This document shows, one piece after another, positions 1 through 64,000 of a stretch of DNA of 64,000 nucleotides. Under the pieces are notes generated by a model, which saw nothing but the letters and a program-made list of their open reading frames with translations, was not told where the DNA came from and ran no database searches. Numbering within the stretch: position 1 is the stretch's first letter; the number at the start of each line of letters is the position of its first letter. Source of the stretch: Spirochaetales bacterium (GTDB lineage Bacteria; Bacillota; Clostridia; Christensenellales; UBA1242); assembly GCA_050178795.1 (NCBI GenBank), contig JBFXFT010000006.1, positions 315 through 64,314 of the forward strand, written 5' to 3'. A program made the translations under genes and the position numbers.

Positions 1-1730
1 TAAGGCCATGTAAAGAAGAAAGTGTTAATTTTGATACTACACAAAATCTTTACATAGAAGGCGATAATTTACATGTATTAAAATTAATGCGTGAAACTTA
101 CCTTAACAAAGTTAAAATGATTTATATTGATCCACCTTACAATACAGGCAATGATTTTGTGTATGAGGATGATTTTGCAACCAATACCGAAGAATATTTA
201 CAAAGAAGTAATCAAGTAGATGAGCAAGGTAACCGTATGGTAACAAATAACGACAGCAAGGGCCGTTTTCATACCGATTGGTTAAATATGATTTATCCAA
301 GATTAAAAATAGCAAAAGATTTATTAACCGATGATGGTGTAATTTTTATATCAATTGACGATAACGAACAGGCAAACTTAAAAAAGATTTGTGATGAAAT
401 TTTTGGAGAAAGTAATTTTCTTGTGAGCATCTGTGTAAATAGGACTAGCGAAATAGCTACAAATTATACTATTCTTAAACACGAATATATACTAGTTTAC
501 ATGAAAAACAACAATCATTTTCACTTAACGGCTATAGAAAAGATTTCTATTTCCAGAGGAACTGTTGGTAATGCGGATCAAACGATGCCCATAATAGCAT
601 TTCCGGCTGGATTAGTATGTAACAATATAAAAGATGGTATATATAATGAGACGCGTAAAGTAGATGGTAGTAATGAAAATATAGAAAATCTTGACCCCAT
701 AATAGTAGAGGCTGGCAAGCTCAAATATCCAGTAAGAATGAAAGCCAAATGGCGCAGTTCTAATGATATGAGAAATTTTTTTAATAATAATTGTAAACCA
801 GTAAAAGCTAAAATTAATGGTGAAATTATTGAAATCTATTTTGAGAATGATAAGTTTAATCCGCAAATTAAGAAAAAAACTTATGAAAAAATCCCATCAA
901 TATTTTTAGATAATAAAAGAGGTAGTGACGATATGAAAGGTTTATCTCTTAATGGTTTTTTTGATTTTCCAAAATCTGTTTTGTTAATCAAATATTTATT
1001 ATCTTTTTCAAATAAAAATGATTTGGTTTTGGACTTTTTTTCTGGTTCGGCAACTACAGCACATGCGGTAATGCAATTGAATGCAGAAGATGGTGGAAGT
1101 CGTAAATTTATTATGGTTCAAGTACCAGAACCAACAAGTAAAGATAGTGAGGCTTATAAAGCAGGTTACAAAAATATTTGTGAAATAGGAAAAGAACGCA
1201 TTCGTAGGGCAGGAGCAAAAATTCAAGAAAAACATACAATAAAACAAGAAGATACTAATATAGTTAAAATAGGTGAAAAAACTTATGCCTATGAAGAAAG
1301 AATTAAAAATTTAGATACTGGTTTTAGGGTATTAAAACTGGATAGTAGCAATATGAAAGGAGTTTATTATAATCCAAATGAGTATAATCAAAATTTATTA
1401 GAACGATTGGGTGAAAATATTAAAGAAGATAGAACTCCAGAAGACTTGTTATTTCAAGTAATGCTTGATATGGGTATTTTATTGTCTAGTGATATTAAAG
1501 AATTAAATGTTGCAGGTAAAAAGGTATTTAATGTGAACAATGGCAACTTAATTTGTTGTTTTGATAACAACTTAACGAATGAAGTAATAACTGAAATAGC
1601 TAAATTAAAACCAGAATATGCAGTATTCCGTGATTCTAGTTTATCATCTGATAGTTTGTCCGTAAATTTTGACCAAATCTTTAAAACTTATTATCCTGAA
1701 ATGAAAGAAGAAAACAGAAAGGTAATTTAG
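1..1730 (+). CDS. mod: Type III restriction-modification DNA methyltransferase (Mod, N6-adenine, beta-class); 5' end runs off the window
   Basis: The frame is open from the window edge (codons from nt 3 read ...NLYIEGDNLHVLKLMRETY...), so the ORF-track ATG at 87 is internal. Motif IV 'IYIDPPYNTG' lies near the N-terminus. AdoMet motif I 'LDFFSGSATTAHAV' follows a variable middle region, which is the IV-TRD-I order typical of Type III Mod. The res gene starts 41 nt downstream. Confidence 0.85.
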   Translation, partial: RPCKEESVNFDTTQNLYIEGDNLHVLKLMRETYLNKVKMIYIDPPYNTGNDFVYEDDFATNTEEYLQRSNQVDEQGNRMVTNNDSKGRFHTDWLNMIYPRLKIAKDLLTDDGVIFISIDDNEQANLKKICDEIFGESNFLVSICVNRTSEIATNYTILKHEYILVYMKNNNHFHLTAIEKISISRGTVGNADQTMPIIAFPAGLVCNNIKDGIYNETRKVDGSNENIENLDPIIVEAGKLKYPVRMKAKWRSSNDMRNFFNNNCKPVKAKINGEIIEIYFENDKFNPQIKKKTYEKIPSIFLDNKRGSDDMKGLSLNGFFDFPKSVLLIKYLLSFSNKNDLVLDFFSGSATTAHAVMQLNAEDGGSRKFIMVQVPEPTSKDSEAYKAGYKNICEIGKERIRRAGAKIQEKHTIKQEDTNIVKIGEKTYAYEERIKNLDTGFRVLKLDSSNMKGVYYNPNEYNQNLLERLGENIKEDRTPEDLLFQVMLDMGILLSSDIKELNVAGKKVFNVNNGNLICCFDNNLTNEVITEIAKLKPEYAVFRDSSLSSDSLSVNFDQIFKTYYPEMKEENRKVI

Positions 1731-1771
1731 TATATAAAAAATATTTTTTATATAAAATTTAGGAGAACTAC

Positions 1772-4700
1772 ATGAAATTTAAGTTTGAAACACAACAGTA
1801 CCAACAAGATGCAGTAAACAGTATTTGTAAGGTGTTTGAGGGGCAACCCTTTTTGAACATGGTCAAATATGTAAGAGATTTGGGAATTAAAAAACAAGAA
1901 AATACATCCCAAATTAATTTTTTAGCGCAAATGGATGCTTACAATCAAGATGACATTGGGTTTGAAAATGCAAAAATATTATTAAATGATGGTCAAATTC
2001 TGGATAATATTCGTAATGTGCAACAAAACAATAATCTTATTTTATCAGATGAGTTAGTAGATCATTTGGGGCGATGCTCTTTAGATATTGAAATGGAAAC
2101 GGGCACTGGTAAAACCTATGTTTACATTAATTCTATTTTTGAATTAAATTTAAAGTATGGATGGAGCAAATTTATTATTGTTGTTCCTAGTATCGCTATT
2201 CGTGAAGGTGCAAAAAAATCATTTGAGATTACAGAAGAGCATTTTCAAGATAAATATGGCAAAAAGGCAAGATATTTTATTTATAATAGCAAAGATTTAA
2301 CAAGGCTGGATAGTTTTTCTAGTTCAAGTGATATTCAAGTTATGATTATTAACGCTCAAGCTTTTAATGCTAGAGGCATAGATGCCAGAAGAATTGATAT
2401 GGCACTAGATGAATTTCAAAGCAGGCGTCCTATTGATGTAGTTTCAAAAAACAGACCCATTTTAATTTTAGACGAACCACAAAAATTAGGCGGTGATGCT
2501 ACTCAACGAAGTTTAAAAAAATTTAATCCATTATTTTTATTAAATTTTTCTGCTACACATAAAAAACATCACAATTTAGTATATTGTTTGGATGCACTAG
2601 ATGCTTATAACAAAAAACTAGTCAAAAAGATTGAAGTAAAAGGATTTGAAGTAAAAAATCTTCGTGGAACAGATGGTTATTTAAGGCTGGAAAACATTTT
2701 ATTATCGTCTACAAAACCACCAGTTGCAAAGGTGGAAATTGAAGTCGGTTATAACAAATCTATTAATAGGGAAACAAGAAATTTAAACGTTGGCGATAAT
2801 TTATTTATAATTTCAAAAAATATGGAGCAATATAAAAACAATTATGTTGTCAGCGAAATTAACCCATTTAATAATACAGTTACATTTTTAAATGGAGAAA
2901 TTTTAGAAATTAACAAGGTAGTTGGAGACTTATCAGAGCGCAATTTAAGACGAATTCAAATTAGAGAAACAATTATTTCACATTTTGAAAAAGAACAACA
3001 ATTATTTGAAAGAGGAATTAAATGCTTGTCTTTGTTCTTTATTGATCATGTGGCAAACTACAGGGATTATGATAAAAAGGACGAAAAAGGTGAATATGCA
3101 AGAGTATTTGAAGAAGAATATAATAAGGCATTAAACGATTATATTGAGCCTGATAACTCCCCTTATATGTATTATCTAAAAAATATAAAAGTAGAAGATA
3201 CCCATAAAGGTTATTTTTCTATTGATAAAAAAACAAATCATTTGATTGATTCTAAAGAAAATAAGGGAGAGGGTGGATCCGACGATATTTCGGCTTATGA
3301 TTTAATTTTAATTGATAAAGCAAGGCTCCTTTCTTATGAGGAACCAACAAGATTTATCTTTTCACACTCTGCACTAAGAGAGGGTTGGGACAATCCCAAT
3401 GTTTTTCAAATATGTGCCTTAAAACATAGCGATAGCACCATTGCAAAAAGGCAAGAGGTAGGGCGTGGACTTCGTATTTCGGTTAATAATGACGGCGAGA
3501 GGGCAAATGCAACTTATTGTCAATCAACTGGAAATGACTTCCATAAATTAAATACGCTAACTGTCATTGCTACTGATAGTTATCAAGATTTTGTAACGAA
3601 TTTGCAAAGAGAAATCAAAGAAAATCTTGCTGATAGACCAGTAAAAGCCACAATGGAATATTTTAAAGGAAAAATCATTACAGATGGTATTCATCCTATT
3701 CCTGTTGATGACGATATGGCCAGTGATATTCAAAGTTATTTAAGATTTAGTGGTTATATTGATAAAGAATATAAGTTGACAGATAAATATCGTGCTGATT
3801 TTGAGAATAACAGTTTAATTGAAATGCAGGAGATTATGAAGCCTTATGAGGCAAGTATTCAAAACTTAATTCAAAGCATTTTTGATGAAAAAGTGTTACA
3901 AGATATGATTGCAGATGCAAATCAATCTAAAATTATTGATAATAAATTGAATGATAATTTTTATAAAAAAGAGTTTAAGGCGTTATGGGATCAAATTAAC
4001 CATCAATATTCCTATATGGTTGATTTTAAAAGTGATGAATTAATTAAAAACTCTATTCGTCATATTGATGAAAAATTAATTGTTTCCCAGTTAAAATACA
4101 TTGTAACCTCCGGATTGCAAAAAAAGGTAATGGATAAGCATGCTGTTGAAAGAGGTGAGTCATTTGGTACAATAACCACTAGAACTGAAACATTATCTTC
4201 CAGTATTGCAAATAATACACCATATGATTTAGTTGGTAAAATTGCAGCTGGCACTAATTTAACTAGAAAAACAATTGTAAAAATACTAAAAGGAATTCAA
4301 ACAAAAAAATTTGATTTGTTTAAAGTTAATCCAGAAGAATTTATCAATAAAACTATAAAATTAATCAATGAACAAAAAGCAACAATGATTGTAGATCATA
4401 TTACTTATAATCAAACAGAAGGAAAATTTGATAATACTATTTTTACTGCAAATCAAATTAATTCTGATTTTAATAAAGTGTTTAAAGCGACAAAACATAT
4501 TCAAGATTATGTTGTAACAGATGGCTTATCAGAGAAAAGTGTTGAGCGTAAATTTGCTGAAGATTTAGAATCGGCAAAAGAAGTTTGTGTTTATGCTAAG
4601 CTTCCGCGCACTTTTTATATTCCGACTCCAGTTGGTAATTATTCTCCAGATTGGGCGATTGCATTTTACGATAATATGGGAATTAAACATATTTACTTTA

Positions 4701-4864
4701 TTGCCGAAACAAAAGGGACAATGGAAAGTATGGAATTAAAGCCAATTGAACAAGCAAAAATTAAATGTGCTCATAAATTATTTAATGAACTATCTACAAC
4801 ACAAGTTCGATATTATGAGGTTACTTCCTATCAAGATTTACTTGATGTTATTAATCAAATTTAA
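1772..4864 (+). CDS. res: Type III restriction endonuclease Res subunit (SF2 helicase/translocase plus C-terminal nuclease)
   Basis: Walker A 'EMETGTGKT' and motif II 'LILDEPQK'. Later helicase motifs 'SALREGWDNPNV' and 'QEVGRGLR'. C-terminal PD-(D/E)xK-like 'YSPDWAIAF...IYFIAETKG'. The 1030-aa size and position directly after mod fit. Confidence 0.85.
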   Translation: MKFKFETQQYQQDAVNSICKVFEGQPFLNMVKYVRDLGIKKQENTSQINFLAQMDAYNQDDIGFENAKILLNDGQILDNIRNVQQNNNLILSDELVDHLGRCSLDIEMETGTGKTYVYINSIFELNLKYGWSKFIIVVPSIAIREGAKKSFEITEEHFQDKYGKKARYFIYNSKDLTRLDSFSSSSDIQVMIINAQAFNARGIDARRIDMALDEFQSRRPIDVVSKNRPILILDEPQKLGGDATQRSLKKFNPLFLLNFSATHKKHHNLVYCLDALDAYNKKLVKKIEVKGFEVKNLRGTDGYLRLENILLSSTKPPVAKVEIEVGYNKSINRETRNLNVGDNLFIISKNMEQYKNNYVVSEINPFNNTVTFLNGEILEINKVVGDLSERNLRRIQIRETIISHFEKEQQLFERGIKCLSLFFIDHVANYRDYDKKDEKGEYARVFEEEYNKALNDYIEPDNSPYMYYLKNIKVEDTHKGYFSIDKKTNHLIDSKENKGEGGSDDISAYDLILIDKARLLSYEEPTRFIFSHSALREGWDNPNVFQICALKHSDSTIAKRQEVGRGLRISVNNDGERANATYCQSTGNDFHKLNTLTVIATDSYQDFVTNLQREIKENLADRPVKATMEYFKGKIITDGIHPIPVDDDMASDIQSYLRFSGYIDKEYKLTDKYRADFENNSLIEMQEIMKPYEASIQNLIQSIFDEKVLQDMIADANQSKIIDNKLNDNFYKKEFKALWDQINHQYSYMVDFKSDELIKNSIRHIDEKLIVSQLKYIVTSGLQKKVMDKHAVERGESFGTITTRTETLSSSIANNTPYDLVGKIAAGTNLTRKTIVKILKGIQTKKFDLFKVNPEEFINKTIKLINEQKATMIVDHITYNQTEGKFDNTIFTANQINSDFNKVFKATKHIQDYVVTDGLSEKSVERKFAEDLESAKEVCVYAKLPRTFYIPTPVGNYSPDWAIAFYDNMGIKHIYFIAETKGTMESMELKPIEQAKIKCAHKLFNELSTTQVRYYEVTSYQDLLDVINQI

Positions 4865-4869
4865 AGCTA

Positions 4870-4896
4870 AAAGAGATCTTGAGCGTCTCTTTTTTT
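4870..4896 (+). terminator. Weak intrinsic terminator after res
   Basis: AGAGA...TCTCT hairpin followed by a T7 run. Confidence 0.45.
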
Positions 4897-4971
4897 GGTG
4901 ATACAGATTGCAATTAATTGTTTTTTTTAAATAGAGTTGTTAAAATATAAATGTAAAAGGAGAATGATAAA

Positions 4972-5592
4972 ATGGCGTATGAATATGTAGAAAAGCAAGA
5001 AAGGGAAGATTTAGTAAAAGTCTGTGAAAGTATTATATGTGAAGTTCAAAACGAGGTTAGGGAATATTTTACTTTTGAATTCAAGCTAATTGGAAGTGGT
5101 GAGAAAAGATTAATTACACGAAATGGAAAAACAGGATGCTTTGATTTGGATTATAATCTAATCCTGCAAAAAGATAAAAAAGAATTAATAAGTTATCCTC
5201 AAAAAATAAAAGAAATTTTTATGCAGGCATTTAATGGTGTAAATCCTAAAAATTCTTTTGCTGATGCAAAAAATAGCACTTCTGTTATCACATCAAATTT
5301 AAAAATTGATGATAGATTGCTTTTTTCGTTTGATGTTGCAATTTTAATTGAAGGCAACAATGGCAGTTATTATAAATTGATTTATGATAAACCCTCCCAA
5401 AGATATATCTGGAATGAACAACCGCATTCTGCAAATTATAAGGAAAAATTTTCACAAATAAAAAAACAAGGATATTGGATGGAGTTTAAAGAAAGATATT
5501 TGGAGAAGAAGAATTATTATTTAAGTAGAGATCCTGAAAAAAAGTCATATGTAATTTTTTTGGAAACAATTAATGAATTTTATAAAGGATAA
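4972..5592 (+). CDS. Pol-beta-superfamily nucleotidyltransferase-like protein (OAS/CD-NTase-like or large MNT-like)
   Basis: 'LIGSGEKRLITRNGKTGCFDLDYNL' gives G41-S42 ... D58-x-D60, and a third acidic residue lies on a hydrophobic strand ('FSFDVAILI', D121). This is the hG[GS]...DxD...D pattern. RBS AAGGAG lies upstream. The next gene follows after an 8-nt gap. Confidence 0.45.
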   Translation: MAYEYVEKQEREDLVKVCESIICEVQNEVREYFTFEFKLIGSGEKRLITRNGKTGCFDLDYNLILQKDKKELISYPQKIKEIFMQAFNGVNPKNSFADAKNSTSVITSNLKIDDRLLFSFDVAILIEGNNGSYYKLIYDKPSQRYIWNEQPHSANYKEKFSQIKKQGYWMEFKERYLEKKNYYLSRDPEKKSYVIFLETINEFYKG

Positions 5593-5600
5593 AATGATAT

Positions 5601-6287
5601 ATGGATACGAAAGAGTTTTTCAATAGTATTTTGATAGAAGAAGCCGAGATAGAAAAAGCAAATCATTATATAGAGACAAAAGGGTTATATATCCACGTTG
5701 CAATTAGAGACATGTTATTAAGCCGTGGTATTCAAAAGCCATCTTATAAACAAATTGCAACTGTGTACAGGTATGATAAAAGAATAAGAAAAATTTTATA
5801 TGAGCATATCGCTTACTTAGAAGAATTTTTTAGAGCATATATTTTAAATCAGTATGGAAATAATGTAAAACAATCTTTTTGGATAAAGAGAGTTAATCCC
5901 AATAATTTAAAAAACAGTCTAGAATTATTGAAATTTGGGGAATTGTTAAGTCAAGTTAAAAAATTACCAAATAAGGAAAAAGTTTTAATAATCACAAGTC
6001 ATTTTACAAAAAATATTGAGGCATTAATTGAATTAAGGAATGCAGTTTTTCATAATAAATTTTTATTAGTTTATTTGGGATTTAAAAAATGTTTTATTGA
6101 TGAAGAGAAATCTGGTTTTTCATTTAGAGCCAATTTAATTAATTTGTCTAATTTTTTGCCTCAAGAAGTTAAAAAGCAATTTTTGAAAGAGATAGAAAAT
6201 AGCCAGTATCAAAAGCATGAAAAACCAATAAACAATAAAACAGATTGGAAACTACCATCAGAAGTCGTAATCAAATTGAAGGATTAG
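5601..6287 (+). CDS. Abi_2 family (AbiD/AbiF-like) abortive-infection protein, HEPN superfamily
   Basis: 'YRYDKRIRKILYEHIAYLEEFFRAYI' resembles the Abi_2 core (Y.fD..lR..L...i..iE). 'IELRNAVFHNKFL' carries an R-x4-H HEPN motif (R146, H151; nt 6036-6053). It is in an operon with the NTase-like gene. Confidence 0.6.
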   Translation: MDTKEFFNSILIEEAEIEKANHYIETKGLYIHVAIRDMLLSRGIQKPSYKQIATVYRYDKRIRKILYEHIAYLEEFFRAYILNQYGNNVKQSFWIKRVNPNNLKNSLELLKFGELLSQVKKLPNKEKVLIITSHFTKNIEALIELRNAVFHNKFLLVYLGFKKCFIDEEKSGFSFRANLINLSNFLPQEVKKQFLKEIENSQYQKHEKPINNKTDWKLPSEVVIKLKD

Positions 6288-6322
6288 AAGAATTTTTAGT
6301 TATAATTTTTTTTAAATTATTC

Positions 6323-6353
6323 TTGACTCTCCCCTTAAGAGTAAGGATAAAAT
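6323..6353 (+). promoter_or_regulatory. MerR-type promoter with 19-bp spacer and internal dyad
   Basis: TTGACT (6323-6328), a 19-nt spacer, then TAAAAT (6348-6353). The spacer contains CCTTA-agag-TAAGG (6333-6346). Confidence 0.5.
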
Positions 6354-6383
6354 AAAGTTGTTAAAAGAAAAAGAGGTGAATAT

Positions 6384-7445
6384 ATGCTTACGATTAGTAG
6401 CTTTGCTAAAGCATGTGAAACAACTATTAAAACCTTAAGATATTATTACAATGAGGGTATATTTAAACCTAGCAGTATTGACAGGTATACAGGTTATAGA
6501 TATTATGAGGAAAATCAAGTTAAAGACTTTTTACTTATTTCTGAACTAAAAAAATTAAATTTTAGTTTAGGAGAAATTAAAAATTTTTTAACTAATCCTA
6601 ATAACGATATAATCAAAAGCAAAATTAATGAGCTAAACAGTTCTATTGAAAAAACAAAAAAACAAATTCAAACTTTAAATTCTTTTAATAATAAAAGCAA
6701 AGGGAATTTAAAAATGAAAGAAAGTATTAAAGAAAATTTATTTGTTAATGATGAAAAGATAATAGGAAAATGGGAAAGTATTGGTGTTGTTTACAAAAAA
6801 GAAGATTTTTTAAATAGCAATAATCAGGCTTTTGAAATTGATGAGGTTGATAATAATTATTCAGTTAAAGAACTGTACCTAATGCCAAATGGAGAGAAAT
6901 ATTGGGTAATAAGTTGGACTAAGGGCTTTATTAATGTGTTAGGTAGAAAAAATGCCTATGAATTAGTTGAAAAAGATAATCAAGTTTTTATGCTTGTAAC
7001 TCACTTAGTTGAAAAAGAAAATTTTATTCAAATTTTCAAACAAATTGATAAAAAAGCATATACAAAAAATGATATTGCAATTGTTGACGATATTAATTTT
7101 GAAATTATAAAAGATGAAACTGCAGCAGGTGAGTGGAATGTGATTGATTTTGTAAGACAAAAAGAAGATTTTATTTATGGGCAAAAACAATTTAAAGCCA
7201 AACCGTATTTGGAAAAATTAGTGTTTTTAAAAGATAACCAAATAATAATGCAAGTGGATGGCAATATAGTTAAAAAACAAAAATATACTAAAGGTTGTAT
7301 TTTAATTAATCAAGACTATGACGTGGCAAGTCATTATTTTATAAAAGATATTGATGGAAAACAAATTATGTTTTTTGAATGGAAGAGTGGAGATTATACT
7401 TTTGGAAAACGCAAACCATTGTATTATGTTTTAGAAAAAGCATAA
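6384..7445 (+). CDS. MerR-family transcriptional regulator with a ~230-aa internally duplicated C-terminal domain
   Basis: N-terminal 'FAKACETTIKTLRYYYNEGIFKPSSIDRYTGYRYYEENQVKDFLLISELKKLNFSLGEIKNFL' is a MerR wHTH plus dimerisation helix. The C-terminal halves repeat: 'GKWESIGVVYKKEDF' versus 'GEWNVIDFVRQKEDF'. Confidence 0.8.
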   Translation: MLTISSFAKACETTIKTLRYYYNEGIFKPSSIDRYTGYRYYEENQVKDFLLISELKKLNFSLGEIKNFLTNPNNDIIKSKINELNSSIEKTKKQIQTLNSFNNKSKGNLKMKESIKENLFVNDEKIIGKWESIGVVYKKEDFLNSNNQAFEIDEVDNNYSVKELYLMPNGEKYWVISWTKGFINVLGRKNAYELVEKDNQVFMLVTHLVEKENFIQIFKQIDKKAYTKNDIAIVDDINFEIIKDETAAGEWNVIDFVRQKEDFIYGQKQFKAKPYLEKLVFLKDNQIIMQVDGNIVKKQKYTKGCILINQDYDVASHYFIKDIDGKQIMFFEWKSGDYTFGKRKPLYYVLEKA

Positions 7446-7449
7446 ACAA

Positions 7450-7482
7450 AAAAACTGGATTATTTATATTCCAGTTTTTTTT
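7450..7482 (+). terminator. Intrinsic terminator after the MerR gene
   Basis: ACTGGA...TCCAGT hairpin followed by a T8 run. Confidence 0.75.
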
Positions 7483-7651
7483 GTAGTGTACTTTTTACAT
7501 CTCAAAATCATCTTTTTTAATTTGTTTATATAATTATTTAACAGCAAAATTGTCAGATCTTTACAAAATACTTAAAAATGATATTCTTTTTATTTTGCAT
7601 TTGATATAATGATTATTAGAATTTATTTTATATAAAATTAAAGAGGTTATT

Positions 7652-8833
7652 ATGGATACTTTTTGGGAAGATATTGTAAGTTTTTTTAATGAAACTGGTT
7701 GGAAAATTATACTTTCACTTTGCTTAATCGTAATTGGTGGGGTAATAATAAAATATTTTGCAAAAATGGTACAAAGACTGCTTTATAAAACATCAATAGA
7801 TAACTCTATTGTTTCTTTTATCATAAGCATTTTTAAAATTGCCTTATGGATACTTTTATTAAGTGTTTGTGCAAGCATTTTGGAACTTTCAACAAACAGT
7901 TTGCTCGTTGTTTTGTCATCTATGGCCTTGGCTATTGGCTTAGCGTTAAAGGATTCTCTTGGCAACTTAACAAACGGAATGTTTATAATTTACAATAAGC
8001 CATTTAAGCGTGGCGACCACATTAAAATTGATAATGTGGAGGGCAAAGTTCAAAACATTAAGTTGTTGGCTACGGAACTTGTAACTTTTGATAACAGAAA
8101 ATTAATTATTCCAAACAGCAAATTTACTACCGATTCTATTGTCAACTATACCGCTTTACCTATTAGAAGAATTGAAATGACTTTTGGCGTTGCTTATGGC
8201 TCTGATATGGATTATGTGGAGAGGATTATTTATAAGGCGCTAGATAAAGAGAATTTAATTTTAAGTTTTCCAAAGAGTTCGGTATTTATTAGCGCTCATG
8301 GTTCAAGCGCCGTTGAGTGGACTGTTTGGGCATGGGTAGCAACGGACGATTATTGGACAGTCTGGAAGGCACTTCCAAAGATAATGTATAAAGCGTTTGA
8401 AAACGCTGAAATTAGAATTCCATTCAATCAAGTGGATGTTCACTTTGACGATGGCAAACCAAATTTAGCAAAAAGACAAGTTGCGAAACCCCAAGTTATT
8501 GAGGAAAAAGTGATAAATGTAGAAAGCCCTAAAAAAGTTGAGGCAAAGCCCAAGCCTGCGGAGCCTATAAAGCCTGTAACGCCACCCAGTGACACAAAAA
8601 CAAAAGCAGACGTAAAACAACCAAAAACAATGGCAACAACCGCTAAAACAGTGACACAAGCGCCTACAAAACCAGGTGCTAAGGTAGAACCAAAGAAACC
8701 GACTGCAGATAAAAAACCAGCCGTTAAAACAGCAACAACCAAAGCAAAAGAGGAGACAACCAAGACAACAAAAACAGTTTCTCAAACTAAAAAAGCGCAA
8801 GAAACGAAAGGAGTTAAAAATGCAAAAAAATAA
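7652..8833 (+). CDS. MscS-family mechanosensitive channel with a long Lys/Pro/Thr/Ala-rich C-terminal tail
   Basis: Three N-terminal TM helices. MscS core 'PFKRGDHIKIDNVEGKVQNIKLLATELVTFDNRKLIIPNSKF'. A low-complexity tail starts at about aa 271. Confidence 0.85.
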   Translation: MDTFWEDIVSFFNETGWKIILSLCLIVIGGVIIKYFAKMVQRLLYKTSIDNSIVSFIISIFKIALWILLLSVCASILELSTNSLLVVLSSMALAIGLALKDSLGNLTNGMFIIYNKPFKRGDHIKIDNVEGKVQNIKLLATELVTFDNRKLIIPNSKFTTDSIVNYTALPIRRIEMTFGVAYGSDMDYVERIIYKALDKENLILSFPKSSVFISAHGSSAVEWTVWAWVATDDYWTVWKALPKIMYKAFENAEIRIPFNQVDVHFDDGKPNLAKRQVAKPQVIEEKVINVESPKKVEAKPKPAEPIKPVTPPSDTKTKADVKQPKTMATTAKTVTQAPTKPGAKVEPKKPTADKKPAVKTATTKAKEETTKTTKTVSQTKKAQETKGVKNAKK

Positions 8834-9821
8834 ATTTAATTCAACTCGTTTCATATTTGCACTTATATGTGCTATGTTGTTAATTTTTCCAATTTTAAGC
8901 AGTAATATTACGGCTTATGCGGAAGTCTATGTAAATTTATCTTACTATGAAACTGACACTTCATATACGATTGAAGCGACACCTAGTGAGGCAATACCAT
9001 ATTCCTATGAAATAGTTTTTGTGGTAAATGATTTAAGTATTGTTTCAATAAACGGCGAACTAACGGTTGAAAAAGACAATACTACCACTTTTACGGTTTA
9101 TTGCATAATTCGCGACACGAGTGAAACACCAACTTATAGCGATGTGCAATCTCAAACAATTACTATAACTCCAATAGATGGCGAGGATAATTTGCTTTTA
9201 TCGCCAGCGATGCAACTACTTTTTAAGACATTATTACCTTTAATTGTCCTTATTGTTTGTATAGTGCTTATAGTGCTTGGAATAAAAAAGAAGAAGTATT
9301 CACCATTCGGACACCTAGTTAGAAAATTAAAATCTGTTCAAAAAATTGATAAGGAAGTAGTCGCTTTATTTAAAGATGAAAAGGCGTCCTCAAAAATTAA
9401 ATCAAGGAAGTATCGCAAATTTTTAAAGACGGCAGACAAGGTTTCGTATAGTTGTATTTCAAAAATTATTCCAATAAACATAGAGAGTATGGGACAATAC
9501 AACTCCTTACTTGAAAACTTATTTAATTTAAACAATATTATTCAAGCCGGGGTCAGAACGTATTCTAAAACCAACATAAAACAAAAAGAGCGCGTAGTCA
9601 ATGAATTGCACCGCAATTTGCTACCTAACGCAATAATAAACGCTGAGGAAACAAATAGCGCCTGGGAAAAGCAATTATTGAAGACAGAAAAACAATTCGT
9701 TCAACAATCACTTTATAAAAAGACACTAGCTTCAGATAAAGACTATCAACAATTATTAAAGAAAACCGTCTTCTACCAAAACAATCAAAAACTTGAGGGC
9801 GACGACGGTCAAATGGAATAA
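8820..9821 (+). CDS. Hypothetical single-pass membrane protein (signal peptide, ~100-aa ectodomain, TM, ~170-aa cytoplasmic tail)
   Basis: Signal-like 'FIFALICAMLLIFPILSSNITAYA|E'. TM helix 'LLPLIVLIVCIVLIVLGI' followed by KKKK. The start overlaps the MscS stop by 14 nt. Confidence 0.55.
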   Translation: MQKNKFNSTRFIFALICAMLLIFPILSSNITAYAEVYVNLSYYETDTSYTIEATPSEAIPYSYEIVFVVNDLSIVSINGELTVEKDNTTTFTVYCIIRDTSETPTYSDVQSQTITITPIDGEDNLLLSPAMQLLFKTLLPLIVLIVCIVLIVLGIKKKKYSPFGHLVRKLKSVQKIDKEVVALFKDEKASSKIKSRKYRKFLKTADKVSYSCISKIIPINIESMGQYNSLLENLFNLNNIIQAGVRTYSKTNIKQKERVVNELHRNLLPNAIINAEETNSAWEKQLLKTEKQFVQQSLYKKTLASDKDYQQLLKKTVFYQNNQKLEGDDGQME

Positions 9822-9839
9822 AAATATAAAAGCTTTATA

Positions 9840-9870
9840 AAAAAGACAACATTTGTTTGTTGTCTTTTTA
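9840..9870. terminator. Bidirectional intrinsic terminator between convergent genes
   Basis: AGACAAC...GTTGTCT hairpin flanked by A and T runs. Confidence 0.75.
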
Positions 9871-9886
9871 ATTTTTTGTTTAAAAA

Positions 9887-11101
9887 CTATTTTTTGGTTG
9901 TTTGGGATAATTTTTTAAGGCAAAATTCAAGTTGTTTGTCTGAGCCATTTTTATAATCTTCAATTGAATTTTCAAATATTACATTTGGCATAATAACTAC
10001 GGTATTGCCAAAAACTTTTGTCATATCAAAAATGGTTTGCGAGGTTGTAAATGTGCCAAAGTCATCTATTTTAACACTGTAAGAACCGCCAAACCAAATG
10101 GGTGCATTGCCAGTAGCAGTACCGACGGTAATAAAGCCATTTTTTTGTAGCATTTCAGTCATTACAATTGACGCGCTCATAGTACCACCATTTACTAGAA
10201 TGTATCCACTTGTTTTCTTGTCAATTAATATTTGTGCTATGTGGCGAGATACTATGCTATGTCCGCCAAAATTTTCCCTCAAATCAATAATTACAAACTG
10301 TTCGTCTTTAATTAAAGCGTTTATGTCTTCATAAAATTGTTTTAGTAAATAATTTTCGTCTTGTTTAAACCTACAAATACTCATTCCAAAAATGTTTTCG
10401 GCAACTTGTTTAATTGAATAATAAGCACCTTTATTGTTTTCATTTTTAAAAATTAGTTGATTTTGATTAACAAAGTCCTTGGTTGAATAATATTTCACAC
10501 CGCCATAAATTTTATCTAAAGCAAGTCGCTCTGCCGCAAGTTCAACTTCACTAAAAATGTTACCGTTTTGCAATGAAAATATATAAGGGGGAGTAACGCC
10601 TACAATTCTTAGTATTTTTTCGCAAGACAAGTTTTTAATCGCCTCTGATTTAACATAGGCCACAGAATCTCCACTTGTTATTTTTTCTATTCTATCTACA
10701 ACTTCATCAATATCTAGACCATTAATTTTGATAACTTTATTAAATAATATGTCTTTATCTGTAAAGTTATTTGTAATGTAATACCCATAATTGTTATCCG
10801 CTTCGCTTTTTAAAAACTTTATTTGAAAGGGCAAACACCTATTGTCGTTAAACGACCAATAAGTATGCCCATCTTTAAATAGTTTTGTCAATTGCAATAT
10901 TAGTTTATAGATATTTAATTTGTTTTCAAAATCCACATTTTTTGATAATAGCACTACTTGTTTACACAACTCATCATAACCAATATTGTAATAAAAATCT
11001 TTAGTGTTTGTGCTACCTTTTTCAATTAGTTTAGATATTTCGTTTTTATGATTGGTGCTTAAAAAATTAAACATATCTATTATATCTTGTGCGTTTTTCA
11101 T
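9887..11101 (-). CDS. S41-family (tail-specific/C-terminal processing-like) peptidase, no signal peptide
   Basis: 'VIIDLRENFGGHS' resembles the S41 'DLRxNxGG' motif. 'NGGTMSASIVMTEML' matches the serine-nucleophile region. Confidence 0.6.
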   Translation of the reverse strand: MKNAQDIIDMFNFLSTNHKNEISKLIEKGSTNTKDFYYNIGYDELCKQVVLLSKNVDFENKLNIYKLILQLTKLFKDGHTYWSFNDNRCLPFQIKFLKSEADNNYGYYITNNFTDKDILFNKVIKINGLDIDEVVDRIEKITSGDSVAYVKSEAIKNLSCEKILRIVGVTPPYIFSLQNGNIFSEVELAAERLALDKIYGGVKYYSTKDFVNQNQLIFKNENNKGAYYSIKQVAENIFGMSICRFKQDENYLLKQFYEDINALIKDEQFVIIDLRENFGGHSIVSRHIAQILIDKKTSGYILVNGGTMSASIVMTEMLQKNGFITVGTATGNAPIWFGGSYSVKIDDFGTFTTSQTIFDMTKVFGNTVVIMPNVIFENSIEDYKNGSDKQLEFCLKKLSQTTKK

Positions 11102-11189
11102 AAGTGCTCCTTAAAAGAAAACTTAATTATTATACTTTTATTATTTTAGCATATTTTAGTCAAAAATGACAGCATTTTATTTGTCCTAG

Positions 11190-11227
11190 TTAATTAAAAC
11201 ACTAAACTATTAATTAAAACACTAAAC
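11190..11227. repeat. Two perfect 18-bp direct repeats at 20-bp period in a divergent promoter region
   Basis: TTAATTAAAACACTAAAC occurs at 11190-11207 and again at 11210-11227. Confidence 0.85.
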
Positions 11228-11327
11228 CAGGTATAAGTTATTAGTATTAGTTTGTTGAGGCAGAGGTATTGACATCGTGCCCTAATTTGATAAAATGCTA
11301 ATATATAAACATATTTGAGGTGTTGTT

Positions 11328-12029
11328 ATGTCAATTGATAAAAGTATTATTAAAAACATTAAAAATGATAGATTTAGGCTTATCTTTAAATTAGTGGAAA
11401 AAGATGAGCGTGCTTGTGAACTAGTAAACTATTTTTTTAAGGACTTTTTTTCTGACCCTGAATGTTTAAACGAAGTTAAAGAACAAATCAATAAAGAGCG
11501 AAGCGATGTTAGTTTTGCAAAAAATGTTATTTTAAATGGCAAGTTACGAATAAAACTTAATCAGTTTATTCCCAATCGCTTTGGTGGCGGAAGGGGAGAG
11601 CACTTAATGGGAGTAAGTTATGATGATGAGGGAAGCATTTCTCAAACCACTAGACTGTTTAATGAAAATGGTAGTTCTCTCGTTTTAAAAGTAAACAGTT
11701 TTGGCAACGATTTAGACCTTAAAAAATTTGCCGATCAACACTATAGTTGGCACATTTTTATGACGCATAAAGAAAAGACAAAGACAGAAGTTTTTTCTTT
11801 AGATTTTAAAGACGACAAAGTTTATTTGTTGACTGCAAGCCACATACCTTATAGGAATGAAACTGGTTCAGGCAGCAATAGACAAGAAGCAAAATCCTAT
11901 ATCGGCACTATGGAAGAGGTTCAAGAGTTGTTTTCTCATTTAAAGCACACCGAGTCTAGATATTCCGATTTAGACTATAAAAACAGTTTTGCAAAATATC
12001 ACTCAAGTGAAATTACGACTGATAGATAA
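11328..12029 (+). CDS. Hypothetical protein
   Basis: 233-aa ORF. Promoter TTGACA-16-TAAAAT lies about 60 nt upstream, RBS GAGGTG precedes the start, and a terminator hairpin follows the gene. No family was recognised. Confidence 0.5.
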   Translation: MSIDKSIIKNIKNDRFRLIFKLVEKDERACELVNYFFKDFFSDPECLNEVKEQINKERSDVSFAKNVILNGKLRIKLNQFIPNRFGGGRGEHLMGVSYDDEGSISQTTRLFNENGSSLVLKVNSFGNDLDLKKFADQHYSWHIFMTHKEKTKTEVFSLDFKDDKVYLLTASHIPYRNETGSGSNRQEAKSYIGTMEEVQELFSHLKHTESRYSDLDYKNSFAKYHSSEITTDR

Positions 12030-12154
12030 ATGTAAAGCGCAAAAAACTGCTTATAGGGGCAGTTTTTTTGTGCTTAAAACTAGTTTTTGATATACACTTT
12101 ATATATTTACTTTAAGCCGTATTTATGTTAAAATAAAACATAGGGGTTTTAAAA

Positions 12155-12700
12155 ATGAGTGACAAAAAAGATTTTTATATATTTTTAGATCACGATGGTG
12201 TATTTAATTTTTGGAGATGGATAATTAGTGCAAAAGAGCATAAACTAGGAGAGAAAGGTTTTTCTTATGAGTTTTGCCCTGCCAACCTTAAAGTTTTTAA
12301 TAAGATTTTGCAAACATTGAGGGAAAATAATTTTAACCCCAAAATTGTTATAACCTCAGGTAGAAGAGACGAGAAGATGCAAGAGTTTGTAAGTAATTTT
12401 AAAAAGTTTGGCATCGATTACGACGGCGAATACGATAGAACAGGTGGAACACAACTTTATAAAATGTATGAAATTGCCACCTATGCAGGTAGACACAATA
12501 TTGGCATGAATGATAGCTTTGTAATAATAGATGATGAGGTTAACGAAATGAGAAGACACTATGACCTTGACCCATCTCACTTTTTGCAAACCTCTGGATT
12601 AAGTGGCAGAGGATTAAATTATAAAGACTTTTTAAGGTTCAAAGAAGACAACTTGCCAAAAATAATGGCACTGTCTAGTGAAAAGGAAAACACTTTGTAA
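12155..12700 (+). CDS. HAD-like hydrolase fold protein (HAD_SAK-like)
   Basis: Motif I-like 'IFLDHDGVFN' (DxDGV), motif II-like 'IVITSGRR', and an acidic motif 'VIIDDE'. Confidence 0.4.
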   Translation: MSDKKDFYIFLDHDGVFNFWRWIISAKEHKLGEKGFSYEFCPANLKVFNKILQTLRENNFNPKIVITSGRRDEKMQEFVSNFKKFGIDYDGEYDRTGGTQLYKMYEIATYAGRHNIGMNDSFVIIDDEVNEMRRHYDLDPSHFLQTSGLSGRGLNYKDFLRFKEDNLPKIMALSSEKENTL

Positions 12701-12729
12701 TAAAATTTGTTTAATTTACATTCTAAACA

Positions 12730-12758
12730 TTGACAATAACTCTTTAAAATGTTATTAT
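12730..12758 (+). promoter_or_regulatory. Sigma-A promoter with extended -10 and a ~100-nt leader for the zinc-ribbon gene
   Basis: TTGACA (12730-12735), a 17-nt spacer ending in TGT, then TATTAT (12753-12758). Confidence 0.55.
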
Positions 12759-12860
12759 TTAACAGCAATTAAGTGTTGCAAAAAATTTGGGAATCCACAA
12801 AACTTTATTTAACCATTTTGTCTTTTGTGTTATCCAAAAAATTTTAATAGGAGGACCACC

Positions 12861-13016
12861 ATGGAAGACAAAACTTTAAAATGCAAAGACTGCGGTAAAG
12901 AGTTTGTTTGGACAGTTGGAGAGCAAGAATTCTACAAAGAAAAAGGCTTTGAAAACGAACCAACAAGATGCCCTGACTGCAGAAGAGCAAGAAAACAACA
13001 AAGAAATAGATATTAA
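12861..13016 (+). CDS. Small zinc-ribbon protein (CxxC...CxxC, 'probable zinc-ribbon' family)
   Basis: 'LKCKDCGKEFVWTVGEQEFYKEKGFENEPTRCPDCRRARK'. RBS TAGGAGG lies 6 nt before the ATG at 12861, so the ORF-track TTG start at 12825 is unlikely. Confidence 0.7.
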   Translation: MEDKTLKCKDCGKEFVWTVGEQEFYKEKGFENEPTRCPDCRRARKQQRNRY

Positions 13017-13082
13017 TTTGTTGTAAAAAAACATGGAAAAAAACCTAAGCGTTTGCTTAGGTTTTTTGTTTGCGATGAGTAT

Positions 13083-13727
13083 TTAATTTTGTTTATTTTG
13101 CCACTTTAATTGCTGTTTCTTTTTTAGGTATGCAAACGCACTATGAATAAGGAACAATAGTACAGCACAAGCTAGTAAAATTAAACCATATTCATATACG
13201 CTTATATCAAACTGTGAATTAAAGATAGGATATATATAACTGCCTTCTATTGCACCGTATGTAAGCAAGAACACCAAGTAAGCGAGCACAAAACCGATAG
13301 CCGTAAAAAAGTTATAGTAGTTGACATTTTTTTGCTCCACAGAAAAATATATTATCGTGAAGGCAACAGGATTAACCCAATGTATTAGTCCTTGTGTAAA
13401 AAAATTCATTGAAAAAAACTCAAAAATATGAACTTCCCAAAATGGCCATAACGTCAATCTAACAACTAAAAACATTAATATTAACGATAAAAGCATTGAA
13501 CTCATCGTTATTCCAGAAAAAACATATTTTTTTAGTTTGAATAGAAATAATAATGATGCTGCCGCCAAAAAAGAGTAGATTGCAAAAGCTGTAGTGAGTA
13601 GTACAGTAAAGTACTTAAAATCAAGTATTGCAATGACTGAAATTGTTGAAAGTATGCCGAGAGTCATAAATATGATGGCTAACAATAAATCTTTTACTGT
13701 TACATTTTTATAAACTAATTTTTTCAT
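13083..13727 (-). CDS. Hypothetical polytopic membrane protein (~6 TM)
   Basis: Hydrophobic segments run throughout, with a basic C-terminus. Confidence 0.55.
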   Translation of the reverse strand: MKKLVYKNVTVKDLLLAIIFMTLGILSTISVIAILDFKYFTVLLTTAFAIYSFLAAASLLFLFKLKKYVFSGITMSSMLLSLILMFLVVRLTLWPFWEVHIFEFFSMNFFTQGLIHWVNPVAFTIIYFSVEQKNVNYYNFFTAIGFVLAYLVFLLTYGAIEGSYIYPIFNSQFDISVYEYGLILLACAVLLFLIHSAFAYLKKKQQLKWQNKQN

Positions 13728-13739
13728 ATTTGCTCCTTT

Positions 13740-14231
13740 TTAAATTAAAGTATAGATATTTCCAAGTGCATTAATGGTATGTGTTTTGTAATCATAGTAA
13801 AAGTTGATTATATTCATTTCGTTATCTGGCAAAATAGTTATTTCTATTCGTCCGCTTTTTGTAAAGTAAATGAAGTTTGTAAAAGGGGAAGACATTCTTT
13901 CAATAAAGGCTATTTGTTCTTCGTCTGATAGTTCATATATCAACTTAAATTCTTCCGAATAAAAAATTTCAATATTAAAGAAGGTAATGTCGTCCCTATT
14001 TGTTATTTCTAGGTAACTTGATTCGTTGGGATTGTAGGCATACCCATTTAAGTTTTCATTAGCCGTAATGGTTGAGGAACTATTTGAGGTTAAAATGTAA
14101 GTGCCATTTTTCACCTCTTTTATTGCCCTTAAATCTTCAGTGAATATTAAAACATTAATTGCTAGAAATATTAAAATAATACAAACAATTATTGACATTT
14201 TATGTATTTTTAAAAATTCTTCTTTTTTCAT
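13740..14231 (-). CDS. Hypothetical membrane-anchored protein
   Basis: N-terminal TM helix 'MSIIVCIILIFLAINVLIF'. The gene is tightly spaced with its neighbours. Confidence 0.5.
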   Translation of the reverse strand: MKKEEFLKIHKMSIIVCIILIFLAINVLIFTEDLRAIKEVKNGTYILTSNSSSTITANENLNGYAYNPNESSYLEITNRDDITFFNIEIFYSEEFKLIYELSDEEQIAFIERMSSPFTNFIYFTKSGRIEITILPDNEMNIINFYYDYKTHTINALGNIYTLI

Positions 14232-14240
14232 TTAACACCT

Positions 14241-15932
14241 TTATTTTTTACCTTTTTTTATATAGTCATTAAATTCATTTAATAGCGTCTTAAACTCTTT
14301 TGGTAAGAAACTGTTGGCCCTTTTTAATATGTCGCTGTCAATGGTTTTGTAATAGGCTTCGCTTATGCTAGCCGTTATTGTCGCTATTGTGTCGGAGTCG
14401 CCACCAAAAGATATGGCTATTCTTAAAGCGTCTTCAAAACTTGTTGAGTGTAAAAACGAGATGAGTGATGGGCGCACAGTTTCAAGCGCTTCGGTTGTAA
14501 ATTTATAGTTTGCCCTATATGTCTCTATGTCCTCGTCCAGGTTCATATTATAGTTTGCGGTAACGTACTTTTTTAACTCTTCTTTTGAATAGCCGTTTTT
14601 TAATAAATATATGCTAATTGCAACAATCTCGGCACCCATTATTGCAGTTTTTGTGTCGTGCGCAGGTCTAATAGCGGTAAACGTTAAATTTTTTACCTCT
14701 TCAATGTTCTTTGCAAAATAGCCTATTGGGCTAGCAGACATTGCACCACCATTGCCTTCACTTTTTCTAAATGTTTTTGCACCATCTTCCGCCCACTTTG
14801 CAAAGTGCGGACCATAAATTGTCGGCGTTTGGTCTGGGTACTTTTTGTAGTACTTTCTTATTATGTCAAACATCTCTTCTGAAGTATGCTTTGTGTGAAG
14901 TAGCCAGTCAATAACGGCAAAAGTTAAAATAGTGTCGTCAGAAAAACCGCTTCTATTAGTAAAGAGTTCAAAATTTGTACTTTTTTTATTGTACCTTGAG
15001 TTTTCGTGTGCGTATGAACTTCCTATTATGTCTCCAATGTAAAAACCGTTCATTGTGTTTTCTTTTTGTTCTAGGTAATCCAAAAATTTTTTGCCAGCGA
15101 ATGGAAGTGAATAAAATTTATTGGTAACGAGTTCAATTTTGGATTTTGGCAAAGGTTTATCAAGTTTTAAGGCGTTTAAATTTTCTATTTTTAAATATTC
15201 TGGCGCAAAGGTTATTCCAAAACCAATTTTGGCTAGTTCAACTGCAAGTTCTTGGCTTACAACTTCCATAGTTGGTTCAAGTTTTACATTATGTTTTAAA
15301 CAAAAGTCGTCTAAAAACCGTCTACTGTTAGAGGCCTTGTTTTGTAAAATTAGTGGCATATTTTGTATGTCAGTTAGTGAATATGTATCATTATAATTAA
15401 AATATTTATTTGAGTATAAAAACATATTTGTTACTTCTCTTAGTGTTGTCACACTAAATGAAGCGTTGTCGCCTTCGCCCTCGTTCATAATTACAAAGTC
15501 AAGGTTGCCCTTTTCAAGGTCTAAAAGTAGGTTTTTGGTAAGGTCATTTTTTATTTCAAATTTAATATAGGGGTACTCTTTGTGGAACGCTTGCATAGGC
15601 TTTAGTAGTACAAATTTTGCAAGGGTAGTAGAGGTACCTATTTTTATTTTTCCGCTTTTTAATTCTTTAAAGTTGTTAAATTCAATGGTCGCATTTGTGA
15701 CAAGATTTAAAGCGCCCTTTATGTAGTTATAAAAAACTTTGCCCTCATCTGTTAAAACTAGCCCCTTATTTGAACGTAAAAACAATGTTCCGCCAATTTG
15801 TTCTTCTAATTTTTTAATGGACTGACTTACCGCAGGTTGAGATATAAAAAGTTTTTCTGCCGCTTTGGAAACATTTTGCTCCTCTGCGACTTCATAAAAG
15901 ATTTTACATAGTTCTAAGTTTATATTTACCAT
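14241..15932 (-). CDS. LysR-type transcriptional regulator fused in frame to an ADP-ribosylglycohydrolase (ARH/DraG-like) domain
   Basis: aa 1-293 form a LysR HTH ('VSKAAEKLFISQPAVSQSIKKLEEQIGGTLFLR') plus a substrate-binding domain. aa 294-563 carry ARH motifs: 'GDIIGSSYAHE', 'SDDT', 'GNGGAMSASP' and 'GGDSDTIATITASISEA'. No stop codon occurs at the junction (internal ATG at 15051-15053), and no SD precedes that ATG. Confidence 0.8.
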   Translation of the reverse strand: MVNINLELCKIFYEVAEEQNVSKAAEKLFISQPAVSQSIKKLEEQIGGTLFLRSNKGLVLTDEGKVFYNYIKGALNLVTNATIEFNNFKELKSGKIKIGTSTTLAKFVLLKPMQAFHKEYPYIKFEIKNDLTKNLLLDLEKGNLDFVIMNEGEGDNASFSVTTLREVTNMFLYSNKYFNYNDTYSLTDIQNMPLILQNKASNSRRFLDDFCLKHNVKLEPTMEVVSQELAVELAKIGFGITFAPEYLKIENLNALKLDKPLPKSKIELVTNKFYSLPFAGKKFLDYLEQKENTMNGFYIGDIIGSSYAHENSRYNKKSTNFELFTNRSGFSDDTILTFAVIDWLLHTKHTSEEMFDIIRKYYKKYPDQTPTIYGPHFAKWAEDGAKTFRKSEGNGGAMSASPIGYFAKNIEEVKNLTFTAIRPAHDTKTAIMGAEIVAISIYLLKNGYSKEELKKYVTANYNMNLDEDIETYRANYKFTTEALETVRPSLISFLHSTSFEDALRIAISFGGDSDTIATITASISEAYYKTIDSDILKRANSFLPKEFKTLLNEFNDYIKKGKK

Positions 15933-15945
15933 AACTACACCTTAT

Positions 15946-16010
15946 ATAGTGTATAAACACTATCTATTTTACTTATAGTCAATAATACAATAAAATGTAA
16001 CTATAAGTAA
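15946..16010. promoter_or_regulatory. Dyad symmetries in the LysR-ARH / coaC divergent intergenic region
   Basis: ATAGTG-n6-CACTAT at 15946-15963. TTACTTATAGT (15969-15979) pairs with ACTATAAGTAA (16000-16010), an 11-bp perfect inverted repeat. These arms bracket a putative TTACTT-16-TAAAAT promoter for coaC. Confidence 0.5.
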
Positions 16011-16048
16011 AGCAATTTAAAATTTATTTTAAAAAATGGAGGTGTATT

Positions 16049-16600
16049 ATGAGTTTAAAAAATAAAAACATATTGATTGGTGTAAGTGGTGGAATAGCCG
16101 CCTATAAAGTTGCTACTTTTATAGGTATGTTAAAAAAAGAGGGCGCAAATGTAAAGGCAATAATGACAAAAAATGCAACAGAGTTTATTGCCCCTTTAAC
16201 GCTCTCCTCTCTTTCACAAAACAAGGTGATTGTAGATATGTTTGATAAGGTGACGCAATACGACACGGAGCACATTACTTTAAGTAAGTGGGCTGACCTA
16301 CTTGTAGTAATTCCAGCAACAGCGAACATAATTGGTAAAATTGCAAGCGGAATAGCGGACGATATGCTTTCTACCACCATTATGGCGAGTAGGGCACAAG
16401 TATTAATTGCGCCAGCGATGAATACAAATATGTTTGAAAACAAAATAGTGCAAGATAACATACAAAAACTTATTAAATTTGACTATAAGTTTGTAATGCC
16501 ACAAAAGGGAATGCTCGCTTGTGGGGACGAAGGGGTCGGTAAACTCGCATCACTTGAAGAGGTACTAAGTATGGTAAAAGAATTAGTAGGGGGTAAATAG
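16049..16600 (+). CDS. coaC: Phosphopantothenoylcysteine decarboxylase (flavoprotein)
   Basis: 'ILIGVSGGIAAYKV', 'PATANIIGKIASGIADDMLST' and 'APAMNTNMF'. RBS GGAGG precedes the start. Confidence 0.9.
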   Translation: MSLKNKNILIGVSGGIAAYKVATFIGMLKKEGANVKAIMTKNATEFIAPLTLSSLSQNKVIVDMFDKVTQYDTEHITLSKWADLLVVIPATANIIGKIASGIADDMLSTTIMASRAQVLIAPAMNTNMFENKIVQDNIQKLIKFDYKFVMPQKGMLACGDEGVGKLASLEEVLSMVKELVGGK

Positions 16601-16601
16601 T

Positions 16602-17342
16602 ATGAATGTTGTAATAACCTCTGGCGGTACGAGTGAAAAGATTGACGATGTGCGCAAAATTACAAATAGATCAAGTGGCAAACTTGGTTCAATAATAGCA
16701 AGTACGCTTTTAACTGACAAAGACCTACAAATTGAAAACCTATTTTATATATGCTCTAAAACCGCCCTAAAGCCAACTGGCAATAAAGCCCACATAATTG
16801 TTGTAGAAAGTGCAAATAGTGTCTTAGAAGCGGTTAAAACGGTTTTAAAGGACAATAAAATAGATGTTTTTATTCACACTATGGCAGTTTCCGATTACAC
16901 GGTGCAATATGTCTCAACCAGTGGGCTACTTGCCGAGTATATAGAAAAAAATGTTAATAGAGAGCCAATAAAATATTTAATTGATAATAACCAAAATAAA
17001 CTTGCAGTAAACACAAAGATTTCTTCAAACGAAGATGATTTAATAATAAAACTGAAAAAGACGCCTAAAATAATATCTCAAATAAAACTAATAAGCCCAA
17101 ATACCTTTTTAATTGGCTTTAAACTTTTAAACGATGTGCCATTTGAGGAGCTAAAAAATAGGGCACTTGAACTTATGGCAAAAAACAGTTGTGACTTGGT
17201 TGTAGGTAACGATTTAAGCAATATAACAAAATATAGACACTTAGCAACAATTTTTGACACTATGGGTAACGAGTTATTTTGCAAAACCAAGAAGCAAATT
17301 GCAGAGACACTAACTTTAAAAATAAAAAATATGAGGTGGTAA
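16602..17342 (+). CDS. coaB: Phosphopantothenate--cysteine ligase
   Basis: 'VITSGGTSEKIDDVRKITNRSSGKLG'. The start lies 1 nt after the coaC stop. Confidence 0.85.
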   Translation: MNVVITSGGTSEKIDDVRKITNRSSGKLGSIIASTLLTDKDLQIENLFYICSKTALKPTGNKAHIIVVESANSVLEAVKTVLKDNKIDVFIHTMAVSDYTVQYVSTSGLLAEYIEKNVNREPIKYLIDNNQNKLAVNTKISSNEDDLIIKLKKTPKIISQIKLISPNTFLIGFKLLNDVPFEELKNRALELMAKNSCDLVVGNDLSNITKYRHLATIFDTMGNELFCKTKKQIAETLTLKIKNMRW

Positions 17343-17343
17343 T

Positions 17344-18444
17344 ATGGGAACAAAAGACATAAAAGAGTACACAACTTATAGCGATTCAAACTATTATTCT
17401 TTTTTGACAGACGAAGACTTTAAATTAAGAAAACATTTAAAACTACAACGCTATATTGTGGGCAAATATCACGCAAAAAAGTTGGGTGTTGATTTAATTG
17501 AAACTATTGATGATATGAATAGCCTTTCTCGTGATAGATACTATTTGTCTATGGCTTCAAATGAAGATCGTATACCTAAATTAAGAAATCAAGCGAAGAG
17601 CTTAATTTTACAGGGCGCAGACTTGACAATATATGGATGTTTAGAAAACGAAATGTTTGGACCAGGTTCCTCGGCACTTGATTTAACTTTTTATCGCGAA
17701 AAGGAACAAGAATTAAAAAACTATTTGATTAGCGCTGGCGCAAATATTAATTCGCTAAGTTTAATTGAAACTTTGTCGTGGGCTTCCAATGATCAATATT
17801 CTACAAATGCCGACAATAAAGAACTGGACAGTGACACAAGAACTGCACTAAAATTGGAGAGGCTGATAAATGGTGGTTTTGCCACCGTTGACGGCAGATT
17901 GCAAAGTAAATTTTTTGGCAAAGTAACATTGAGTACTCCTCTAATTATTGCGGTAACTAAACTTAGGTTTCATACCATAAAAAAATTGCTTCAACTCAAC
18001 TCCAATCCATTTTATAGAGCAATACAATTTGATGTTTCAAATAATCGTAGCCAAAAGGAAACGCATTCAGAAAAACCTTTTGAACGAAAAACGGCACTAG
18101 AATATTGTTTTGATAAGAGAGCGTGGCTTATAGAACAATTAAGTGGGCAAATAGACGAAAAGATGTATCCAGACGCAAGGAATTTATATACAAAGCAACT
18201 ATTTGTTGCAGGCAAGATAATTGAACTTTTAACAAATTATGAGGACGAATGGAAAAGGGCAAACAAGTTTATACCAGAGGAATATTATAATAAAAATTTT
18301 TTGTGTTATGTGGTAGATAAAAAGAACAGTGAATTAACAAAAAAGGACGTAGGAAAAACGGTTTATAAAGTTAGACGAGTAGATAAAATATTAAAAATCA
18401 TAAATTCAAACAAGCCACAAGTAGAAAATAATTTAGAACTATAA
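17344..18444 (+). CDS. Hypothetical protein with ankyrin-repeat-like segments, translationally coupled to coaB
   Basis: 'LILQGADLTIYG', 'YLISAGANINSLS' and 'STPLIIAVTKLRFHTIKKLLQLNSNP' resemble ankyrin consensus pieces. The start lies 1 nt after the coaB stop. Confidence 0.4.
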   Translation: MGTKDIKEYTTYSDSNYYSFLTDEDFKLRKHLKLQRYIVGKYHAKKLGVDLIETIDDMNSLSRDRYYLSMASNEDRIPKLRNQAKSLILQGADLTIYGCLENEMFGPGSSALDLTFYREKEQELKNYLISAGANINSLSLIETLSWASNDQYSTNADNKELDSDTRTALKLERLINGGFATVDGRLQSKFFGKVTLSTPLIIAVTKLRFHTIKKLLQLNSNPFYRAIQFDVSNNRSQKETHSEKPFERKTALEYCFDKRAWLIEQLSGQIDEKMYPDARNLYTKQLFVAGKIIELLTNYEDEWKRANKFIPEEYYNKNFLCYVVDKKNSELTKKDVGKTVYKVRRVDKILKIINSNKPQVENNLEL

Positions 18445-18477
18445 AAAAAGCACAACATTTTGTTGTGCTTTTCAATT

Positions 18478-19035
18478 TTATGCTGTTTTTTCGTCTGGCA
18501 TTGTTATTTCTGCCACCCAGTTTATTGCTGGCTCTGTAAATAGTGTTTTAAAGCCGTGTTTTAAGTTGTCAAAATTTTTCTCATTTAGTGCGTGGTCTAA
18601 TTTGTCAACAAAAGACTTTTCAAGTAGTAGGGAGTCGTCTTCTTGCTTTGTTCCACTCGCAAATATGTAACTTGTCCAAGTGGACCAATCGTCGTGCTCT
18701 AAAGCGGCAATCGTCTCTAGCATATTTGGCTCTTTTAAAGTGCTAATCATAGTTTTAACTTGCTCGCTTTCAAAAGTTATGTGCTCTATGTCTTTTAGCC
18801 AACCTCTTGCAATATTTCTATCCGAATCTTTTTCCTCCTCAGATAAATCTCTATAAGCGGTTTTCATTTGCCTTGTCCAACGCTCAGATTTTTCTGCAGG
18901 AATTATTAAGTCGCCATTTTCAAGCCTTATGGAGTGTTTGTTTTGATTGTCAAGCCAATGGTTAAATTGCTTATGGTTTAAACTTGCAAGTATTTTTAAA
19001 TCGTGATTAAGTTTAATGTTTTCTTGAGAGTTCAT
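18478..19035 (-). CDS. Hypothetical acidic protein
   Basis: 185-aa ORF with terminators on both sides. Only a loose resemblance to RyR-type repeats ('YRDLSEEEKDSDRNIARGW') was seen. Confidence 0.45.
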   Translation of the reverse strand: MNSQENIKLNHDLKILASLNHKQFNHWLDNQNKHSIRLENGDLIIPAEKSERWTRQMKTAYRDLSEEEKDSDRNIARGWLKDIEHITFESEQVKTMISTLKEPNMLETIAALEHDDWSTWTSYIFASGTKQEDDSLLLEKSFVDKLDHALNEKNFDNLKHGFKTLFTEPAINWVAEITMPDEKTA

Positions 19036-19144
19036 TTTTTGCCTCTTTACAATAAAAATTTATTTATATTATATTACATAAGACCAAAAAAGGCAATATA
19101 AAAATTTTATAAAAAAACCAGTAGTTATACTGGCTTTTTATTAT

Positions 19145-19348
19145 TTATTTTATTATTCTGTCTATTAATTCATCAAGGCTTACACCATAAAAATCCGCTA
19201 ATTTTATGCATTCTTCTATATTCGGCATGTGTATATTCGCTTCCCAACGTGAAATGTTTTGCTGTTTAATATTTGTTTTTAAAGCCAGTTCGCTTTGGGT
19301 CAATTTATTTAATTGTCGTATTGTTTTTAGGCTTTTTCCTATATCCAT
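19145..19348 (-). CDS. XRE-family helix-turn-helix transcriptional regulator
   Basis: 'LKTIRQLNKLTQSELALKTNIKQQNISRWEAN'. Confidence 0.8.
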   Translation of the reverse strand: MDIGKSLKTIRQLNKLTQSELALKTNIKQQNISRWEANIHMPNIEECIKLADFYGVSLDELIDRIIK

Positions 19349-19409
19349 AAATTTATAACCTCTTTAATGTATTAATAAATATATTTTTACACGAATACGA
19401 GTAAAATAG

Positions 19410-19438
19410 TTGACTTACACGAAATCGTGTAATAAAAT
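19410..19438 (+). promoter_or_regulatory. Promoter with embedded perfect palindromic operator
   Basis: TTGACT (19410-19415), a 17-nt spacer, then TAAAAT (19433-19438). The spacer is filled by TTACACGA-AA-TCGTGTAA (19415-19432). A degenerate second copy lies at about 19386-19403. Confidence 0.55.
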
Positions 19439-19465
19439 ATTAAAAATGATAGATAGAGGTGAATT

Positions 19466-19885
19466 ATGTATTGTAGAAATTGTGGCAAAGAATTATTTGA
19501 TGACGCTTATGTTTGTTTGAGATGTGGTACAGCAGTTCCTGAAAATTTTGCCAAAGTAAAGGAGACGGTAGAAGTTCCTGAAAATAAATTTTGTCCTAAT
19601 TGTGGTAAAGAAATAGACAAAAACGCATATATCTGTATTAATTGTGGTGCAAAAATTCAAAATGATGAGAAAACATCAAATATTGATAATGGAAAGACTT
19701 TGGGCATAATTGGTATAATTTTTGCTCTTATTATACCTCTTGTAACATGGATTTGTAGTGGCATAGGGTTGAGTAGGGCGAACAAGGCGGGAGATGAGAG
19801 TTCCCAAACACTAAATATTGTTGCACTTATAATATCGGTTTTTGTTTTTCTAATTGTTCTACTAATCAATGTTTATTCTTATTAA
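19466..19885 (+). CDS. Double zinc-ribbon membrane protein (C-terminal CD225/dispanin-like 2-TM region)
   Basis: 'YCRNCGKEL...CLRCG' and 'FCPNCGKEI...CINCG', followed by two TM helices around 'GLSRANKAGDESS'. Confidence 0.6.
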   Translation: MYCRNCGKELFDDAYVCLRCGTAVPENFAKVKETVEVPENKFCPNCGKEIDKNAYICINCGAKIQNDEKTSNIDNGKTLGIIGIIFALIIPLVTWICSGIGLSRANKAGDESSQTLNIVALIISVFVFLIVLLINVYSY

Positions 19886-19927
19886 TATTCGTTTTACTTT
19901 TTTGTTATTTTATTATATAATTGACAC

Positions 19928-20116
19928 ATAAATCCGTTTAGTAGGTGTGGCGATCTATTAGGAGGTGCTAAAATGGCACTCGCTTTTATTGAATTTGTGC
20001 GTAAACAAAAATTAAGGTGAGAGCTTGTGCTCTAAATAGGGTGGAACCGCGGTTATATTTTTTAAAAAATCGTCCCTTGCAGTTTTATTTTTGCTAAAAA
20101 TTTAACTGCATTTTTT
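19928..20116 (+). promoter_or_regulatory. T-box riboswitch leader (glycine specifier GGC) with terminator
   Basis: T-box sequence 'AAATAGGGTGGAACCGCGG' at 20034-20052, with a UGGA bulge matching discriminator U. Specifier context 'AATGGCACT' (GGC at 19975-19977). Terminator TGCAGTT...AACTGCA plus T6 at 20078-20116. Putative promoter TTTACT-17-TATAAT at 19893-19921. Confidence 0.85.
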
Positions 20117-20139
20117 ATTTAAAAGTTAGGAGACATATT

Positions 20140-21528
20140 ATGAGCAAAGTAACAATGGACAAGGTAGTTAACTTATGCAAAAACAGAGGTTTTATTTTTG
20201 CAGGAAGTGAAATTTATGGTGGACTAGCAAACGCTTGGGACTACGGTCAACTAGGAGTTGAATTAAAAAACAACATAAAGCGAGCATGGTGGAAAAAGTT
20301 TGTGCAAGAGAGCCCTTACAACGTAGGACTTGACAGTGCAATTTTAATGAATCCAAAAACTTGGGAAGCAAGCGGACATCTAAGTGGTTTTAGTGACCCA
20401 CTTATGGACTGCAAGACGTGTAAAACTAGGCATAGAGCGGATACTTTAATTGAAAATTATCTAAATAAAAAAGGCAAGACAGAAAAAATTGAGGGTATGA
20501 CTAACAGCCAGTTAAAGGCTTACATTGACGAGCACGGCATCGCTTGTCCCAACTGTGGCGGACACGACTTTACAGATATTAGAAGTTTTAACCTTATGTT
20601 TAAGACCTTTATGGGTGTAAGTGAAGACAGCGTTAACACTGTTTATTTAAGACCAGAGACCGCACAAGGCATTTTTGTTAACTTTAAAAATGTTGCAAGG
20701 ACTACGAGGAAAAAAATACCATTTGGAATAGCACAAATAGGCAAGAGTTTTAGAAACGAAATAACTCCAGGCAATTTTATTTTTAGAATTCGTGAGTTTG
20801 AGCAAATGGAGTTAGAGTTCTTTTGTAAACCAGGCGAAGACTTAGAGTGGTTTGATTATTGGAAAAACTTTTGTTACAACTGGTTATTAAAACTTGGTAT
20901 GAAAAAGGAAAGTTTAAGTATGCGCGACCACGCAAAAGAGGAACTTAGCCATTACTCTAAGGCAACGACAGATATTGAATTTATGTTTCCTTTTGGAAAG
21001 GGCGAACTTTGGGGCATAGCAGATAGGACTGACTTTGACCTTAAAAGGCACAGTGAAGTTAGCGGCGTTAACTTGGAGTACTTAGACCCTGTGACTAATG
21101 AAAAATATTTGCCTTACGTAATTGAGCCAAGTTTAGGTGCAGATAGGGTGCTACTTGCATTTTTGAGCGACGCCTATGAGGAAGAAGAGTTAGAGGGTGG
21201 CGACACAAGAGTAGTGTTACATTTGCACCCAGCATTAGCACCTTATAAAGTTGCTGTACTTCCTCTTGTTAAAAAGTTGCATACGGAAAAAGCAGAAGAG
21301 GTTTTTGCACTTTTAAGTAACCACTTTATGTGCGACTATGATGAGTCAGGTAGCATTGGTAAACGCTATCGTAGACAAGACGAAGTAGGAACGCCATTTA
21401 GCATAACAATAGATGATGAAACTTTAAACAAAGGCACAGTTACAATAAGGCATAGAGACACTATGGTTCAAGAGGTAGTAAAAGTAGAAGACGTAGCAAG
21501 TTATGTTGAAAAATATTTAGAGTTTTAA
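20140..21528 (+). CDS. glyQS: Glycine--tRNA ligase (homodimeric class II type)
   Basis: '[37 protein letters not shown]', '[14 protein letters not shown]' and '[25 protein letters not shown]'. Confidence 0.95.
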
Positions 21529-21542
21529 AAACATTTAAGCAT

Positions 21543-21571
21543 AAAAAAAGAGGGATTAATCCCTCTTTTTA
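21543..21571. terminator. Bidirectional intrinsic terminator
   Basis: GAGGGA-ttaa-TCCCTC flanked by A7 and T5 runs. Confidence 0.8.
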
Positions 21572-21580
21572 TTTGTTTTT

Positions 21581-22036
21581 TTACACTTCTTTGTAGTTAT
21601 AAATTTCCAAATCTCTTACGTGGTCTTCGCCTTCAAAAGTAAATGTTCTATTGTGCTCGCCTTCAACCATGCCAGTAATTTTAAAAATTTCGCCAGATTT
21701 ATTCTTTAATAGAGTGTTTGGTTTAAACTTTGCTTTACCCAAAAATGTAAAGGTTTTTGCCTCTCTATCCATTTCAAGTAGTGGTTTTAAAACACCCTTT
21801 ATGCCTTGGTCAATTAGTTTAAATTGCTCAGCATTTTCACTAAAAGTTTTGCTAATATAGGCTGCTATTGCCATATTTTTTTTAGTTTTATCTACCTTTG
21901 CTTTTATTTTGTCCCCAAGTTTATTGAAAAAACTGCCATCAATTACCTTTTTTTCTTTTTTAGGCTCATCAACTTTTTCTGCCTCAGCAGTTACAGTTGG
22001 TTCTGAAGTGCTTTCAATTTTTTCTTCTTCTGCCAT
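21581..22036 (-). CDS. Hypothetical protein with an acidic/lysine-rich N-terminus
   Basis: 151-aa ORF bounded by a terminator and an upstream RBS (AGGAGAAGG). No family was recognised. Confidence 0.5.
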   Translation of the reverse strand: MAEEEKIESTSEPTVTAEAEKVDEPKKEKKVIDGSFFNKLGDKIKAKVDKTKKNMAIAAYISKTFSENAEQFKLIDQGIKGVLKPLLEMDREAKTFTFLGKAKFKPNTLLKNKSGEIFKITGMVEGEHNRTFTFEGEDHVRDLEIYNYKEV

Positions 22037-22185
22037 TTTTACCTTCTCCTTACATATTAACTAATTGAATTGTAGCATAAAAAGATATCAAAAAGCAATT
22101 TTTTTTGTATTGACGATAAAAAAATATTGTGGTACTATATTAGAGTACTATTTATAGTTAGCAAGCAATAAAAGGAATTTGAATT

Positions 22186-22584
22186 ATGGAAAATAAAGAT
22201 TTAAACAACAAATATTACATATTTGAAGGCAACAATATGTATGCAAAATCAAAATATAGTTTAGAAGAGGCAAAGGCTGCTTTTGCAACCATGCAAGACT
22301 GTGAAAACTGTGTAAACAGCGTTAATTGCAGCGAGTGCCAAAATTTAGTAAATTGTCAATATTGCGACAGTTGTGAAAATTTGGTTAACTGCACAAACTG
22401 TAGAGACACTAAAAATTCAAAAGGTTGTGATGATTGCCAAAATTGTGACAGTTGCGACAGTTGTGAAGACTGTGAAAACTGCACTTCTTGTGTAAACTGC
22501 GAAAGATGTGAAAAATGTATAAGTGTAGAAAATTTGGTGGCAAAAAGAGGTATTGACGGCACAGAAAACCAAATTGTAATGTAA
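22186..22584 (+). CDS. Cysteine-repeat protein (20 Cys in 73 residues; (CxxC)n array)
   Basis: aa 39-111 read 'CENCVNSVNCSECQNLVNCQYCDSCENLVNCTNC...CDDCQNCDSCDSCEDCENCTSCVNCERCEKC'. Promoter TTGACG-17-(TGG)TACTAT lies upstream and a terminator downstream. Confidence 0.6.
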   Translation: MENKDLNNKYYIFEGNNMYAKSKYSLEEAKAAFATMQDCENCVNSVNCSECQNLVNCQYCDSCENLVNCTNCRDTKNSKGCDDCQNCDSCDSCEDCENCTSCVNCERCEKCISVENLVAKRGIDGTENQIVM

Positions 22585-22712
22585 TACAATAAAAACTACA
22601 TAAAAACTGTTTATTATATAGACAGTTTTTTTATTTGACTTATGGACTTACATTGAATAAAATGATTATATATGGTAAATTCGCCTATTGTGTGCGAATA
22701 CTAGGAGTTTTT

Positions 22713-23978
22713 ATGAAGAAGAGAATATTTAGTTTAATATTGGTGGCTAGTTTTATCGCTACATCTGTTACATTTGTTAGTGGTTGTGGGGAAGTAAAGC
22801 CAGAAGACTATGTTGCGACCACTCCAGTAAGTTATGTAACATTAAATGTAAACCCAAGTATTGAACTAGTTACAGATACTAACGATAGGGTTGTTGCAAT
22901 AAACTCTGTAAATGATGACGGAGAGGCAATTTTAAGTGTAGCAAACTATTATGGATACAAAATTGAGGACGCAACTATTGCAATAGCGAGAACTATGGCT
23001 CAAGCGGGCTATATTGAAGCACTTGCAAGCAGTGAAGACAGCGAAAACGCTTTTTACATATCTGTAGTCGCTACAACTAATGAAATACAAGAAAGGGTTG
23101 AAAGCAAAATAAAGGCAAATGCCGATGACTTTTTTAGAACCAGTGGTATTTTTGCTTTTGCTGTAGCACATGGTGTGCCAGATAGAATTGACGATTTGGC
23201 ATATAACATCTTTAACAACACAAGCAGTGGAAATTTACTATTCTTAATGTTAAAAGCAATGTCATACGACCCAGATTTATCAATTGATGATGTTGCAGAC
23301 CTTAATTATTCCGAACTAATGAATACCATTAGAACCCAAATGAATAATATGGAAGAACTTCATACTCAAACACAAAAACAAGCCTATTTGGCGGCAAGGG
23401 AGACTTTACAAGAAGGTTTTGAACAAGACTTAGCAACATTATTTAATGATGCGTCATACGACACTCTACTAAGTGAACTTGCAACTTTAATAGCTGACTA
23501 TCAATATGCAATAGCACATAGTGAAAGCATAACTACAATAGTTGAAGCAATACAAGACAAGCAAGATGCGATAGACACTTTAAAGGCAACTTTAATTGTC
23601 TCTCACTCTGGCGCTTATGTAACATTGAGAAACACATATCAAGCACAAGTTCAAGCAACTTTAAGTAATTATGCTGACTCTGCAAGCAATCAAACTGCGG
23701 TTCAACTACTTGCAACGCTAAGGACGCAATATGAAATAAATTATAACTTTGCAACGCAATCTGCTGGCAAGAGTTTTGAGTTTCAATATGACGCATGGAA
23801 ACCTGTAACAACAACCGAAATAGATACATTTATGAGTACCACTGCAATGAGGGCAAAAAGTACAGTGGTTGAAAATACAATAGTGGCAGCAGTTCAAAAC
23901 GCAATAGACAAAATTACGCCATACAATGCAGGCAGATTTGGAGACAGTGAAACAATAATTTGGACTTTGTCTATGTAA
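22713..23978 (+). CDS. Lipoprotein, function unknown
   Basis: 'MKKRIFSLILVASFIATSVTFVSGC' has a lipobox (VSG|C). RBS AGGAG lies 6 nt before the ATG at 22713. The ORF-track TTG start at 22635 was rejected. Confidence 0.7.
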   Translation: MKKRIFSLILVASFIATSVTFVSGCGEVKPEDYVATTPVSYVTLNVNPSIELVTDTNDRVVAINSVNDDGEAILSVANYYGYKIEDATIAIARTMAQAGYIEALASSEDSENAFYISVVATTNEIQERVESKIKANADDFFRTSGIFAFAVAHGVPDRIDDLAYNIFNNTSSGNLLFLMLKAMSYDPDLSIDDVADLNYSELMNTIRTQMNNMEELHTQTQKQAYLAARETLQEGFEQDLATLFNDASYDTLLSELATLIADYQYAIAHSESITTIVEAIQDKQDAIDTLKATLIVSHSGAYVTLRNTYQAQVQATLSNYADSASNQTAVQLLATLRTQYEINYNFATQSAGKSFEFQYDAWKPVTTTEIDTFMSTTAMRAKSTVVENTIVAAVQNAIDKITPYNAGRFGDSETIIWTLSM

Positions 23979-24055
23979 GATTAAAATTGCCTCTTTACAA
24001 CACATAATTTTTTAGGTATAATTTAATAAGAAAATTAAAAAGGAAATTGAGGATT

Positions 24056-25414
24056 ATGCGAAAAGCAAGAATATTTAAGGTCTTATTGGTGCTATCTTTA
24101 GTTTTCTTTTTTGCGTACGTAGAATTTACTTGGAACTTTAACACCTACATTTTCCCATATTTGGATGAGGGAACAACTTTAACTGAGGTATATGCTCTAT
24201 ATCAAGACTTTAGTGCCCCAATTGATGAAGTAAACTACGCTTACACCGATGTAGAAGAAGAGGACTATGATACGGCACAAAGCGAACTTCTTATGCACAA
24301 TGTGCATATATTTAACCTAGACGGCGAATTAAATGATATAAATCCGCTTGAAAATAATCTTTTACCAAGCGGACCAGTTAGCCTAAACACAAAAGAACTA
24401 ATTGCTATTTTTAATTTATTACTTCAAAACAATGTAAAACTTAATGAAATGGGACTTCGCATAAAGATGGATGTCGTAAATCAATTTGACCCTCAAATAT
24501 ATGGTCTTAACATTGTTACAGATAGCGCAGATTACGACTTAGGAATAAACATAATTGCAAAACTAAGTACATCTTGGTTCAAGCAAAAACTTGCTTTTAT
24601 TGCTGACTTTTTCCCAGATTATTTTTATATTAAGAGCAACAACTATTTTAATATTGTAGACGGACAATATACACTGTTAGACAGCACGCTTACAGTAAAC
24701 GACTTAAACATTGAAAGAAGTTCACTAATTTTGAGAGTGCTAGAACGAAATCTAAAATTAGAAGAGGGCACATTAAACAAATACTTTTTAAACGACACAG
24801 TAGTTGAACCATTTTTTGAGTATGTTAACCTAGCGAAGACCTATTTGAATGTAGATGTAACTTTTGAAGCCGACCAATTAAACATTGTTCCTGGTGATGC
24901 CACTCTCAGTTATGCCGATTTAAAAGAGTATGCAAATGAAATATTCACCTCAACATCTTTACAAGAGACACTAGGTATAAGCAGTGATGCCTTTGATAAA
25001 GTAGCTCCAACCATAACATCGGTTGTGGCTTCAACTATTGGTTATACAACAACAATTGACTTAGAGGTTCATTTAAACTTAACTAAACTAAAAACAACGC
25101 TAACCGCCCTTCAAAATTTGGTGGTGCCAGCAAGCGTAGATGTAGAAATTCAATTTGTATTTTTCTGCACAAGCACTTACATCAGTTTAACTAGCAGTAA
25201 CATACAGCTTAAAAATGTTAGTGCTAGTTTGAGCGACACAATACTAAACATAGTTATTCCAAGTTTTAAAATTGATGGCGTTTCAAATGTTACGCAACTT
25301 GAATATAAAATAAACAGCGAAATAAGAAAATATCTGTTGGAAATCCCAACTTTTACTGGAAGAAAAATTTTAGTAAGCAGTCAAGGAATATTACTTGCAT
25401 TACGCGGCTATTAA
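24056..25414 (+). CDS. Hypothetical N-terminally anchored envelope protein
   Basis: TM helix 'IFKVLLVLSLVFFFAYV'. GAGG lies 5 nt before the ATG at 24056. Confidence 0.55.
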   Translation: MRKARIFKVLLVLSLVFFFAYVEFTWNFNTYIFPYLDEGTTLTEVYALYQDFSAPIDEVNYAYTDVEEEDYDTAQSELLMHNVHIFNLDGELNDINPLENNLLPSGPVSLNTKELIAIFNLLLQNNVKLNEMGLRIKMDVVNQFDPQIYGLNIVTDSADYDLGINIIAKLSTSWFKQKLAFIADFFPDYFYIKSNNYFNIVDGQYTLLDSTLTVNDLNIERSSLILRVLERNLKLEEGTLNKYFLNDTVVEPFFEYVNLAKTYLNVDVTFEADQLNIVPGDATLSYADLKEYANEIFTSTSLQETLGISSDAFDKVAPTITSVVASTIGYTTTIDLEVHLNLTKLKTTLTALQNLVVPASVDVEIQFVFFCTSTYISLTSSNIQLKNVSASLSDTILNIVIPSFKIDGVSNVTQLEYKINSEIRKYLLEIPTFTGRKILVSSQGILLALRGY

Positions 25415-25622
25415 ACATAGCCGCCTATTTTTTTAAAATTATCGTTATGAAAAAGTTTAATTATATTAGTATATTATATATAGATAATATGCAAAAATGG
25501 CAATTTGTTTATTTTTAAGTGCCAATTTTTTGTCAAATCAATGGCAAATTTTGCCTTTTTTACCACTTTTTGATGTGTCAAAAAAAAGATGTAAAAAAAA
25601 ACATAAAAAATCAAAAAAAATG

Positions 25623-25651
25623 TTGACAGGGCAAAATCGTTATGTTAGAAT
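25623..25651 (+). promoter_or_regulatory. Strong sigma-A promoter of the 23S-5S operon, with an A-rich UP-like region upstream
   Basis: TTGACA (25623-25628), a 17-nt spacer ending in TGT, then TAGAAT (25646-25651). Long A-tracts occupy 25580-25620. Confidence 0.7.
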
Positions 25652-25974
25652 GTAGGAGCGTTTGGGCTGTTTTGCCTATAAACGTGTGTACATTGACAAC
25701 TGCATAATAAATAGAGCGATATCAAATATCTATATTAGATATTAGACATCAAGAGAAATCAAAAATTCAAGTTAATTAAAAATAATTAACGGTGTAATAT
25801 GTATATTCACAATATAAGCAAATGGCAATTTATTGCTGTTGAATTGCGAAAACAATTTACGCTGAGTTTAACAATAAAATAACATTTGAACGCAAAAATG
25901 CTAAATTTTTAAATTTAAGTAAAATGTAAACAAAACAAAAAAAGACATTTAAAATGTCAAGAATCGACGTATAC

Positions 25975-28910
<2,936 letters not shown>

Positions 28911-29069
28911 ACAATGTAAGTGAGTAAACTTTTTCTACAAAAAGGAGTTTACAATAGACTTACGACTAGATTCTTATTACTAGAAGGTGCAAATTTCTAG
29001 TAAAAACCAATTTCACTAATCTCTATTTTTATGCAGTTGTGAGTGTACAACAAAAGACATTCAACCATT

Positions 29070-29186
<117 letters not shown>

Positions 29187-29199
29187 TTCAATTAAAAAA

Positions 29200-29224
29200 G
29201 CGAGGTATTAAACCTCGCTTTTTT
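29200..29224 (+). terminator. Intrinsic terminator of the rRNA operon
   Basis: GCGAGGT-attaa-ACCTCGC followed by T6. Confidence 0.85.
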
Positions 29225-29249
29225 CTTGAATAAGCCCGTTATATCAACG

Positions 29250-29350
29250 CAATTTCTTCGTTTGCTGTGCGTCCTTTAAAAACAGTCATTTAGGTCAAAC
29301 TAAACTCCTGCTGTGATAAAACTTGCCGAGCCTTGAATTTTACTAAAATT
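29250..29350 (+). repeat. Copy A of a ~100-nt repeated intergenic element (possible structured RNA)
   Basis: It shares the blocks TTCGTT.CTGT, AAACAGTCA, CTCCTGCT, TGCCGAGCC and AATTTT.CTAAAATT in the same order as 49964-50063. Confidence 0.6.
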
Positions 29351-29425
29351 AACAAGCGTATTTTATTAATTTTTAGTTAACATTAAAAAATTATTATGAT
29401 AGACTTAAAAAAAAGGAGAAAATAT

Positions 29426-30142
29426 ATGAATTTATTATTAGAAATATTTGATACACAATGGTGGGAGAATAATTTAGTTTTATCTATTCAAGCTATATTA
29501 TCGTTTTTAATATTAATAGGTGCTATTATTACAATAATACTTACAAATTATAATGTTAAGAAACAAATAAATAACAACAATAAACAATTAAATAGACCAT
29601 ATTTAAAGATTAAAAGTTTAAATTTATGTTCTAATTACGAATTAGAAGATAATATTTATAATATAAGTATTGGCACATATAATTCAAAAGAAAATACTAC
29701 AACAATATTATTAGAAATTGAATTTGAAAATTTAGGCGTGGGGCTTGCACACAATTTTATTATGTTGGATATGCAAAATAATAAAGATTGCTTATTTTTT
29801 AATTCAAAAATTCATAATACAGGAAATGTTTTTTCTACAATAGATATACCAGTTAATGGGATATTTAAACAAAAAATTAGATTTGATTTACATAAGAAAT
29901 TAGATGATTTTAATCAAGTTGGATCTGTTGTAATTTTCCCTACTTATTCAGATATTAACGATAATATATATACAGCATATTTACACGTTAATTGCCTTAG
30001 TGCAGAATATACATATTATCCAGAAAATACAGCAAGTTTTAAAAATATGTTATTTAAAAGAGAATTAAAGTTAGATTTAATTAAAAAAGAATATAAAGAA
30101 AGAATGATAGAAACAAGGGCTGGGCTAGATAAAGAAAGTTAA
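29426..30142 (+). CDS. Hypothetical N-terminally anchored protein in a very AT-rich gene
   Basis: RBS AAGGAG lies 8 nt before the ATG at 29426. TM helix 'ILSFLILIGAIITIILT'. No family was recognised. Confidence 0.5.
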   Translation: MNLLLEIFDTQWWENNLVLSIQAILSFLILIGAIITIILTNYNVKKQINNNNKQLNRPYLKIKSLNLCSNYELEDNIYNISIGTYNSKENTTTILLEIEFENLGVGLAHNFIMLDMQNNKDCLFFNSKIHNTGNVFSTIDIPVNGIFKQKIRFDLHKKLDDFNQVGSVVIFPTYSDINDNIYTAYLHVNCLSAEYTYYPENTASFKNMLFKRELKLDLIKKEYKERMIETRAGLDKES

Positions 30143-30162
30143 TGTTTTAATAAGGAGCAATT

Positions 30163-30654
30163 ATGAAAAAAGGGTTGATTTGTTATTATACTGAGACTAA
30201 TTCTACTAGAGATTATGCTGAAAGTATTGCGGAGGAGTTAGTTAGTGAGGGTGTGAGCGTAGATGTTTTACCAATTAATGAGGTTAAAGGCTTTGACGGT
30301 TACGACTTTTTAGTGCTTGGCGCACCTATTCAGGGCATGCAATGGGCTAAGCCTATGGTTGATTTTGCAAAGGTTAACAATGAGGCTTTAAAGGGCAAAA
30401 AAGTGGCTATTTATTTTGTTTCCTACCTAATGAAGGTTGGTAGACCTATGTGGCAAAAAGCAATTAACAAGAGTTTAGATAAGTTAAGTTTGGAACTTGG
30501 GGCTATTAGTGTGGGTAAATTTGAGGGTAGAGTTGAAAAACCTTTTCCTAAGTTTGGCAAATGGCTTTTAATGGGTAAAAATACTGCAGAAATTGACCTT
30601 GTAGACCTTGAAACAAGCAAAAATTGGGTAAATGAATTAAAAAATAGGTTGTAA
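30163..30654 (+). CDS. Flavodoxin-fold protein
   Basis: 'MKKGLICYYTETNSTRDYAESIAEEL' (flavodoxin-like N-terminal strand-loop) and 'DFLVLGAPIQG'. Confidence 0.55.
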   Translation: MKKGLICYYTETNSTRDYAESIAEELVSEGVSVDVLPINEVKGFDGYDFLVLGAPIQGMQWAKPMVDFAKVNNEALKGKKVAIYFVSYLMKVGRPMWQKAINKSLDKLSLELGAISVGKFEGRVEKPFPKFGKWLLMGKNTAEIDLVDLETSKNWVNELKNRL

Positions 30655-30721
30655 AAAACTATTTAATATTAAATATTGAAAATAGTATTTTATTATGTTA
30701 TTCTATTTATAGAGGTAAAAA

Positions 30722-31285
30722 ATGTATACGGATAATGTTTTTAAAATTATGAAAGTTGATTTAACAGTTTTAAAACTATTAGAAAAACAAGGTTTAAATT
30801 ACGATAATGTTAAAAATTTTTTAAATGAAATGCCTAAAGAATTTAAAAAACTTGTAGTAAATGGGAAAATTAACAATCTAGGTTACGATGAAGGAGAAAA
30901 TCATTGGATTTTTTTTGAGTATCAAGAAAGAGCCAGAAAGAGTACAGGAGTTGGTGCTTATTTTGAAAAACAAAGTGGAAATTATGCAAAAGGTATTACT
31001 TTTTTAAATATTTCATATAAAGAAAGTTCTTATTTTGTTAAAATTAATGAATATATTGATGGCAATGAAGTATCAGATGAAAGTTATTACTTTTATTTTC
31101 CGTCTAAAGATTTCACTTATGATGAAGGAAAAATGAAAAAAGAAGATATTATGTTTATAAAAAAAGTCAGCCATGAAAATGATCAAACAACTGAATTTGA
31201 AGGAAAAATTAATAGATATAAATTTAATCAAATAGAAAATGACATCTATAATAAAGAGCAAATTAATGATTTTGAATTACAATAA
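30722..31285 (+). CDS. Hypothetical protein (AT-rich)
   Basis: 187-aa ORF with RBS GAGG. No family was recognised. Confidence 0.45.
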   Translation: MYTDNVFKIMKVDLTVLKLLEKQGLNYDNVKNFLNEMPKEFKKLVVNGKINNLGYDEGENHWIFFEYQERARKSTGVGAYFEKQSGNYAKGITFLNISYKESSYFVKINEYIDGNEVSDESYYFYFPSKDFTYDEGKMKKEDIMFIKKVSHENDQTTEFEGKINRYKFNQIENDIYNKEQINDFELQ

Positions 31286-31387
31286 AAGAGGGTTGATTTG
31301 CTTATATATGAAGAATTTTATAAGGTAATGAGTAAAAAATGGGTTTTTATAACCTATTTTTTTTGTTTTAATTTTTTTAAAAAAGTA

Positions 31388-31424
31388 TTGACAGCATATA
31401 TTTATTATGCTATTATGTAATTAC
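31388..31424 (+). promoter_or_regulatory. Promoter of the ArsR-like gene carrying a shared 15-nt motif
   Basis: TTGACA (31388-31393), a 17-nt spacer, then TATTAT (31411-31416). The motif TTATGCTATTATGTAATTAC lies at 31405-31424 and contains the palindrome GTAATTAC. Confidence 0.55.
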
Positions 31425-31452
31425 GTAAAAACATAATAAGGAGAAATTAATT

Positions 31453-31977
31453 ATGGATAACGAAATTTTAAAGAGGTTAGAAGCATTAGAAAAGGAGGTT
31501 AAAGACCTAAAAAAGCCAGATTCAGATGCGCAAAAAACAAGTCCATTACCATTTAAAACAATAGAAAAATTACAAGAAAACAGAATGGTATTTGGTGGAC
31601 GCTATGTTGGAAACAATGTGGGTTCAACATTTGGACACGACAATCTAAACATTTTAAAGGTTTTAGAGTTAGACGATGACAAAATAAGTAAGGTCTTAAA
31701 CGCACTTGCCAACAAAGAAAGACTAAAAATTTTAAAAGCAGTTATGAAAGAGCAACTTACAATTAACGAAATTATGGAAAAATGTGGCTTTAACACGACA
31801 GGACAAGCCTATCACCATGTAAACGCTTTAGAAAAAGGTGGTTTTGTGGTTAAAAAGAATGACAGAGTTGTAATAGTTGGCAACAAAATAAGCGCATTTT
31901 TATTAGCACTTGCAAGTGTTTACCAATTTTTAAACAGCACGACACACGCACCTATAAATGTTGATGATATGGACTAA
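31453..31977 (+). CDS. ArsR-family winged-helix transcriptional regulator with an N-terminal extension
   Basis: 'LNALANKERLKILKAVMKEQLTINEIMEKCGFNTTGQAYHHVNALEKGGFV'. Confidence 0.6.
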   Translation: MDNEILKRLEALEKEVKDLKKPDSDAQKTSPLPFKTIEKLQENRMVFGGRYVGNNVGSTFGHDNLNILKVLELDDDKISKVLNALANKERLKILKAVMKEQLTINEIMEKCGFNTTGQAYHHVNALEKGGFVVKKNDRVVIVGNKISAFLLALASVYQFLNSTTHAPINVDDMD

Positions 31978-32094
31978 AAACATACAAACATATATTTTAA
32001 TTACATATTAATTTAGTTACAATAACCCTAAATACTATGTTTTACAAAAACAATAAAATTATTGGTATAAATTTCACAAATTTTATTAAAATTA

Positions 32095-32131
32095 TTGAAA
32101 TACGCTATATTTTATGCTATTATGTATTTAC
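32095..32131 (+). promoter_or_regulatory. Promoter of the small membrane protein gene carrying the same 15-nt motif
   Basis: TTGAAA (32095-32100), a 17-nt spacer, then TATTAT (32118-32123). The motif TTATGCTATTATGTATTTAC lies at 32112-32131. Confidence 0.5.
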
Positions 32132-32148
32132 TTAGCAGGAGGGTTATT

Positions 32149-32469
32149 ATGAGAAGAGGTTTTATATTTGTTATTTTCTGGGCTATAGTTGCAGCAGCAC
32201 TAGTTTATTTTAATGTTATTACATTTGTTACAGTTCCAAGCCTAAACACTATTTTGTTTGGTCAAACTTGGTTTACTGACTTTATTGCTACATTAAATTT
32301 AACTCTAAGTCAAAGCGTTCTTGCCTACATTTTAGCAGGTGCTGAACTACTTGTTGCACTAATTTTAGCAAGTTTAAGGTTGCCTTTGATTAAGTTTATA
32401 TTTGCACTTGGCGCAATTTACTTAATTTATGATGCAGCAGTTGTTTTAATGCCACTAATTATTCAATAA
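32149..32469 (+). CDS. Small polytopic membrane protein (3-4 TM)
   Basis: RBS AGGAGGG lies 6 nt before the ATG at 32149, and the ORF-track TTG at 32095 sits in the -35 element. The protein is hydrophobic throughout. Confidence 0.55.
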   Translation: MRRGFIFVIFWAIVAAALVYFNVITFVTVPSLNTILFGQTWFTDFIATLNLTLSQSVLAYILAGAELLVALILASLRLPLIKFIFALGAIYLIYDAAVVLMPLIIQ

Positions 32470-32576
32470 TAAATTATTAATATGACTTAAAAAGCAGGCC
32501 ATTGGCTTGCTTTTTTCATATTGACGCGGCAACTTTATTGTGCTAAACTTGAGTTAAGAAAAATCGGAGTATATTT

Positions 32577-33527
32577 ATGGCACTAGAAAGATTAAAAGAT
32601 TGGATTCATCACATAAGATATCGCAGTTTTGACAAGGCTTTAGCGATGGCTAATGACATTGTTAACGCCGATTTAGATGAAAGCATACCAGACGATGAAA
32701 AAGGCATAGATGCATATTGCAACATACCAGAACTTGAGTTATACCGTAAACCGCTTTCAGAAAACTCATTTGAGGCTGGTTTTCATGAAGAGATTTTTGA
32801 CTATTTACATTTGTCAAAGAAGCTAGCGGTTCTTATGTGGTTTGAACGCTTTTTGGCAAACAAAGATGACAGAGAAGAAGCATACTTTTTAATGGGAGAA
32901 GACCCAAATGGCAGACTGGTAGAAGTTAAAGATGGCGAGTTTATTTTTAACATTCCAGAATATATATTTTTTTCAGATGATTTTTTGCCTTACGATTATG
33001 CCGCTTTAATAGTTAATATGTCTGCTCAAGCAAAACTTGTTGATAGATACATAAAATTTGTTAACACTGGTAAACTTTATGAATATGATGAAAGAACTTT
33101 AAGCAGTTTGAAGTGTTATGCGCCAAGACCAGAGGCATACGAAAAAGCCTTTACTTATAAAGTTAAATGTTTTGGAACAGATAAAGAACTTAGACCAGCT
33201 GAAGAACAAATAGTTTACGAAAGCAAAATTCAAACACTAACCGAAGAAGAAAAAAGCGCACTATTGTTATATTTATTGCACCCACTTACGAGAATACAAA
33301 AAGAAGAGTTAAAAGTGCTAGACGAAATGGCAATGAGAAATGAGGCGTACATTAAAAAAGACTCTCTGTATGAAAAGTACAAAAAAGATTTTGACCATAC
33401 GATTAAATTAGAAGAAGAATTTATTACAGAACAAATTGGTAATAGGGACAGGGACGACGCCTTTTTTGAACTATATGAAAAGCAAAAAAGCGCAAAAGCA
33501 ACAACCAATAACGAAAAAGACAGATAA
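32577..33527 (+). CDS. Uncharacterised acidic protein, paralog 1 of 4
   Basis: It shares the block 'F..gFh..iF..L..skKLAVLMWFERFLA' with the next three genes. Promoter TTGACG-17-(TGC)TAAACT lies at 32521-32549. Confidence 0.6.
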   Translation: MALERLKDWIHHIRYRSFDKALAMANDIVNADLDESIPDDEKGIDAYCNIPELELYRKPLSENSFEAGFHEEIFDYLHLSKKLAVLMWFERFLANKDDREEAYFLMGEDPNGRLVEVKDGEFIFNIPEYIFFSDDFLPYDYAALIVNMSAQAKLVDRYIKFVNTGKLYEYDERTLSSLKCYAPRPEAYEKAFTYKVKCFGTDKELRPAEEQIVYESKIQTLTEEEKSALLLYLLHPLTRIQKEELKVLDEMAMRNEAYIKKDSLYEKYKKDFDHTIKLEEEFITEQIGNRDRDDAFFELYEKQKSAKATTNNEKDR

Positions 33528-33541
33528 AAAAAGGATGTAAT

Positions 33542-34558
33542 ATGAGCGTAATTGATGATATAAAAAAAGCGATTGCAGACCGCAAAGAAAGGCATAATTT
33601 TGCACTTATTGTAAGGGATGCCTACCTTTTAACTTTACAACCAGATGGATTTGGCGTAACTTATACCGAAAATGAAGAGCTTGAACAAATTGTTATTAGT
33701 GAAGCCACATATTACAAGGCTTTTTATTGGCCAGTTTGGACACAACTAGAGCCAGATGAAAAATTGGCCGTTTTAATTTTTATGGAACATAAAATGGCAA
33801 GAGAAGAGGGTAGACCAGAGGGCATATTTGTCATAGATCATTTTAATAGGAGTTTTAATTGCAGCAGAAATGGTGACAACTATTTTTATGAACTAGATTC
33901 AGCTCTATTTGGTTTTCCTTCAACTAAAACTTATTCAATAGTATCTCACACCGTTGAGGAAATTGAAGGCAGTGCCGACATAGAAAAACTTGAACTTCAA
34001 GAAGAAAAGCGAGAATATTATTCATATTTCTTCGCACAAATTGTATATAATTTGGCTAAACGAATAATGGCATACGAAAATAGTGCCAAATTAGACGAGA
34101 AAACTTTGGAATATTACAAAAATATGCCAGATGGCGGCAAAGACGAACTTGCTCACATAGTTAACTTAAATTATGAATTTCCTATGCCAGAATTTTTCCC
34201 AAAAATTCTAAAAGATTTAATGGAAGACCAAGCAGTAATAACTTTAAATAAGGAACAGTCCATTGAATATTTAAAATATATTTCTCAAGTATTTTATCAA
34301 GACGACTATGAGAGTTTAAAAAAGGTTGAGGAAAACATATATAATTTAATAACTGACGAGCAATTTGGTTTTGGAGTTGAAGACCCAATGTTTCAACAAT
34401 TTAAAGATTGGATAGAAACAGTAAAAGTTTTTGAGGCTAACGTTGCAGAGAAGCTTCTTCCTGGTAGGGAAATGATAGATATCTATATTAATTTTGTTCA
34501 TAAACAACAAGAGGAAGAAGAAACTCCAAAAGGGCAAGTACATTTAGAGAGAGAATAG
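33542..34558 (+). CDS. Uncharacterised acidic protein, paralog 2 of 4
   Basis: 'YYKAFYWPVWTQLEPDEKLAVLIFMEHKMAREEGRPEGIFVID' aligns with paralog 4 ('AYKAFNSKIWPHLYIEQKIASIQFYEEMLSIEKGRPSIPFVLD'). Confidence 0.6.
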   Translation: MSVIDDIKKAIADRKERHNFALIVRDAYLLTLQPDGFGVTYTENEELEQIVISEATYYKAFYWPVWTQLEPDEKLAVLIFMEHKMAREEGRPEGIFVIDHFNRSFNCSRNGDNYFYELDSALFGFPSTKTYSIVSHTVEEIEGSADIEKLELQEEKREYYSYFFAQIVYNLAKRIMAYENSAKLDEKTLEYYKNMPDGGKDELAHIVNLNYEFPMPEFFPKILKDLMEDQAVITLNKEQSIEYLKYISQVFYQDDYESLKKVEENIYNLITDEQFGFGVEDPMFQQFKDWIETVKVFEANVAEKLLPGREMIDIYINFVHKQQEEEETPKGQVHLERE

Positions 34559-34569
34559 AGGCATAAAAT

Positions 34570-35547
34570 ATGAAAAGCATAATATCAGGCGAAAAAATAT
34601 ACACTAGAGTAAAAGATACAATTCAATCTAGAATTTTGCTTCGCAAAAATAACCTTGAAAAACAAGAATTTAGAGCCGATAAAGAAGAATATAAACAAAT
34701 TCTTGAAGATAGAGCAGTAAATTTAATAAACAAAAATGGCAAGTGGCAAATTATTCCGCCAGAACAAATTGAAAAATATGAGGATACTTATAGAATTTTA
34801 AATATATCTGCTCATAACTATTTTAAGGGCTATCATAACGGTGTGTTTTTAAGGCTTCCTATAAGCGTTAAACTAGCAATATTGCAATGGAATGAGGACG
34901 ATTTAGCGGCACGAGACGGCATAAAAGCAGGAAAAGTTTTGCCTTCTAGGGTAAGAAAACTTGACGAAATAATAAACCTTGATCCTATATTTGTGAGTCA
35001 TTATCTGGTAGATTATAATGCACTAAAAAAGGAAACTTTGGCTTATGTTATTTCCGCAAATTTGGAGAGAAATCACAATTATCATGCCGAGATGTATAAA
35101 ATAAATAAAAAAGTTAACAGTGAGGAGCCCCTTACAAGTTATGAGAAGTTGATTTATGTAAATATGTTTAATCCACCTTATAATGAGGCACTTGACCTAA
35201 AATATGAAAACCACGAAAAGTTTACAGAGGCAGAAGAAAGGGAATATATAAAGATATACTTTTCGCCAATGAAACAAATGGAACGTAGAATTTTTAATAA
35301 CCTTTTTGGCAACTTAGAGTATGCGCAAGAATTGATTGAGGTTAGTGATGTTTACTATGAGCCGTTTAAAGAAGGTGTTTTGGCACAACACAAATTTGCA
35401 GACGAATTGTTTGATAAATACTATAAAGGATATACTCTTGAACAATTTTATGAAGAACAGTTAAAAGAACTTGGATTAAATAAAATGACTGACATAGAAC
35501 TAATGGCAGCCGTTGAAGGGGCAGAGGATGAACAAGCTATATTTTAA
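34570..35547 (+). CDS. Uncharacterised acidic protein, paralog 3 of 4
   Basis: 'NYFKGYHNGVFLRLPISVKLAILQWNEDDLAARDG' is the same block. An 11-nt gap separates it from paralog 2. Confidence 0.6.
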   Translation: MKSIISGEKIYTRVKDTIQSRILLRKNNLEKQEFRADKEEYKQILEDRAVNLINKNGKWQIIPPEQIEKYEDTYRILNISAHNYFKGYHNGVFLRLPISVKLAILQWNEDDLAARDGIKAGKVLPSRVRKLDEIINLDPIFVSHYLVDYNALKKETLAYVISANLERNHNYHAEMYKINKKVNSEEPLTSYEKLIYVNMFNPPYNEALDLKYENHEKFTEAEEREYIKIYFSPMKQMERRIFNNLFGNLEYAQELIEVSDVYYEPFKEGVLAQHKFADELFDKYYKGYTLEQFYEEQLKELGLNKMTDIELMAAVEGAEDEQAIF

Positions 35548-36373
35548 TTTAGTTGTAAAACCAAAGTTGGATCAAATTTTACTTGAGGAAGAATTTAGTG
35601 TTTCGTTGTATGCAGCAAATGGCGATGAAGAGCCTATAGAAATAACGGTTTGCCCTCAAAACGCATACAAGGCTTTTAATTCAAAAATTTGGCCTCATCT
35701 TTACATTGAGCAAAAAATAGCCAGCATTCAATTTTATGAGGAAATGTTATCAATAGAAAAAGGAAGACCATCAATACCATTTGTTCTTGATACCAAGGGC
35801 AAGTTTCTTATAGGGTTTGAACTTACAGATATTGATACCGTTAAACATACTCTTAATGTGTCTAGGATAAACAAATATTATCCAATAGCTATTGCCACTT
35901 TAATTGCCCAACAAGATAATAGAAGAGACCATTATGACGACTTTTTTAGGTACTATGAAACAGGGCTATGTAAAGACAAACAAACAGAACTTTTAATAAA
36001 GAGTTATTTAAATCAGTTTGAAGATATGACACCAAAGGCAAAGGATTTTAATAAATGGACGCTTGAACAAAAAGCAAAATATTGCCTTCGTTACAATCAG
36101 CCTTGTGCTGAAGAGTTAAGAAAGGGTGAAGAAATTGCCGAACATTACTCTGAACAGGCAGAAGCAATATTAGGTTTAGAAGATGTAACAGCCCATATCT
36201 ATATGACAAAACTTAGAAAGGAATATGAAAGGGGGCGCGCACTCTTTGACGTGATATATAAGGGCAAGACGAGGGAAGAGGTCTTTACAGTCCTATATGA
36301 TAGAATATATAAAGCAGTCGAAAGTGACAAAAATGGCGGCGCAGAAGTAGAGATTGACGTATTGGTAAAATAA
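35528..36373 (+). CDS. Uncharacterised acidic protein, paralog 4 of 4
   Basis: The ATG at 35528 is preceded by GGGGCAGAGG and overlaps the end of paralog 3 by 20 nt. It carries the shared N-terminal block and a second shared block ('YYPIAIATLIAQQ' versus 'YYSYFFAQIVYNL'). Confidence 0.6.
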   Translation: MNKLYFNLVVKPKLDQILLEEEFSVSLYAANGDEEPIEITVCPQNAYKAFNSKIWPHLYIEQKIASIQFYEEMLSIEKGRPSIPFVLDTKGKFLIGFELTDIDTVKHTLNVSRINKYYPIAIATLIAQQDNRRDHYDDFFRYYETGLCKDKQTELLIKSYLNQFEDMTPKAKDFNKWTLEQKAKYCLRYNQPCAEELRKGEEIAEHYSEQAEAILGLEDVTAHIYMTKLRKEYERGRALFDVIYKGKTREEVFTVLYDRIYKAVESDKNGGAEVEIDVLVK

Positions 36374-36427
36374 AAAAATTGCAACATCAAACTGTTGCAT
36401 TTTTTTATAAAAATTTTATTTTACTGC

Positions 36428-36457
36428 TTGACAATTAATAGTGCAAAATGTTAATAT
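36428..36457 (+). promoter_or_regulatory. Promoter of tRNA-Asn
   Basis: TTGACA (36428-36433), an 18-nt spacer ending in TGT, then TAATAT (36452-36457). Confidence 0.55.
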
Positions 36458-36477
36458 ATGACAGTCCAATACTATAT

Positions 36478-36552
36478 TCCTCAATAGCTCAGCGGTAGAG
36501 CACTCGGCTGTTAACCGATAGGTCGTAAGTTCGAATCTTACTTGAGGAGCCA
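36478..36552 (+). tRNA. tRNA-Asn (anticodon GTT), CCA encoded
   Basis: Acceptor stem TCCTCAA/TTGAGGA, D-arm 'AGCTCAGCGGTAGAGC', anticodon loop CT-GTT-AA, T-arm 'GTAAGTTCGAATCTTAC', 3' GCCA. Confidence 0.9.
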
Positions 36553-36653
36553 AATAAAAACTAGGTAAAACACCTAGTTTTTTTGTTTTTTTAATAGACT
36601 ACCTATATTGACTTATGAAAATTATGGTGTTAAAATAAAACAAGAGGTTTTTT

Positions 36654-37364
36654 ATGAGTAGCAAAAAAAATATTATATTAATTATAACAGGCATACTGAT
36701 TGTAACGATTGCAACTTTTTTGTTTGTCAATGTTGTTATAAACCCTAGTCCCACAACAATTTTTTACAATAATTCATCAAGTATTGTTGAGTTAAAGTGC
36801 GTAACAGAATCGGAAGGCGAAAGTTTTGGTACAGCCGAAATAATAAAAGATGATGGAACTCTTGTCACTAATGCCCATGTTGTTACATTTACTGAACTAA
36901 ATGTGGTTACAGAGTTTGATAGTTACTTTATACGTTTTAGTAATGAGGAAGAATATAGAGAAGTATCACTAATTAAGTATGATACGGAAAAAGATATAGC
37001 GGTGTTAAAAATAGATGACATATCATTGTTAAATATTAAGCCTATTAAAATAGGAACATCAAATAATTTAAAGTTTGGCGAAAGAGTTTATGCAATTGGT
37101 AATGGTTCAAACTATGGATTAGCTATTACTGAGGGCATAATAAGTATGCCTATAGTAAACATTGAATATTCTGAAGTTGTAAGAGAAGTTATTCAATGTG
37201 ATTTAACAATAACGGCAGGTAATAGTGGAGGAGCTCTTTTAAATAACAGGGGAGAACTAATTGGCATAACAACTTTTAGAACAAGAGATAACTCAGGAAA
37301 CACAATTTATGGAATAGCTTATTCAATTCCTATAGATGACGTTATTGAATATGTAAATTCTTAA
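36654..37364 (+). CDS. Membrane-anchored trypsin-like (S1C) serine protease without a PDZ domain
   Basis: N-terminal TM helix. Catalytic triad contexts 'TNAHVV', 'DIAVLKI' and 'GNSGGALLNNRGELIGITTF'. Confidence 0.75.
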   Translation: MSSKKNIILIITGILIVTIATFLFVNVVINPSPTTIFYNNSSSIVELKCVTESEGESFGTAEIIKDDGTLVTNAHVVTFTELNVVTEFDSYFIRFSNEEEYREVSLIKYDTEKDIAVLKIDDISLLNIKPIKIGTSNNLKFGERVYAIGNGSNYGLAITEGIISMPIVNIEYSEVVREVIQCDLTITAGNSGGALLNNRGELIGITTFRTRDNSGNTIYGIAYSIPIDDVIEYVNS

Positions 37365-37610
37365 AAAAGCAAATATTACATTTGCTTTTTTTAATTAATC
37401 GCATATATAATTAAAGCAAATTTCAACTACATATTGCTTAATTTTTTATGTCAAAAACCCCTTTTATTAAAAGCAAAAATAACCCCAAAAAATGTTGGGT
37501 ATTGACAAATTATGCCAGTATGATAAAATTGTATTAGTAATATTTCTTTGAATAAACGCAAAAAATTTATTCGTTCAGGAATTATTATTAATAAAAAAAA
37601 GGGGAATTTT

Positions 37611-38735
37611 ATGAAAAAGAACTTTTTGAAATTTTTTACAGCTGTTGGTCTTGCTTTTATTTTAGCAATTACTCCGAGCCTATTTCAAATTAATAAAACA
37701 CAACAAGCCGTAAATACAAGAACCATTGAATTATCTGTACAAGCAATGGATTACGAAAGTGTTCTAAATGAAGAATTTGATAACTTTAATTTAGTTACAA
37801 CAGACTCATTAACAACACTTACAGCAGAGAGCCTAATTAATTTATCAGACTTAGGCGAAATAGATAATTTAAGTGAAACCACTAGCGAAGAAGAACAAGA
37901 GGTGTCTGTACACTATACTTTTAGTTTTGACAGCGAAACCAACATTGTTACTTTGTTTGCAGAATTGCAAAATGGAGAAGAGGTCTTAATTGACACACTA
38001 ACTGGTGTGGCTTTCGTAAATGCGGAAGGCAATTATGACGCTTTGTTTGAAGTTGAAGGTGATTACATATTATTAAGCGAAATGCAAAATGTTGGAATGA
38101 TTGAAAACTGTGGCTGGTTTAGCAAATTGGTTAATAAAATTGTGGTAGCAGCAGTCGTTGTTGTTGCAGTTGCAGCAGTTGCAGCCGTTGTTGTGGCTAC
38201 AGCAGGTGCAGGATTAGGAGTTGTTATTGCCGTTGGCGCAGCAGCAGGTGCTGTAGCAGGCGGAGTAGCAGGCGGAGTAATATCTGTTTCTGAATATGGT
38301 ACATTAGACTGGCGATGGGTCGCTGGAGGAGTTGTTATTGGGGCTGCCTTAGGCGCAGCAACTGGCTGGGGCGTTGGCTCTTTAGCCGGAGCAGGAACTG
38401 CTGTTGCTAGCACAGCAAGTACTCTTACCGCAACTCAAGCAGACCAAGTAGAAACATTAATTAATGATGCTGGTCAAGCGGCATTAAAATATTCACAAAC
38501 TATTATCAATAATGGATATGTAGATGCAGCGAGCAGATATTATAGAGCTTATGTTGATAATTACTCACTTATTACACAAGAAATAATGAAAGCTAAAGAC
38601 CCAATTATAGAATCAACAGGTAATTTTAAATGGGTTGTTGAAGGTGCAATTGATGCTACAAGGGGTGTTTGGGAATTAGTAATTGACCCTGTCACTAAAA
38701 CAATTTTACACTTTTTATTTAATTCTAATATTTAA
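37611..38735 (+). CDS. Secreted/membrane protein: signal peptide, acidic ectodomain, Gly/Ala/Val glycine-zipper TM block, ~115-aa C-terminal domain
   Basis: 'MKKNFLKFFTAVGLAFILAI'. TM block 'VVAAVVVVAVAAVAAVVVATAGAGLGVVIAVGAAAGAVAGGVAGGV...'. C-terminal domain '...GNFKWVVEGAIDATRGVWELVIDPVTKTILHFLF'. ATG at 37611 with RBS AAGGGG. Confidence 0.55.
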   Translation: MKKNFLKFFTAVGLAFILAITPSLFQINKTQQAVNTRTIELSVQAMDYESVLNEEFDNFNLVTTDSLTTLTAESLINLSDLGEIDNLSETTSEEEQEVSVHYTFSFDSETNIVTLFAELQNGEEVLIDTLTGVAFVNAEGNYDALFEVEGDYILLSEMQNVGMIENCGWFSKLVNKIVVAAVVVVAVAAVAAVVVATAGAGLGVVIAVGAAAGAVAGGVAGGVISVSEYGTLDWRWVAGGVVIGAALGAATGWGVGSLAGAGTAVASTASTLTATQADQVETLINDAGQAALKYSQTIINNGYVDAASRYYRAYVDNYSLITQEIMKAKDPIIESTGNFKWVVEGAIDATRGVWELVIDPVTKTILHFLFNSNI

Positions 38736-38779
38736 TTAACAATAAAAAGTGAGAATACTACACAAAGGAGTTGTATTTT

Positions 38780-39250
38780 ATGAATGAAGTTAAATTTTTA
38801 TTTAACAGTAATGAAGGCGAAACAAAAATAGATATTTATCATAAAATAGAAATAGCATATAAAGAAGATGGTCTATTTTGCATAAATGGTGGAGGCGGTT
38901 TTTGCCTTTACTTAGGTGAGTCATACATTAACATTGGTATTGACGGAAATAACAAGAGAGTAGAAAACTTTGGTGGCTTATTTAATTTAAAGGAAACAAA
39001 AAACGCTTCAATTGAATTGCCTAAAAAAGTTGTAAAGGGACTTCTTTATGTTAATAGTGAAAAAGAATTTAAAGATGGTTTTGCTACACGTATTGTTTTT
39101 AGTGAAAAACGTTTATATGATATAAAAAATAAAGTTTTACAAATTGGTGAGTATGACCCAAATAAACTTAGTTTACAGTTTTTTAAAAACGCTTATGCTC
39201 AACTTTCAAAAGATGGTGTTCTAGAGGGAATCATCATAACTGGAATATAA
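38780..39250 (+). CDS. Small cytoplasmic protein downstream of the glycine-zipper protein (possible cognate partner)
   Basis: AGGAG lies 10 nt before the ATG at 38780. 157 aa, with no TM helix or signal peptide. A terminator follows at about 39296-39325. Confidence 0.5.
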   Translation: MNEVKFLFNSNEGETKIDIYHKIEIAYKEDGLFCINGGGGFCLYLGESYINIGIDGNNKRVENFGGLFNLKETKNASIELPKKVVKGLLYVNSEKEFKDGFATRIVFSEKRLYDIKNKVLQIGEYDPNKLSLQFFKNAYAQLSKDGVLEGIIITGI

Positions 39251-39420
39251 AAAACAACTTTAATTTTTTATGTAAGTCTTTTGTTTTATTTTTTAACAAC
39301 TCGGTTAACAGCCGAGTTGTTTTTTAGTGTAAATTTGTTATTTTATTTTGGTTTAGATATTGAAGTAAAGAATGGTTTTTGTTATAATGTGAGTAAATAT
39401 AAACAACTTATGAGGTACTA

Positions 39421-40764
39421 ATGACACAAGCGGTTGCAAAAACTAATTTTTGGAAATATTTAATTGAAACTTCTAAAAAATCAAGTTATTTGGTGGTTAT
39501 TGGAATAATTACTGCGCTTTATATGACAATAAGTTCGGTTTTTGCAAACACTATGCCATTAAAAGAACTTACATATTTTAACGCTATGTTTTCGCTCGCT
39601 TATTTTTCTAGCATAATTGGCTTTGGAATTGCAGGCGGAGTTGCTATATATATCAACCAAAACTATAAAAACAAAGATGTCGTTGCCAATTACAATAGGT
39701 ATGGCTTATTCCTTACGGTAATTTTGGCGGCAATATTTGTAATTTTGATTGTACTATTTAAAGAAGTAATTTTTGACTATATTTTTAACATTGATGTGGC
39801 AGGAGATTATACCTTCTTTTACTTAATGTGCGCGTATATATTTTTAAATTGTATCAATCGTTATTTTATGCATACTTTAAAAAATATGAAAGAATTTAAA
39901 GCACAATTATTACAAATTGCAATATATTCTACATTGATTGTAGTTGCGCTTTTAATTTTAAACTTTATGGGCGGAATATATTTAAACCTTGTTGGTTTTA
40001 TTTATGTGGGCGTTTCAATTTTAAGTGTTATTCTATTCTATTTTATATTTTTGAAAAATAAAAATTATGGTATAAATCTTTTGGTTTTTAAAAAGTTAAA
40101 ATTTACATATAAAGAGTTTTCTACAATTATGTATATGGCTTTTTCCGAAATTATTTGGCAAATTGGCTATATGTTTACTGCGATGTTCCTGTTAAAGGTA
40201 AGTGAAATATACTTTAACGCATATTCATATTATGAAAATGTTTTAGACTTTTTTAATACTTTATACTTTAGTTTTATTGTAATAACGAGCATTGACATAA
40301 CGCGTGCGCTTGGCGAAAACAAGAAAGATGAAGCCTATATGCACGGCAAATATTCAATTTATTTTAGTATTTTTATTTGGGTCGTGTATGCGCTATGTAG
40401 TTTAGCATTAATTGTTCCAATAAATTCTGGAATAAATATTGACGTTAGACCCATTGCCACAATAGCGATGATTCTATATGTCTCAACACACTTGTTTAGA
40501 TTCATAGTTTGGAATTTGTCAAGTTATGTCATAATTTGGGGCGGTAAAGTAAAAACAGTATTTTGGCTTGAATTTTTGTCCGCAATATATTATGTCTTAA
40601 TATTTGTCTTTGCTGATTACTTTCCAAGTTCAATATATTGGGCATTCTTCTTCATAAGTTTGGACAACATAATAAAAACCCCAATATATTTAATAATGTT
40701 TAAAAACAAAAAATGGCTTGTAAATTTAACGGCTCCAAACCCAAATCCAGAGTTAAACACCTAA
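39421..40764 (+). CDS. 12-TM transporter/flippase-like membrane protein (MATE/MOP-superfamily-like)
   Basis: About 12 hydrophobic helices and a 447-aa size. Resemblance to MATE N-terminal organisation is loose. Confidence 0.45.
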   Translation: MTQAVAKTNFWKYLIETSKKSSYLVVIGIITALYMTISSVFANTMPLKELTYFNAMFSLAYFSSIIGFGIAGGVAIYINQNYKNKDVVANYNRYGLFLTVILAAIFVILIVLFKEVIFDYIFNIDVAGDYTFFYLMCAYIFLNCINRYFMHTLKNMKEFKAQLLQIAIYSTLIVVALLILNFMGGIYLNLVGFIYVGVSILSVILFYFIFLKNKNYGINLLVFKKLKFTYKEFSTIMYMAFSEIIWQIGYMFTAMFLLKVSEIYFNAYSYYENVLDFFNTLYFSFIVITSIDITRALGENKKDEAYMHGKYSIYFSIFIWVVYALCSLALIVPINSGINIDVRPIATIAMILYVSTHLFRFIVWNLSSYVIIWGGKVKTVFWLEFLSAIYYVLIFVFADYFPSSIYWAFFFISLDNIIKTPIYLIMFKNKKWLVNLTAPNPNPELNT

Positions 40765-40779
40765 CATAAAAAAACTAGG

Positions 40780-41031
40780 TTATTTACCTAGTTTTTTTTG
40801 TTTATATTCCATATATGTTAGTAAGCCAATTATATAGTTTATGTCGTCAAACATATTTATATATGTGTCTTCTAGTATCGCGTTTCTTAGTTCGTTTACC
40901 GAAACGCCCATAAACTCCAAATAGAGTTTTGCAGTTTGGTAAACCGTTCTCTGGTCTTCTATTCCTGGTTTATTGTCTAGTTCGTCATATAGTTTTCCAA
41001 GTTCAATCATAACTTTTATTACATTTTCCAT
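40780..41031 (-). CDS. Hypothetical small protein
   Basis: 83-aa ORF lying 2 nt downstream of the UDG-like gene. Confidence 0.4.
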   Translation of the reverse strand: MENVIKVMIELGKLYDELDNKPGIEDQRTVYQTAKLYLEFMGVSVNELRNAILEDTYINMFDDINYIIGLLTYMEYKQKKLGK

Positions 41032-41033
41032 AT

Positions 41034-41675
41034 TTATTTTTCCTTTAAAATTTGTTTAATGTCTTCTAGTGCTTTATGTTGGTTAAATATTCCATTTCCG
41101 ACAGGGTAGTGTATTACAAAGCATTCAAAATTTTTGTCTTTAATTTTTAGTGAGAATTTTTGTTGTCTACAAGTTGAAACACTAATTTTTTTGTCTAAAA
41201 CTATTGACGCTACTTGATTGCCAAACAAAAATATGGTTTCGGGGTTTACCCTGTAAAGTTCTTCAAGCAAAAGTTCTTTATAGTTTAAAAATACGCTGTC
41301 ATCTAGTGGTCTTGCGTCGTCTTGAGAGCATTTTGCCAAATTTGTAATCCAAAGTTTTTGGTTTTTGACCTCGTCATACACTTCTTTGCAAAAGTTTTTG
41401 TCCCATTCGCTTGGCTTTAAACCTTGTATTTTTTCATTTAATTTTGCATCAAATAGCGAGCATTTAGTTAAAAAGTTCCAAATTTGTTTTGTCGTTAGCC
41501 ATGGGGCGCTTATGTCGTCCCAGTTGGTATTTGATGAAATATTGCGCTTTGTAGGGTTCATAAAAACAAGCGCAAATTTTGCGTTTTTGCTTTTTCCGTT
41601 GCCGTATACGCTTTTTAGGTTTTGCGAGCCATATATGCTTTGCAATTTGTCATATTTTTCATGTAAATCTTTCAT
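41034..41675 (-). CDS. Uracil-DNA glycosylase superfamily protein
   Basis: 'FALVFMNPT' (motif A-like), 'ITNLAKCS' and 'VIHYPVGNG' (motif B-like H-P). Confidence 0.55.
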   Translation of the reverse strand: MKDLHEKYDKLQSIYGSQNLKSVYGNGKSKNAKFALVFMNPTKRNISSNTNWDDISAPWLTTKQIWNFLTKCSLFDAKLNEKIQGLKPSEWDKNFCKEVYDEVKNQKLWITNLAKCSQDDARPLDDSVFLNYKELLLEELYRVNPETIFLFGNQVASIVLDKKISVSTCRQQKFSLKIKDKNFECFVIHYPVGNGIFNQHKALEDIKQILKEK

Positions 41676-41755
41676 AGTTCAATTATAGCATATAATTATT
41701 ATATTCTATTTGTTTTAATTAATTTATGGTATATTAATTTAGGTATTTTTGAGTA

Positions 41756-41784
41756 TTGACACACATTATTAATTGGGGTATAAT
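41756..41784 (+). promoter_or_regulatory. Consensus sigma-A promoter of the GLUG protein gene
   Basis: TTGACA, a 17-nt spacer, then TATAAT. Confidence 0.6.
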
Positions 41785-41841
41785 AAACATATAAAATTTC
41801 GGGCAGATAATAACTTAATTTAATCTATTGGAAGGGGTTAT

Positions 41842-44601
41842 ATGAAAAGATTTTTAGTTTTTGTAATAATTTGTATTGTTACTTTGAGTTTAGGTTTAAC
41901 TACCTATTACTTTTTGCGAGACAATGAGGTAATAGTTGTTAACAGCACTTATTTTGAGGTTAATATTGGGGACTCTTTTGAAATAGATTACGAGCACACA
42001 AATCCTAGCCCTACAACAGAGCTTACTTTTACGTCATATCAACCTGACATTGTTTATTTTAGCCCAGCAAATAATAAGTTTTATGCTGCTGCAGGTGGTA
42101 AGGCAATAATTGAGGTTAGTTCAAACAAAAAAGACTTCCAAGCAGTTACTATTGAGGTTTCTGTAGGTGATGGAACAACAAACGCACCTTTCTATATTAC
42201 TTCGGCAGAAACTTTAATGACAATAGGCACGAATGAAACTATGACTATGGATAAGTCTTATGTTTTGCAAGAAGATATTGACCTTGCTTCATACAATGAC
42301 GGCATATTTATTCCTATTGGAAACAGTGCGGCAGAGGGCGAGGCTTTTAGTGGAACTTTTAACTTTAACGGACACACAATTTACAATATGAATATAACTC
42401 AAGAAGATTTACCAAATGGCGTTAGCGTTTCAAATGCGGGACTATTTTCTGTTTTGGAACTTGGCGCAACAGTTAAAAATTTGAATATGGAAACAGTTAC
42501 AATAACTGGTTACTTTGACAATGCAGGTGCAATAGCAGGTTTAAACTATGGCACAATTGAAAGAAGCCAAGTATTGAGCGGAACAATAACAAACTTAGAT
42601 ACAGATGGAAGCACTGGTGGTATTGCAGGAAAGCAAACAGTAGTGAGTGAATTAAGACCACAAATAAACAGAGTTTACACAGCAATCAGTGTTGACGGTG
42701 CAAAATATGCTGGCGGTATAGTTGGCTATAACCTTGGCGGAACAGTACTTAACTGTTATTCAAGCAGCCAAGTAAATGGGGACTCAAACGCAGTTGCTGG
42801 CGGACTAGTTGGCTTAAATGCTTTTGGTACATTTGAGACTGCACCTTATGTTGCTAGACTTAAAGATTGTTACTTTGACGGTGTTGTAAGCGGAACAAGT
42901 ACTCATAGAGGCATAATTATTGGTGAAAACTTAAACTACGACGACCAATTTGACTTTAACACAGTAAGAGGTGTTTACTACTCTACAGAAATCTCTGGCG
43001 AGATGGTTGCAGTAAGCAACATAGCAAATGAAAGTCTAAGTCCAAATTATGGCATATTTAATAAGACACTTGCAGAACTTCAACAACAAGCAAATTATTA
43101 TTCATATACCGATTTGCAAGACGCAGACATTTACTGGATATTCAACAAAGTTTGGTTGATATCTAGCGACACTAATGACGGTTTACCATATCTAAACATG
43201 GAAGGACCAAAAGTTGATGGCGGTTTTGATACAATTGACGATGGAATAAGCATCAACAATCCAACCGATTTAGTAAATATATCTATGACTGGCACTTATG
43301 TATTACGTACAAACCTTGACTTAATTGCCTTTACAGATTGGACTCCACTTGGAACAGAGGCAGAGCCATTTAATGGTAAGTTATATATAGCAATAGACCC
43401 AGCGACAGATGACTACTATAAGATAAGCAATCTTTCTATAACTACAAATAATGCAGGTAGCGGACTATTTGGATTTATTGGACCTGAAGGTTATGTAAAA
43501 GGACTTTATTTATATCAAGTAAACATTGAAGGTGGCAATAATATAGGTGCCGTTGCTGGTGTAAACAATGGTATAATAGAGGACTGTAAAGTAATAAACG
43601 AAGAAAATGAAGAGCAAACAAGAGTATTAACAGGCAGAAACTTAACAGGTGAGTTTAACATTGGCAGTCTTGTAGGACTTTCAAACAGCTCAATAACTAA
43701 TTGTTATGCTCAAATTAAAATAGAGGCTCAAAGCACTAATGGATATCAAACAAATGCTGGCGGTCTTGTAGGTTACAATAAAGGTACAGTTGATAACAGT
43801 TACTCAAATAGTAAACTATTTAGTGTAAATGGTTACTCTAACTACATAGGCGGTATCGCTGGTAATAACGAAGGAACTATTGAACTAAGTTACTTTACTG
43901 GTAACTTAACAGGAAACGTTACATCTGAACAAGTTTGGGTTGGTGGTCTTGTAGGTTACAACTCTATATCAGGTATAGTAAAAACATCATTCACAGATTT
44001 TGGTAGATACCAAAGCCTAATAGTTGGCGGTATAGTAGGAACAACTAGGGGACTAATTACTGAGTGCTACGCTGGAAACATCAGCATTAAAGCAGAATAC
44101 GCAGGCGGTTTAGCATTTAACATTGCAGAGGGCGAAATAAACAACTGTTACAGTGTTGCATATATTCAAGGTTTGAGTTCAACTAGTAGAAAAGCAGGTT
44201 TTGCTTACTTCATTGAATATCACCAAGATACTTATGGACAACTTAAAAATTGTTTCTCTGCTACAAGTTTTGACTTTGTGGGCACAAACTATACTGAAAC
44301 TTATGCTCCAGTAAGATCAGAAGGCTTCTTAACTCCAAGGCAAGCAGGTTACATATATGACTCTATATACGATGACCAAGGACAAAAATCAACTATTCAA
44401 GGTTTCTATGGACTTTTCAATACAGAGTTTATTATTCCACAAGAATTAAGAGATATTCCTGTAACTACAGACCAAGCAATGGGAGAGGAAGGATTATTTG
44501 CAATATTCTACGAACACGGCTTTAACTCTGAAATATGGAACTTTGCAATAGGCGAATATCCAACTTTAAAAAATGTTATTGAGTTGCAAGACGCTGAATA
44601 A
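41842..44601 (+). CDS. Large N-terminally anchored surface protein with repeated GLUG motifs
   Basis: N-terminal TM helix. Repeated motifs include 'NAGLFSV', 'AGAIAGLNYGTIE', 'AGGIVGYNLGGTVLNCYS', 'AGGLVGLNAFG', 'GSGLFGFI', 'IGAVAGVNNGIIEDC', 'AGGLVGYNKGTVDNSYS' and 'IGGIAGNNEGTIELSY'. Confidence 0.7.
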   Translation: MKRFLVFVIICIVTLSLGLTTYYFLRDNEVIVVNSTYFEVNIGDSFEIDYEHTNPSPTTELTFTSYQPDIVYFSPANNKFYAAAGGKAIIEVSSNKKDFQAVTIEVSVGDGTTNAPFYITSAETLMTIGTNETMTMDKSYVLQEDIDLASYNDGIFIPIGNSAAEGEAFSGTFNFNGHTIYNMNITQEDLPNGVSVSNAGLFSVLELGATVKNLNMETVTITGYFDNAGAIAGLNYGTIERSQVLSGTITNLDTDGSTGGIAGKQTVVSELRPQINRVYTAISVDGAKYAGGIVGYNLGGTVLNCYSSSQVNGDSNAVAGGLVGLNAFGTFETAPYVARLKDCYFDGVVSGTSTHRGIIIGENLNYDDQFDFNTVRGVYYSTEISGEMVAVSNIANESLSPNYGIFNKTLAELQQQANYYSYTDLQDADIYWIFNKVWLISSDTNDGLPYLNMEGPKVDGGFDTIDDGISINNPTDLVNISMTGTYVLRTNLDLIAFTDWTPLGTEAEPFNGKLYIAIDPATDDYYKISNLSITTNNAGSGLFGFIGPEGYVKGLYLYQVNIEGGNNIGAVAGVNNGIIEDCKVINEENEEQTRVLTGRNLTGEFNIGSLVGLSNSSITNCYAQIKIEAQSTNGYQTNAGGLVGYNKGTVDNSYSNSKLFSVNGYSNYIGGIAGNNEGTIELSYFTGNLTGNVTSEQVWVGGLVGYNSISGIVKTSFTDFGRYQSLIVGGIVGTTRGLITECYAGNISIKAEYAGGLAFNIAEGEINNCYSVAYIQGLSSTSRKAGFAYFIEYHQDTYGQLKNCFSATSFDFVGTNYTETYAPVRSEGFLTPRQAGYIYDSIYDDQGQKSTIQGFYGLFNTEFIIPQELRDIPVTTDQAMGEEGLFAIFYEHGFNSEIWNFAIGEYPTLKNVIELQDAE

Positions 44602-44709
44602 AAAATAAATTAAATAAAAAATAGACATTTTAAAATGTCTATTTTTTTGTCGTGAAATCGTACAGAAAAAAAGCCCAAGAAAAAACTTAGACTTTTAATT
44701 TTTTATCTT

Positions 44710-45000
44710 TTAATTTTGTTCGCTATTTTCGCTATCTTCTTTTACCGCTTTTTCATAAGCTGCTAGAACTGAAGAGTCAATCAATTGTCTAGTAGGGGTA
44801 TCAATTGGATGCGCAATGTCCTTAAACTCACCATCTGGAGTTTTTCTGCTAGGCATAGGAACAAAATAACCATTATTACCTTCAACAACTTTGATGTCGT
44901 GAATTACAAAACAACCATCAATTGTCATAGAAGCAACGGCTTTTAGTTTGCTATCATCCTTTTTTACTAGGCGAATACGAATATCTGTAATGTTTAACAA
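44710..45000 (-). CDS. spoVG: Septation/regulatory protein SpoVG (TTG start)
   Basis: 'ITDIRIRLVKKDDSKLKAVASMTIDGCFVIHDIKVVEGNNGYFVPMPSRKTPDGEFKDIAHPI'. Confidence 0.9.
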   Translation of the reverse strand: MLNITDIRIRLVKKDDSKLKAVASMTIDGCFVIHDIKVVEGNNGYFVPMPSRKTPDGEFKDIAHPIDTPTRQLIDSSVLAAYEKAVKEDSENSEQN

Positions 45001-45225
45001 GCTAAATCACCATCCTTTTTAGATTAGCTTTTAATATTAGCTACTTTTAGTTTACATACTTTTTTTTAAAAAAACAAATAAAATAAACTATTTTTATTGA
45101 TTTTAAAGCGTCCAAATGCACTAAATACGGCAAAATTGAATTATTTTTATATTTTTGTAGTAATTTTGCAATATTTTTATTTTTGGAAGTGAGGGCTAAT
45201 TTTTAAATAATTTCTCATAAAAACC

Positions 45226-45254
45226 TTGACTAAACAAGCATTTCATTATATAAT
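45226..45254 (+). promoter_or_regulatory. Consensus promoter of rpmE
   Basis: TTGACT, a 17-nt spacer, then TATAAT. Confidence 0.6.
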
Positions 45255-45285
45255 GACTAGGCTACAAATTATAGAGGTGATTAAA

Positions 45286-45489
45286 GTGAAACAAGGAATA
45301 CATCCTAATTATCATGAAGTTGAAGTAACTTGCGCTTGCGGTGAGACTTTTAAGACTAGAGCAGTAAAAGACGGACAAGAAATGAGAGTGGAAATTTGCA
45401 AAAATTGCCATCCTTTTTACACAGGCAAAAGAAAGTTAGTTGACAGCGGCGGAAGAGTTGAAAAATTTAACAAGCGCCTTGGTAGATAG
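45286..45489 (+). CDS. rpmE: 50S ribosomal protein L31 (Cys-containing type A), GTG start
   Basis: '[24 protein letters not shown]...[11 protein letters not shown]'. RBS AGAGGTGA lies 6 nt before the GTG at 45286. Confidence 0.9.
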
Positions 45490-45557
45490 CAATTAATTTA
45501 GGACATAAAAATTTTGAAAACTAGTAGCTTTACTAGTTTTTTTAAAGGAGAATTACT

Positions 45558-46397
45558 GTGTTTAATTTGTTGTCTTTAAAAAGACAAGTAAATGAAATAT
45601 TTATAGGCAAGGGTATTGATGACAAATCAGAAACCGACTGGCTTTTTTGTAATGTATTAAAAATTAGTCGCACCGAACTTTTAATGAAGACAGAAGTTAC
45701 CTTTTGGCAACATATAAAAATTTTAAGGCTTGCAAAAAAACGTGCAAGGGGAATACCTCTAAGCCACATATTTAGAGAGAGTTATTTTTATGGGCTTACG
45801 TTTAAAGTAAATAAAAGCGTGCTTACACCGAGGAAAGAAACAGAACTTTTAGTAGAACAAATAATAAACGACTATAAGGGTACAAAAAACAAAAAAATAC
45901 TTGACCTTTGCACTGGTAGCGGTGCCATTGCAGTAGCATTAAGCAAAAATTTAAAGGACAAAATTACCGCTAGTGACATAAGTAACAGCGCTCTAAAAGT
46001 TGCAAGGCATAACATTAAACATTTAGATGCAAGCGTAACTCTATTAAAAAGCGACTTGTTTGAAAATATAACTGGCAAATTTAACGCAATAGTAAGCAAC
46101 CCTCCATACATTAAGACTGAAGACATAGATTCTTTGCAAGTTGAGGTTAAAAAGTATGACCCATTACTTGCCTTAGACGGCGGTAATGATGGACTAGATT
46201 TTTTTAAAGAAATTATAAAAAAGGCTCCACAAAAACTTGAAGAAAATGGTAGAATATACTTAGAAGTAGGTAAGGGACAAGCAAAAGCCGTTTCTAAGTT
46301 ACTTGAAAAAAATTTTATTAACATTAAAATTATAAAAGACTACAGCGGCGTAGAGCGCATAGTATACGCCACAAAGGGTAAAAGTTATGATAAATAA
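45558..46397 (+). CDS. prmC: Release-factor glutamine N5-methyltransferase
   Basis: 'ILDLCTGSGAIAVAL' and 'IVSNPPYIKTEDI'. GTG start with RBS AAAGGAG. Confidence 0.85.
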   Translation: MFNLLSLKRQVNEIFIGKGIDDKSETDWLFCNVLKISRTELLMKTEVTFWQHIKILRLAKKRARGIPLSHIFRESYFYGLTFKVNKSVLTPRKETELLVEQIINDYKGTKNKKILDLCTGSGAIAVALSKNLKDKITASDISNSALKVARHNIKHLDASVTLLKSDLFENITGKFNAIVSNPPYIKTEDIDSLQVEVKKYDPLLALDGGNDGLDFFKEIIKKAPQKLEENGRIYLEVGKGQAKAVSKLLEKNFINIKIIKDYSGVERIVYATKGKSYDK

Positions 46398-47463
46398 ACT
46401 ACAAAACATTAAGGGACGATATAACGAAGTAAACGATTTAATGCTACAACCAGACATTATGTCTAATCAAAAGGAGTACATTAAATTAGCAAAAGAGTTA
46501 AAAAATTTAACTCCTGTTGCCATGCTATATGATGAGTATTTGTTGGTATTAAAAAACCTTGAAGACGCAAGAAAAATGTTGAAACAAGAAAAAGACATTG
46601 AAATGCAAGACTTTTTGAGTGAAGAAATTTTAGAATCAGAAGAAAAAATTGGTAAAATGGAAGAAGAGTTAAAAATACTTCTTTTGCCAAAAGACGAAAA
46701 TGACGATAAAAACGTAATAGTAGAAATTCGTGCAGGTGCAGGCGGAGACGAGGCGAGCCTATTCGGTGGCGAAATTATGAGAATGTACCTAAAATATGCC
46801 GAGCGTCAACGCTGGAAGGTGACAGTTTTAGACATAAGCGAAACTGAACTTGGTGGCATAAAAGAGGCTAGCATATCAATAAAAGGTAACGGCGTTTATA
46901 GCAAGTTAAAGTACGAAAGCGGAGTACATAGGGTGCAACGCGTACCAGAGACAGAAAGTCAAGGTAGGGTACACACTTCAACCATTACAGTTGCAGTGCT
47001 ACCAGAGGCAGAAGAGGTTGATTTTGAAATTGACCCAAAAGATTTACGAATAGATACTTACCGTTCTTCTGGTGCAGGCGGTCAACACGTAAATACCACT
47101 GACTCTGCAATAAGAATTACTCACCTTCCTACTGGAATGGTGGTAACTTGTCAAAATGAGCGTAGTCAACTACAAAACAAAGAAATGGCTATGTATATGC
47201 TAAAGACAAAACTAAATGATTATTACCAAAGCCAAAAAGACGCGGAGTACGCCGAAAACAGAAAGTCGCAAGTAGGAACTGGCGACAGAAGCGAAAGAAT
47301 AAGGACCTATAACTATCCACAAGGTAGGGTTAGCGACCACAGAATTAATTTGACATTATATAGCCTACCTCAAATTTTGAATGGCGATATGGATGAACTT
47401 ATAACATCGCTTGAAATGGCAGACCAAAAAGCAAAACTTGAAGCCAATATAGATGAAGATTAA
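46387..47463 (+). CDS. prfA: Peptide chain release factor 1
   Basis: 'RVQRVPETESQGRVHTST' (PxT anticodon-mimic region) and 'SGAGGQHVNTTDSAIRITHLPTG' (GGQ). Confidence 0.95.
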   Translation: MINKLQNIKGRYNEVNDLMLQPDIMSNQKEYIKLAKELKNLTPVAMLYDEYLLVLKNLEDARKMLKQEKDIEMQDFLSEEILESEEKIGKMEEELKILLLPKDENDDKNVIVEIRAGAGGDEASLFGGEIMRMYLKYAERQRWKVTVLDISETELGGIKEASISIKGNGVYSKLKYESGVHRVQRVPETESQGRVHTSTITVAVLPEAEEVDFEIDPKDLRIDTYRSSGAGGQHVNTTDSAIRITHLPTGMVVTCQNERSQLQNKEMAMYMLKTKLNDYYQSQKDAEYAENRKSQVGTGDRSERIRTYNYPQGRVSDHRINLTLYSLPQILNGDMDELITSLEMADQKAKLEANIDED

Positions 47464-47470
47464 AATTAAT

Positions 47471-47497
47471 AAAAAAAGAGGGGTGTCCCTCTTTTTT
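47471..47497. terminator. Bidirectional terminator between prfA and degV
   Basis: GAGGG-gtgt-CCCTC flanked by A7 and T6 runs. Confidence 0.8.
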
Positions 47498-48377
47498 ATT
47501 TGGCCTTTACTCGATCCTTTCCTAAAAATACTATGCCTAGCGTATCAGGTCCCGTGTGGGATCCAATTACTGGTCCAATATTTTTAATTATTACATTGAC
47601 CTTATGAAAATGTTTTTGAGTAAACTTTTTTAATAGTTCGGCGTCCTCTAAACAGTTCGCTTGCGCTATGTAAACATCTTGCTCTATGTTCTCTAAGCCC
47701 ATTTCTTCCAATTTATCCACTAAAATTTTAATGGCTTTTTTGGTGCCTATTGCCTTTGCAACAATGTCAAGTTTGCCCTCATTATTTATTGTTAAAATTG
47801 GCTTAGTTTGTAGCACTGTTCCTATTACTGCTTTGGCACCGCTAATTCTGCCGCCACGCCTTAAATGAAATAGGTCACTAATTAAAAACCAGTGTTGTAT
47901 TTTGTGCTTAATTTCTTGAAGTTCGTTAAATATGCCTTGTGCTGTTTTACCCTTGTTTCTCTCTTGCACTGCGTATTTTACTAAAATATTTTGCCCTTGA
48001 GTGGCACTAAGGCTATCCACCACATATATTTTATTGTCTTTATATTTTTGCATAACGCTTTCTGCCGCTTGGTTTGAATTGTCATAAGTTCCGCTTAAAG
48101 CACTAGAAAGGCTAATATGCACTATGTCGCAATCATATTGTTTTATTAGTTTTTCAAAATATTCTTCAACCTCAAAGGCATTTAGCATAGAAGTGGTTGG
48201 CATTGCGCCATCTTTCATCTTTGCATAAAAATTATCATAGTCTTCTTGACTATCAAAATTGTCCCTGTATTCTTTGTCTAAAATATATAACATAGGAATA
48301 TAACTTACATTATTTTCCACTAAAACACTTTTAAATTCGTCCAAACAACTGTCACTGCTAATAATAACTTGTTTCAT
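47496..48377 (-). CDS. DegV-family fatty-acid-binding protein
   Basis: 'VIISSDSCLD' at the N-terminus, a 293-aa size, and 'VIGSHTGPDTLGIVF' near the C-terminus. Confidence 0.85.
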   Translation of the reverse strand: MKQVIISSDSCLDEFKSVLVENNVSYIPMLYILDKEYRDNFDSQEDYDNFYAKMKDGAMPTTSMLNAFEVEEYFEKLIKQYDCDIVHISLSSALSGTYDNSNQAAESVMQKYKDNKIYVVDSLSATQGQNILVKYAVQERNKGKTAQGIFNELQEIKHKIQHWFLISDLFHLRRGGRISGAKAVIGTVLQTKPILTINNEGKLDIVAKAIGTKKAIKILVDKLEEMGLENIEQDVYIAQANCLEDAELLKKFTQKHFHKVNVIIKNIGPVIGSHTGPDTLGIVFLGKDRVKAK

Positions 48378-48544
48378 AAATCCTCCAAAATATTGATGTT
48401 AAAAGTATATAATAAAAGGGCAATTTATGCAAATGGTTTTGCTTCGTTTTTTGTATAACATATTTTAACAAAGTTGGAGTAAAATGGTGCAATATTTAAA
48501 AAAATATGTTAAAATAACAGCATAGAAAATAAGGAGACCTTGGT

Positions 48545-49951
48545 ATGAAAAGGACAACGATTAAAGAACTATTTACAAACTTAAATTTATATGCAGATAA
48601 ACAAGTTGTAGTTGCAGGTTGGGTAAAAACATTAAGAAACAGCAACACTTTTGGGTTTATTGAATTAAATGATGGAAGTTTTTTTAATAATTTACAAATA
48701 ATTTTTGACGAGGCTGACTTTAAGAACTATGAGGAACTTACAAAAATTAAAATTGGTAGTGCCCTTGTAGTTACAGGTAGGGCTATAGCAACGCCTAATA
48801 ACCCTCAACCATTGGAGGTTAAGGCAACTGAAATTTTTGTTGAAGGTATGTCTACTGACGACTTTCCGCTTCAAAAAAAGCGCCACAGCATAGAGTTTTT
48901 GCGTGAAATTGCATATTTAAGACCACGTACAAATTTGTTTAGAGCCATTTTTAAGGTAAGGAGCGAGGCATCTTTTGCTATTCACAAATTTTTTAACGAG
49001 CGCGGTTTTGTTTATGTTCATACTCCAATAATAACAGGTAGCGACTGCGAGGGCGCTGGCGAAATGTTTAGGGTAACAACGTTAGATTTAAACAACCTTC
49101 CAAGGACGGAAGACGGCAAAATTGACTATAAAAAAGACTTTTTTGGAAAAGAGACCAACCTTACAGTTAGCGGACAATTAAACGTAGAGACTTTTGCACT
49201 TGCTTATAGCAATGTTTATACCTTTGGACCAACCTTTAGGGCAGAAAATTCAAACACTTCTAGGCACGCTGCCGAGTTTTGGATGTTAGAGCCTGAAATT
49301 GTTTTTGCAGATATTAAAGACAATATGAAACTAGCAGAAGATATGATTAAGTATTTAATCAGTTATCTTTTAGAAAATTGCAAAGAGGAAATGACTTTCT
49401 TTGACAGTTTTGTTGAAAATGGTTTAATAGAAAAACTTAAAAAACTTGTAGCAAGCGAGTTTAAACACATAACCTATACCGAGGCAATAGCCCTTCTTGA
49501 AAAAGAGATTAAAGCAGGCAAAGTTGCCTTTGAATACCCTGTAAAATGGGGAATTGATATGCAAAGCGAACACGAAAGATATTTAACAGAAAAAATATTT
49601 AACGGACCAATTTTTGTAACCGATTATCCAAAAGAGATTAAAGCTTTCTATATGCGTATGAATGACGACAATAAAACCGTTGCAGCAATGGATATGTTAG
49701 TTCCAGGAGTAGGCGAGATGATTGGTGGCTCTCAACGTGAAGAAAGACTAGAAAAATTAACAGCAAGAATAAAAGAACTTGGACTAAGAGAAGAGGACTA
49801 TTGGTGGTACTTAAACTTGCGTAAATTTGGTACAGCAACGCACTCTGGCTATGGTCTAGGCTTTGATAGATTCTTAATGTATGTAACTGGTACAACAAAC
49901 ATAAGGGACACTCAACCATTCCCAAGAACAACAAAAAACTGCGAATTTTAG
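48545..49951 (+). CDS. asnS: Asparagine--tRNA ligase
   Basis: '[25 protein letters not shown]' and 'GGSQREER'. The C-terminal region '[17 protein letters not shown]' also fits. Confidence 0.95.
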
Positions 49952-49963
49952 GCTTAAATTTTG

Positions 49964-50063
49964 AAAACTTTTTCGTTACTGTCATTAGAAGCCAAACAGT
50001 CATTGACGCAATGTCAACTCCTGCTTGGACTTGAAATGCCGAGCCTCAAATTTTCCTAAAATT
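49964..50063 (+). repeat. Copy B of the ~100-nt repeated intergenic element, in the asnS 3' region
   Basis: It has the same ordered conserved blocks as 29250-29350. Hairpin TTGAC-gcaat-GTCAA lies at 50003-50017. Confidence 0.6.
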
Positions 50064-50097
50064 TAAACCTAAAAGCAATTATAAAATTTTAATGAGT

Positions 50098-50128
50098 AAA
50101 AAAACAACGAATTAACGTTGTTTTTTTG
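50098..50128. terminator. Bidirectional terminator
   Basis: AACAACG-aattaa-CGTTGTT flanked by A and T runs. Confidence 0.8.
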
Positions 50129-50137
50129 TTTTATTAT

Positions 50138-50749
50138 TTATTTTTGAACTTCGTCTTTTAAAGGCTCGTCAAATTGTTCGTAGTATCTTTCTACAGTGTG
50201 TATAAGTGGTTCTTTTTCTTCTTTACCTCTAAATATTCTACCTTCAAAGGTATGAAAGATAAATGAACCATCTTTTCCCTCTTTTAAAATGCCTTTGTCA
50301 TATATTTCAAAATTTCTGTTGTGTTCAGAAGATAAATCAACATATTCTTTCCATTTTTGGTTTACAAAACAGTCATGACCTACTGTTTCTTCAAAATTAC
50401 GATATATGTCTTTTGACTTTTCTACCAATAAAATATCATCAAGTGCCATGGCGAATTCTTCTTTGTTGTTATACTTTACTAGCGTGTGAAAATGTGAAAG
50501 TGCTAAAAAATCTTTATTGTCGTGTGTAACAAATTTGTAACGCGTTTCCTTTAGATAGTCTTCTAAAAACAATGTTTGTTTTATTAGTTTGCCAGCAGGA
50601 AAATAAAATACTTCTTCAATATAACTTTCATAACTATATTCAAAGTATATTTTTTTTACAGTTCCATTTTCCTCTGTTGTTTTAAAAATTCTTTGTGGTT
50701 TTATTTCCATACTGTGTTTGATTGGATCAACTTTTTCCATAACTGTCAC
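50138..50749 (-). CDS. Hypothetical protein
   Basis: 203-aa ORF bounded by a terminator. No family was recognised. Confidence 0.5.
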   Translation of the reverse strand: MTVMEKVDPIKHSMEIKPQRIFKTTEENGTVKKIYFEYSYESYIEEVFYFPAGKLIKQTLFLEDYLKETRYKFVTHDNKDFLALSHFHTLVKYNNKEEFAMALDDILLVEKSKDIYRNFEETVGHDCFVNQKWKEYVDLSSEHNRNFEIYDKGILKEGKDGSFIFHTFEGRIFRGKEEKEPLIHTVERYYEQFDEPLKDEVQK

Positions 50750-50860
50750 CTCTGTAAATATCTTAAGCAGTATAACAATTAAATATCAAAAAGTCAACAG
50801 CAAATTATTTTGCAGTTCATTTCATTTTGCGAATAAGGATTTTATGTATATAATAAAATT

Positions 50861-52684
50861 ATGAACGATTTAATAGTTGACAAATTAAAAAAATTGCCGC
50901 AAAAAAGTGGCGTTTATATTATGAAAAATGCTGGCGGAACAGTTATTTATGTCGGCAAAGCAAAGGTGCTTAAAAATAGAGTATCAAGTTATTTTGTGGG
51001 CATAAAAAAAGATGTAAAAACGCTATCATTAGTTAGTAATATTGCCGACTTTGAATACATTGTTACGCCAAGCGAATATGACGCACTTATTTTAGAAAAC
51101 AACTTAATTAAAAAATATAAACCACATTATAACATTTTGTTAAAGGACAGCAAGACATATCCATACATCAAAATTACAATGCAGGACGACTTTCCTAAAA
51201 TTGAAGTGGTTAGAAAAATTAAAAACGATGGCGCAAAATATTTTGGACCTTATTTTGCTGGAGTTAGCCCAAGTATGCTAATTGAAATGATAAATTATGC
51301 CTATCCAATTAGGACTTGCAATTTAAACTTGAATGACGGCAAAAGGGTAAAACGCGAGTGTTTAAACTATGCACTTGGTCTTTGTTCTGCCCCTTGCACG
51401 AGTAGAATAAGTAAAGAGGATTATTTGCTTCACATAAATGAAGTTATTGACTTTTTAAAGGGTAAAACGAGCGATTTAGAAGCAATTTTAACTTTAAAAA
51501 TGCAAAATGCTGCAAAAATGCAAAAATATGAGACCGCAATAAGAATGCGCGAACAATTAAAAGCACTAGATAGGCTAAAAGAGCAATATACCACACAATT
51601 TACAAACTTTATAGATATGGATATAATTGGTTATTTTGACAATGGCATAAGTGTCGCTATTGCTGTGTTAATAATAAGGGACGGCAAAATGTTAGGGTGC
51701 GACACATTTAATGTCGTGCAAAACGAAGAGGGCAGGGCAGAAAATATTTCGGCTTTTATTAGCCAATATTATTCTAAAAATATTGTCATTCCGCAAGAAA
51801 TAGTTGTGGAAGACAACTTTGAAAAAGAAACTTTGGAAAATTGGCTTAGCACTTTACGAACTAAAAAAGTGCAAATAATGAGCGCACAAAAGGGCACCAA
51901 ACATAAACTTTTAAATTTGGCAAACGAGAACGCAAAGGAATATTTAATTAGGTCAACCGAGAGTCTAAAATTAAAAGAGGAGCGCACAATAGGTGCACTT
52001 AACATATTAAAAGACAAACTTGAATTAAAGACATTGCCACACCGAATTGAGTGTTATGACATATCTAACATAAGCGGAACGGATAAAGTTGCAAGTATGG
52101 TAGTTTTTATTGACGGAGTAAAGGACGTAGGACACTATCGCAAGTTTAAAATAAAGACCGTTGAGGGCTCAAACGACTTTGCAAGTATGGAAGAGACTTT
52201 AAAAAGAAGGTTTATGCGCCTTACAGATAAGGACATAAGTTTTTCAAGCATGCCAGACTTAATTTTAATAGATGGCGGCAAAGGTCAACTAAGTTCTGCT
52301 AAAAAGGCAATAGAGAGTGTCGGCTATTTTAGAACTGACTTAATATCAATAGCAAAAAGGGAAGAAGAAATTTTTAAAGAGGGCATAAGTACGCCATTCA
52401 TATTTACTAGGAGCAACTATGGGCTTCAACTTTTGCAAAGGCTTAGAGATGAGGCGCACAGGTTTGCAATTACCTTCCATAGAAGTTTAAGAGACAAACA
52501 CATAAAGAGCGTCCTAGACGATATTGAGGGCGTAGGCGCTAAGCGCAAAGTGGCATTATTAAAACATTTTAAAAACATTAAAAACATCGCTAAGGCAAGC
52601 GCAGAAGAACTTCAAGCGGTTGGTGGAATAAGCCAAAACATAGCGGTTAAAATTCAACAATTTTTTGCCGATAAAGAGGTTTAA
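50861..52684 (+). CDS. uvrC: Excinuclease ABC subunit C
   Basis: GIY-YIG N-terminus 'SGVYIMKNAGGTVIYVGKAKVLKNRV', 'ECYDISN' and C-terminal (HhH)2 'IEGVGAKRKVALLKHF'. Confidence 0.95.
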   Translation: MNDLIVDKLKKLPQKSGVYIMKNAGGTVIYVGKAKVLKNRVSSYFVGIKKDVKTLSLVSNIADFEYIVTPSEYDALILENNLIKKYKPHYNILLKDSKTYPYIKITMQDDFPKIEVVRKIKNDGAKYFGPYFAGVSPSMLIEMINYAYPIRTCNLNLNDGKRVKRECLNYALGLCSAPCTSRISKEDYLLHINEVIDFLKGKTSDLEAILTLKMQNAAKMQKYETAIRMREQLKALDRLKEQYTTQFTNFIDMDIIGYFDNGISVAIAVLIIRDGKMLGCDTFNVVQNEEGRAENISAFISQYYSKNIVIPQEIVVEDNFEKETLENWLSTLRTKKVQIMSAQKGTKHKLLNLANENAKEYLIRSTESLKLKEERTIGALNILKDKLELKTLPHRIECYDISNISGTDKVASMVVFIDGVKDVGHYRKFKIKTVEGSNDFASMEETLKRRFMRLTDKDISFSSMPDLILIDGGKGQLSSAKKAIESVGYFRTDLISIAKREEEIFKEGISTPFIFTRSNYGLQLLQRLRDEAHRFAITFHRSLRDKHIKSVLDDIEGVGAKRKVALLKHFKNIKNIAKASAEELQAVGGISQNIAVKIQQFFADKEV

Positions 52685-52769
52685 AATAAACTTAAAGTTT
52701 TACCAAAAATGGTTTGGAAAACTCTTTAACTTGGGGTAAAATTAGTATAGTAAATTAAAAGGAATTTAT

Positions 52770-53528
52770 ATGAAATTATTTGGCGATTATCACACTCATA
52801 CAATATATAGTCACGGCAAAGGCAAAATTGAGGACAATGTAAGGGTGGCGGAGGAAAAAGGCTTAAAAGAAGTTGCAATTACGGACCACGGCTTTTCGCA
52901 CAAACTATATAGCGTTTTAAGAAAAGAAATACCTATTATGCGTAGGCAAATTGAAGACCTAAGAAGCAGGTACAATGTCAATATTCTACTTGGTGTTGAG
53001 GCAAATTTAATATCTATGAACGGCGACATTGATGTTTTACAAGATGACGAAGAACAATTAGATATTATTTTAATGGGTTTTCACAAAAGAATTTACGCAC
53101 ATAGCCTTAAAGACCGTTTTAAATTTTTTATTATGAATACTCTATCTAAAATTTTTGGGGTTAGCAATAAACGTTTACAAATAAATACAGATTCATACCT
53201 AAAAGCGCTTGAAAAAAACAACATAGATGTAATAACTCATTTGGGGTATGGTATGCCAGTTGATGCCGTGCAAGTTGCAAGGGCGTGCAAAGAGCATAAC
53301 ACTTATTTAGAGTTAAATGGCAAAAGAATTTTGTTTAAAGAAGACGAAATGCAAAAAATAATAGACACTGGCGTAAAATTTATAATAAACTCTGACGCGC
53401 ATTCAACTGGTAAAATAGGCGAATGTCCGCTAGGCATTAAGTACGCTTTAAAGTACAACATTCCGCTAGAACAAATTGCCAACATAAACAAATTACCAAC
53501 CTTTAAAAAACATAAAAACACAATTTAA
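52770..53528 (+). CDS. PHP-domain metal-dependent phosphoesterase
   Basis: 'DYHTHTIYSHG', 'ITDHG' and 'INSDAHS'. Confidence 0.7.
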   Translation: MKLFGDYHTHTIYSHGKGKIEDNVRVAEEKGLKEVAITDHGFSHKLYSVLRKEIPIMRRQIEDLRSRYNVNILLGVEANLISMNGDIDVLQDDEEQLDIILMGFHKRIYAHSLKDRFKFFIMNTLSKIFGVSNKRLQINTDSYLKALEKNNIDVITHLGYGMPVDAVQVARACKEHNTYLELNGKRILFKEDEMQKIIDTGVKFIINSDAHSTGKIGECPLGIKYALKYNIPLEQIANINKLPTFKKHKNTI

Positions 53529-53545
53529 TTTTTGGAGAAATTTAT

Positions 53546-54523
53546 ATGTCTTTTTCCTATAAAACAAAAATAGAGCTTTCAAAATTGCCGCTTCAAAACG
53601 AGTGTTGCTATTTGGCAGAACTTTCGGCAATCATAAGAACAGCAGGCACAATATTTTTAGAAAATGGCAAACTCGGAGTGTTAATTAGAACCGAAATACC
53701 CGAAGTTTATGCAAAAATTAATACAATTCTAGAAAAATTGTATGGTTTTTCTGTGGAACTTGAACTTGCTGAGGACGAGGCATATTATTTTAATGTTAGG
53801 TACGAAATAAAAATTTCTACCGAGCACGCTAGTGAAGTTTTAACGGATTGTGGTATAATTTATCTAGACGACAATCACCAAACCGAATTTAATGTTGGAA
53901 TAGACAAATACATAGTTATGGACGACTGTTGCAAAAAAAGTTACATTCGCGGTGCCTTTATTGGCTGCGGAACAACAAACATTGTACTTAGCGACCAAAG
54001 CGAAAAGGTAGACCGCATAAATTCTGGCTATCACTTGGAGTTTGTTTTTAGTAATGATGCTCTTGCGACAGACTTTGCAATGCTACTTGCAGAATTTGAC
54101 ATAATAAGCAAAAAGGTTGAAAGGCGCGCTAGTTACATAGTCTACTTAAAAGAGGGCGAAATAATTAGTGACTTACTCGCTTTAATGGGGGCTAGCCACT
54201 CGGTACTTGAACTTCAAAACGAGATTACTTTTAGAAGTTTAAGAAATCAAGTCAATCGCCAAAATAACTGCCTGACTGCAAACATTGGTAAAGTTGTAAA
54301 TGCAAGTTTAAAACAATTAAACGCAATAGAAACAATAAAGCAAATAATAGGAATTCAACAACTTCCACTTCCTCTTCAAGAGGCGGCAATGCTAAGGCTT
54401 GCAAACCCAGAGGAAAGTTTAGATAATTTAGTTAAATTAAGTGCAGCGCCAATAACAAAGAGTGGTCTTAACCACAGGTTAAAAAGGCTAATAGAAATAG
54501 CAGACGAATTAAACTCCAAATAA
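53546..54523 (+). CDS. whiA: DNA-binding protein WhiA
   Basis: 'SFSYKTKIELSKL' at the N-terminus, LAGLIDADG-like repeats ('YIRGAFIGCG'), and C-terminal HTH 'ITKSGLNHRLKRL'. Confidence 0.9.
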   Translation: MSFSYKTKIELSKLPLQNECCYLAELSAIIRTAGTIFLENGKLGVLIRTEIPEVYAKINTILEKLYGFSVELELAEDEAYYFNVRYEIKISTEHASEVLTDCGIIYLDDNHQTEFNVGIDKYIVMDDCCKKSYIRGAFIGCGTTNIVLSDQSEKVDRINSGYHLEFVFSNDALATDFAMLLAEFDIISKKVERRASYIVYLKEGEIISDLLALMGASHSVLELQNEITFRSLRNQVNRQNNCLTANIGKVVNASLKQLNAIETIKQIIGIQQLPLPLQEAAMLRLANPEESLDNLVKLSAAPITKSGLNHRLKRLIEIADELNSK

Positions 54524-54541
54524 AAACAAAAGGAAACTTTT

Positions 54542-57500
54542 ATGAAACAATTTGTTCACTTACACGTACATACCGAATATAGCCTACTTGACGGCGTTGC
54601 AAGAATTAAAAAACTTGTAAAAACTGTTGGCGACTATAATATGCCTGCGGTGGCTATTACTGACCACGGCAACATGTATGGTGTGTATAAGTTTTACAAA
54701 GAGGTTATGGGTTATAACGATAAAATAAAAGAACACAACTCAAACCCAGACAATAAAGACAATTTGAAAACACCTATTAAGGCAATTATAGGTTGCGAGT
54801 TTTATGTCGCTAATGACCGCTTTCAAAGAAACGGAAGACCAGAACTAGCACACTTAATTTTGCTTGCAAAAAATCAACAAGGTTACAAAAACTTAGTTAA
54901 ACTTAGTTCACTATCATTTGTTGAAGGCTTTTACTACAAACCAAGGATTGATTACGACCTACTTGAAAAATATAGCGAGGGTTTAATTTGTCTTTCCGCC
55001 TGTTTAGCAGGAGATATCCCACAATTTATTATGGCAAGGCAATACGACGAGGCAGAAAAACTTGCAAAGCGTCTAAAAGGTATGTTTGGAGACGACTTTT
55101 ATTTGGAACTTCAAAACCACAAAATGCCAGAGCAAATTGCAATTTTAAAACCGCTTGAAGAACTTGGCAAAAAATTAAACATAAAACTAGTGGCAACAAA
55201 TGACGCTCACTACATATATAGAGAAGACGCAGAAACTCAAGACGTTTTAATGTGTTTACAAATGGGTAAGCGCTATGACGACCCCAACAGGATGAAATTT
55301 CCTACTGAGGAATTTTACATAAAGACTTATGACGAGATGCATGAGGTTTTAGGTGGCTATGAAGAGGCACTTGACAACACGCTTGAAATTATGAACAAGT
55401 GCGAGCAAGTGCATATTAAGCACGAAAAACTAATACCTAGTTTTACAACTCCAGACGGAAGTAAGCCAATAGATTACTTAAAGATGTTGGTTGAAAATGG
55501 CTTAAAGAAAAAATATAAAGAGATAACCCCAGAGATTAGGGCAAGGGTAGATATGGAACTTGGCGTAATTGAAAAGATGGGCTTTGTTGATTACTTTTTA
55601 ATTGTTTGGGACTTTATTAATTACTCTAAGAGCATAAATGTGCCAGTAGGTCCAGGTCGTGGTTCTGGTGCTGGCAGTATTGTAGCCTACACTAGTGGAA
55701 TAACAGATGTTGAACCGCTACAATATAACCTACTTTTTGAGCGCTTTTTGAACCCAGATAGGGTTAGCATGCCAGACTTTGATATTGACTTTGGAGATGG
55801 CAGAGACGATGTTATTGACTATGTAGTTAAAAAATATGGAGAGGATAAAACTAGCCAAATTATTACATACGGAACAATGGCATCAAAGGCGGCAGTCAAA
55901 GACGTTGCAAGGGTGCTTGGCATACCTGCAAGCGAGGCAAACGCACTAACCAAAAAAATTGATGTCTTTAAAATTAAGGGCGACAGCAAGTTAAAAAGAG
56001 TATTTGGATTAGGCAGTGACGAGGACACAAAAAAATATGGAAATCCAGAACTTATACAAATATATAACGACGACCCAAAAATAAAAAAGGTAGTTGACCT
56101 TGCAATTAAACTTGAGGGTGTACCTCGTCAAGTAGGGCAACACGCAGCAGGCGTTATTATTTGCGAATATCCTTTAAACGAGCACGTGCCAATGGCACTT
56201 GCAAAAACTCCAAAAGGCGATAAAATTGTAACTCAATTTGATATGATAGAGGCGGAGGAACTTGGTCTATTAAAGATGGACTTTTTAGGGCTTCGCACCC
56301 TTACAGATATTCAAAAAACTATTGAAATAGTAAAGAAAGTCCACAATGTAGATATAGACTTTGACAAGATGACGCTTGACGACAAAAAAGTGTACGAAAT
56401 GATAGGAAATGGTGATACCGACCTAGTGTTCCAACTTGAAAGTGGCGGTTTTAAAAAGTTTATGAAAGACTTAAAACCAGACCAAATAGAGGATATTATT
56501 GCAGGCGTTAGTCTTTATAGACCGGGACCTATGGACTATATACCAGACTATGTAAAAAACAAAAAGAATCCTAAGGGTATAGTATATGATTTGCCGTCTT
56601 TAAAATCTATTTTGGAGCCTACTTACGGTGTTATTGTTTATCAAGAGCAAGTTATGCAGATCTTCCAAGAGATGGCTGGCTATTCACTTGGTCAAGCAGA
56701 TATTGTTAGACGTGCGATGAGTAAGAAAAAACACAAGGTACTAGCAGAGCATAAAGAATACTTTATTTCAGGCAAGGACGATAAAGATGGAACGCCAGCG
56801 ATTGATGGCGCCATAAAACGCGGCGCAACTAGGGAAATTGCAGAAAAAGTCTACAATAAAATGGAGAGTTTTGCGAGTTATGCGTTCAATAAGTCTCACG
56901 CTGCAGGCTATGCTTACATAAGTTATCAAACGGCTTATTTAAAAAAATATTACCCAGTTGAGCTATACACTGCGACATTAAATAACCGCATTGATAAGAG
57001 TGAAGATATTGCAAAATACACGATAAGTGCAAAGGAACACGGCATTGAAATTTTACCTCCAAGCATAAGTAAGAGCGACACATATTTTGCCGTTGAAAAC
57101 GGAAAAATTAGGTTTGGACTTGCTGCACTTAAAAACGTGGGCGTTGCCCTTGTTGATGAAATAGTAACCGAAAGAAATGAAAATGGCAATTTTAGCGACC
57201 TTTATGACTTTATTAGTCGTTTGAGTTCAAAAGCGGTAAATAAACGCTGTATTGAAGCCTTTATTTTGAGCGGTGCTTTTGACGAATTTGGTTACAAGCG
57301 TAGTCAATTAATGGCGGTTTATGAGGGCATTGTAGACAGGGTAAATAGCGACAAAAAAAATCAAGCGTGCGGTCAATTTTCTATGTTTGACACACTTTTA
57401 AAAGATGATACAAGTCTAACAAAAATTGATTACCCTAATATACCTGAATTTACCGAGAATGAACTATTTAAAAATGAAAAAGAAATCGCTGGAATATATA

Positions 57501-58216
57501 TATCTGGTCACCCACTTGATAAGTATTTAGACAGGTTTGCAAACTATAACTGCAATAGCCAAATGTTAGCAGAACTTCAAAAAGAGGTGGTGCTAGATGA
57601 AGAAGGCAATGAAATTGAAGTAGAAAAACCGACCGAGTTTGAAAGTGAAGAGGACAATACAGAAATTAATGATATGCCGTTACTTGTTGATGGTATGGAA
57701 GTAAGTGTCGGCGGTATAATTAGCGAAGTTAAAAAAGTATTTAGGCGCAATGACAACAAGGAAATGGCAATAATAACCATTGAAGACATTTATGGTTCAA
57801 TAGAGCTTATGTTTGTTCCAAATACTTGGGCTAAACTTAAAAAAGAAATGGTTGAAGATGTAATGTCAACCTTTACAGGCAAATTAAGTATTCGTGAGGG
57901 TGAAAGACCAATAATAATAGTTAGTGGAATTGAACTTTGGAATACAGAAAAAGCGGGAAATGGTACAGTTGAGGTAATAGAAATTCAACAACCTAAGAAA
58001 ACGCCTACACTTTACTTGAAATTTGACACAAAAAATAATAAACTATATTCAAGTATTGTAAAAGTTTTAGAGCAATACGACGGAGATAGCAGAATAATAG
58101 TACGATGTGCTAGTTCTGGAGTCGCTTTAGAAATAAAACACCCAGTAAAAATTAGTCCAAAACTACTTCGCGAACTTCAAGCGTTTATCAGTGACGAGTG
58201 CATAAAAGTTGCATAG
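54542..58216 (+). CDS. dnaE: DNA polymerase III alpha subunit (DnaE type)
   Basis: PHP N-terminus 'FVHLHVHTEYSLLDG', 'PDFDIDF', 'FNKSHAAGYAYISYQTAYLK', and a 1224-aa size. Confidence 0.95.
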   Translation: MKQFVHLHVHTEYSLLDGVARIKKLVKTVGDYNMPAVAITDHGNMYGVYKFYKEVMGYNDKIKEHNSNPDNKDNLKTPIKAIIGCEFYVANDRFQRNGRPELAHLILLAKNQQGYKNLVKLSSLSFVEGFYYKPRIDYDLLEKYSEGLICLSACLAGDIPQFIMARQYDEAEKLAKRLKGMFGDDFYLELQNHKMPEQIAILKPLEELGKKLNIKLVATNDAHYIYREDAETQDVLMCLQMGKRYDDPNRMKFPTEEFYIKTYDEMHEVLGGYEEALDNTLEIMNKCEQVHIKHEKLIPSFTTPDGSKPIDYLKMLVENGLKKKYKEITPEIRARVDMELGVIEKMGFVDYFLIVWDFINYSKSINVPVGPGRGSGAGSIVAYTSGITDVEPLQYNLLFERFLNPDRVSMPDFDIDFGDGRDDVIDYVVKKYGEDKTSQIITYGTMASKAAVKDVARVLGIPASEANALTKKIDVFKIKGDSKLKRVFGLGSDEDTKKYGNPELIQIYNDDPKIKKVVDLAIKLEGVPRQVGQHAAGVIICEYPLNEHVPMALAKTPKGDKIVTQFDMIEAEELGLLKMDFLGLRTLTDIQKTIEIVKKVHNVDIDFDKMTLDDKKVYEMIGNGDTDLVFQLESGGFKKFMKDLKPDQIEDIIAGVSLYRPGPMDYIPDYVKNKKNPKGIVYDLPSLKSILEPTYGVIVYQEQVMQIFQEMAGYSLGQADIVRRAMSKKKHKVLAEHKEYFISGKDDKDGTPAIDGAIKRGATREIAEKVYNKMESFASYAFNKSHAAGYAYISYQTAYLKKYYPVELYTATLNNRIDKSEDIAKYTISAKEHGIEILPPSISKSDTYFAVENGKIRFGLAALKNVGVALVDEIVTERNENGNFSDLYDFISRLSSKAVNKRCIEAFILSGAFDEFGYKRSQLMAVYEGIVDRVNSDKKNQACGQFSMFDTLLKDDTSLTKIDYPNIPEFTENELFKNEKEIAGIYISGHPLDKYLDRFANYNCNSQMLAELQKEVVLDEEGNEIEVEKPTEFESEEDNTEINDMPLLVDGMEVSVGGIISEVKKVFRRNDNKEMAIITIEDIYGSIELMFVPNTWAKLKKEMVEDVMSTFTGKLSIREGERPIIIVSGIELWNTEKAGNGTVEVIEIQQPKKTPTLYLKFDTKNNKLYSSIVKVLEQYDGDSRIIVRCASSGVALEIKHPVKISPKLLRELQAFISDECIKVA

Positions 58217-58230
58217 AGGAGAAGATATGT

Positions 58231-59190
58231 ATGAAAAAAATAGCAGTTTTAACTAGCGGTGGCGATGCACCAGGAATGAATGCTTGCTTGGCAAATTTAT
58301 TTGAGTTGTGTAAGAGGTTTAATTATAGGCTTATTTGTTTTAGACAAGGCTATATAGGACTAATTGATAACGATTTTGTCATTTTAAAAGAGCACGATAT
58401 TGAAAATATCTACTCACTTGGCGGAAGCATAATTAAGACTGGCAGAAGCAAGGAATTTTTGACAAAAGAGGGACAATTAAAAGCCATTGAAACGTTAAAA
58501 ATAAACGATATTGACACGTTAATTGTAATAGGTGGTAATGGCTCTTATAGGGGTGCACAAGACCTAGAAAAACTAGGGGTAAAAGTAATAGCAATACCTG
58601 GAACTATTGACAATGACTTAAATTACAGTACACGCAGTTTAGGCTTTGATACTGCTGTAAACAATAGCGTAAGTGCGATAGATAAAATTAAAGACACGAT
58701 GAGCGCAAATAACAGAGGCGTAGTAATAGAAGTTATGGGTCGCAACAGTGGGGACATAGCATTATATTCAGCAGTTGCAAGTAACGCAAACGCCATTGTG
58801 GTTAAAGAAGTACCAGAGAGCAAAAACGAAATTATAGGTAGCGTTGAGCGTGCCATAAAAAGAGGCGTAACAAGCCCAACAGTAGTGGTTGCAGAAAATA
58901 TTTTAGACTCGGCAAAACTAGCCGAAACCCTGGAAGCAAAAACAGGTATTACCTTTAAAACAACTGTGCTTGGTTACATTCAAAGAGGTGGCAATCCAAC
59001 CGTGTTTGATAGGAACTTTGCTATGCAACTAGCGGTTAAGTCTATTGAACTTATTGAGGTCGGTAAGCACAACATAGCAATAGGTATGAAAAATGGTAAA
59101 ATTCATTGCGAAAACCTAGACAAAGTGCTTACAGAAAAGACAAATTTCAATTTTGAGTTGTACGACCTATTTAAAAAATTAAACAGTTAG
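58231..59190 (+). CDS. pfkA: ATP-dependent 6-phosphofructokinase
   Basis: 'MKKIAVLTSGGDAPGMNA', 'IPGTIDNDL' and 'TVLGYIQRGG'. RBS AGAGGAG precedes the ATG at 58231. Confidence 0.95.
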   Translation: MKKIAVLTSGGDAPGMNACLANLFELCKRFNYRLICFRQGYIGLIDNDFVILKEHDIENIYSLGGSIIKTGRSKEFLTKEGQLKAIETLKINDIDTLIVIGGNGSYRGAQDLEKLGVKVIAIPGTIDNDLNYSTRSLGFDTAVNNSVSAIDKIKDTMSANNRGVVIEVMGRNSGDIALYSAVASNANAIVVKEVPESKNEIIGSVERAIKRGVTSPTVVVAENILDSAKLAETLEAKTGITFKTTVLGYIQRGGNPTVFDRNFAMQLAVKSIELIEVGKHNIAIGMKNGKIHCENLDKVLTEKTNFNFELYDLFKKLNS

Positions 59191-59241
59191 TTTTTCAAAA
59201 ATTTGTACCAGCGATTATTGAATAAAAAGCATTAAAATTGA

Positions 59242-59336
59242 TTGACAATTTTATATCATAATTATATAATTAAACGCATTAATAGAACAGTGTGGTTTCA
59301 TACAGCCTAGTCCCTAGGCTGTGTGGGCTATTTTTA
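59242..59336 (+). promoter_or_regulatory. greA promoter plus leader hairpin/T-tract (possible attenuator)
   Basis: TTGACA (59242-59247), a 17-nt spacer, then TATAAT (59265-59270). A 9-bp perfect stem ACAGCCTAG-tcc-CTAGGCTGT lies at 59302-59322, followed by GTGGGCTATTTTT. Confidence 0.45.
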
Positions 59337-59386
59337 TTAATTTAATTTAGCTAAAAAATACTTTTTAGTATTTTGCGAGGTGGACT

Positions 59387-59860
59387 ATGTCAGAAACAGT
59401 ATATTTAACCGAAGATGGTTTGAAAAAATTAAAAGATGAATTAGAACAATTAAAAACAGTAGAACGTTTAAAAGTTGCCGATATGATAGGAGAGGCAAAG
59501 TCTTTTGGCGACCTATCTGAAAACTCTGAGTATGACGCAGCAAAAAATAAAGAGGCTCAACTTGAAGGCAAAATTTACGAAATTCAAGAGAAGTTAAAAA
59601 ATTATGTATTAATAGAAGCAGGACATATAGATACTACAAAGGTAAGTGTTGGTTGTTCTGTAACTCTTTACGACAAAGAATTTGATGAGGAAGTTGTTTA
59701 CAAAATTATGGGCTCAACAGAGAGCGACCCAATAAATGGATTAATTAGCAACGAATCCCCTATAGGTAAAGCCCTAATGGGTAAGAAAAAAGGCGAAGAA
59801 ATTGCCGTTGAAACCCCAGGTGGAGTTACCAACTTTAAAATTTTAAAAATAAGTGCATAA
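59387..59860 (+). CDS. greA: Transcription elongation factor GreA
   Basis: 'LTEDGLKKLKDELEQLK', 'GDLSENSEYDAAK' and 'ISNESPIGKALMGKKKGE'. Confidence 0.95.
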   Translation: MSETVYLTEDGLKKLKDELEQLKTVERLKVADMIGEAKSFGDLSENSEYDAAKNKEAQLEGKIYEIQEKLKNYVLIEAGHIDTTKVSVGCSVTLYDKEFDEEVVYKIMGSTESDPINGLISNESPIGKALMGKKKGEEIAVETPGGVTNFKILKISA

Positions 59861-59956
59861 TAAAAAATTAAATTTAAAAGCCTTAAACATTTAAGGCTTT
59901 TTTGTTGGCTTTTGCTCGCCTTTATGTTAAACTTTTAATGAGTTTGGAGGCGTCTT

Positions 59957-60574
59957 ATGAAAAAACTTTTCATTACCTTTGAAGGTGGCGAGGGCAGTGG
60001 TAAAACCACTCAAATAAACTTATTAAAAGAATACTTTGAAAATAACAACTATTCTGTTGTAACAACGCGTGAGCCGGGCGGCAGTCTAATTTGCGAGCAA
60101 ATAAGGGCGGTATTAAAGGACGGCAACAATGGCAAAATGGGCAAAATGACAGAGTTACTTTTGTTTTCTGCCGCTAGAAGTCAACACGCTGAGGACATTA
60201 TAGTGCCAGCACTTGAAAGGGGCGATATTGTGCTTTGTGATCGCTTTTATGACTCATCTATAGTCTACCAAGGCTATGGCAGAGGGCTTGGCGAAAAAAC
60301 AGTGCGCGAAGTTACTAGGTTTGCAATAGGGGCTTTGGAACCAACCCTTACTTTTTATTTAAACATAGACCCAGAGACGGCTTTTAGGCGTAAAAACGGA
60401 CCAGATAACGACAGGTTTGAAACCTCTGGACTAGAATTTCATAAAACCGTTCAAGCGGGCTATTTAAAACTAGCAAAAAAGGAAAAACGCATAAGGGTTA
60501 TTGATGCAAGTAAAACTATGCAAGAGGTTTTTGACCAAATAATAGAGGTTTTAAAGGCTGAAAAAATTATTTAG
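59957..60574 (+). CDS. tmk: Thymidylate kinase
   Basis: 'FITFEGGEGSGKTTQ', 'TREPGG' and 'DRFYDSSIVYQG'. Confidence 0.95.
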   Translation: MKKLFITFEGGEGSGKTTQINLLKEYFENNNYSVVTTREPGGSLICEQIRAVLKDGNNGKMGKMTELLLFSAARSQHAEDIIVPALERGDIVLCDRFYDSSIVYQGYGRGLGEKTVREVTRFAIGALEPTLTFYLNIDPETAFRRKNGPDNDRFETSGLEFHKTVQAGYLKLAKKEKRIRVIDASKTMQEVFDQIIEVLKAEKII

Positions 60575-60582
60575 GAATTTTA

Positions 60583-61566
60583 ATGGATTATATTTATGAC
60601 TATAAAAAACTAAATACATTGACAACTTTTTTAAAAGGGGTTAAAAAACAAAAATTGAGCCACGCCTATTTGTTTTTGAGTAGCGACAAAAATACAAATG
60701 AAGCGGCGGCGATTCTTTTTGCTTCAAGTTTGGTCTGTGCGCATAAAGATGCACCTTGTTTTGAGTGTAGCACTTGTTTAAAAGTTATAAATCGTACTGG
60801 CGTTGATGTCTTTACATACCCAAAAAAGAACAGCATAGTGGTTGAAGACATTAAAGACATAATTGAAAATGCGGCGACTAAACCACTTGAATTTAGTAAA
60901 AAAATATTCGTTTTAAATAACATTGACGAGGCCACAATTTCTGCTCAAAACAAACTTTTAAAAACGTTAGAAGAGCCAGAACAAGATGTAATATTTATTT
61001 TGACCGCAACGAGTATTAAGGCTGTTTTACCAACAATCGTCAGTAGGGCACGAACAATTTTGCTACCAAAAAGTGAAGTTGATGAAATTGAAGCGATTTT
61101 AAAGGAAAAAGAGAGCGATGCGAATAGAATTGCCTTTTCCGCTGAGGTTAGTGAGGGCAGTTTAGGCAGAGCGCTAGACATTTTAAATGACGAAACTTAT
61201 TTTAGCACCTACAATTTTGTTTTAGATATGCTAATAAATATGAAGACGACAAAAGATGTAATAAATTACAGCAGTGTCATAAATAAAAACACAAAATTTA
61301 TTAACCTATACTTAGAGCAACTAGAAAAAGTTTTTAGAGATGTTTTAATGATTAAGGCTGGCACAAGTGAAGTGGTTTTTAACAAACATTCATTAAACAC
61401 TTTAACAAAAATAAGCGAGGGCTACTCTCAACTTGCCCTATCAAAAATAGTTGAAAAAATATTGGAACACAAAAAAATGTTAAAATTTAATGCCAATCCA
61501 ACAGGCGTTATAGATACGCTTTTGATTGGTATTTTGGAGGTAAAATATAAATGGAGAGAAAAGTAG
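60583..61566 (+). CDS. holB: DNA polymerase III delta' subunit
   Basis: 'LSHAYLF', a Zn module 'C...CFECSTC', 'NKLLKTLEEP' and 'TIVSRA'. Confidence 0.85.
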   Translation: MDYIYDYKKLNTLTTFLKGVKKQKLSHAYLFLSSDKNTNEAAAILFASSLVCAHKDAPCFECSTCLKVINRTGVDVFTYPKKNSIVVEDIKDIIENAATKPLEFSKKIFVLNNIDEATISAQNKLLKTLEEPEQDVIFILTATSIKAVLPTIVSRARTILLPKSEVDEIEAILKEKESDANRIAFSAEVSEGSLGRALDILNDETYFSTYNFVLDMLINMKTTKDVINYSSVINKNTKFINLYLEQLEKVFRDVLMIKAGTSEVVFNKHSLNTLTKISEGYSQLALSKIVEKILEHKKMLKFNANPTGVIDTLLIGILEVKYKWREK

Positions 61567-62495
61567 TAGGAGTAAAATTTAAACCAGTAGGTAAAATTTA
61601 TTACTTTGATGCAAATAATTTAGAACTAAAAGATGGGGATGGCGTAATAGTAGAGACCGAAGTAGGGCAAGAATATGGTGAAGTTGTCTATGCGGAAAAA
61701 TTGGTAGATGCTTCAACCTTGCAGTCTGAACTTAAACCAATAATGCGAAAAGCGGTGGATAAAGACTACGACACGCTTGAAAAAAATAGTAAACGCGCGG
61801 TTGAATGCAGTAAGGTCGCTGCCGAATTAATAAAAAAACTAAACTTAGATATGAAACTTATAGATGTTGAACTAACCTTTGACGCAAGCAAGATAATTTT
61901 TACCTTTACGGCAGACGAAAGGGTAGATTTTAGAGAGTTAGTAAAAGAACTTGCAAATAAATTACATTCTAGAATAGAGTTAAGGCAAGTAGGTGCAAGG
62001 GACGTTTCAAAAATTGTTGGTGGTATAGGTCCTTGCGGAAGGGTTGTTTGTTGCGCTAATCACATGAGAGAATTTAACAAAGTAAGCATAAAAATGGCAA
62101 AAACTCAAGGTCTTGCTCTTAATCCAACAAAAATTAATGGTCTATGCGGCAGGCTTATGTGTTGCCTTGCTTATGAGGACGAATATTACTCCGAAATAAG
62201 CAAAAAAATGCCAAAAGTTGGTAGAACTGTGACGACTCCAGATGGCGAGGGCGTTGTAGTTTATAACAATTTGTTAAAAAATTTGGTGACAGTTAGGTTT
62301 TCTACTCCTGATGGCACTGCAACGACTACTGAGTATCCACTTAGCGACATAAAGAGAAATAATGTTGAAGAAAAAGAGGAAGAAAATCCAAATTGCAAGA
62401 ATTGCCCTAAAAAGCAATCAGCTGAACCAAACGATGAAGTTGACGAACTTGTAGAGGAAGAAGTAATAGTACTTATTGAAAGTGAAGAAGAGTAA
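61551..62495 (+). CDS. ricT: PSP1-domain protein RicT/YaaT
   Basis: 'VVGVKFKPVGKIYYFDANNLELKDGDGVIVETEVGQEYGEV' and a Cys cluster 'CGRVVCC...CGRLMCCLAYE'. Confidence 0.85.
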   Translation: MERKVVGVKFKPVGKIYYFDANNLELKDGDGVIVETEVGQEYGEVVYAEKLVDASTLQSELKPIMRKAVDKDYDTLEKNSKRAVECSKVAAELIKKLNLDMKLIDVELTFDASKIIFTFTADERVDFRELVKELANKLHSRIELRQVGARDVSKIVGGIGPCGRVVCCANHMREFNKVSIKMAKTQGLALNPTKINGLCGRLMCCLAYEDEYYSEISKKMPKVGRTVTTPDGEGVVVYNNLLKNLVTVRFSTPDGTATTTEYPLSDIKRNNVEEKEEENPNCKNCPKKQSAEPNDEVDELVEEEVIVLIESEEE

Positions 62496-62497
62496 AA

Positions 62498-63232
62498 ATG
62501 GAACTTTTAAAAAACGAAAGACTTGATGACCTTGAATATAAGGGGTTAAAAATAATTCAAGACAAAACAAAATATTGTTTTACGTCAGACGCTGTTTTGC
62601 TATCTAATTTTGCAAAGGCAAATAGTAGCGACACGGTGGTTGATTTGTGCACTGGAAGCGGCATTATTGCTACTCTTATGTATGCAAAAAATAACCCTAA
62701 AAAAGTCTATGGAATAGAACTTCAAAAATACCTATTTGATTTGGCGGTAAAGAGTGCAAAATTAAATGGACTAGACGACAAAATAACTTTTATAAACTCG
62801 CAAATACAAGACGCCACAAAGTACATAAAGGCTGGCAGTGTTTCGGTTGTAACCGTTAACCCACCTTATGAAAAAGTTGACGGACACTATTTAAGTGGAG
62901 ACGAGCAAATAGATATTTGCAAATATGAAAAAAGTCTTAACTTGACCGATGTCATAAAAGTGTCAAGCGACCTACTTAAATTTGGTGGCAAATTGTTTAT
63001 GGTACATAAAAGCAGTAGACTAACAGAAATTATTACACTATTAAAAAAGTATAATTTAGAGCCTAAAATTTTAAGGTTTATTCAACCAAAAGCACAGTTA
63101 AATTCAAATGTTGTACTAATAAAGGCAATTAAGGGCGGTAAGGCAGGGCTTCAAGTTGAACCCACACTAATTTTGACCGATGAAAATGGCGAATATTCAA
63201 AGGAATTAAAAAAGATTTATAACAAGGAGTAA
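62498..63232 (+). CDS. SAM-dependent methyltransferase (YabB / tRNA m6A37 TrmN6-like)
   Basis: 'VVDLCTGSGIIA' and 'VTVNPPYEK'. It occupies the conserved position between ricT and rsmI. Confidence 0.75.
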   Translation: MELLKNERLDDLEYKGLKIIQDKTKYCFTSDAVLLSNFAKANSSDTVVDLCTGSGIIATLMYAKNNPKKVYGIELQKYLFDLAVKSAKLNGLDDKITFINSQIQDATKYIKAGSVSVVTVNPPYEKVDGHYLSGDEQIDICKYEKSLNLTDVIKVSSDLLKFGGKLFMVHKSSRLTEIITLLKKYNLEPKILRFIQPKAQLNSNVVLIKAIKGGKAGLQVEPTLILTDENGEYSKELKKIYNKE

Positions 63233-63233
63233 A

Positions 63234-64000
63234 ATGAGCGGAACACTTTATTTTGTAGCAACCCCAATTGGCAATATGGGCGACATAACAAAAAGAGCCA
63301 TTGACACATTAAACGGCGTCAATGTCATTTTGTGTGAAGATACAAGGCACTCTGCAAAGTTGCTAAATTTGTTAGAAATTAAAAAACCGCTTCAAAGTTT
63401 TCACAAATTTAATTACGCTAAAAAAATACCAGAAGTAATAAATTTATTAAAAGAGGGGCAAAACATTGCGCTAATCACAGATGCAGGAACTCCAGCAATA
63501 AGCGATCCTGGGGCTGAAATTATTGAAGAATTAGTGAAAAATGATATAAAATACACCATAATACCAGGTGCAACGGCTAGTATTAACGCTTTTATTTTAT
63601 CTGGCTTTAAAACGACTTTTACTTTTGTGGGTTTTTTACCAGAGCAATTAAAGCAAAAAGAAGAGGTTTTAAAAGAACTTATAAATTACAAATCGGCACT
63701 AATTTTTTACAGCGCCCCACATAATTTAAATGATGACATAGCCTTTCTTTTTAAACACTTAGGCAACAGAAAATTGGTAGTAGTTAGGGAACTGACTAAA
63801 ATGTATGAGGAAATTTTACACACAACCCTTGAAGAGGGGTACACTAAGGAGCCTAAGGGCGAGTTTGCTCTAGTTGTTGAAGGCAAAACGGATGACTTAA
63901 ACGAACTCAACAATTTGACTATTGCAGAGCATATTGAGTACTATACCAAGTTAAAATACACCAAAAATGAAGCGATAAAACAAGTAGCAAAAGATAGAAA
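63234..64000 (+). CDS. rsmI: 16S rRNA (cytidine1402-2'-O)-methyltransferase, 3' end runs off the window
   Basis: It is absent from the ORF track because no stop codon falls in the window. A hand translation from the ATG at 63234 reads 'MSGTLYFVATPIGNMGDITKRAIDTLNGVNVILCEDTRHSAKLLN...ITDAGTPAISDPG...SAPHNL...RELTKMYEE', open to nt 64000. Confidence 0.9.
   Translation, partial: MSGTLYFVATPIGNMGDITKRAIDTLNGVNVILCEDTRHSAKLLNLLEIKKPLQSFHKFNYAKKIPEVINLLKEGQNIALITDAGTPAISDPGAEIIEELVKNDIKYTIIPGATASINAFILSGFKTTFTFVGFLPEQLKQKEEVLKELINYKSALIFYSAPHNLNDDIAFLFKHLGNRKLVVVRELTKMYEEILHTTLEEGYTKEPKGEFALVVEGKTDDLNELNNLTIAEHIEYYTKLKYTKNEAIKQVAKDR

Follow-up and report, generated by a model that had tools for sequence, protein, structure and literature searches.

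Loss of a stop codon between co-transcribed neighbours is a textbook route to gene fusion: the stop becomes a sense codon, the spacer becomes a linker, and the start codon of the downstream gene becomes an internal Met. LysR-type transcriptional regulators (LTTRs) such as CcmR (5Y2V), OxyR (4X6G), CbnR (1IXC), and BenM (3K1N) are built of an HTH_1 DNA-binding domain, a linker helix, and an effector-binding domain with two lobes. The gene for such a regulator may lie back to back with a metabolic operon, and the promoter region between them then contains a dyad. The ADP-ribosylglycohydrolase (ARH)/DraG family (PF03747) includes ARH3, ARH1, DraG, Tri1, and Lmo0067, and the di-metal ligands of ARH3 are Thr76/Asp77/Asp78 and Asp314/Asp316/Thr317 (PMC9738213). 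Regulators such as NrtR and the trigger enzymes NadR, BirA, PutA, and RbkR, which are conserved families with reconstructed regulons, combine a domain from a cofactor-enzyme family with a DNA-binding domain and are encoded beside cofactor-biosynthesis genes (PMC2330246; PMC5397151). In NrtR, the catalytic signature of the Nudix domain is degenerate.

The 64,000-nucleotide stretch of DNA analysed here (the window) carries a gene that places an enzyme-family domain and a DNA-binding domain on one chain, as seen by Pfam and in an AlphaFold2 (AF2) model. An earlier note on this DNA had described a 563-aa open reading frame (ORF) in which a LysR regulator is followed in frame by an ARH domain, and its coordinates and three Pfam domains were as claimed (Table 1). 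HTH_1, LysR_substrate, and ADP_ribosyl_GH each scored well over the Pfam gathering score, with the ADP_ribosyl_GH match at aa 296-528 covering positions 5-279 of the 287-position profile, and the 563 codons run without an internal stop or frameshift. The AF2 model of the whole fusion protein had a mean pLDDT of 93, with both modules folded with high confidence. Residues 1 to ~290 resemble the LTTRs named above, and the LysR module has the full-length LTTR fold (Foldseek to CcmR/OxyR, TMt 0.79-0.80, E 2e-19); no NCBIfam LTTR equivalog reached its cut-off for this module. Whereas a single LTTR of ~300 aa ends after the effector domain, the chain here continues after residue 293 into a 270-aa C-terminal ARH domain. 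Judged by sequence and model, both modules look intact.

Table 1. Coordinates of the fusion gene, its junction, and neighbouring features (positions in the window).
Feature	Position	Strand	Details
Fusion ORF, LysR-type regulator + ADP-ribosylglycohydrolase	14241..15932	-	563 aa; stop TAA 14241-14243
HTH_1 DNA-binding domain, aa 7-65	15738..15914	-	PF00126, 75.4 bits vs cut-off 26.6
LysR_substrate effector domain, aa 91-289	15066..15662	-	PF03466, 90.5 bits; last helix 278-287 (AF2)
GAA codon (Glu288) at the place of the presumed ancestral lysR stop	15069..15071	-	Codon-level DNA alignment; TAA there in the congener G001
Putative former intergenic spacer, 15 nt, read as linker QKENT	15054..15068	-	Without a GGAG Shine-Dalgarno sequence
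ATG of Met294, putative start codon of a formerly free-standing ARH gene	15051..15053	-	34 related loci compared
ARH module, aa 294-563	14244..15053	-	PF03747, 84.2 bits vs cut-off 26.2
lysR/coaC divergent intergenic region, candidate LysR operator	15933..16048	.	116 bp; perfect 12-bp inverted repeat
Split coaC 16049-16600 and coaB 16602-17342	16049..17342	+	Pfam Flavoprotein, DFP; NCBIfam coaC_strep/coaB_strep-like
orf163 13740-14231 and orf214 13083-13727, co-oriented downstream	13038..14231	-	No Pfam match; function unknown

The junction DYLEQKENT-MNGFYIGD is present as quoted in the earlier note, with the internal ATG in place and no stop between the modules. In the AF2 model, residues 288-295 are coil, and this 8-residue segment separates the last LysR helix from the first ARH helix. 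The absence of a Shine-Dalgarno (SD) sequence before the internal ATG was likewise borne out: no SD core was found at -20 to -4 ahead of Met294, whereas such cores occur at 29 of the 40 long ORFs of the window, compared with 13% of internal in-frame ATGs. In a congener (genome G001), the lysR ortholog encodes an ordinary LTTR of 286 aa with 69% identity. Its TAA stop pairs codon-for-codon with the GAA of Glu288, five codons downstream of which lies Met294, and homology between the two loci stops there. In comparison with this ortholog, the LysR part has a dN/dS of 0.13, a sequence-based estimate that places it, on average, under purifying selection.

The fusion was confirmed to be real in sequence, the junction being reproduced exactly by a second assembly. 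The assembly check at the junction proposed earlier gave 0 differences and 0 gaps over 14700-15400 at ~20x word depth, with a Logan contig of run X1 used in place of raw reads; X1 is a landfill metagenome and the sole run with the organism, probably from the same sample as the assembly, and its contig thus represents another assembler rather than independent material. It is very unlikely, in our estimate, that the ORF is an artefact or a minority allele concealing two real genes through a wrong consensus base at 15071 or a wrong length of the nearby A-run. A single mutation would separate the ORF from two genes by either route, shortening the A5 run (~15064-15068) by a single A would give an overlapping caATGA stop/start, and the organism was found in one sample and compared as contigs. 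However, two assemblers concur at ~20x k-mer depth, the 25.6-kb error-free unitig-based contig speaks for accurate reads, and the missing SD before Met294 suits a real fusion more than a working separate gene.

At the key site, G001 and the fusion gene differ by a base substitution and not by a change of homopolymer length, and because the G001 TAA falls exactly on GAA288, substitution is a better-supported route to the fusion than frameshift. A homopolymer frameshift origin, with one A lost from the A5 run relating the ORF to a caATGA stop/start overlap, was rejected on the same alignment, and the caATGA overlap was discounted as a clue to origin since ATG followed by A is frequent in an AT-rich genome. 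The TGA overlapping the ATG of Met294 in the +1 frame also bears on whether two products are made from the one ORF, namely the 64-kDa fusion together with free ARH initiated at Met294, or with free LysR, should +1 slippage on CAA AAA G shift ribosomes to the caA TGA frame. Although Met294 corresponds to the ancestral start and this TGA is available, no SD precedes Met294, the A5 run is not long enough to slip efficiently, no known frameshift heptamer is present, and promoter-like matches were at chance level (12 found vs 14.9 expected), so that we regard a second product as highly improbable.

Comparison with related ARH genes also pointed to Met294 as a former start codon. All 34 related ARH loci match from query residue 1. 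The 28 standalone relatives that were inspected (49-59% identity) each start at an ATG equivalent to Met294, and all 28 carry an upstream in-frame stop at a distance of 0-31 codons as well as a GGAG-type SD. The closest ARH among the best hits of 1.84e9 representative proteins, P0071, is a standalone protein of 272 aa with 58% identity, whose residue 1 pairs with residue 294 of the fusion. LysR was not found within 4 kb of ARH at any of the 34 related loci, nor was an ARH found in G001.

The earlier note did not recognise the domain combination as a described family, an impression that our searches support. The 150 best matches out of 1.84e9 representative proteins included no other protein with HTH_1, LysR_substrate, and ARH, a word search of 5.8e9 clusters gave no second LysR and ARH fusion, with the fusion itself forming a singleton cluster, and no paper describing the combination was found in a literature search. 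Several long hits considered as further fusions (P0090, P0219, P0104, P0195, P0101, P0155, P0172, and P0175) all proved to be ARH with non-LysR partners. The LysR-ARH combination is therefore undescribed and, because it was seen in one organism only, the fusion looks like a young evolutionary accident rather than a new regulator family. Related reduced genomes hold zero-linker LysR fusions or chimeras of other kinds, such as rSAM::LysR (G009) and LysR-N::NUDIX (P0005). The idea that this LysR clade is repeatedly linked to NUDIX enzymes that handle ADP-ribose (L013, P0005, G009, G000:C3) was rejected, since the partners were heterogeneous (Idi-like, generic MutT-like, and NudE-like), none of them reached a curated cut-off, and the present 0.93-Mb genome has 7 NUDIX genes.

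We consider it reasonably probable that the gene is a genuine lineage-specific stop-loss fusion, an ordinary LysR regulator carrying a passenger hydrolase. The analysis establishes the sequence, its domains, the stop position in the congener, the standalone state of the relatives, and the uniqueness of the architecture, while the order and direction in which the mutations arose, the functioning of either module, and the lack of coupling between the two are inferred. The ancestor would have had an ordinary LysR-type regulator of ~287 aa, divergent from coaC-coaB, and in this lineage a free-standing ARH gene of ~270 aa would have lain 15 nt downstream of lysR on the same strand, probably already co-transcribed from the lysR promoter. 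A change of codon 288 from TAA to GAA would then have let ribosomes pass through the 15-nt spacer, by chance in frame and without stops, into the ARH start codon. The product may be a normal autoregulated LTTR that binds the conserved lysR/coaC dyad, with a di-metal ADP-ribosyl hydrolase, probably still active, as its C-terminal passenger; ARH would now be produced 1:1 with the regulator, its own ribosome-binding site being gone. The pattern is the same as in other stop-loss fusions of co-oriented, co-transcribed neighbours, and only the partner pair is notable here. ARH may have been gained in this lineage or lost from G001, the one congener compared. The absent SD together with an intact ARH could mean that the fusion is old enough for selection to have kept it, and a joint function would then be more likely.

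The condition of the ARH module bears on whether the passenger still works. All four motifs quoted in the earlier note (GDIIGSSYAHE, SDDT, GNGGAMSASP, and GGDSDTIATI) were found, and the metal-binding Asp and Thr residues, which it had singled out for inspection, were intact by sequence alignment: D301, S331-D332-D333-T334, and D512-x-D514-T515 are kept. Sequence matches in the PDB were ARH3, Lmo0067, MJ1187, and the T. thermophilus ARH. In ARH3, YTDDT and GGDTDT are the counterparts of S331-D332-D333 and D512-S-D514-T515, which occupy columns that are invariant or near-invariant in the family alignment; the SDD and DSDT motifs are equivalent to Thr76-Asp77-Asp78 and Asp314-x-Asp316-Thr317 of ARH3 (PMC9738213). 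The module belongs to a short clostridial subclade (~265-275 aa), whose members have a conserved Y[A/T]HE in place of the canonical Glu: the position of ARH3 Glu41 is Ala308, and the invariant His309-Glu310 follows two residues on throughout the subclade. That the fusion has lost the catalytic Glu (YEF to YAH) was rejected, since every one of the 28 inspected loci has Y[A/T]HE, as have the three closest relatives. The module scored below the NCBIfam equivalog cut-offs for DraG and Tri1 (27.2 bits vs 337 and 26.3 bits vs 490, respectively). It retains each of the 10 invariant columns and 15 of the 16 near-invariant ones and deviates at R399S (Arg in the family) and T424A (Thr/Ser in the family), positions conserved in 23 of 23 aligned relatives; it is also the sole member fused to a regulator among the relatives examined. 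Because the catalytic metal-ligand motifs are retained, the module looks like an enzyme, whose activity may be altered or reduced by R399S and T424A.

These two substitutions at family-conserved positions would also fit a step of gene decay in a drifting, reduced genome of 0.93 Mb, in which one module is compromised, ARH being crippled by R399S/T424A and the tether or LysR being disturbed in its oligomerisation, and the ORF is heading to a pseudogene. The family is losing genes, with coaC-coaB found in none of 15 other family genomes and coaC a pseudogene in G001; the linker is very short and tethers the enzyme just seven residues before its first active-site motif, the SD at the ARH start is lost, and odd LysR chimeras occur among relatives. 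Against such decay stand 563 codons free of stops and frameshifts, intact ARH metal ligands, average purifying selection on the LysR part, and the confident AF2 fold of both modules. Accelerated evolution of the fused ARH was also rejected, as its terminal branch in the tree (0.40) falls within the range of the standalone relatives. We therefore judge decay to be unlikely.

The divergence from coaC-coaB reported earlier was upheld by Pfam and NCBIfam identification of the two genes, and the shared intergenic region contains inverted repeat arms TTTACTTATAGT (15968-15979) and ACTATAAGTAAA (16000-16011), 20 nt apart. The right arm with its flank, ACTATAAGTAAAATA, recurs unchanged ahead of lysR in G001 and forms a conserved half-site. 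The dyad occurs once in the genome, and a wider regulon through this candidate operator was rejected, since the only other genomic copy of the 12-mer lies inside a coding sequence without a partner arm. Given this half-site and the coaC pseudogene remnant at the same place in G001, the comparison indicates that lysR and coaC were already divergently paired in the ancestor of the genus, and coaC-coaB as a lineage-specific acquisition was rejected on account of that remnant. On the other side, the fusion gene, orf163, and orf214 are a probable single transcription unit, followed by a terminator-like hairpin at 13038-13067. No homologs of orf163 or orf214 were found beside ARH or LysR relatives in any locus examined, and arrival of ARH as a block with these downstream genes was rejected for that reason.

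The earlier note had proposed that ARH could serve as an extra sensor for a metabolite that contains ADP, such as CoA. In a rival reading of our own, the fusion would be an integrated sensor of the NrtR or trigger-enzyme type, in which ARH binding or hydrolysis of ADP-ribose, O-acetyl-ADP-ribose, or an ADP-ribosylated substrate alters DNA binding by LysR, so that coaC-coaB and its own operon respond to ADP-ribose or NAD turnover. There is precedent in NrtR, which joins an ADP-ribose-handling enzyme fold to a DNA-binding domain and has ADP-ribose as effector (PMC2330246). The lysR/coaC pairing and the candidate dyad operator are ancestral, ARH expression appears wholly fusion-dependent with no SD remaining and yet the domain is intact, and R399S/T424A could signal a move from catalysis to binding. 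The comparative evidence did not, however, support an added sensor. The fusion is a singleton among the best hits of 1.84e9 representatives, LysR-ARH adjacency was found at none of the 34 related loci, one stop-codon change explains the architecture with a junction exactly as chance stop loss would give, and in G001 LysR is intact although both ARH and a functional coaC are missing. All catalytic metal ligands of ARH are kept, in contrast to NrtR with its perturbed Nudix signature (PMC9738213; PMC2330246). The LysR module already contains a complete domain for effector binding, and no SIR2 was found in the genome, which leaves no sirtuin source of O-acetyl-ADP-ribose. In ARH3 structures, the di-metal site binds the terminal ribose, which CoA lacks. 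We regard such a sensor as quite unlikely.

Read as a stop-loss fusion of regulator and passenger hydrolase, the gene offers a clean, datable example of the one-step origin of a multidomain regulator. It also illustrates, on a small scale, how genes are fused and lost in a 0.93-Mb genome. Annotators should neither propagate it as a family nor split it automatically as an error. There is a slim chance that selection has maintained it as a new kind of LTTR, with ARH as a second input that binds ADP-ribose or O-acetyl-ADP-ribose or removes an ADP-ribosyl mark; if so, transcription of the last CoA-biosynthesis genes that a Clostridia lineage with a reduced genome has kept would be tied to NAD/ADP-ribose turnover, and an ARH-based analogue of NrtR would have been caught at birth. 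Modulation of the regulator by ARH is unlikely; were it to occur, no earlier transcription factor would have had an input domain of the ARH type, and the gene would provide a natural experiment in how enzyme-regulator hybrids originate.

An open reading frame that joins a LysR-type transcriptional regulator (LTTR) in frame to an ADP-ribosylglycohydrolase (ARH, PF03747) runs for 563 codons, and its HTH_1, LysR_substrate and ADP_ribosyl_GH domains score three to four times their respective Pfam gathering thresholds. The motifs and junction quoted in the earlier note were all found in this ORF, with the internal ATG at 15051-15053, and domain profiles bore out that coaC and coaB lie beside it and are transcribed divergently. 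The source genome comprises 0.93 Mb in 11 contigs and is 100% complete, with the window on contig 6. A landfill metagenome is the only public run containing the fusion sequence; its Logan k-mer assembly yielded a contig of 25.6 kb that agrees with the window across 14700-15400, with 0 differences and 0 gaps at ~20x, so that a second assembler, working on what is probably the same sample, reproduces the suspected junction at contig level. A sequence artefact or minority allele is accordingly considered improbable.

Coordinates of the fusion gene, its domains and its divergent neighbours
Feature	Position	Orientation	Basis
Fusion ORF	14241-15932	(-)	ORF reading of the window
HTH_1	residues 7-65 of fusion protein	(-)	Pfam
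LysR_substrate	residues 91-289 of fusion protein	(-)	Pfam
ADP_ribosyl_GH	residues 296-528 of fusion protein	(-)	Pfam
Split coaC	16049-16600	divergent from fusion gene	
coaB	16602-17342	divergent from fusion gene	
366-aa ORF	17344-18444	(+)	

In the congener G001, the LysR ortholog is free-standing (286 aa; 69% amino-acid and 70% nucleotide identity to the LysR part of the fusion). DNA alignment of the two loci places its TAA stop exactly on a GAA codon of the window (Glu288, 15069-15071), which is followed by five codons (QKENT) and Met294, and homology ends at this stop position. On the ARH side, the top match among 1.84 billion representative proteins, P0071, is a standalone protein of 272 aa (58% identity) whose residue 1 corresponds to fusion residue 294. 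In metagenome and genome collections, pattern scans picked out 34 loci, mostly in gut Clostridia MAGs, with ARH genes 49-59% identical; the matches begin at query residue 1 in all 34, and in all 28 loci inspected the start is an ATG equivalent to Met294, with a GGAG-type Shine-Dalgarno (SD) sequence 6-10 nt and an in-frame stop 0-31 codons 5' of it. Because the lysR stop aligns with GAA and Met294 is the ancestral ARH start, one T-to-G change plus an in-frame spacer suffices for fusion; the 15-nt spacer would have been in frame and stop-free by chance. The other one-step route concerns an A5 run, from which loss of one A would give an overlapping caATGA; the congener alignment favours substitution. 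No SD core was found before Met294 in the fusion gene, where the stretch reads acaaaaagaaaacaca; in the window, a core precedes 29 of 40 long ORFs versus 13% of internal in-frame ATGs. Beside this retained ATG and absent core, dual products from the one ORF are held to be highly improbable. Close 3' of the fusion gene lie orf163 and orf214, and a terminator-like hairpin occurs only beyond both, suggesting that ARH was already part of the lysR transcription unit before fusion.

As judged from sequence collections, the LysR-ARH fusion is not a family. The protein forms a singleton cluster in a 5.8-billion-cluster collection, where no other match held all three domains, and the top 150 matches of an exhaustive phmmer search, in which any real fusion should lead the list by matching along both halves, were all LysR-only or ARH-only. 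Eight long candidates were rejected, the partners of their ARH domains being isochorismatase, DSP-phosphatase, DUF1810, a second ARH or unassigned sequence. LysR occurred within 4 kb of ARH in 0 of the 34 related loci, and no ARH was found anywhere in the G001 genome. In the literature the two terms co-occur in four papers, only incidentally, and the combination of HTH_1, LysR_substrate and ADP_ribosyl_GH, as the earlier note supposed, is undescribed, with no second example among the matches. Gene contexts of the 34 ARH loci vary: in two Clostridia MAGs (L043:2066-5936 and L042:132-2766) dnaK and dnaJ flank a standalone subclade ARH, and at L006, L007 and L039 a small ORF, GNAT-like by eye, adjoins ARH.

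Other LysR chimeras and further LysR-linked genes were encountered. In G009, of the same reduced-genome family, a 561-aa ORF (C5, L010:4159-5844 (-)) is another zero-linker fusion, with a radical-SAM domain ahead of an entire LysR whose N-terminus, LNINLNLY, has Leu at the start-Met position of its relatives; a NUDIX gene lies directly 3'. The 321-aa chimera P0005 (L012:42-1007 (+)) combines a LysR N-terminal half from a close relative (HTH plus the first 60 effector-domain residues, near-identical to P0002) with a NudE-like NUDIX domain, and a serine recombinase on its contig suggests rearrangement. Downstream of the G001 LysR locus, two tandem paralogs of 451 and 468 aa (L009:922-4174 (-), on G001:C70) share identical N-terminal ~330 residues and have diverged C-termini. 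A second LysR paralog of the source genome stands in an apparent operon (L048:1383-4096 (-), G000:C3:41882-44595) after NUDIX and nucleoside-hydrolase-like genes, the latter with a best NCBIfam match, XopQ-like, far below cut-off. An apparently recurrent association of this LysR clade with NUDIX genes was dropped, since the NUDIX partners fall into different subfamilies and the source genome is rich in such genes (7 in 0.93 Mb).

An AlphaFold2 model for which a composite alignment served as input (mean pLDDT 93, pTM 0.69) places the last LysR helix at residues 278-287, a coil at 288-295 and the first ARH helix at 296-305. Residues 1-~290 of the model match the full-length LTTRs CcmR and OxyR (Foldseek, TMt 0.80), and dN/dS of the LysR part against G001 is 0.13, with dS of 1.7 near saturation. 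In a 24-sequence alignment, the ARH part keeps 10/10 invariant and 15/16 near-invariant columns, including the equivalents of ARH3 Thr76/Asp77/Asp78 and Asp314/Asp316/Thr317, on which binding of Mg2+ and ADP-ribose, as well as hydrolase activity, critically depend (PMC9738213); the metal-binding residues questioned earlier are thus intact by alignment. Canonical ARHs have Glu where the fusion has Ala308, whereas its whole subclade reads Y[A/T]HE, in which the Glu two positions further on is invariant; by this comparison the replacement characterises the clade and is no sign of decay. Two residues conserved in 23/23 other aligned sequences are changed, R399S (GNGxAMR) and T424A (Thr/Ser before the invariant His). 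The fused ARH stands at the base of its subclade in a maximum-likelihood tree, on a terminal branch of 0.40 (0.31-0.83 for standalone tips of comparable depth), and falls far below the NCBIfam equivalog cut-offs for DraG and Tri1. With these two changes set beside the kept columns and branch length, decay in progress appears rather unlikely.

The earlier note had proposed the ARH as a sensor of an ADP-containing metabolite. An NrtR-like regulator would sense ADP-ribose through this module, as NrtR, in which a Nudix-like effector domain is joined to an HTH, binds DNA more weakly with ADP-ribose (PMC2330246). However, the fusion architecture is a singleton, its catalytic motifs are intact whereas those of NrtR are perturbed, its LysR effector domain is already complete, and SIR2 is absent from the source genome; we regard such a regulator as unlikely. 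The architecture is real and adjoins CoA genes, but the sensor idea finds no comparative support.

At E<=1e-10, coaC was absent from 15 other family genomes; order-level relatives carry a fused CoaBC of ~400 aa. Recent acquisition of coaC, considered from that absence, was ruled out by a G001 remnant detected by tblastn (65 codons, 38% identical; L009:7376-7570 (+), G001:C70 about 11375-11569), in which stops break the frame, the GGIAAYK motif is degraded and the remainder of the gene is missing. This remnant is exactly divergent from G001 lysR, syntenic with window 16049-17342, which indicates that the lysR/coaC pairing is ancestral to the genus. The split coaC-coaB, the remnant and the 15 genomes without coaC appear to catch loss of CoA biosynthesis in progress. 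The 366-aa ORF, which begins 1 nt after the coaB stop, has no significant Pfam match (DUF3908 weak, below cut-off) and no homolog in the G001 locus. The 116 bp between lysR and coaC contain a perfect inverted repeat whose 12-bp arms stand 20 nt apart (chance expectation about 1% by our estimate); its right arm and flank, ACTATAAGTAAAATA, are identical 5' of G001 lysR, and the source genome has no second dyad, the sole other copy of the 12-mer lying within coding sequence. Dyad and pairing fit an LTTR that would control both its own gene and coaC, as had been supposed of the divergent operon, but coaC cannot be its sole role, because the G001 LysR is intact and constrained after coaC loss.

The fusion protein is an LTTR with an enzyme fused to its C-terminus, a one-off case. 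It is probably a young, lineage-specific product of stop loss, which would bind the conserved dyad, its putative operator, as ordinary LTTRs do, and carry an ARH hydrolase, probably active, as its passenger in a 1:1 ratio with the regulator.
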